Below are positions 1-30,278 of a DNA stretch of 30,278 nucleotides, piece by piece (within the stretch, counting starts at the first letter, position 1; each line of letters begins with the position of its first letter). Source of the DNA: a virus. Lineage: Duplodnaviria > Caudoviricetes. The translations under genes were made by a program, and so were the position numbers. The notes under the pieces are model-generated. The model worked only from the letters and a program-made list of their open reading frames with translations. It was not told where the DNA came from and made no database searches. The stretch is from IMG/VR virus record IMGVR_UViG_3300017548_000013, positions 1-30,278 of that record; one strand, 5' to 3'.

Positions 1-191
1 TAGATCCTTTCGACCTCGGCCGAGGAAATGGCCCGCAGGTCGGCTTCGGTGGCACCGGGGCGATAGCGGCGGTACGTGGCGAGCGTAATGCCCTTCATGG
101 TCGCGCGGCCGGTGTCTTGGGGATGATCGGACCACCCGCCCTCATAGGCGAGCGTTTCCGCCAGCACCGCTGGCAGATTACCTTTGGCCAT
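1..191 (-). CDS. Endolysin, glycoside hydrolase family 108 (5' part only, runs off the left edge; absent from the ORF track)
   Basis: Manual translation from ATG at 191: MAKGNLPAVLAETLAYEGGWSDHPQDTGRATMKGITLATYRRYRPGATEADLRAISSAEVERI..., matching the GH108 EGG(Y/W)xxHPxDxGxxTxxGIT motif. RBS AGGAGG just upstream. Confidence 0.9.
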   Translation of the reverse strand, partial: MAKGNLPAVLAETLAYEGGWSDHPQDTGRATMKGITLATYRRYRPGATEADLRAISSAEVERI

Positions 192-215
192 CGTTGGCCT
201 CCTCTTATGGTGGTG

Positions 216-242
216 AAAAGAAAGCCCCGCGTAAGCAGGGCT
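216..242 (-). terminator. Intrinsic terminator-like hairpin directly upstream of the endolysin
   Basis: Minus strand AGCCCTGC-TTAC-GCGGGGCT (8-bp stem, one G-U pair) followed by TTCTTTT. Confidence 0.6.
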
Positions 243-270
243 CGAATTTCGGAGTGGGGGTGCTGCGGCA

Positions 271-385
271 ACCAAAGGCGCGTTCGCGGCGTTTTAGGCC
301 ACGCCTACCTCAAGGCGGGCGGCGCGCGTTCAGGTCTTCCCGTCCAAGCCCTGGCCTGGTCGAACAACGCGCGCCGCCATTTGGT
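271..385. other. Multi-stem structured non-coding element (candidate sRNA or cis-regulatory RNA)
   Basis: Perfect 13-bp inverted repeat GGCGGCGCGCGTT (318-330) / AACGCGCGCCGCC (366-378), inner stem 331-336/353-358, hairpin CGCCT 302-306 / AGGCG 313-317, closing stem ACCAAA 271-276 / TTTGGT 380-385. Confidence 0.45.
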
Positions 386-395
386 GTGCTTTAGG

Positions 396-424
396 CTTGA
401 TGCATTGGACCAGTCGCGTATCTT
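396..424 (+). promoter_or_regulatory. Putative sigma70 promoter of the peptide-wzy unit
   Basis: TTGATG (397-402), 16-nt spacer, TATCTT (419-424); resembles the alphaproteobacterial CTTGAC-N17-CTATAT pattern; about 50 nt upstream of the ATG at 477. Confidence 0.4.
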
Positions 425-476
425 GGCCCCGAGAGCCGAATTCCCCCATATGAACTAAGAAAGAGGGATTCCCGAA

Positions 477-617
477 ATGAGGCGAAGCAACAGCGCGGCG
501 TGGTGCGTGGCGATTTCCTGCGTTGTGGCGTATATCTTGTTCGGCCTTGCTGCCGGGATCTATATCCCCCTTACTGAGGAAGACCTAGCGATGAGCCGCC
601 ATGAATACCTCGACTGA
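477..617 (+). CDS. 46-aa single-transmembrane peptide, candidate Iap-like inhibitor of the host O-antigen polymerase (absent from the ORF track)
   Basis: MRRSNSAAWCVAISCVVAYILFGLAAGIYIPLTEEDLAMSRHEYLD*: basic N-terminus, about 23 hydrophobic residues, acidic tail. Purine-rich RBS (AAGAAAGAGGGA) upstream; overlaps the wzy start by 17 nt. Function inferred from context. Confidence 0.6.
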   Translation: MRRSNSAAWCVAISCVVAYILFGLAAGIYIPLTEEDLAMSRHEYLD

Positions 618-2115
618 AGCGACCTCGTCGGAGAAATTTGGCCCGCGAGATTTGGCGGCATTCTCAGCTATCGTAGCTCTGGCGTTTGGCCTTCCAGCGA
701 CGTTTTTCCCAATTGCCAATTATGATGTCGAAACCGCGTCATTTGTGGGTTCAGCATATTTCGTAGCAGCGGCAGCCTTTATGTCCCTTTCTGCCGCCGC
801 TCTTCACCGGACGCTGATCCATCCCTATGTGCTCTTTGTAGGCACGTCTTGTTTGTTCATCGGTGGCCGCTTCTTCGCCTATCTATTCGGCGGCATCCAG
901 TCGACCTTTTATGACGCGAACTTCAAAGTACTAGACCTGACGGGGGCTGAGGCTTGGAATCTCGTAACCTTCGTTGTCCCGTGCATGCTCGGCCTTCACG
1001 CCGGTTACATGTGGTTCTGGGCGCAAAAACGCACCGATTCCACGGATAAGGCTGCGCCACTGCCCAGCAACTTCGAGAGGACGCTCGCCATCCCGAGTGC
1101 CATATTGCTGGTCATCTGTGCACCGATCGCGGGCTGGGGAGTGCTGCAGCAGTATCTCGCGTGCATGTCAGGCGGATATCTTGAGGTTTATCAGTCGTCC
1201 GCCGAATTTGCCTCCCGCAGTTCAAATCTCGCCCAGTACGGGCTTTTACTCTCGATGGGTCTAGCCTTCGCTTCGCGCAATCGAGTTCTGGAAATACTGA
1301 CGACCTTGTGTATGGCTGTCGTGAGTTTGGGGCTTTTGGTGGTGGGCATCCGATCCACCTTCCTTGCATTCGTCCTGCTGGCAACCTTCCTCGCTCACAA
1401 GCGGGTGCGACGGCTAAATGTCCTGACCGCACTAATCGTGCCAGTCGCCCTGGTTGTCTTCGCTCAAGGCGCTTCCGTTTTCAGTTGCCGCGCCGTGGTA
1501 GAGGATGAGCGCATCCTCAACCAACAGGTCATCCCCGAAGACGAACGGCAGGCAGAGTTTGTAGAGCGTCTTAGCGCAGGAGGAATCTTTGCCTTCATCC
1601 ACAACCAGGGAACGAGCCTGCTTTCGATCCATGTAGCAACCACGATCCCAGATTATCCGCTGCCTGCGCTGTTCCAGACCTTCTTCCCTGGCTTCGGAGT
1701 GATTGCCAAGCTTCTCGGCCATCCCCTTGAGCTAACCGACCTATACTACGGGCAGTACATGGCGAAGGAATGGATGCCCGACCGCTATGCGGTTGGAGAA
1801 GGGTTCGGGTGGTCGATATTTTCAGACTTGGTAGTCTGGTCTGGAAACAACCATTTCGTAGCCTTCTGGCTGGCAGCAGTGCTCGGAGCCGCCTTCGCCG
1901 TGCTGATCAGCGCCGCAGCTACAAGTGCTGTCTGGTTCGGGGCACTCGTGGTGATTATGCCGAAGTTGATGCTGCTTCCTCGTGCGGGGCTATATTCGAT
2001 ATTCCCCTATCTCATTGCCTTTATGGTAATCGTCTGCGGATGGTGGGTAGTTGTCCGGCTATACACCCGATGGCGAGGCCGAGGCGGAAGGGTTTCGGCC
2101 TCACAAAAGGCCTAG
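601..2115 (+). CDS. wzy: O-antigen polysaccharide polymerase, Wzy family (O-ag_pol_Wzy-like); phage moron
   Basis: 504-aa polytopic membrane protein with family-like motifs HPYVLF..LFIGGRFF, GGYLEVY, GIRS, FIHNQGTS and GEGFGWSIFSDL. Opposite strand to the phage genes and visibly more AT-rich. Confidence 0.8.
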   Translation: MNTSTEATSSEKFGPRDLAAFSAIVALAFGLPATFFPIANYDVETASFVGSAYFVAAAAFMSLSAAALHRTLIHPYVLFVGTSCLFIGGRFFAYLFGGIQSTFYDANFKVLDLTGAEAWNLVTFVVPCMLGLHAGYMWFWAQKRTDSTDKAAPLPSNFERTLAIPSAILLVICAPIAGWGVLQQYLACMSGGYLEVYQSSAEFASRSSNLAQYGLLLSMGLAFASRNRVLEILTTLCMAVVSLGLLVVGIRSTFLAFVLLATFLAHKRVRRLNVLTALIVPVALVVFAQGASVFSCRAVVEDERILNQQVIPEDERQAEFVERLSAGGIFAFIHNQGTSLLSIHVATTIPDYPLPALFQTFFPGFGVIAKLLGHPLELTDLYYGQYMAKEWMPDRYAVGEGFGWSIFSDLVVWSGNNHFVAFWLAAVLGAAFAVLISAAATSAVWFGALVVIMPKLMLLPRAGLYSIFPYLIAFMVIVCGWWVVVRLYTRWRGRGGRVSASQKA

Positions 2116-2247
2116 CCTTAAGCCAAGGGTAGCCATCCCGTTGCAGATGCCCCTGATATCTTTGCGTAGAAGGCTGTCGAGGCAGAACTAACATCCGGTG
2201 TTCCATGGCGATCGCAATGCGATGGCCTGCGCTCAATGGCACCGCCG

Positions 2248-2745
2248 CTAGGCTAGAGCCCACCCCCACATTTCATTCAAGCGCTCCGGAGCGATGCCGA
2301 GGACCTGACGTGCGCCCTCAATAAAGGGATGGTCACGCTCGAAGAACTTAGCCTGGTCGACCTTGGCCGAGACGATCGACCAGAATGCGAGCGCCTCGAT
2401 ATAGGCCTGGGTCTGTTCGCCCTCGGGTGGTTCCGGCTCGAGACTATCAACCCAGGCTCTCAATTCACCTTCATAGCCACGCTGATCCAGCTTGCCGAAA
2501 AAGCGGAGCGCCGCCCAGAACTGATCGGGCTCAAGATTGGGGAACTGCGCAAGCCGCGCCTCTCTTGCCAACCGGTCGTTTTCGATCGTATCGGCACGAT
2601 CCATGATCGTGGCCATGGTGGGCGCGCTGACATAGAGGGGATCGGCGCCGATGCTCCCAATCCTGATCCGGCCCTCGCCGTCCAGGCTGAACCTGCTGGT
2701 GCCCAATACCTCGATAGCAGCCAAGATGATGCTTTGAGGGGTCAT
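2248..2745 (-). CDS. Hypothetical protein downstream of the tail fibre (possible fibre assembly or accessory protein)
   Basis: 165 aa, ATGA overlap with the fibre gene; C-terminal FERDHPFI..LGI...LNEMW resembles small fibre-associated phage proteins. Confidence 0.6.
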   Translation of the reverse strand: MTPQSIILAAIEVLGTSRFSLDGEGRIRIGSIGADPLYVSAPTMATIMDRADTIENDRLAREARLAQFPNLEPDQFWAALRFFGKLDQRGYEGELRAWVDSLEPEPPEGEQTQAYIEALAFWSIVSAKVDQAKFFERDHPFIEGARQVLGIAPERLNEMWGWALA

Positions 2746-4496
2746 GGCTCAAACTCCACGAATATGTAGGAATGCTTGGTGAGCTTCGCGGTGCAGCCGG
2801 CGTAATAGCTGAAGTAGTATGGCGCGACCGACCAAGCGCTTGTGTCGCTTCGTCGATCAGCATTTTCGAGGAGAGCCGTCGCAGCCACGGCGCCGCGGTG
2901 CGTGCTGGTGCCGGCGGCAGGAGCAAACCCCTGCATCAGGAACTGTTGAGCTATTGTGCGGGGCGCAATGGCATAGGTCGTCCCGTCGTAGCGATACAGC
3001 GAAACACCCATTCCATGATCGCCGGTCGCGGCGCGCTCCGTCTCGGCGTCAATAGCGCAGATCACCAGCAGGTTGCTTGTCGGCGAGACCGGGGTGTAGG
3101 TCGTGCCTACCGATATCACTGCAGTTGTAGAGGTTGTCGCATAAACGGTTGTTATCGGCGTGAACTGCACCTTGCGGATGACTTTTCCCGCAAGCCCGGC
3201 AATAGACAGAGTACCCGACAGTCCGAGGTTACCGAGACCCGAGAGATTACCGGAATCGTCCAGCGTTGCAGCGCTTCCCTGACCAGTGACGCCACCGGTT
3301 CCATCGGAGCGGAGAAGGCGATTGTCCGTACCGCCCAAGGCGCCGCGAAGCAGGATGGCCAGGGCAATTCCACCGTCACCGATCAGTTCGCCCGACGTAT
3401 CAGAGAAGACTGCCACCCGGCCGGCCACGGATGACGCGGGGCCGACAACGGTGCCATTGCCCGATCCGGCCGGGCCGCGCATGTCCATCGCGTTGGCGAT
3501 GTTGGCCGTGTACGTGCCATCAGCCTTGAGATAGTCGCCGACATTGGCGGTGGGGGGCGCTCCGGCACCACCGACATAGCCGAGTAGCTTGAGCACCCTG
3601 CGCTCGCCATCACTGACGCCGACGAGCTGCGGCGACCAGCCCTTATCGCCCTGGTCGCCTTTGTCGCCCTTGGTGCCAGTGAGATAGGCTGGCGAACCCC
3701 AGGCGCCGGCTCCGCCCGTGCCCATGGTGAAGAATACCGCGCGGCCGGTGCCGTCGTCGTTGACCTTGACGACGAAGCCCGGTGCTTCGTTGTCGTAGGC
3801 GGCACGGCCGGCCATGTCGTCGACCTCGGCATCGGCCGCGAAGCTCTCACCCTTCCGGTTCCACTCGACTGCAACCAGCTCACCGTCGGCGATAAGGCCA
3901 TCGCCATCGACATAGGAAAGAGCAATCTTGCGCCATTCATCCGGCCCCATGTTCTGGGGCGCAGCGGACAGCGTGTAGGCGGCATAGGCGCCGGTATCGA
4001 TGCCACGGACGATGTAGACCGTGCCGGCCTTGGCGAGGTCGATCAGCGCGCCCTGCTCGTGCCCGCCGTAGTCGAGCACATCCATGTAGATCTCGGTGGT
4101 ATCCGCCCAGGCGGCGGCATTGCGCGCGAGCTTGCCCGGCCCCGGATCGTTGGCGCCGGAGAGACCGGCGCACTCGTAGAACAGCCCCTTGCCGTAAGCG
4201 TCCGTCAGGGCGAGCTTGGCGTTGTACTCGGTGATCGAGCGCGCCACCTTCACCAGGTTGATGGCATTGGCGTTGAGCGGGTCGATTTCGCAGGAGACCG
4301 TGCCGTCAACGCCCTCATAGTCACGGGTCAGTTCGAAATGGCTGGTATCCGTGCGCGAGGCGATGAAGTAGGACGCGCCGCCCAGGACGGCCGTGCCGTC
4401 GGAAGGGCAATTCGCATCGCTGAGCGGGGCTCCCGTGAAAGCGACAGTGCGGGCGCCGGCCAGTACCGCAGCGGTGCCGGAGAGAATGCGGGTCAT
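2742..4496 (-). CDS. Tail fibre / receptor-binding protein
   Basis: 584 aa, Gly/Ala/Thr rich, collagen-like GTKGDKGDQGDKG, modular with a beta-rich C-terminal domain; at the end of the tail module. Confidence 0.8.
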   Translation of the reverse strand: MTRILSGTAAVLAGARTVAFTGAPLSDANCPSDGTAVLGGASYFIASRTDTSHFELTRDYEGVDGTVSCEIDPLNANAINLVKVARSITEYNAKLALTDAYGKGLFYECAGLSGANDPGPGKLARNAAAWADTTEIYMDVLDYGGHEQGALIDLAKAGTVYIVRGIDTGAYAAYTLSAAPQNMGPDEWRKIALSYVDGDGLIADGELVAVEWNRKGESFAADAEVDDMAGRAAYDNEAPGFVVKVNDDGTGRAVFFTMGTGGAGAWGSPAYLTGTKGDKGDQGDKGWSPQLVGVSDGERRVLKLLGYVGGAGAPPTANVGDYLKADGTYTANIANAMDMRGPAGSGNGTVVGPASSVAGRVAVFSDTSGELIGDGGIALAILLRGALGGTDNRLLRSDGTGGVTGQGSAATLDDSGNLSGLGNLGLSGTLSIAGLAGKVIRKVQFTPITTVYATTSTTAVISVGTTYTPVSPTSNLLVICAIDAETERAATGDHGMGVSLYRYDGTTYAIAPRTIAQQFLMQGFAPAAGTSTHRGAVAATALLENADRRSDTSAWSVAPYYFSYYAGCTAKLTKHSYIFVEFEP

Positions 4497-5212
4497 GGGC
4501 CACTCCGATATGAGCAGGGGGTGATTTCGAGGACGCCCGTATAGGTCGAGGCGTAGTTGGTGGTGTTGACGTTGCTGCAGGCGTAGGGGTCGCCCTCGCG
4601 CAGCTTGCGGGGGTTAACGTCGGGATCGCCTTGGATCCACTGGTGCTGGATCTGGCATGATGTGAAGCCCAGGGTGCCGACCGTCTGCCGACGGCGGAGG
4701 ACAGCGCGGCCGGAGGCGATGACGATCTCGAAGAGCCGCGCCCAATTGTCTCCGCGCTCGGCGATCATGGAGTTGCCAAGCAGCGGCATCCACTGGCCAG
4801 CGATGATCTCTGACGGCCAGTCGTATAGGCCGGCATTGGCAGGATACCCGGACCACCACATCTTCGGCGGGGAAAGCGTTCTCGTCAGCTTGATGCGGGT
4901 TTCGAGGAAGTCGGTCCCGGCGGGCAGCGCCCCCAAATCGATGTTGGGAAGGGTTCTCTCTTCCGGGTTCACTGTTCCCAGGGTCCGGCATTCCTCGTCA
5001 CGAGTATTTCCGCCGTTGTAGCGCTGCGAACCGTAGAGATAGCGATAGCCCTTGCTGGCAAAGTCGGGGAACGACAGCGTGAAAGGGTCAATGGTGATGA
5101 CCGCACCGGGCACCGCATTGAAGCTCTTGGCGGCCGTATCGAGGACGGTGCGGGTACCGTCCTGCATAAGGACGCGGCCTGCCTTGAAGCTGAACTTAGG
5201 GGTCGCCATCAC
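4493..5212 (-). CDS. Hypothetical tail/baseplate-region protein
   Basis: 239 aa, 4-nt overlaps with both neighbours, beta-rich; between tail tip and fibre. Confidence 0.7.
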   Translation of the reverse strand: MMATPKFSFKAGRVLMQDGTRTVLDTAAKSFNAVPGAVITIDPFTLSFPDFASKGYRYLYGSQRYNGGNTRDEECRTLGTVNPEERTLPNIDLGALPAGTDFLETRIKLTRTLSPPKMWWSGYPANAGLYDWPSEIIAGQWMPLLGNSMIAERGDNWARLFEIVIASGRAVLRRRQTVGTLGFTSCQIQHQWIQGDPDVNPRKLREGDPYACSNVNTTNYASTYTGVLEITPCSYRSGP

Positions 5213-6021
5213 GCCACCACGCTGAGGTAATCGACGCTGGTCAAGCTGCCGCCATAGCGGACAACCGTGGCGCCGCGCACCGTGACGCTCTCGATCCAGA
5301 AACCGCCCGAGCGCACATAGCGCACCTGCCCGTTGTTGATGTCGTAGACCGGCTCTGTCGGCATATGGAAAGCCGTCTCCCCGGCGTCCGCGAGGCGCAG
5401 GTGCTTTTCGGAATAGTCGACCTTGCCGCGACCAGCGATCAGAACGTTGCCGTCTCGCTTGGCCTGAAAAACAGGCTTGGAGGGGTCGGCCTGGGGCTTG
5501 CGAAACACGACCACGCGATAGGTCTTGGAAAGCGAGGCCATCGGCCCGATCCCCGGCACCACGTACTCGACCTGCACGATCTGTGTGGTGGTCGCGTAGT
5601 GCCGAACGAAGCGGGTGCCGCCTTCCTCGTTGTTGGCGTACTGGATCGGCGCCGACGCCGGCAGCTCGTTATAATTCTCATCGGCGATGAGGAACTTCGG
5701 CACATAGCCGAGGCCGTGGGTCAGCAACATGCGGCTGACGGTGTAGGTGGTCGGGTAGATCGTCACCGGCGTCAATGCCAACGCGGACGGATCGTAGTTG
5801 ACGGCCGCCGACGCCGGATAGGCCGCGTGGGTAACTGCGACTGAGGCGGCTGCCGCCTCAGCGTAATAGTCATTCTTCGAGTGGAAGTAGACCGCCTTGA
5901 GATGCTGCTCCGGGTGCTTATAGGGCGCAAACTTGTCGCCCGAGGCAGGCTTATCCCAGACGGCCATTTCATCGCCGATCATCAGGCACTTCCCGCCGTC
6001 TTCCATATAGATGAAAGGCAA
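5209..6021 (-). CDS. Hypothetical tail/baseplate-region protein
   Basis: 270 aa, starts 2 nt after the tail tip stop, beta-rich. Confidence 0.7.
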   Translation of the reverse strand: MPFIYMEDGGKCLMIGDEMAVWDKPASGDKFAPYKHPEQHLKAVYFHSKNDYYAEAAAASVAVTHAAYPASAAVNYDPSALALTPVTIYPTTYTVSRMLLTHGLGYVPKFLIADENYNELPASAPIQYANNEEGGTRFVRHYATTTQIVQVEYVVPGIGPMASLSKTYRVVVFRKPQADPSKPVFQAKRDGNVLIAGRGKVDYSEKHLRLADAGETAFHMPTEPVYDINNGQVRYVRSGGFWIESVTVRGATVVRYGGSLTSVDYLSVVA

Positions 6022-6023
6022 TC

Positions 6024-8519
6024 TCAGACTCCGGTGAAGGTGATTTCAGGGTTGTCGAAGTCGATCACCATGGACACGCCGTCCTGGCTGGTGATCCTTG
6101 ATGCGCGCGCCACCAGCAACTTCACCACGCCATCCTCGATCGAGAACGGGGCCGAGATCACCTCGCCCGTGGTGCTGATGAAGACCAGGCGATCTGCCAT
6201 GATCTCGACCGACGCGAAGGTTCCCCCGACGCCATCGGCTATGGCCTTCATGCGCAATGCCGCTTCGGAGAAGGCATCGCCGAGCATCGCCCGCACTTTC
6301 ATGAGGATCTGTGCGGACGCCCCTGTTCCATCGGCAATGCCCTCGATCTTGAAGAGGCCGGCGCCCAAGGCGTCATTGACGACGGCCACAACCTCCTCGC
6401 TCAGCTCGGCGATGGCCTTGTCGGCCTCGGCGATAGCCACTTCATTGCGGATGATCGCCGCGGTGTTGCTGCCGTTGCGCGCCACGAGCGTGCTGATGCG
6501 GCGCCGGCTGGTTTCGTCGCCCGTGACGATGGCATTGGCCAGGTCGCCGAATTGCTCGCGCAACTCGTCGAGTTGGTCTTGAACGCTGCCCAGCGACTTG
6601 CCCGTGACAAGACCATGCGCATTGCGCAGTTCTTCCCCGAGCTGGATCACTTGGATGTTGTTCACCTCGGGGATATCGGGCGTGGTGACCGTCAGAAGGG
6701 CGGACCATTCCACGGGCCGAGCGCTATACGGGTCGTACCGGCCGTGCACCTCATAGGCGGTCTTGCCGATCAAACCATCGCTGATGACGCCCCAGCCAGC
6801 GGCAACGTTGCGGAACTCACCGGAACTGACGACATCGGTTCCGAGCACCACCTCATAGACCACCGCGCGAACGTCTACCTGATCGCCGTCCCAGACGATC
6901 TGGATGCCCGGCTTTCGAGCGTTGGAGTCGGTATCGTAGAAGGTGTAGGGCGATACGCCGAAATCGACGATGGCCTGCGGCGCAGGCGTGACCCGAATAA
7001 CAGGGCCATCGACAGGCGGCCGATAGTCGGTCTCCTGGTCCCAATCATAGTCCGAGGGATCAACCTCCGTGATGTCGACCAGCACGTCGAGATTGGCCCT
7101 GTCGGCTACGCCATCGACGCGGAAGAGCTTGGACACATAGCCGTTGCGCGCGCTGGTCCACTCGACGATATCGCCGGGCTCCAGGACCTGAAACTCTGGC
7201 GGAAGGACGAAGGTATGCCGGCGCGCCCGAAGAGCCTCGAGGAGCGCCGACTTCATCAGCCGCTGCACCTGGCCCGGATACGGCACCATGTCGAGCGAGA
7301 CGGACGCCATCAAGCGCCGGTTGCCATCCCTGACTTCGAGATCAGGGCGTAGCAGTGGCGGGGCCACCTTGCTGTTCCAGACCTCGGTCGGGTTCGGATA
7401 GGTCGCGGAAACACCATTGATGGTATCGGCCAGCCCAAAGAACGGCGTGAAGCTCTGCTCTTCGGTTGAAATGATGTGGCCGTCGTCGAACTGTGTCACC
7501 GGCGACCCCGGCTCGCCGACATAGAGCTTATAGGCACCGCCGACCTCGACGAGCCGACCCTGGCAACTGGTGAGCAGCGCTTCGACGGCGGCATTGAACG
7601 GGGCACCCACCTGCAGCTCGCCGCCCGTGCGATAGGTCGGCTCGGTGCCGCTCGGACCAGCGATACCGGCGCGGCACTTGTTGATCTGGGCAATCCAGTT
7701 CGCGGCTGGCAGGCGAGCCGCCGGCAAGTCCTGTAGCCCGTAGAGCCATTGGCCGTTCCAGCGCACGCCACGCAGCAGGTTGTAGAGCTGCACAGCCGGG
7801 AGGAAGTCGCCATCGCCGCCCCAGGTCGCCGGGTTGTTCCAGCGATGAGTGCCGACGCCGCCGACGCTGCTATCCTTGCTGATGTCGTAGAGCTTGGCAC
7901 CGTAGGTGGTGAACTTGTACTGCGGGAACCCGCCCTTGAAGAGCTCCTGCTCGCCGAGGCTGGTGGCGATGACGTACGGCACGCCCCGGCCGATACGGCG
8001 GGCGCTGTACGGCCGCGCGGCAGACGAGACGGTGCCGGTCAGCAGCGGATCGGCAGTGGTCTGCGAGCCGTCGTGGAACTTGATCCAGAGGTAATCGCGG
8101 CCGTTCTTGCGATACTCAGCGACTGGAATGCCAAGGGTCGGGTGCGCCTGCCCGGTCAGCAGCGTCACCGGTGACCCGGCGACATCGACACCGACAAGGG
8201 CTTGCACCGGAATATCGCCGATGGCGATGACGCGGGTGCTATAGGCGTTGGGGGTCTTGTCGACCTCGCCCCATTCGTTCTGGTAGGCGAGGGAGCCCGC
8301 CGTGGTGTTCCAGCCCAGGTTGATCGAGCGCGGGACATCATCGCCGCCCTGTATCTTGCCCTGGACCGAGAACGTCTGCTGCTGCTGCTCGCCCGATACC
8401 GCTTTGGCAATCGCGCTCATGGCCAGGCCGGCGGCGATCTGGAGGCCCGTTGCGGTCAGGCCAGCAAGAAACGTTCCGGCTCCAAACAGGAGGGAGCCAA
8501 TGGCTGAAAAGACAGGCAT
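6024..8519 (-). CDS. Tail tip / host-specificity (gpJ-like, Phage-tail_3) protein
   Basis: 831 aa; GAKLYD..KDSSVGG.G.HRWNNPATW, LEPGDIV, coiled segment and C-terminal IMADRLVF...PFSI as in gpJ-type central tail proteins. Confidence 0.85.
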   Translation of the reverse strand: MPVFSAIGSLLFGAGTFLAGLTATGLQIAAGLAMSAIAKAVSGEQQQQTFSVQGKIQGGDDVPRSINLGWNTTAGSLAYQNEWGEVDKTPNAYSTRVIAIGDIPVQALVGVDVAGSPVTLLTGQAHPTLGIPVAEYRKNGRDYLWIKFHDGSQTTADPLLTGTVSSAARPYSARRIGRGVPYVIATSLGEQELFKGGFPQYKFTTYGAKLYDISKDSSVGGVGTHRWNNPATWGGDGDFLPAVQLYNLLRGVRWNGQWLYGLQDLPAARLPAANWIAQINKCRAGIAGPSGTEPTYRTGGELQVGAPFNAAVEALLTSCQGRLVEVGGAYKLYVGEPGSPVTQFDDGHIISTEEQSFTPFFGLADTINGVSATYPNPTEVWNSKVAPPLLRPDLEVRDGNRRLMASVSLDMVPYPGQVQRLMKSALLEALRARRHTFVLPPEFQVLEPGDIVEWTSARNGYVSKLFRVDGVADRANLDVLVDITEVDPSDYDWDQETDYRPPVDGPVIRVTPAPQAIVDFGVSPYTFYDTDSNARKPGIQIVWDGDQVDVRAVVYEVVLGTDVVSSGEFRNVAAGWGVISDGLIGKTAYEVHGRYDPYSARPVEWSALLTVTTPDIPEVNNIQVIQLGEELRNAHGLVTGKSLGSVQDQLDELREQFGDLANAIVTGDETSRRRISTLVARNGSNTAAIIRNEVAIAEADKAIAELSEEVVAVVNDALGAGLFKIEGIADGTGASAQILMKVRAMLGDAFSEAALRMKAIADGVGGTFASVEIMADRLVFISTTGEVISAPFSIEDGVVKLLVARASRITSQDGVSMVIDFDNPEITFTGV

Positions 8520-8537
8520 GTGGGGGAGGCCTCGCGG

Positions 8538-8993
8538 CTAGGCGCTGGCTAAGCGCTTGTAGTAGTGGGTCTCGGTCTTGACGTAGCCGCGGCGCTCATA
8601 GATGCGGCCGGCACGAGCGTTGACTTCCATCGCCGCCATGCCCGCGAACGTGGCATTGCGGCCGTCAGCCCAGCATTCGAAGAGGTCGAGCATTTCCGTT
8701 GCCGCGCGGCCCCTGGCTGATGGGTCGATCCACCATCCGAAGTCTCGGGCGAAACTGATGTCGGCCATCGGCGAGGGCGCGACATAGGCCAGAAGAAACC
8801 CGACCGCCCTACCCTCCTGCGCATAGATGATGCAGGCCCGGTCCGGCAGCGTCAGGGATTGGCGAAACAGGTTGTCGGCATGGGCCGCGCTGAACGACCA
8901 CGGCAGTTTGCCAGCGGCGTGCGCCTCTTTCGACATGCGGATGACGCGCACCCGATCATCAGGGGTAGCAAAGCGTACCTCAGAGGAAACCAA
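8538..8993 (-). CDS. GNAT-family N-acetyltransferase
   Basis: VRFATPDD at the N-terminus, WWIDPSARGR (motif A-like), AGRIYERRGY (motif B-like). Start re-called to TTG at 8993, 5 nt after GGGAGG (151 aa); the ORF track starts at 9083. Confidence 0.85.
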   Translation of the reverse strand: MVSSEVRFATPDDRVRVIRMSKEAHAAGKLPWSFSAAHADNLFRQSLTLPDRACIIYAQEGRAVGFLLAYVAPSPMADISFARDFGWWIDPSARGRAATEMLDLFECWADGRNATFAGMAAMEVNARAGRIYERRGYVKTETHYYKRLASA

Positions 8994-9660
8994 GGAAGCC
9001 TCCCCAGCCGAAGAGCCCCGATGGCTTGGTTTCCACCTTCCCCGATATCTGGCCCCAATCGTGGTCCCAGTCTCCAACCACATTGGCGTCGATGAAGAAG
9101 TCGTCGTTCGGATCGCGCAGCTTCTGGCTTTCGTGGCTGCGCGTATCAGGATTGGACCGCACCATCTCCTGGGTGTGACTGACGCAGTTGAGCGTCACCC
9201 CACCATCCTCGTTCTCGGCCGGCGTCTTGATCTGGATCGTATCGACGAAGCCCACCCAGCGGCAGAACGCCGGGGCAACCAGGGTGCGGCTATCGGGATC
9301 GAAGAGCCCGCGATGGATTTCGATGCGCGCCTGCTTCACGTCATAGTCGCGCACCGCCTGCTCGACCATCTCGTCGAGCTGCGACATGGAGATCGTGACG
9401 TTCTGGACCGTCAGCACGGCGACCAGTGGAATGTCGCTGATCGAGATCAGGCCGCCAGCGCCGTAGAACGTGCGCGTCACGGCCAGGTCGGTATCCGGGT
9501 CGATAACCTGGGCAGTGACGTTCTGGAGGTCGGACCAGAAGCCGACCGAGATCGGCGCGCCGGTATCGCGGGTGCGCGCCACGATCCAGAGGAAATCGCG
9601 CGGCACAAGCGACCGTGCCGCGAGCGCTGCCAGCGTCTCGGCGGAGAGAGATCGAGCCAT
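8980..9660 (-). CDS. Tail hub / baseplate-type protein (DUF2163-like position)
   Basis: Start re-called to MARSLSAETL at 9660 (226 aa); FYGAGGLISIS and RSHESQKLRDPNDDFF features; follows the distal tail gene. Confidence 0.7.
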   Translation of the reverse strand: MARSLSAETLAALAARSLVPRDFLWIVARTRDTGAPISVGFWSDLQNVTAQVIDPDTDLAVTRTFYGAGGLISISDIPLVAVLTVQNVTISMSQLDEMVEQAVRDYDVKQARIEIHRGLFDPDSRTLVAPAFCRWVGFVDTIQIKTPAENEDGGVTLNCVSHTQEMVRSNPDTRSHESQKLRDPNDDFFIDANVVGDWDHDWGQISGKVETKPSGLFGWGGFLGFL

Positions 9661-9676
9661 TGGAATATCCTTGCGA

Positions 9677-10330
9677 CTATCGCGCCTCGATGGCGTCGAA
9701 AGAAATCGAACCCCGGCCACTGCGGGGATCGGCGCTGCTGGAAATGGAGCCGGGCATCAACACCATCGGAACGCCTGGCCGCTTGACCGACACCGTGTCC
9801 CCGATCGACATGCCGACCGGGAAATGCGGCCGAACCTCGAAAGTCGTGGTGAGCCCGAAGCTATCCGCCATCGCCGTTTCATCGGCCCGAAAGAGGTACT
9901 TCCTGCCGGTCGCCGTGGTGACCTGCATCATGTCGCCGATGCTGAACCGATAGCCTTGCGGCAGGCCAGTGACGCGTAGCGACTTGTTGTTCGCGCCAAG
10001 CGTGTGGATCGCTGCCGACACCCCGTCGAAGGCCTCACCGGTCGGCCAGGAGCCGTTGGGATAGGCGATCGGGAAGCACCTCGACAGAGAATAGGCCGTG
10101 AAGGTCAGCAGACCGTTTTCGAGGACATCCAGACGCGCGCGCCAATGGTCGAGTTCGTTCGGTGAGAGCGTGCGCGAGGAGTAGGAAGCCCGCCAGATGG
10201 GCGAGCCGAAATCCTTTACGCGCGTCCTGCCATTGGCCTGCCGGCTCTGTTCCTGGCGCCACAACAGGCTGAAGTCGGTTGCCCAGCCTGGGAAGTCGGA
10301 AAGCAGGTCGATGGGCTCGGTAAGTGCCAT
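9677..10330 (-). CDS. Distal tail (Dit-like) protein
   Basis: 217 aa immediately after the tape measure gene; beta-rich; GGAGG RBS. Confidence 0.7.
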   Translation of the reverse strand: MALTEPIDLLSDFPGWATDFSLLWRQEQSRQANGRTRVKDFGSPIWRASYSSRTLSPNELDHWRARLDVLENGLLTFTAYSLSRCFPIAYPNGSWPTGEAFDGVSAAIHTLGANNKSLRVTGLPQGYRFSIGDMMQVTTATGRKYLFRADETAMADSFGLTTTFEVRPHFPVGMSIGDTVSVKRPGVPMVLMPGSISSSADPRSGRGSISFDAIEAR

Positions 10331-10339
10331 GCCGGCCTC

Positions 10340-12331
10340 CTATGACTTCGCGCCCCACTTCTTGCGGCGCATGATCTCGTTGCGGATGGTTGGGATGAGC
10401 TCGGCCTTGTGACGAGCAAGCTGCCCTTCCAGCCGGCCGATAACGGACGCGTCCGTGCCGCGGGCATCGATGGCGTACGTGACGTTGACATCACCGCCAG
10501 CCGCCCCTGCCACCGTGCCAAAGGATGGGATGGCGAAGCCCCGCCTCATCGCTTCAACTGCCGCCACTCCTCCGGCGCTGGCCACATCACCCTGCGACCA
10601 AACCACCTCGCCCTTATGCACGATGCCGGCGGGCTGATTGCGTGCCCCCGGTCCGGTGTATCCGCCAGAGGCGAAGCCGAGCGCCTTGCCTATCAGGCCG
10701 AACGGGTTGGTGCCCGATCCTGTGCCGAATAGGCTATTGAGGCCAAGGTCCAGCAACTTGCTTCCCAACTGCTGGAACACATTGCCGAGAGCTTCAGCCG
10801 CAGATTTGCCAGCGACGAGATCGTCAATGAAACCCCGAGTGATATCGCGCGAGGTGGAGAACCAGTCTTCCATCTGCTGCCGAGCCATGTCCTGAGCTTC
10901 GGCCAGCTTGGCGGCCTCGACGGTTGCATCCGCGTAGCCCTGTGCGAGCTGGTCGATGGTATTGGCCAACTCAGGAGTGACTGCAACGCCGGCTTTCTCC
11001 GCTGCGTTCAGTAGTTCTTGGCGTGTCCTCAACTCGGTGAGCTGACGACCGTAGTCATTCAGGAGCGGGTTGAGAGTCGCCTGAATCGCATTCTCCTCGC
11101 GCAGGTTGTCGATGCGGCGGCGCTGCGCCTCCAACGAGTCATCGAAACGCTGACCGGAGGACTTGCCTGTTTTTGCCGCACCTGACGCCGCGTAGTCGGC
11201 TATCGAGACCTGATCGATAGCACGTCCTCCTGCGGCCTTGGCGGCGAGAGCATTCACAAGAGGGCCATTTGGTCGTTGCGCGCCAATGGTGGCAAATGAG
11301 CCCGCGATCACGTCGCCCGCATTACTCCCGGCGCCCATAGGGATGAGCCCGCGCGCGCGCATCTGTTCGGGAGTGGTGCCGCTGTTGAGCCACTTGAAGA
11401 CGTCAGAGTTGCCGATGTTTGAAAAGAACTGCTCCATGGCCGAGCGGCCGGCAGCGAGTTGCTCGATCATCCCCGACACGTTGATTCCGTCGATCGCTGC
11501 CGCAACACCATCCAGGGATGCTGCGAACTTGTTCGCCGCGCCGGTGGACTTATCGAATTCCATCACTGCGTTGATCATGGAGTTCTGAATTCTGTCGAAG
11601 GCCTGCGAAACGGTGATCTGCGAGTTCTGCACCTTCTCATCGAGCATCGGGGCGCCAGCCTCGAACGCGCGGAAGAACGCTTCGGACGAGACCTTCCCGT
11701 CGATAACCAGCTTGCGCAGCTCGGCGACTGATCCACCGGCCTCCTTAAGCCCCGCGGCGACCGCCTGAAGGATTGGCAGTGCGCCTTCCTGAACGGAATT
11801 GAATTCCTCGGCGCGCACAACACCGGATCCCAGGAGCTGCGACAACTGAAGCAGAGCCCCGCTGGCCTCCTGCGCGGACTGTCCTGACACGCGTAGCGCT
11901 ACGGCGACCTTGTCGGTAAACCCCAGCAATTCCTCGGTCGATACTCCCAGCTCATTCTGCACGAGGGCGGCGCGTCCATAGAGCGTTGTCAGAGCCTCAA
12001 GCGGAGCGGCATTGCGCTGGGCAGAGGCGTACAAGCTCTCATAGACGCGAGTGAGCTCTTCACCAGCCAGCCCAGTGACCTTGAGTGCGTTCTGGATGCG
12101 CGTCGAGGCATCCAAAAGCCGCTGGGCCTGTTGGAGCGAGAAGCCAGCCCCAAGGATTGCGAACGCCTTGGTCAGGCCAGAACCTATCGCCGGCCCTACC
12201 TTTGCCCAGCGGTCCTCGATTTGCTTGGCAGCCTTATTGGTCTGTTGCGTCGCCCGGGCCATGGCGCGATCGAATTTTGTGACGCTGGCCTCGAGCGAAA
12301 CAACCAGACGCTCAACTTCTGTGGTGGCCAT
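10340..12331 (-). CDS. Tail tape measure protein
   Basis: 663 aa, Ala-rich helical; tape-measure N-terminal motif ALLQLSQLLGSGVVRAEEFNSV and C-terminal FASGGYTG...AGIVHKGEVV. Confidence 0.93.
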   Translation of the reverse strand: MATTEVERLVVSLEASVTKFDRAMARATQQTNKAAKQIEDRWAKVGPAIGSGLTKAFAILGAGFSLQQAQRLLDASTRIQNALKVTGLAGEELTRVYESLYASAQRNAAPLEALTTLYGRAALVQNELGVSTEELLGFTDKVAVALRVSGQSAQEASGALLQLSQLLGSGVVRAEEFNSVQEGALPILQAVAAGLKEAGGSVAELRKLVIDGKVSSEAFFRAFEAGAPMLDEKVQNSQITVSQAFDRIQNSMINAVMEFDKSTGAANKFAASLDGVAAAIDGINVSGMIEQLAAGRSAMEQFFSNIGNSDVFKWLNSGTTPEQMRARGLIPMGAGSNAGDVIAGSFATIGAQRPNGPLVNALAAKAAGGRAIDQVSIADYAASGAAKTGKSSGQRFDDSLEAQRRRIDNLREENAIQATLNPLLNDYGRQLTELRTRQELLNAAEKAGVAVTPELANTIDQLAQGYADATVEAAKLAEAQDMARQQMEDWFSTSRDITRGFIDDLVAGKSAAEALGNVFQQLGSKLLDLGLNSLFGTGSGTNPFGLIGKALGFASGGYTGPGARNQPAGIVHKGEVVWSQGDVASAGGVAAVEAMRRGFAIPSFGTVAGAAGGDVNVTYAIDARGTDASVIGRLEGQLARHKAELIPTIRNEIMRRKKWGAKS

Positions 12332-12334
12332 GGG

Positions 12335-12670
12335 CTACTCGCTCTCGAACTCGACCGTTCCGGCGGGGACCGGCCCGTTCTCGCCCCAAAAATAAACTTG
12401 TGTGGTGAGGACGCGCGGGGGCGCGTCCATGTCGAGAACCCATTCCCAGAGTTCATCTGCCTCACGAGCGGATAGCTTCTTGGCGTCTTTTGGGGTGTGC
12501 GCCGCCAGGTATCCGTTCAGCGCCGAGAAGTATTGCCAGAGGCTCATCTCGTCGATCTGCTGTGGCGTGAAGCCCATCGCAGCCCCGGCACCGTAGACTT
12601 CGGCTATTCGGAACTTTCCGTTGGGGAGGTCGTCGAGGCGTCGTCCGTCGCCTCCCCTTGGGCTTCCCCC
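12335..12670 (-). CDS. Tail assembly chaperone C-terminal extension (gpT-like), reached by -1 frameshift
   Basis: The frame is -1 relative to the chaperone and open across its 3' end; contains GAAMGFTPQQIDEMSLWQY; slippery G GGG GAA at 12670-12664. Confidence 0.75.
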   Translation of the reverse strand, partial: GGSPRGGDGRRLDDLPNGKFRIAEVYGAGAAMGFTPQQIDEMSLWQYFSALNGYLAAHTPKDAKKLSAREADELWEWVLDMDAPPRVLTTQVYFWGENGPVPAGTVEFESE

Positions 12671-12990
12671 GGTTTTTCGTCTCCTGGACCATAGCAGGCA
12701 AGGCCGAGGAGGCCGCGGGCGAACACGACGTTCTCGGCCGGCGGGCGCTGCTCCACATAGTCCTGAACAAGCTTCAATGCCGCCTCTGGCACCATGCCGC
12801 CGCCGATCAGCGCCAAGCGGATCGTGTGGCTGATTTCCTCGATACGGCATTGCCGGTTCGAAAGGCGCTCCAGAATGACGAAGGCGCCAGCGTCGCAGGC
12901 CTCTTGGAGCATGATGATCTGCTTCCAAGCCAGACGGAACGTATGGGTGCCGTCTGCCCACGGCAGGGTGATTTCGGCGTGGCGTCCCAT
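12604..12990 (-). CDS. Tail assembly chaperone (gpG-like, GTA gp10 / TAC_11-like)
   Basis: 128 aa between tail tube and tape measure; WADGTHTFRL and IRLALIGGGM motifs. Confidence 0.85.
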   Translation of the reverse strand: MGRHAEITLPWADGTHTFRLAWKQIIMLQEACDAGAFVILERLSNRQCRIEEISHTIRLALIGGGMVPEAALKLVQDYVEQRPPAENVVFARGLLGLACYGPGDEKPGEAQGEATDDASTTSPTESSE

Positions 12991-13436
12991 CAGCTGGCCG
13001 GCGTGGTCACGCGGACCATTTCGCCATCAGACTGCATGCTGATGGTTGCGGTAACGCGGCGGGCGTTGGGGGCCGTGGCCTCGATAGTCTCGACATGCAT
13101 CTTGCCGGTATAGGTGATGGTCTTGGCAGGGAACTCAATCTCGACCTTCATCGGCACGGATTCGACGCTCTCCCAGGCTTCGAGCCAGGTATCGACAGAC
13201 TCCTGCGCCAGAACGCCTTCGCCGCTGATCGACATGGCCAGCGAGACAGCATCACGCCCCAGCCAGTCGACCTTGTCGGGATCGGCGCAGTCCGGCACCT
13301 GCACATCTTCAAGACCCTTGGTGAAGGTCACCGTCTTGGAAGTGAAGCCGCACGGCGCCGAGTAAACGATGGGGAGGGCGTCGTTTCCGAGCAAAACCCG
13401 GACCTTGCCCCCACGCGTGGTGGTTGCCTGAGTCAT
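12990..13436 (-). CDS. Major tail tube protein
   Basis: 148 aa; PCGFTSK, VPDCADPD and SISGEGVL motifs of GTA-like tail tubes; GGAG RBS. Confidence 0.9.
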   Translation of the reverse strand: MTQATTTRGGKVRVLLGNDALPIVYSAPCGFTSKTVTFTKGLEDVQVPDCADPDKVDWLGRDAVSLAMSISGEGVLAQESVDTWLEAWESVESVPMKVEIEFPAKTITYTGKMHVETIEATAPNARRVTATISMQSDGEMVRVTTPAS

Positions 13437-13479
13437 TTGTGATCTCCGTGAAAATGGCCGTACTCGGCCGGGTATTGCC

Positions 13480-13911
13480 TCAGGGGGTTTCCACCTGGGC
13501 GGTGAACTGGATCACGCCATGGTTGATGGCGGGATTGGGATCGTCGATGACACGCATCAGCTCCATCTGGAGCGACACAAGAGCGTTGGTCGTAAGCGTG
13601 AGATCAACATCGTGCAGGGCGCGCTTCACGGCGCCCATGATCTTGCGGCACTCGACGGAGCCATAGGCCTCACCTGCCCCGCTCGACCAGACATCGATCT
13701 GGATGGTGATCTCCTCGCCGTCGAGGCAATCGTAGTCGTCAGGGATCGAGGTCGACGGCCCCATCGAGATGTACGGGAACGGCACGTTCGGGGTGCCGTC
13801 CTGTTTCTCGGGCACCCGATCATAGATCCGCGTCCCGACGAACCCCGTCACGGCCGCCGTGGCGCGCAGCTTGTTGATGCACGCAAGGACGAGCTCATAG
13901 CTGGCGTCCAT
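13480..13911 (-). CDS. Tail terminator, DUF3168 family
   Basis: 143 aa; RIYDRVP, FPYISMG, IQIDVWS, HGVIQF. Confidence 0.9.
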   Translation of the reverse strand: MDASYELVLACINKLRATAAVTGFVGTRIYDRVPEKQDGTPNVPFPYISMGPSTSIPDDYDCLDGEEITIQIDVWSSGAGEAYGSVECRKIMGAVKRALHDVDLTLTTNALVSLQMELMRVIDDPNPAINHGVIQFTAQVETP

Positions 13912-13912
13912 G

Positions 13913-14368
13913 TCAGCCTCCCACCGCGATGCGTTTGGCAGCCTTATTCACCGCCCGCGTCACCCTGCCCTTCACGCGTCGGCGCACAGCCCGATACGCC
14001 GGGTAGAAGAATGGCTGCGCGCGGGTACCCGGGTTCTCGCTGCCAGCGAACATGCCGGCATTGGTATGCGGCGATGTCCCGAACTCGACCCAGCGAGCCC
14101 AGAACGCCTTATCGTCGCCAGCATATATCGTGATCACCAAGTTCCCGGTGCCGCCGACCTTACCCAAGGTCATCGACCCCTTCGGCGCGTCGCCCCATGT
14201 CCAGCCGATGCTTTCGGCCAGCGCGCCGGTGTCACGCGGCACGAGAGACTTGGCGAGCGCCACCACCTCGTTGGCGCTGACCTCCATGGCGGCGCGAATC
14301 TCGGCCTCAACCGTCGCCGGAAACGTTCGCAGCTTACGCTTGAGCCGGTCGAGCCCCTGAATGGTCAT
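13913..14368 (-). CDS. HK97 gp10-family neck/tail-completion protein
   Basis: VPRDTGALAESI, ARWVEFGT, AQPFFYPA. Start re-called to MTIQGL at 14368 (ATGA overlap). Confidence 0.9.
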   Translation of the reverse strand: MTIQGLDRLKRKLRTFPATVEAEIRAAMEVSANEVVALAKSLVPRDTGALAESIGWTWGDAPKGSMTLGKVGGTGNLVITIYAGDDKAFWARWVEFGTSPHTNAGMFAGSENPGTRAQPFFYPAYRAVRRRVKGRVTRAVNKAAKRIAVGG

Positions 14369-14748
14369 GAAGGCCGTCCCGCCACTACCAGGTACTCGAT
14401 CCACTGCCGCTTGCCGTCTGGATCAGTGCCCGGGGCCACGATGTTGTAGAACAGGTTCGGCTCGTCATCGGTGAAGCCGGCGCGCTCGTCGACGAGGCGC
14501 CATGCCGGCGTCACATTGAGCATGCGCTCCGAGAACCGCACCGTAACGACATACGGTTGGTTGCCTTGCAGGCGCGCCGCGGTGACGCTTTCGCCGCCGG
14601 TGCGTGGCGCCATGGCAGCGGCCAGCGAGAACTGGGTCACGAACTTCCCGCCCGGCACCTGTGTGCCGAACCCGTCATCAACCATGGGCCGGTTCTGGAA
14701 GGCCAGCCGATAGCGCAGGGCGCCGAAGCGACGGTTGCCGTCAGCCAT
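14365..14748 (-). CDS. Head closure / head-tail adaptor (SPP1 gp16-like)
   Basis: GALRYRLAFQ...DDGFG...GGESVTAARLQG; start re-called to MADGNRR at 14748. Confidence 0.85.
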   Translation of the reverse strand: MADGNRRFGALRYRLAFQNRPMVDDGFGTQVPGGKFVTQFSLAAAMAPRTGGESVTAARLQGNQPYVVTVRFSERMLNVTPAWRLVDERAGFTDDEPNLFYNIVAPGTDPDGKRQWIEYLVVAGRPS

Positions 14749-14971
14749 TATCTTCTCCGAAGACAACAAGCTTGGCAGCGACCTCAATCAACACCACCGT
14801 GCCTCCATCCTTCTCGATCACCTCCCAACCATCGGGGCCGGCAGAGCCTTTCACGGGCTGCTGAATGGTCACGCCGATGACGCCTGCCATTTGCTCGCCA
14901 CCGACGAAAACCTTGGGAAACCTACGGTTGGCAGACTTCGTGATTCGGACATTGGATTCAGGAATCGACAC
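14741..14971 (-). CDS. Hypothetical protein (about 76 aa)
   Basis: Fills the gap with short overlaps on both sides; GTG start at 14971 is a judgement call. Confidence 0.5.
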   Translation of the reverse strand: MSIPESNVRITKSANRRFPKVFVGGEQMAGVIGVTIQQPVKGSAGPDGWEVIEKDGGTVVLIEVAAKLVVFGEDNG

Positions 14972-15191
14972 GGCGAGCCCCCTTCCTGCCCTTGGCCGCA
15001 ATGGTGGCCGCAACGCCTGCCGGTGGCGCGGCAGTCTCCACCAGCACCGCCTTGCCAAGGTTCAACGCCTTCTCGGCGCACTCCAGGCGCACGAACGCGA
15101 CCTGGCCGGCGCGGTAGGCAATGGTCGACATGGGCGAGGGCTTCCAATCCCAGTCCACAAGGAACCGGACGCGACGGCCTGAAAGTGTCAT
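14958..15191 (-). CDS. Hypothetical small neck-region protein
   Basis: 77 aa, GGAGAG RBS, VRFLVDWDWKP..TIAYRAG. Confidence 0.65.
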   Translation of the reverse strand: MTLSGRRVRFLVDWDWKPSPMSTIAYRAGQVAFVRLECAEKALNLGKAVLVETAAPPAGVAATIAAKGRKGARRVDS

Positions 15192-15200
15192 GACGCTCTC

Positions 15201-15551
15201 CTATGCGAGCGAGGGCTTCCGAAGACGAAATAGCAGCCCCACGATGGGGTTCTTGGGGTCGGCACCTGTGGTGCCCGAGAGGCCGGACAGCATCGCCATA
15301 GACTCGTCGGTATCATCGAGCAGGCACTTCACGGCCATGATGATGGCGGCCGTCACCTGGCCGGGGACCGTGGTGTCCGTCCATTCTGGATCGGGCTTTG
15401 GCTGAACGAAGTCGAGAACGATAGCCTCAGCCTGTGCGATCTTGAGTTCGATATCCGGCGTGCGCTCGTCGGCGGCGTAGCCGGGCTGAGAGCCCTGAAG
15501 GTCGAGGCGCAGAGCATCGTTGACCTGCTTCAGTGTCACGAGAGCCATCAA
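15201..15551 (-). CDS. Head-tail connector (HK97 gp6-like)
   Basis: LVTLKQVNDALRLD...IAQAEAIVLDF...VPGQVTAAI...LLFRLRKPSLA. Confidence 0.85.
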   Translation of the reverse strand: MMALVTLKQVNDALRLDLQGSQPGYAADERTPDIELKIAQAEAIVLDFVQPKPDPEWTDTTVPGQVTAAIIMAVKCLLDDTDESMAMLSGLSGTTGADPKNPIVGLLFRLRKPSLA

Positions 15552-16558
15552 CTCACCTTGACCGGCTGAGGGGCCGCCTTCTCCTTCAGGACGCCATCCT
15601 TGCCGTTCTGGCCTTTCTTGACCGCGAGGCGCCAGTCATCGCTCTGGTCAGGCTTCGCGCCTGTCTCCTTCTGGCAGATCCAGTACGAGCCGCCCCAGGT
15701 GACGCCATCGCCGGGCTGGTACTTGCGACCATCGTGATAGACGCCGCGATCGAGCATCACGGGAAGCGTGAAAGCGAACTCCTTCACCTTGTCGCCGTTG
15801 GCGAACCGGAACGTGAATGACCGGGCGCCATCGTGGATCACTTCGAGATCGTCGAACCCGAGGCCGTCGAGACCATCTTTCGGGCGGGGAATGGCATCGA
15901 CCATTTCCTTGATGCGGCGCTCAATAGCGATGTCATCAGCATCACGACCAACAACCTGGCCGAGTTCCTTGATCTCGCCGTTCGAAAGCGTCAGCACCAA
16001 GTTGCCATCGCGGTCGATCAGCGCGCCAGCCACTCCGACGCCATCCTCGCCATCTTCCGGCACCGGCAGGCCTCGTACAGCCGTATCCATAGCCGTGGAG
16101 ACGAGTTCCTCCACCATCGGGGCCAAGTCCTCTACCGTGACGCTCTTGCCGTCCTGAGGCTCAGGAATGGCCGCAATGGCGTCATCAAGCACGGGCTGCG
16201 CGATCTCGGAGACCATTTGTCGGATTTGCTCAGGGTCCGGCTCGTATGGTTCGGGCGTGACAGGCACGACCGGCGGCATCTTGGCGACTTCATCGGCCAC
16301 GATCTGGCGGACCTCGTCCATATCAACGGCGCGCGGCTCAATATGGGACCCGACCTCAGCCACGGCAGCATCGATCAGTCGCGCCACCGCCTCCATATCC
16401 ACCTCGCCCGGGTCGCCCTTCTCGGGCACGGGCTGCGAGGCGATCTGACGCTCGAGCGCGACGATGCGTTCGGCCAGCGGCTGCGCGGAAGCGGTCACGA
16501 ACTCGCGGAGCGTCGGCGCGATGCCCTTCATGAGCAAAGCGATGTCCGAGTGCTTCAT
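15548..16558 (-). CDS. Repeat-containing structural protein with short collagen-like triplets and an aromatic C-terminal module
   Basis: 336 aa; about five degenerate helical repeats ending in P..DG, and C-terminal DRGVY...YQPGDGVTWGGSYW...DWRLAVKKG. Confidence 0.7.
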   Translation of the reverse strand: MKHSDIALLMKGIAPTLREFVTASAQPLAERIVALERQIASQPVPEKGDPGEVDMEAVARLIDAAVAEVGSHIEPRAVDMDEVRQIVADEVAKMPPVVPVTPEPYEPDPEQIRQMVSEIAQPVLDDAIAAIPEPQDGKSVTVEDLAPMVEELVSTAMDTAVRGLPVPEDGEDGVGVAGALIDRDGNLVLTLSNGEIKELGQVVGRDADDIAIERRIKEMVDAIPRPKDGLDGLGFDDLEVIHDGARSFTFRFANGDKVKEFAFTLPVMLDRGVYHDGRKYQPGDGVTWGGSYWICQKETGAKPDQSDDWRLAVKKGQNGKDGVLKEKAAPQPVKVS

Positions 16559-17964
16559 CAGGCGGTCCTCTGTGGCTTTGGGAGCGCCAGAACGGGCGCC
16601 ATGTCCTTGAACTCTGCCTCGAGGATCGCGCGTGCGGCATCCTGCGCGGCAGCAGGTGTCATGTCAGGCTCTTCATCGGTGGCTGGCGCCGGCGACGAAC
16701 CGCCACCAGTTCCGAATGGATCATCCTGCTGGTCGCGCTTCTGGAGTGCCGTGAGGCTATAGTTCTGCTGCTGGAGATAGACGTCGGCGCCACCCGTGGT
16801 CTTACCCAACCCGAGCCGGCGGCGCATTTCATCGATCGTCATGATCCCGGCGGCCTTGTCGAGCACGTCCATTTGCGTGACCGAATCCATCCGAAGCAGG
16901 TTGTCGATATCGAACTCGGTCCCCAGGCTCTCGCCCGTGTTCAGCCCCTCGTCGAGGCATAGCTCTATGGCCTCAATCAGCACCTGGAGCGCCTGGGAGT
17001 AGTACTCGACGTTGAGCGCCTGGACGTTGTTGTAGGTCGGCGCCTGGCCGATGCCGATCTTGTAGGGCGGGACGTGATAGGTGGAGCAAACCACCTCAGC
17101 TGACCACTTCAACTGCTCAATGGTCTGGGCGTCGGTGTTCTTCATCGACAGCTGCTCAAACTTGAGCCCATCGCCGAGAACTGCGACCTTCCCGCGGTTG
17201 CGGCCGCCATAGTTGGCCTCCCAAGAGGCCTTCATCTCCTCGGCGTCGTTCTGGTCGATATGACCAGCGGCAACGAGGATGCCGCCAGGCATGGAGCCAT
17301 TCTGGTAGTACTGGGTCGAGCTGTTCTGGATCGCCAAGCCCTGCGTTGCAGCGAGCCCGTTGGCGAAGATAGGAGAGAGGCCGACCAGAGGATGAAAGAA
17401 GCAGTTGAACCGATCGTGGATGATCTCGGATGCCGGCACGACAACGCGCTGCTCCAGGCCCACCAGAGCGTCGGTGTTGAGTTCGTAGAATACCTCGCCA
17501 TTGTCCGCGACAAGCGGCGTGACGAGCGTCGGATCCAGCACGTAGAGACGCACCACGACGTTGCGCAGGTCGCGCTGCTTGAGCACGTACGCGTTGCCGC
17601 GCTGAAGCTTGGACAGCACCCAGGACTCGAAGAACTGCATCCGGTTCTGGAAATGGTTCGGCTTCCGAAGCACCGGCTTGTAGGGCGACTGCTTCGTGAC
17701 CTCGGTCCAGATGCCATCAGCATCGCGCTCGACGAGCTTGATCCGCAGCTTCGAAATATCCGACGCGATGAGGGTCTGGCAGGCGAAGACGGCATGGAAG
17801 GACAAAACGCTGTCGAGCTTGACCTCGACGTTCTGCTGCCAGGCACCAGAGAAGCTTTCCCGGATCAGAGGCCACCATCCCCGATTGGTATCGATGGGCG
17901 AGACCGCCTTCTGCGCCCGCGGCGCAACAGCCCGAGCCAGCGCTGACGTCAGTTTGCTAGCCAT
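16558..17964 (-). CDS. Portal protein, HK97 family
   Basis: AVFACQTLIASDISKL, LRKPNHFQ, GNAY, EIIHDR, GLSPI, YHVPPYKIG, MTIDEMR. Confidence 0.95.
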   Translation of the reverse strand: MASKLTSALARAVAPRAQKAVSPIDTNRGWWPLIRESFSGAWQQNVEVKLDSVLSFHAVFACQTLIASDISKLRIKLVERDADGIWTEVTKQSPYKPVLRKPNHFQNRMQFFESWVLSKLQRGNAYVLKQRDLRNVVVRLYVLDPTLVTPLVADNGEVFYELNTDALVGLEQRVVVPASEIIHDRFNCFFHPLVGLSPIFANGLAATQGLAIQNSSTQYYQNGSMPGGILVAAGHIDQNDAEEMKASWEANYGGRNRGKVAVLGDGLKFEQLSMKNTDAQTIEQLKWSAEVVCSTYHVPPYKIGIGQAPTYNNVQALNVEYYSQALQVLIEAIELCLDEGLNTGESLGTEFDIDNLLRMDSVTQMDVLDKAAGIMTIDEMRRRLGLGKTTGGADVYLQQQNYSLTALQKRDQQDDPFGTGGGSSPAPATDEEPDMTPAAAQDAARAILEAEFKDMAPVLALPKPQRTA

Positions 17965-18124
17965 TGGTCGTCACTCCCCGGGAGAGCAGGACAGCCATCA
18001 CTCCCAGAGCCACGGCCGCTGCCAGAAGTGCGTGACCGACGCCGAAGAGAAGGAACACTCCGCCAACAAAGCACCCTGCCGACAGCAGGATGAGAACCAG
18101 CACGGCCAGGATGAGGACGGTCAT
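17957..18124 (-). CDS. Small two-TM membrane protein preceding the portal
   Basis: 55 aa from ATG 18124 (ATGA overlap with the GT gene), almost entirely hydrophobic. Confidence 0.65.
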   Translation of the reverse strand: MTVLILAVLVLILLSAGCFVGGVFLLFGVGHALLAAAVALGVMAVLLSRGVTTNG

Positions 18125-19041
18125 GTGCTCACCTTCTCGCTCCGGCCGCACCAGACGACCTCGCTAAACCCGCAGAGATCGGCGAGCCTGTCGGCCTCAT
18201 TGTCGTTCTGCGCTACAGCCGTCACCGGCGTCGGCCAATGGGCCGCCGCTTCCGGCGACGCGATCACCCCGTCGAACGCGCCGGTCTCCAGCGCGGCCTC
18301 TGCATCAGTCCATACATGGGGCCCATATCCAAGGATCAGCCCCCTACCCTGCGGCTCGCGCCGGTAGTGCTCACGCACCCACGGATCGTCGAGCAGGTTC
18401 CATGGCTTCGGATGGCCGGGGTGGAACATCAACCGAGTCTCGACTTCATGCCGGCGGCCCCACCAGGCCACACCATCGCTCTCGTCCCAGACGGCCTCGC
18501 CCGGCCCGAGGACATGGGAAATCCATGCCTGATCGGAGCCGGCGTAGCGTTGACCTGCGGCGATGGCCCTCTCGGGCGTGAACCGGTCGTAGACCTGCGG
18601 GCGAGCGCCTGCGGTCATCATGAGCATCGAACCGTTGTAGGGTCGCCTGTCCGGCGGCCGCCCAGGGCTCGCGTAGAGGACGATATCATCGTCGCGAGAG
18701 AACAGCGGGTCGAGGCTGCCGGCGATGACGCAATCCATGTCCATGGACACGAACCGCTCACCGAACATGTCTCCGGCATCGCGACGGAACATGGCTATCC
18801 GGCGCAGGCACTGCGGACGGCCGTCGGTCCAGGTCGGGATTCGCACGTCCTCGAAGTCGCGCGGCGGGGCGATGATTTCGATCGAGGGGTCGATGCCCTC
18901 AGGCATATCCGTGACGCAGGCTAGCCGGTGCGGCAGGGTAAGATGCCGTCGCACCATGTCGGCCCAGATGTTGACGTGCAGAGCCGTGTAAGTCGCGCGG
19001 CCATCGGGCTGCGCCCAGAGCCAGGTCAGCACCGTCAGCAT
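18121..19041 (-). CDS. Putative GT-A fold (GT8-like) glycosyltransferase with an extra C-terminal domain
   Basis: ACVTD, FVSMDMDCVI.GSLD (DxD), YNGSMLMM, SDQAWI and FHPGHPKPW in GT8-like order; C-terminal LILGYGP segment. Confidence 0.8.
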   Translation of the reverse strand: MLTVLTWLWAQPDGRATYTALHVNIWADMVRRHLTLPHRLACVTDMPEGIDPSIEIIAPPRDFEDVRIPTWTDGRPQCLRRIAMFRRDAGDMFGERFVSMDMDCVIAGSLDPLFSRDDDIVLYASPGRPPDRRPYNGSMLMMTAGARPQVYDRFTPERAIAAGQRYAGSDQAWISHVLGPGEAVWDESDGVAWWGRRHEVETRLMFHPGHPKPWNLLDDPWVREHYRREPQGRGLILGYGPHVWTDAEAALETGAFDGVIASPEAAAHWPTPVTAVAQNDNEADRLADLCGFSEVVWCGRSEKVST

Positions 19042-19341
19042 TCACGCGCTCTCCAGCATGGATTTGAGATCTTTCATCCGGGCGTCCATGCGCTTCCCCA
19101 TATCGAATGCTGCGCCGGCAAGAAGCTGCAGTTGACTGCGCTCTGGCTCCGGCAAGTGTTCGGCGATGCGCCAGACCTCGCGCTGCGTCTCGCAGAGCGT
19201 GAGGCGATGCCCGATACGCTTGGGATTGATGGTGAACTTGCGTTGTCCCCGAGCCGCCTCGATGGCGGCAAGGAACGTCATGCCGGCGGGGACAGGGCCG
19301 AGGTTGGTGACGCCGACCTCGTTGAAATCGTGGTCAGGCAT
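19042..19341 (-). CDS. Hypothetical protein (99 aa)
   Basis: Start re-called to MPDHDF at 19341; its stop abuts the GT start with no gap. Confidence 0.65.
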   Translation of the reverse strand: MPDHDFNEVGVTNLGPVPAGMTFLAAIEAARGQRKFTINPKRIGHRLTLCETQREVWRIAEHLPEPERSQLQLLAGAAFDMGKRMDARMKDLKSMLESA

Positions 19342-19633
19342 TGGCTGCTGCGATCTTAGCGCGCAGCTCATCGGCGCCCCAGCCGTTGTACGGCTTCTTG
19401 CCCACCAGGCGGGTGTACTCGGCGCGCAGCGCCTTCACGGCCTCAGCCGCATCCGCCACCTTCGCCACTATGGCCTTCGGCGGGGGCGGCAGCTCGCCGA
19501 TCTCGCGCACACGCTCCGCCCGCTTATTGGCCTCGAGCAGGCGGGCGTCGATATCGCGTTTCGTCTCGAAATCCTCGCCCGGCACCAGGCGGCGAGTGTT
19601 GTAGCTGAACGACTTCAGCGCCTTCATCTTCAT
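19334..19633 (-). CDS. Hypothetical post-capsid protein (99 aa) with a short helical C-terminal module
   Basis: Start re-called to MKMKALKSF at 19633 with AAGGAG RBS; ends LRAEYTRLVGKKPYNGWGADELRAKIA. Confidence 0.7.
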   Translation of the reverse strand: MKMKALKSFSYNTRRLVPGEDFETKRDIDARLLEANKRAERVREIGELPPPPKAIVAKVADAAEAVKALRAEYTRLVGKKPYNGWGADELRAKIAAANA

Positions 19634-19654
19634 GGCTGGGCTCCTTGGGAAATG

Positions 19655-19682
19655 AAAAAGGCGGGCAGCGAACCGCCCGCCT
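19655..19682 (-). terminator. Intrinsic terminator after the major capsid gene
   Basis: Minus strand AGGCGGGCGG-TTCG-CTGCCCGCCT followed by TTTT. Confidence 0.8.
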
Positions 19683-19701
19683 CCAGTTTGGGAGGAGAAG
19701 A

Positions 19702-21090
19702 TCAGGAGGCAGGGACGGCGCCGCCCCACTGGACGCCCGTGAGATAGGCGACCGAGGCCGGGCGCCGACGGGCCCAGTTGATCGTGCGCTCAGCACGGAT
19801 ACCGACGCTGTTGGTCTGCCAGAGCGAGACGAGAGACGCGGCGGTCGGCGTGGTCGAGTTGTGCGTGGGGGCATCGCTCATTTCGAGCGAGGCCTCGCGG
19901 CTCATGTCGATGGCGATGCCGCCTTCGTCCGCCTCGTAGATGTCCGACGCGTTCACCAGGATGACGTTCGAGCCGACATACTCGGAGACGATCACCGGCA
20001 GCCCGAAGAACACACCGCCGGCCATGCTGATACCCGAGAACTCCGGCTGGCCCAGGGCATTGACCATGAGCGACAGGGCGAGGGCATTACTGGCCGACAT
20101 CAGCCAGACGCCGGTATTCGGCGCGTTGTTGGCGTTGATGAACACCTGGAACAGCGCACGGATGTCGAGGCGAACTGCATCCGCATCCGTACCGGTCGAG
20201 GCGATGGCCGTCGCTCCGTTAGTGATCGACGCCGGAGACACACCGGCGCTCGCTGCCTTGGCGGGATCGATGAAGTCAGTATCCAGCCGCGCGACCAGTG
20301 CATCACGGAGGGAATCGCGAACGATCACTTCCGCAGACGGGCTGGAGTCACGCAAGACTTCTTCGGTGAGCACGGCGATGTTCGCCACCTTGAGCGGCTC
20401 CAGCGTGGTGCGCGTGAAGTCGAACTTGGTGAGCGGCTTGGCCTTGCCCTCGCCGACCCAGTAGCCCTGGCCGCCCGACGACTGCCCGATGAGCGGAACG
20501 CGGAACGGAACACGACGGAGGCTGGGGACGCCGCCCTGGCCGAACTTGCCGAGGATGGTGGCCGGGCGCAGATATTCGACGAAATCGGCATACACCGAAG
20601 TCTCATCGCCCACCAGATTGCCGGCCCAAGCGGCATTGCTGGTCGTTCCAGCCGCGACGGCCGCCTTGAGCACGTTGACCACGGCCGGGTCTTCGTTCCC
20701 GTAACGGCTTTCAGCCATGCGGAGAGCATCGCCGAGGGAGCCCTTGGCGAGACCGACCATCTTGACGACACGGGCGAAGGAGATGCCGGGCTTCGTCTGG
20801 GTGGCAGTCTTCACAACGACACCCGCGCGGGCTTCGGAGCCGGCGGCGGCGTTGTCGACGTTCTTGACCGGCTTCGCGGTAGAGGCAACGACGGCTTCCA
20901 TCTCACGGAGACGCTTCAGGTGGGAGTCAACGGCGGCCACGTCGGCCTGAAGGCCGTCGTATTCCTCCTGCTGGGCGGCGTCGAGGGTGGTGCCCTCATC
21001 GGCCGCCTTGGACATGATGGCTTCCATCTGGCCAACGAGAGCACCTCGCTTGGCCTCGTAAGCAGAGATCTGCTCAGAGTACTTGTTCAT
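19702..21090 (-). CDS. Major capsid protein, HK97 fold
   Basis: 462 aa; coiled-coil delta domain, WVGEGKAKP, LEPLKVANI, GLPVIVSEY, SLWQTNSVGIRAER. Confidence 0.96.
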   Translation of the reverse strand: MNKYSEQISAYEAKRGALVGQMEAIMSKAADEGTTLDAAQQEEYDGLQADVAAVDSHLKRLREMEAVVASTAKPVKNVDNAAAGSEARAGVVVKTATQTKPGISFARVVKMVGLAKGSLGDALRMAESRYGNEDPAVVNVLKAAVAAGTTSNAAWAGNLVGDETSVYADFVEYLRPATILGKFGQGGVPSLRRVPFRVPLIGQSSGGQGYWVGEGKAKPLTKFDFTRTTLEPLKVANIAVLTEEVLRDSSPSAEVIVRDSLRDALVARLDTDFIDPAKAASAGVSPASITNGATAIASTGTDADAVRLDIRALFQVFINANNAPNTGVWLMSASNALALSLMVNALGQPEFSGISMAGGVFFGLPVIVSEYVGSNVILVNASDIYEADEGGIAIDMSREASLEMSDAPTHNSTTPTAASLVSLWQTNSVGIRAERTINWARRRPASVAYLTGVQWGGAVPAS

Positions 21091-21707
21091 TTCGTGATCC
21101 TCTTGATCGAGCGAATTTCAAAGGGTTTCGCCCGATCGCGGGCGGGATCATTCAGCTTGACGACACGAACCGTCTTGCCGGGCACGGCGGGTTCGGGGTC
21201 CTGCGGAATTTCTGGTTCAGGCACGCCCTCGGCGGCCCGGAGGTCGCGGTCGATGGACTTGACCGCGGTAATGACTGCTTCGGCGTTTGCCGGGATGGTG
21301 ACAGCCGAGAGCTCGAAGACTTCCACTTCGGTGAAGTGGATGCCGCCGCCCTCCATGAAGGCGTATTCAATCGGCCGGAAACCGATGGACACCGCACGCA
21401 CCAGCCCGAGCTTGATGGACTGCCAGGCCTCCTCGATGCGATCACGCAGGATGCCGACGGCATCCACAACAGGCAGCTTGGCGGTGAACGGGATGCCGTC
21501 TTTGGTCGGCTTCCCGAACTCGACCCATCCGATGGGCTGGTCATGCTTGTGCTGCCAGAGCAGCGGCGACGGGTTCGTAAACTGCACCCCCAAGGGGTCG
21601 ATGATGTCGCCGACCCGGTCCACCGATGGCGTCGTGGCGATACCGCGGATCGTGCGCTGGTCGTCCTCGACCGCCTTGACGGTCAGGATGGAATAGGCCC
21701 GGTTCAT
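21087..21707 (-). CDS. HK97-family prohead protease
   Basis: DRVGDII, LLWQH, AVSIGF, ELSAVTIPAN. Confidence 0.95.
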   Translation of the reverse strand: MNRAYSILTVKAVEDDQRTIRGIATTPSVDRVGDIIDPLGVQFTNPSPLLWQHKHDQPIGWVEFGKPTKDGIPFTAKLPVVDAVGILRDRIEEAWQSIKLGLVRAVSIGFRPIEYAFMEGGGIHFTEVEVFELSAVTIPANAEAVITAVKSIDRDLRAAEGVPEPEIPQDPEPAVPGKTVRVVKLNDPARDRAKPFEIRSIKRITK

Positions 21708-21725
21708 GGTGAGGTCCCCTTGGGG

Positions 21726-23486
21726 TCAGACGAAGAAGAGTTGCGGCTTGGGCGCTCTGTGGGCCACGGGATTGCGGCTCATGAGGGTGACGGCGTTGAA
21801 CATCGCCATCGCGGGGTCGATCTTGGCGTCGCCGGCCGTCTGCTTCGTGGCTCGGATGCCGGTGGCCGTGGGTTCGATCTTCAGGTTCGGCACGCACCAG
21901 CGCATCAGCGGCCCGCCGGCATGCTTGAGCAAGCCCGAGGCCAGCCGGCGCTCGGCGCCCTTGATGGACGACATCATCCAGCCTCCCTGAGGCGCCGCGA
22001 CGAGAAGCCCGGATTCCTGCGTGACGCCGATCTCATCGAGGGCATCTTCCATCTCGCCGAGCCCGGACGCGTCCACCGCCACTCCGCCGAGAAGGTTCAT
22101 ATTCTTGATCCGCTCGATGCGGTTGATGATCGACGCGACGTCGCCCAGCGGCTGGTCGAGAATGGTCAGTTCCTTGGCCTTGGCGATATCCTGCAGAATG
22201 GGCGCGATCTTCTTTCTGCGGCCCAATACGCCCCGATGGCACCAGGCGTGAGCCCAGGCCAACCAGCGCTTCATGCGGACGATCTTCCTTGTTCCGTCAT
22301 CGTCCTCGACTTCTACCTCGATCTCGCCAGGCTCGCGCCCAAGAACGGCGAAGCCGAACAAGTCATCGAGGCCGCCCCCATCGAGACCGATCGTCACCAC
22401 CTCACTACGCTGAAGGAGCGCGTCCAGTGCAGCCCAGTGACCGAGTCCAGCAAGAGCCTCGTCCTCGGCCGCTTCCCAGTGATCGGCGCCGGTCCAGCGG
22501 TTCGCCCGCAGATTGAGGCCGATCTCAACGTTGAGATGCTTGGCGAGGAATGTCTGGATGGTGTCACCGTCCTCATCCTCACCTGCCCGCACCTGGGTGA
22601 GCTTGCGCTCCAGATACTCCCGACGCACCGATTTACCGATGTTCGGGTTGGTGACGTAGAAGCAGTCTGGATCGAGGTATGCCTCGCTCTCGATCATCGC
22701 CTCTGGGTACTCGTAGATGACCGGCAGGAACCTCGGGTCATCCACCTCGCCGTCGCGGACCTTCCGCGCGTAGTCCAGCTTCTCCTTGAACACGCCAGCA
22801 GGCGGGGTGTCCGACTGCGTCGAAATGTAGATCACGAAGCCTTCCGGCCGTGAAATGAGCCCGCCCGTGGCCTCTTGGAGCATCGGCCCGGCTCCGGCCT
22901 TCTTGCCGAAGTGCCAGAGTTCATCGATCAGCACGAACGCCGCCTTCTTGCCGGCGGCCGTCGACGAGTCCGCCGAGATGACCTTGAGCGCAGCCTTGTT
23001 CAGCCGGTGCTCGATCTCCTTGACATTACGCTTGACGTGCAGCAGGTCCGAAAGCTCTGGATCCGCATCGACCATGGCCGCCGCCGGCTTGAACGCGTTG
23101 TCAGCCACCTCTCGGGTGGGGGCCAAAATGAGCAGCTCCTGCTCGCCGCGCCAGTTGCGGATCAGGGCCGTGACCATGATGCCGGCTACGATGGTCGACT
23201 TCCCGTTCTTCTTGCTGACCAGCAGGAAGAACTCTTCGATCAGCCGCTGGCCGGTCTCTGCATCGTAGGCACCGAAGACAGCCTTGACGAAGTCGAACAC
23301 GAACGGCTCGCACGCCTCGCCGAAGGTCGGTTGCCCGGCAACATCCACCATTCGAAGCGACTTGAAGACCGCCAGCGCCGCCTCCGCCTCATCTGGGAAG
23401 AGCGGATCGCATGGCACCAGAGACTGGCGCGCAACGATGCGTTCCCGCCAGTCCGGGCAGGCCGTCGTCCAGGTCGGCGCCATCAA
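21726..23486 (-). CDS. terL: Terminase large subunit
   Basis: Walker A VSKKNGKS, Walker B VLIDELW, ISTQ coupling motif, GLDGGGLDD and KIDPAMA nuclease motifs. Confidence 0.96.
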   Translation of the reverse strand: MMAPTWTTACPDWRERIVARQSLVPCDPLFPDEAEAALAVFKSLRMVDVAGQPTFGEACEPFVFDFVKAVFGAYDAETGQRLIEEFFLLVSKKNGKSTIVAGIMVTALIRNWRGEQELLILAPTREVADNAFKPAAAMVDADPELSDLLHVKRNVKEIEHRLNKAALKVISADSSTAAGKKAAFVLIDELWHFGKKAGAGPMLQEATGGLISRPEGFVIYISTQSDTPPAGVFKEKLDYARKVRDGEVDDPRFLPVIYEYPEAMIESEAYLDPDCFYVTNPNIGKSVRREYLERKLTQVRAGEDEDGDTIQTFLAKHLNVEIGLNLRANRWTGADHWEAAEDEALAGLGHWAALDALLQRSEVVTIGLDGGGLDDLFGFAVLGREPGEIEVEVEDDDGTRKIVRMKRWLAWAHAWCHRGVLGRRKKIAPILQDIAKAKELTILDQPLGDVASIINRIERIKNMNLLGGVAVDASGLGEMEDALDEIGVTQESGLLVAAPQGGWMMSSIKGAERRLASGLLKHAGGPLMRWCVPNLKIEPTATGIRATKQTAGDAKIDPAMAMFNAVTLMSRNPVAHRAPKPQLFFV

Positions 23487-23917
23487 GTGTTATTGACCGC
23501 CAGACGCGGGCCGGCGGGCGGCGCGAACTTGCCCCCGACGTTTTCGGCCGCCTGCTGCTGCTGAACCTTCTTGCCTACGGCGGCCGTCTTTGGCTCGCGC
23601 TGCTTCACGGACTCAGCCGCAGCGGCCACACGGCCCATCTCCTCGAGCTTCTTCTGCGCCGACACGTTGCCGCCGCGCGCGGAGCTGAACAGCATGCCGA
23701 TCACTTCCTTGCGGCGCTGCGCATGACCATCGGCGAGCTCGTCCGGGAAATGCTTCCGCAGGGTGTCAGGGTCGATGCCCAGCGCTCGCGCAATCGTGTT
23801 GTCCGATTCCCCGCAGAACTTCATTTCCTCGACCGTGCGGCGCTGCTCGATTGTCGGGCGAAACGCCGGGCGGCCGGGGCTCGCAGCCCTGCCCTTGCCT
23901 GATCGTTTTTCGGTCAT
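23483..23917 (-). CDS. terS: Terminase small subunit
   Basis: GRPAFRPT, HTH IARALGIDPDTLRKHF, GNVSAQK; ATGA overlap with terL. Confidence 0.88.
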   Translation of the reverse strand: MTEKRSGKGRAASPGRPAFRPTIEQRRTVEEMKFCGESDNTIARALGIDPDTLRKHFPDELADGHAQRRKEVIGMLFSSARGGNVSAQKKLEEMGRVAAAAESVKQREPKTAAVGKKVQQQQAAENVGGKFAPPAGPRLAVNNT

Positions 23918-23939
23918 CGTGCACTTTCAGCCGAAATTT

Positions 23940-24030
23940 CGGTCACGGAAGAAAAAACGTGCGAATGAGGGCGCCGCGGGTCCGGCGGAGACGGCCTTTC
24001 GGCCTTCCGAATACCCCCCCCCGGTGGGTG
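23940..24030 (-). other. Probable cos / packaging-initiation region
   Basis: Non-coding gap just upstream of terS with a 9-G run (24014-24022, minus strand) and a T tract, as is usual at cos regions of HK97-like phages. The exact cut site cannot be determined. Confidence 0.5.
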
Positions 24031-24031
24031 G

Positions 24032-24352
24032 TCAGCGACGCCCGGAACCCATTCCGGATGGCATATTGGTCGGGGCTGACCCGCTTGCCGCAGGTGGCCC
24101 ACGGTGCCCACCTATGATCATTGGTGCCGGTGGATCAGGGCGCACTGGCACGGACTGGAACGGATCGGGGTTGATGCCGCCTTTGCGCACCATCCCCTCT
24201 CGAAGAGGCAGAGCACGGCGAGGCGGTAGCGGTGGGGTCGGCACACGGCTGTACCCACCTGCAAGCGCCATCGCGATCACGACTGGCACCGCTCCCGCAC
24301 AAGCACCCGCTATCGCAGCGGTTATCAGCAGGCGAAGCAATTCAGGTGTCAT
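24032..24352 (-). CDS. Hypothetical membrane-anchored proline-rich protein
   Basis: 106 aa, hydrophobic N-terminus then Pro-rich tail; GGAGGAG RBS. Confidence 0.6.
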   Translation of the reverse strand: MTPELLRLLITAAIAGACAGAVPVVIAMALAGGYSRVPTPPLPPRRALPLREGMVRKGGINPDPFQSVPVRPDPPAPMIIGGHRGPPAASGSAPTNMPSGMGSGRR

Positions 24353-24355
24353 GCT

Positions 24356-24487
24356 TTACGCTCCTCCGGCCAATGCCCAAACGGACAACACGGTGATCCA
24401 TGCGACCATGACGATGATCGCCCATCCAGCATCGTGGATGCGAAAGCCTGCTTCAGGCGGAAGCGGGTCGAGTGGCGGCATGGACAT
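24356..24487 (-). CDS. 43-aa single-TM peptide (absent from the ORF track)
   Basis: MSMPPLDPLPPEAGFRIHDAGWAIIVMVAWITVLSVWALAGGA*; fills the gap between neighbours. Confidence 0.5.
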   Translation of the reverse strand: MSMPPLDPLPPEAGFRIHDAGWAIIVMVAWITVLSVWALAGGA

Positions 24488-24689
24488 CGAACAATTCCGG
24501 GTGCAGGGCACGAGCGGATCGCTCAAGCCACGGCATGCGCCACACCAGCACCAGATTGCCGATGCGTAGTCGCATGGCGTTGGCCAGCCGGTTAGCCTGC
24601 AGCCAGCGGCGGCCGGGGAAGATGGGCTGTGCCCATTCCACCGAGATCAGTCCAGCCTTGGGAAGGCGCCTGCGCTGTGCCCGCGTCAT
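24453..24689 (-). CDS. Hypothetical basic protein (78 aa)
   Basis: Start re-called to ATG 24689, overlapping the upstream stop (ATGA). Confidence 0.55.
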   Translation of the reverse strand: MTRAQRRRLPKAGLISVEWAQPIFPGRRWLQANRLANAMRLRIGNLVLVWRMPWLERSARALHPELFDVHAATRPASA

Positions 24690-25450
24690 CTTGCTCTCCG
24701 CTCTTGTGATTGCGCGTCGCTGTCGTGCCATTCCTTGGACACGGCAGGTTCGGCGCGCATGTGCTCGAAGGTGGCGATGAACTCGCTCAGCCTCTCAGGC
24801 AGCATGCGTTTGATGAATGGGATCATGCCGCCGCGCATGCGGTTGCATGGGTTACAGGCAGCGACCAAGTTCTCGGGCCGGTTGTCTGCCTTCTGCTCGT
24901 TCAGGTGATCGACCACCAGATCAGGCCAGTCGTGGACTGTGCCGCACCAGTGGCACGGATGCGGGCCAGGGCCATACTTCTCGTAAGCAACTGCCCTATG
25001 TTCGCCTAGCCATCCGTTCTGTTGAGCCAGCGGGTGCTCGACATCCTTAATGATGCGATAGCCGCCATGGACCATCAGCTCTACGCGCGGCGTGAGGTCG
25101 AAGCTGCCGACCCTGCGCACTCGCTTGTAGTGCTTTTCGCAGAGGCCGTGCCCAACACGGGTGGCAGGCTTTCCGCACTTGTGCACCTGACAAACGCCCG
25201 CTCGGCGCTTTGCCTCCGCTTTGTAGCAGGTATTGCACTGCTTTGATGAGAGGGCGCGCACATGGCGGATGCACCCTTCGGTTGAACAGACCGGCCATTC
25301 TGATTTTGGTCGGACGCGAGCCCGCTTGTATGCCTCTCGGCATGCGTCAGAGCAGTGGCTCCGGTCGTTACCCTTGCCTACAGCGTAGCTGAATGTCTGG
25401 TTGCACTGCTTGCAAATGCGCTCACGCTGGCGCACTTCTGCCTTAGCCAT
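24686..25450 (-). CDS. Free-standing HNH homing endonuclease with Cys-rich N-terminal modules
   Basis: CKQC..CSDAC, two Cys/His repeats (..GLCEKHYKR), GYR..HP..EHR, CHWC..LVVDHLNEQKADNRPENLVAACNPCN. Confidence 0.88.
   Translation of the reverse strand: MAKAEVRQRERICKQCNQTFSYAVGKGNDRSHCSDACREAYKRARVRPKSEWPVCSTEGCIRHVRALSSKQCNTCYKAEAKRRAGVCQVHKCGKPATRVGHGLCEKHYKRVRRVGSFDLTPRVELMVHGGYRIIKDVEHPLAQQNGWLGEHRAVAYEKYGPGPHPCHWCGTVHDWPDLVVDHLNEQKADNRPENLVAACNPCNRMRGGMIPFIKRMLPERLSEFIATFEHMRAEPAVSKEWHDSDAQSQERRAR
24701..24742 (-). repeat. Diverged duplicate of the 3' end of the packaging HNH gene (other copy 25565-25606)
   Basis: VSKEWHDSDAQSQE versus VSKAYHDSEAQRLE: 9/14 aa and 26/42 nt identical by manual alignment. 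Confidence 0.8.
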
Positions 25451-25523
25451 ATTCGATCCTCACCGATCGTCTTGGTCAGGCCCGGCTCGGTGTTCCACCA
25501 CCTTGTCGGGCCGTTTGATTCTA
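25451..25523 (-). promoter_or_regulatory. Putative promoter and structured leader of the homing endonuclease
   Basis: -10-like TAGAAT (25523-25518); hairpin GGCCCG/CGGGCC with inner GGTG/CACC (25479-25512); hairpin CGATC/GATCG (25454-25469) covering the GAGGA RBS. Confidence 0.55.
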
Positions 25524-25549
25524 GACGATCAAGCGAAGAAAGCCAGCAC

Positions 25550-25897
25550 TCAGCTTCCGCTTTTCTCAAGCCGCTGGGCTTCGGAGTCGTGGTAGGCCTT
25601 CGAAACGCTTTCGAGGTTGTTGATGTCCCAGAACAGGTGTTCCTGCCCTCGGTGCGGCACCTTGTGGTGCACCACCGGGCTATCCGGCGCCGGGGCCTTG
25701 CCGACGAGCAGGATGCCCGTGTGCTGGCAGGTGTAGAGGTCGCGCTCCAACACCAACTGCCGAAGATCCTGCCACCGCTTGGACTTGTACCAGCGGCGAA
25801 CCGTGGCATCGGGGCTGTAACGGGTGTCCCGTATCTCGCGGGTGGACTTCAGCCTTGGCGCCATGGGCGACAGGCGGGGTTTGAGAACCTTGATCAT
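25550..25897 (-). CDS. Terminase-associated HNH endonuclease (HK97 gp74-like)
   Basis: WYKSKRWQDLRQLVLERDLYTCQ...VVHHKVPHRG..LFWDINNLESVSKAYHDS; start re-called to 25897 (115 aa, ATGA overlap). Confidence 0.9.
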   Translation of the reverse strand: MIKVLKPRLSPMAPRLKSTREIRDTRYSPDATVRRWYKSKRWQDLRQLVLERDLYTCQHTGILLVGKAPAPDSPVVHHKVPHRGQEHLFWDINNLESVSKAYHDSEAQRLEKSGS

Positions 25898-26040
25898 ACG
25901 TCCGGCGCGAGCAGCTTCATGACGATGATCGCCAGCGCGCCGGTCAATGCGAGCATGAGCGAGAACTTCGAGATGCCATGAACAAGGAACGGCGCGGTCG
26001 CAGCGGCACTGGCCAGCGATGCGGTCTCGCCGATGCTCAT
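25894..26040 (-). CDS. 48-aa hydrophobic peptide (absent from the ORF track)
   Basis: MSIGETASLASAAATAPFLVHGISKFSLMLALTGALAIIVMKLLAPDV*; ATGA overlaps at both ends. Confidence 0.6.
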   Translation of the reverse strand: MSIGETASLASAAATAPFLVHGISKFSLMLALTGALAIIVMKLLAPDV

Positions 26041-26405
26041 GATATCCAGTTCCTTCCCAGCCATGCCCGGCCAGCATCCGTAATCACGAGTGCTTCACCG
26101 CCATGGTGGGCGCGACCCGCATGCAGCAGACCAGCAAACACGAATGCCTGGGCCTCTCGAATGCTCATCGTGTGGCCACAGCAGAGCACGAAGTGATAGT
26201 TCACCCGCTTGTGCGGCGTCAGGTCGCTGCTGCTGAAATCGTACGTGAACGTCAGGCTGGCGTCCCACTCAACACCCCACGGCAGCCAGCCAGTGGCGAG
26301 CGTGGACATGATGGTGAGGCGCCGACCGGACTTCTTGATTGGCGGCACATCGTGGAGAGGTTCGAAGATGATCAGGTCCGCCATTTCGAGCGGGTGATCG
26401 TGCAT
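26037..26405 (-). CDS. Hypothetical protein, first gene of the putative late operon
   Basis: 122 aa, GAGG RBS, stop overlaps the next ATG. Confidence 0.6.
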   Translation of the reverse strand: MHDHPLEMADLIIFEPLHDVPPIKKSGRRLTIMSTLATGWLPWGVEWDASLTFTYDFSSSDLTPHKRVNYHFVLCCGHTMSIREAQAFVFAGLLHAGRAHHGGEALVITDAGRAWLGRNWIS

Positions 26406-26535
26406 GTGGGCCTCGATGTGGGGAGTTCCGCGGACAGTTCGTCACGCTATCTGGAATGACGCCGAATATGCCGTTTCGTGACTCATCGCTCAATGAGGTG
26501 AGAAGAGTCCGGTGATTTCCGGGCCTTTCGGCCCA

Positions 26536-27051
26536 TCACCACGGCTCCAGCCCTGCCCTGTTAAGCCGATCCGCGATCATCCCGGCCGCTCTGGTGACGT
26601 GCCGTACGAACGTGGACCGCACCCACAGCTTGCGCCGGCACAAGTCCTCCAGGTTCTCCCCGCGCAGCTCGGCGTGAAGCCATGCCACAAGCTTGTCGCG
26701 ATACTCCGGCACCGACAGCAGCGGGCCAGCCAGCCATGATGCATGGTCCCGGCCATCATCATCCCGCCACCCCAGCACCACCATCTCCATGCGGGCCATT
26801 TCCCGGCGCGTGGCGGTGCGGTGAAGCTTGGGCACGTCCGCTGGCCAGTCACCGGGTGCGTTGTGGAACTCCGGCCACATCACCTTCATGCCTGCGGGTC
26901 CATAGCGACCACCCACACGGCCGAGAACGCGATAGGCGTCCAGAAGTGCCGCCTTGACCATTGCGGGCGTCCAGAGGCTCGCCTGCGGCTTGGCGTGAAC
27001 CAAGACATCCCGGTCGGTTTCCACCAATACCTTGCGCGCCCTTGCCTTCAC
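26536..27051 (-). CDS. DUF6362-like protein, probable late-transcription regulator
   Basis: WTPAMVKAALLDAYRVL...WPEF and a C-terminal helix-turn-helix-like segment; occupies the Q/activator position between replication and packaging genes. Confidence 0.6.
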   Translation of the reverse strand: MKARARKVLVETDRDVLVHAKPQASLWTPAMVKAALLDAYRVLGRVGGRYGPAGMKVMWPEFHNAPGDWPADVPKLHRTATRREMARMEMVVLGWRDDDGRDHASWLAGPLLSVPEYRDKLVAWLHAELRGENLEDLCRRKLWVRSTFVRHVTRAAGMIADRLNRAGLEPW

Positions 27052-27437
27052 GTCACGTCCTCGAACTGATCCTGGCGGACGACCTTAGCATAGGTCGCCC
27101 GTTCCACTGTGCCGGCCACGATGAAGCGGCGAACGTATTCCTCATCGCTCAGCCCTTCCTGCTGGGCACGAGCATGGATGGTTGCCCGCTCCCTCTCCTT
27201 GATGGGGATCACGAGATAGCAGTCCGACCGCTTCCCCCAGAGCGGCAGGCCCCACTTCTTGGCCATGTGACGAACCGTGGCGTCGGAAACCTTGCCCTCT
27301 TCGTCGCTGATCATCTCGGCCACCGCGGCGGACGAATAGCCACGACCGATGAAGAAGCCGAGCATGGCGGCACGGCCGTTGGTCCATTTCTCGACGAAGG
27401 AGAATCCTCCGCGCCAGCGTGACGTTCTCGGCAGCAT
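27048..27437 (-). CDS. DNA-binding protein with a GcrA-like HTH and a possible ribbon-helix-helix C-terminus
   Basis: KWTNGRAAML..GRGYSSAAVAEMI...VSDATVRHMAKKWGL resembles the GcrA N-terminal pattern; start re-called to 27437 (TGATG overlap, 129 aa). Confidence 0.55.
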   Translation of the reverse strand: MLPRTSRWRGGFSFVEKWTNGRAAMLGFFIGRGYSSAAVAEMISDEEGKVSDATVRHMAKKWGLPLWGKRSDCYLVIPIKERERATIHARAQQEGLSDEEYVRRFIVAGTVERATYAKVVRQDQFEDVT

Positions 27438-29599
27438 CAGAACGGCACCTCCATATCCTTGATCTCCTGCGCGACATCTGGCGGCAGCGGCGGGGCGGGT
27501 TCGAGCGCGGCGGATTGCCGTCGAACTGGCCGATCCTGCTTCCCGGTCCACCAGATGACCTTGGTGGCATTGTCGCGCTCGACATAGCCGAAAGCGACGA
27601 GGCGCTTGCCGGCATCACCGACCGATCGCTCAAACTCGCGATTCCGTTTCTCGACCTCGTGCTCTGGCGTCGTGAACGGCCACTTGTTGCGCAACCGAGC
27701 CTCGAACGCCTTGTACTTCACCACGCGCCGCCCCTTGGGCACGCCAGTGACCGCAGACGGCGCATCCTCACCATCTATGTCGATGGCGTCCTTGAGTGTC
27801 TGGAGGAATAGCGTTTGGTTGAGCGACAGCTTGCCCTCGCTCACCAACGCCTCCTCGTCTCCATTGGGGCGGTCGACTACGCATGTCGTAATCGGCTTCC
27901 CATCCGTCCGCATGCCGGTGACAACCTGCCGGAGCACAAACCGGTGTGGCGGTCCCTTTTCGCCATCCTTGTTTTTGTGCAGCTGGGCGGTGCGGATAAT
28001 GCGGCCGTTCTGGTCCTTGATCTGCAGCTCAGTCACGTCGAGCACGTTGGCGACGTCACCAGTCAGCGACGTATGCCCGCGCATTTTCCCCTCTGCGCTC
28101 TTGTGAATCGGGACGGCGACCGCGCAATCGAGTTCCACCGACATGCGCTCGAGCCGGGCCAGCACCTTCGACATATCCTGGCCGGCATTCTCATTGGCGC
28201 CAGTGATCGCCTTGTTGAAGGTGTCGATGAAGAGAATACGCATAGGCTGCTGAAAATACTCAGATAGCGCCCTGCATTCAGCAATCAGTTCATCGGTATC
28301 CTTGTCGTCGACGAAGAGGTTCACCCGCTTGGTCAACATGCGAAAGGGGATGTTCGCAGACGGCTCAATGCCGCGGTCGAGCATCCACCCCTCCAGGCGT
28401 TTGGCGACGCCCTGCTTCCCCTCTCCGGCCTGGTAGACCACCAGCCCCGGCTTCGTCTTCATGCCCCAGAAGTCCTGGGCGAGCGCAACGCACATACCCA
28501 CCTCGACCACGAGGAACGTTTTCCCAGATCCGCTGGCGCCGGGGATCATCACGACGCCTTGGCGGTCGAGGAAATCGTCTATCAGGAACTCGTGCTGCAG
28601 ATCTTTACGCTGGAGACCGTCGAGGCCAACGGCACCGAACTTTGAGGCGGGCTCCGCCGGCCGCCAATCCGGCAGCGCATTCATGATCTCAACTAGACGC
28701 TCGTGGGTGCCGCCAAGGCGCTCAACCCAGTCGGTGACATCCCACTTCGCTGGGAAGTCTGGAACATGCTGGGCGAGATCGAGCACCCGTATCCGGCGCG
28801 CAATACCACGAAGACTGCGCGCCTTGATTTCGGCGCCCTCCCGGCCAGCATCATCGTTGTCAGTGAAGATTACGACATCAGCGCCCTTGAAGATGGCCGC
28901 CATCTCCGGCGTCCAGTGCTTCGCGCCACCGCTATTCGTTGTGGCTACCGCGCCGAAGCCTTCCAGCGTCTCGACGTCCTTCTCACCCTCCATAAGCGCA
29001 ACGGTCCATCCGGCCTCGATCGCCATCTCGACTTGCTTGTGCCGATAGATGGTGTGGCCGACACCATCGAGATTCCAGATATGGCCGCCTTTCCCGTCCG
29101 GGCGCCGCTGGCGGAAGGTCTTCTTCGGGTTGCCGGTCTTGGGGTCGATTACCCATGAGCCATCGGGCAACAGGAAATGGTAGCGGATCACCTCATAGAG
29201 CGGGTCGCCGTCGCGGTTGGCGTACCGATAGCCCTTCACGGCCTTCATCACGGCCTCTGGCGTATTCACTGGCGGCTGTTCAGGCGCACTTGGCTCATCG
29301 GTAAGGAACGGAGCTTCCTGTCGCTGCTGGCCTCCTGTGCGGCCGGAGCGGCCCTCGATCAGGCCCTGCTCTTCCAGCCAGACGAGCGCCTCCGACCTTT
29401 GGAGGCCTTCCTCGCGCATGACGAGATCAATGGTACCGCCGCCTTCGTCCATCTCGTGGTCAAACCAAACATGCTCCTCGACCTTGTAGGAGCGGCTGCC
29501 GCCGCTTCCCCAACGCCATTCGATTTTGGTCTTGGATGTAGGCTCGCCCCAGAAGCGGAGGATGAGCTGCTCGGTAATGGCGGAGAAGTCGGTGGTCAC
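27437..29599 (-). CDS. Primase-helicase fusion (TOPRIM plus RepA/AAA_25-type helicase)
   Basis: KTFRQ, EGEKD and DND TOPRIM motifs; Walker A GASGSGKT, AGEG, Walker B ILFIDT, MRGHTSL. Confidence 0.92.
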   Translation of the reverse strand: MTTDFSAITEQLILRFWGEPTSKTKIEWRWGSGGSRSYKVEEHVWFDHEMDEGGGTIDLVMREEGLQRSEALVWLEEQGLIEGRSGRTGGQQRQEAPFLTDEPSAPEQPPVNTPEAVMKAVKGYRYANRDGDPLYEVIRYHFLLPDGSWVIDPKTGNPKKTFRQRRPDGKGGHIWNLDGVGHTIYRHKQVEMAIEAGWTVALMEGEKDVETLEGFGAVATTNSGGAKHWTPEMAAIFKGADVVIFTDNDDAGREGAEIKARSLRGIARRIRVLDLAQHVPDFPAKWDVTDWVERLGGTHERLVEIMNALPDWRPAEPASKFGAVGLDGLQRKDLQHEFLIDDFLDRQGVVMIPGASGSGKTFLVVEVGMCVALAQDFWGMKTKPGLVVYQAGEGKQGVAKRLEGWMLDRGIEPSANIPFRMLTKRVNLFVDDKDTDELIAECRALSEYFQQPMRILFIDTFNKAITGANENAGQDMSKVLARLERMSVELDCAVAVPIHKSAEGKMRGHTSLTGDVANVLDVTELQIKDQNGRIIRTAQLHKNKDGEKGPPHRFVLRQVVTGMRTDGKPITTCVVDRPNGDEEALVSEGKLSLNQTLFLQTLKDAIDIDGEDAPSAVTGVPKGRRVVKYKAFEARLRNKWPFTTPEHEVEKRNREFERSVGDAGKRLVAFGYVERDNATKVIWWTGKQDRPVRRQSAALEPAPPLPPDVAQEIKDMEVPF

Positions 29600-30240
29600 G
29601 CGATAGCCCCAGAAAACAAACCTGGCTGTGAAGCAGTTTCAGGCGACTTCCATTTCTCGAAATCGGCGGCGATCTGATCGAAGTTTACGGGATGCTGCGC
29701 CTTGAAGTCCGGGAGGTACGGGCCTGCCAACCAGCCACCACGACCGTCCTTCACCAGCCACTTCTCCTGTGTCCAGCGCGACATGCTGATTTCGAAGTGC
29801 TTGAAGTCGCCACGGGTGAGGTACCCGCGGCGATCGAGCGTCACCACAAGCTTGATGGCCCCGATCTTCCACGGCGTCAGCGCCACCGGTGCGCTGGCCC
29901 CGGCAACAACATCAGGCACCCAATCCGGCAGCGGGATACGCTTGACCGGGCAACGCTCATACCATTTCCGCGAATCCCATTGCGCCCCCAACACGGGCAG
30001 CGTCGGCAAGAACGAGTTTCCATACTGTGCGCGAGACGATGTCGGCGCCGGCATGTCGATGATGGTGATGCCGAGAAGACGGCAGACATCGGCCAGGTCA
30101 CGGTTGACGCCGTGCGGCACCAAAACGGCGCGACAGTCAGGTTGCGGCGCATCGACCACCTGTTCCACTACGGCAGCCGCCCCCACGCCGTGTTGCGCGA
30201 TCACGCTTCCAAGATCGTGGACGTTGATGTGGCTCTTCAT
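29596..30240 (-). CDS. Hypothetical phage protein (start uncertain; the frame stays open to the window edge)
   Basis: 214 aa from ATG 30240, 4-nt overlap with the primase gene; PDCRAVLVP and LPDWVPDVVAG..P..LTPWKI look like conserved blocks. Confidence 0.7.
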   Translation of the reverse strand: MKSHINVHDLGSVIAQHGVGAAAVVEQVVDAPQPDCRAVLVPHGVNRDLADVCRLLGITIIDMPAPTSSRAQYGNSFLPTLPVLGAQWDSRKWYERCPVKRIPLPDWVPDVVAGASAPVALTPWKIGAIKLVVTLDRRGYLTRGDFKHFEISMSRWTQEKWLVKDGRGGWLAGPYLPDFKAQHPVNFDQIAADFEKWKSPETASQPGLFSGAIA

Positions 30241-30278
30241 CCGGTCTTTGCCGGAGACGCGTTTGGTGACGGCAAACA

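Follow-up and report, generated by a model that had tools for sequence, protein, structure and literature searches.

We detected an 864-bp cassette (24746–25609) on the minus strand of a 30,278-nt virus record, about 51% complete and hereafter called the window, meaning the whole stretch of DNA analyzed. At a probability of roughly 78%, we read this cassette as an intron-free homing element: its HNH endonuclease is predicted to attack gp74-like packaging HNH genes just before the codon for their last histidine, and the cassette would carry with it the gene end of another allele. This reading builds on the anatomy of the cassette, the existence of empty alleles, the position of the endonuclease behind gp74-like genes, the repeated occurrence of orphan gene tails, and a tract of identity between two phages, all of which we observed.

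The capsid–protease–portal–terminase module of the window is encoded on the minus strand, as are all features of the locus: in order, a gp74-like HNH gene (25550–25897), a 99-nt leader (25451–25549), the gene for a 254-aa endonuclease (24686–25450), several small cargo ORFs, a G-run motif (24014–24022), terS (23483–23917), and terL. The first cargo ORF, of 78 aa (24453–24689), starts with an ATG that overlaps the stop codon of the displaced gene end and has 51%-identical homologues in two other viral contigs (L170 and L171); these lie in other genomic contexts, and we reached no empty allele with the same gene order through them. The G-run sits just 5' of terS, has a similar segment in locus L001, and, by analogy with the layout of HK97, would mark the cos region. 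The host of the phage is probably an alphaproteobacterium because the named relatives of the gp74-like protein come from Devosia. A sigma-70 scan of positions 23900–26500 returned no promoter. Elsewhere in the window, we noted a 504-aa hydrophobic membrane-protein ORF (601–2115, plus strand) on the strand opposite to the tail genes, which gives the impression of possibly being a moron such as an O-antigen polymerase-like gene, and a 306-aa ORF between the capsid and portal genes (18121–19041, minus strand) that looks glycosyltransferase-like by eye.

The invaded gene is a small HNH gene upstream of terS and terL that encodes 115 aa, matches PHROGs 589, 144, 119, and 2323, and is homologous to the packaging HNH protein of GVE2 (PDB 5h0m, E = 5e-12). 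Residues H78, N94, and H103 occupy invariant columns, and H103 aligns with the final histidine of the CxxxH motif in the GVE2 protein. Comparison of gene tails, including that of locus L018, revealed that the gene is an intact hybrid of a resident 5' part and an incoming 3' end, the latter comprising codons 97–115 plus the stop codon and forming the first 60 bp of the cassette (25550–25609). The cassette splits the gene between codons 96 and 97, six codons before the last catalytic histidine. Behind the hybrid gene and the free-standing zinc-ribbon HNH core of the endonuclease (residues 1–235, 24746–25450) lies the displaced original 3' end (24686–24745), identified by comparison with locus L091 and a contig of run X8, which forms endonuclease residues 236–254 and the stop codon.

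The original prediction had reported both genes, which we found at the stated positions, and a resemblance between their ends, which is real: nine residues are shared, five of them with different codons, and 26 of 42 nt are identical over 14 codons (27 of 45 over 15). The last 60 nt of the two genes align at an offset of 864, where 47 of 91 nt are identical, versus 17–34 at 19 other offsets, and the orphan tail of the window scores 37.8 on a gp74-tail matrix, against a maximum of 11.2 among 245 shuffles. Deleting the segment first proposed as the insert (24743–25606) does leave one 115-aa ORF whose stop overlaps the ATG of the 78-aa ORF, and the duplicated segment does take in the last histidine of the HNH motif, H103 in the alignment with 5h0m. 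Because natural alleles and the joining contig of run X8 place the junction one codon further 5', we refined the insert to 24746–25609, again 864 bp.

Empty alleles, which an insertion of this kind had been predicted to leave in related phages, were found. One of them, L091, is identical to the old end at 48 of 51 nt and to the new end at 29 of 51. Among the 11 relatives listed, the old end was clearly the better match in 10 (40–48 versus 29–34 of 51 nt), with L097 at 39 versus 34, so that the displaced end is the native one and the upstream end the foreign one. A 23-nt motif of the old end lay inside a full-length gp74 ORF in all 16 viral contigs that hold it. A 224-nt contig of run X8 follows positions 25634–25614, passes through four other letters, and continues at 24745–24711, a net skip of 864, before matching 24207–24366 with 3 differences. 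We regard this contig as a relative of the empty allele rather than its direct ancestor because the short side of the joint is only 21 nt, it was found at 82% likeness, and the 78-aa ORF is absent from it. None of 84 loci selected by gp74 similarity carried the endonuclease family within the flanks available; with X8 and L091, they place occupied and empty alleles in related genomes. Contigs of runs X9 and X13 gave only short pieces at the cassette, and an RNA-library contig (X14) was identical over 25087–25285 but, as a contig, is no sign of transcription.

The interpretation first offered for this duplication is partly supported. It had called the new end a recoded replacement: the intron-free insertion that supplies a new end and displaces the old one stood, and the recoding did not. 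The best match of the new end to any of 74 natural tails was 32 of 45 nt, and natural alleles have 14 of its 15 codons at the corresponding position. We compared 1,606 pairs of natural tails that share 8–10 residues: 34% of the shared codons differed on average, 11% of pairs differed at five or more of nine shared codons, and 34% were equally low in nucleotide identity. Since the divergence of the new end lies within this natural allelic variation, we rejected deliberate recoding, and the new end is better read as the allele of another phage. Several of its positions hold codons that are rare among natural alleles (e.g., 1/74 versus 56/74 at His+2), which would fit cleavage resistance without showing it.

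A comparison with locus L018 points to recent movement. This locus and the window agree without a single mismatch along 1,004 nt (25620–24617), a tract that covers the new end, the leader, the endonuclease, and the old end and whose flanks carry 38 mismatches in 265 nt on the 5' side and 8 in 200 nt on the 3' side. The 5' part of gp74 is 14% diverged and the flanks overall 2–14%; even at 2% divergence, an identical run of this length has a probability of about 2e-9. The tract begins 11 nt from the cassette junction, as expected if the break lies there. Such a tract between otherwise diverged phages fits recent homing with putative co-conversion of flanking sequence, in this one pair of assembled contigs; two further loci, L017 and L019, match the window exactly and do not count as independent.

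The endonuclease matches Pfam HNH_3 at 26.7 bits (cut-off 24.8) and has an intact HNH catalytic motif (D181-H182, N194, N203), zinc-ribbon cysteines (C166, C169, C199, C202), and Cys-rich N-terminal modules. Among 32 homologues, H182, N194, N203, C166, C199, and C202 were invariant and C169 was conserved at 90% or more. A structure model (pLDDT 90.6) returned no Foldseek match at E<=0.001; the best PDB rows were the Gme HNH nickase and I-HmuI, weak fold matches that suggest a nick rather than a double-strand break. The gene appears to lie in neither an intron nor an intein: an Rfam search of the region showed no intron, and the gene has its own start and its own leader.

That leader shares 89% identity with the one preceding an unrelated HNH gene in L001. 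It contains a two-stem hairpin (25479–25512), then a TRACC-like motif, and lastly a small hairpin that covers the ribosome-binding site (25454–25469), a layout we also saw in L001, L008–L014, L006, L016, L020, L027, L058, L060, L064–L066, L079, and L081. In a hand-picked set (n = 19), the two-stem hairpin showed compensatory changes in 22 cells with both sides changed (0/500 shuffles), and no Rfam family matched it. The same leader precedes at least three other endonuclease-like classes, as judged from translations, along with two apparently non-nuclease ORFs, and it may be a portable phage leader RNA. A TAGAAT hexamer that it shares with L001 is a candidate promoter element only.

A family search with the endonuclease alignment, together with L006 and the window locus, yielded 66 usable loci, 50 of them non-redundant and all chosen by the endonuclease alone; 11 weak loci (L036–L042, L086–L089), 16 duplicates, and L028, which runs into a contig end, were dropped before counting. 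GTDB genomes held only 2 distant loci. A gp74-like gene lay directly 5' of the endonuclease in 45 of the 50 loci, 43 by HMM (a few with low scores) and two (L080 and L082) by PHROG. PHROG scans of six of the seven loci without an HMM assignment placed a gp74-like gene upstream in two, downstream in three, and another small HNH gene upstream in one, so a small HNH gene is still adjacent in the other 5 of the 50 (four by PHROG; L050 is a near-copy of L025). In L022, L025, L050, and L051, the endonuclease is upstream rather than downstream of the gp74-like gene. The only relatives among named phages were distant ones in Escherichia phage Fraca, Thalassomonas phage BA3, and Vibrio phage 1.029.O, none directly behind a gp74-like gene or, by eye, followed by an orphan tail; because these sit elsewhere, the link to gp74 does not hold for all distant homologues. 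The homologue in 1.029.O (L190:846-2082) lies directly behind ninG, another nuclease gene, a hint that relatives of the endonuclease may target other nuclease genes.

We detected an orphan gp74 tail at or behind the end of the endonuclease in 9 of 49 loci, the window included, and none in the other 40. Scoring relied on an 18-column gp74-tail matrix in place of a tail HMM that, swollen to 230 columns, recovered just 3 of the 49. The same procedure gave 0/49 on the reverse strand, 0/245 in shuffles, and 1/84 among gp74-selected loci (Fisher p = 5e-4). Read from the alignments, tail similarity starts about 0–6 codons before the last histidine in all nine, so that the fragments begin at a common position, and they stem from different gp74 subfamilies. 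On the endonuclease tree, the tails need 5 changes, at least 3 of them forced by well-supported branches, and tail loci were no more or less clustered than shuffled labels (242/500). The sequence of gp74, endonuclease, and tail recurs in L018, P0001, and L006.

The old gene end had also been proposed as a captured C-terminus and stop codon for the endonuclease. Both are present in the window, but the capture looks like an incidental by-product because the nine tails split into five in-frame and four out-of-frame cases (p = 0.14 against an expectation of one third), which leaves selection for an in-frame fusion unsupported. In line with the earlier expectation that homologues would lack the tail, most do: P0001 has the sole clear one among 72 protein homologues, a tail whose junction residues agree with those of the window and whose distal part differs. 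Five further C-termini scored 15–19 on the tail matrix, a range reached by 2 of 720 shuffles (>=15), and may be decayed tails; we left them uncounted.

Whether a tail is present was related to the distance to the G-run. In tail-less loci, this motif followed within 80 nt of the endonuclease in 27 of 36, four more having been left out of the distance count as their available sequence held no G-run. The motif was at least 200 nt away in 7 of 9 tail loci versus 7 of 36 tail-less ones (p = 0.002, or 0.01 with near-copies collapsed), a distance to which the orphan tail itself adds about 60 nt. The simplest reading of this difference is that homology on both sides allows clean replacement, and that cargo genes lead to a one-sided event that strands the old tail.

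We suggest that the endonuclease nicks or cuts an uninvaded gp74-like gene just before the codon of the last catalytic histidine, a predicted site that we place from the junctions only. The invaded gene would stay whole, as the cassette brings the gene end of another allele, and this incoming end would resist cleavage as a divergent natural allele rather than through special recoding; splicing would be unnecessary. In its usual home between gp74 and the cos-proximal motif, the cassette would have two homologous flanks and could home without leaving a duplication. A recipient with unrelated cargo genes behind gp74 would offer homologous recombination on the left side only, and in the founding event an illegitimate right join near the end of the endonuclease would strand the old tail, in or out of frame. 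The displaced tail then likely serves as a right-hand homology arm, as proposed for the yeast WHO elements, through which the cassette may continue homing, as it may have done between the window and L018.

An alternative that we consider unlikely is a generic mosaic join at a hot spot, in which a gp74 3' end and the gene downstream of it moved together through two crossovers, the first homologous and the other illegitimate; the endonuclease would then be a passenger or target cos or terS, and the tail would be a scar. The conserved histidine motif could itself supply the microhomology for such a join, and the region 5' of the terminase has been called a hot spot for HEG-like nucleases (PMC10055350). 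In L097 (2845–3045), a 66-aa ORF without an HNH match (phrog_13916, labelled DNA ligase) lies behind gp74 in a 197-bp insert that has its own duplicated gp74 tail, read in frame, and of which L091 is the empty version; tail duplication can thus arise without this endonuclease in cis, although cutting in trans could also account for it. Several nuclease classes occupy the slot behind gp74, with unrelated HNH endonucleases directly behind gp74-like genes and under the same leader in L001 (3439–4161; no orphan tail seen), L009, and L011, which makes the slot a general hot spot. A mosaic join alone is harder to reconcile with the excess of orphan tails at endonuclease loci over gp74-selected loci, with the clustering of junctions within about 6 codons in gp74 subfamilies that differ widely, with an identity tract that starts so close to the junction, and with the lack of similarity between old and new tails just 5' of the junction. 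The hot-spot explanation nevertheless keeps a minor share of the probability because of L097, the unrelated occupants of the slot, and the three distant homologues that are not behind gp74.

Far less probable is that the endonuclease is a domesticated packaging accessory, which would join gp74 or the terminase as an additional HNH or zinc-ribbon protein and keep its tail for a function. It nearly always adjoins the packaging HNH gene, and zinc-ribbon proteins beside cos-adjacent HNH genes have been described (PMC3592412), but it is absent from all 84 gp74-selected relatives, most homologues lack the tail, four of the nine tails are out of frame, and unrelated nucleases fill the same slot. A self-splicing intron with the downstream tail as a true second exon is more improbable still, even though the insert resembles group I introns in breaking a gene at a conserved codon and in coding for an HNH protein. 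An Rfam search of 23400–27000 found no intron at E<=5 and no group I ribozyme core, only one chance snoRNA match, and the 864 bp are accounted for in full, with 60 nt going to the tail, 99 nt to the leader, and 705 nt to the ORF, which leaves no room for a ribozyme; moreover, the upstream gp74-like gene is already complete, and in relatives the downstream tails have decayed or lie out of frame. Chance resemblance or an assembly artefact has a negligible probability: the repeat spans just 60 nt at about 60% identity, yet its matrix score far exceeds every shuffle, L091 agrees with the old end almost throughout, and independent contigs (L018, P0001, L006) share the layout.

Beyond the homing element itself, we see roughly even chances that the endonuclease represents an undescribed, widespread HNH family specialized on the active-site end of a packaging HNH gene, toggling between classical homing and WHO-like replacement, swapping metal-binding C-termini between phage lineages, and expressed from a portable hairpin leader. 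The classical mode would operate with gp74 on the left and the cos region on the right, and the WHO-like mode would follow when cargo genes remove the right-hand homology. The locus offers a bacteriophage counterpart of the yeast WHO elements that already has the pieces for a direct test: the cut site is predicted to within about 20 nt, nature provides candidates for a sensitive and a resistant allele, and a tract records a recent transfer. The locus also suggests a rule, that intronless homing leaves a duplicated gene end when one side lacks homology. These findings bear on whether HNH genes next to cos serve packaging or are selfish, as here a packaging-type HNH gene adjoins a selfish-looking one that likely preys on it, and chimeric gp74 genes at such loci affect phylogenies and annotation.

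The gp74, GVE2, and HrdP nucleases are, like the invaded gene, small HNH proteins encoded near terS and terL, and the Skunavirus counterpart HrdP is essential for infective virions (PMC3592412, PMC12967558). They are counterparts of the host gene and not of the element, and the subfamily of the window differs from them in having lost three of the four usual zinc-ligand cysteines, with only C57 invariant. Barth et al. (2023) treated gp74-type genes as possible HEG relatives and reported remnants in HEG islands; the portions of that paper available to us describe neither targeting of gp74 genes nor replacement of their ends by a second endonuclease family (PMC10055350). The free-standing Seg and Mob endonucleases of T4 spread by intronless homing and resemble our element in the absence of an intron, the cut or nick in a neighboring conserved gene, and the co-conversion of flanks (PMC2988022, PMC2790892). 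One-sided illegitimate repair of a microhomology type has been described for T4 intron homing (PMC2988022). The phage insertions described in these sources are instead intergenic or split a gene into two polypeptides, as in Aeh1 nrdA and T4 gene 60, and the word stem "duplicat" is absent from the main texts of both (PMC2988022, PMC2790892). In the literature outside subscription journals and supplements (including that of PMC10055350), we found no phage description of 3'-end replacement.

The layout itself is known from yeast and from fungal mitochondria, and our element works like both and belongs to neither protein family. Mobile ORFs of fungal mitochondria make hybrid genes in Allomyces macrogynus (atp6) and Glomus (atp6, atp9, cox2, nad3), with the same order of foreign C-terminus, endonuclease ORF, and native C-terminus, and in both settings the native copy is nearer to close relatives than the inserted one (91% versus 64% in mitochondria, 94% versus 57% here; PMC3630166, PMC4019555). 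The mitochondrial enzymes are of the LAGLIDADG or GIY-YIG type, whereas the target in the phage is a gene that itself encodes an HNH nuclease, and the endonuclease has the old tail fused to it. Yeast WHO elements replace the 3' end of FBA1 and cut allele-specifically, and the displaced fragment has been proposed as a recombination arm (Coughlan et al. 2020, PMC7282813). Our element shares with them a non-splicing endonuclease gene behind its target, a replacement 3' end, an old end pushed behind it, fragments that begin at about one position, and the proposed use of the fragment as a recombination arm. WHO proteins are intein-like zinc-finger fusions of the eukaryotic nucleus for which allele-specific cleavage has been demonstrated, and their genes form tandem clusters and come with fragments of ~400 bp (PMC7282813), whereas the phage protein matched only HNH families, its fragment measures 60 nt, no clusters were seen, most members have no fragment, and cleavage is only predicted. 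What the phage system adds is a packaging HNH gene as the target, likely preyed on by another HNH family, as well as numerous independent events and a testable rule on when a duplication arises.
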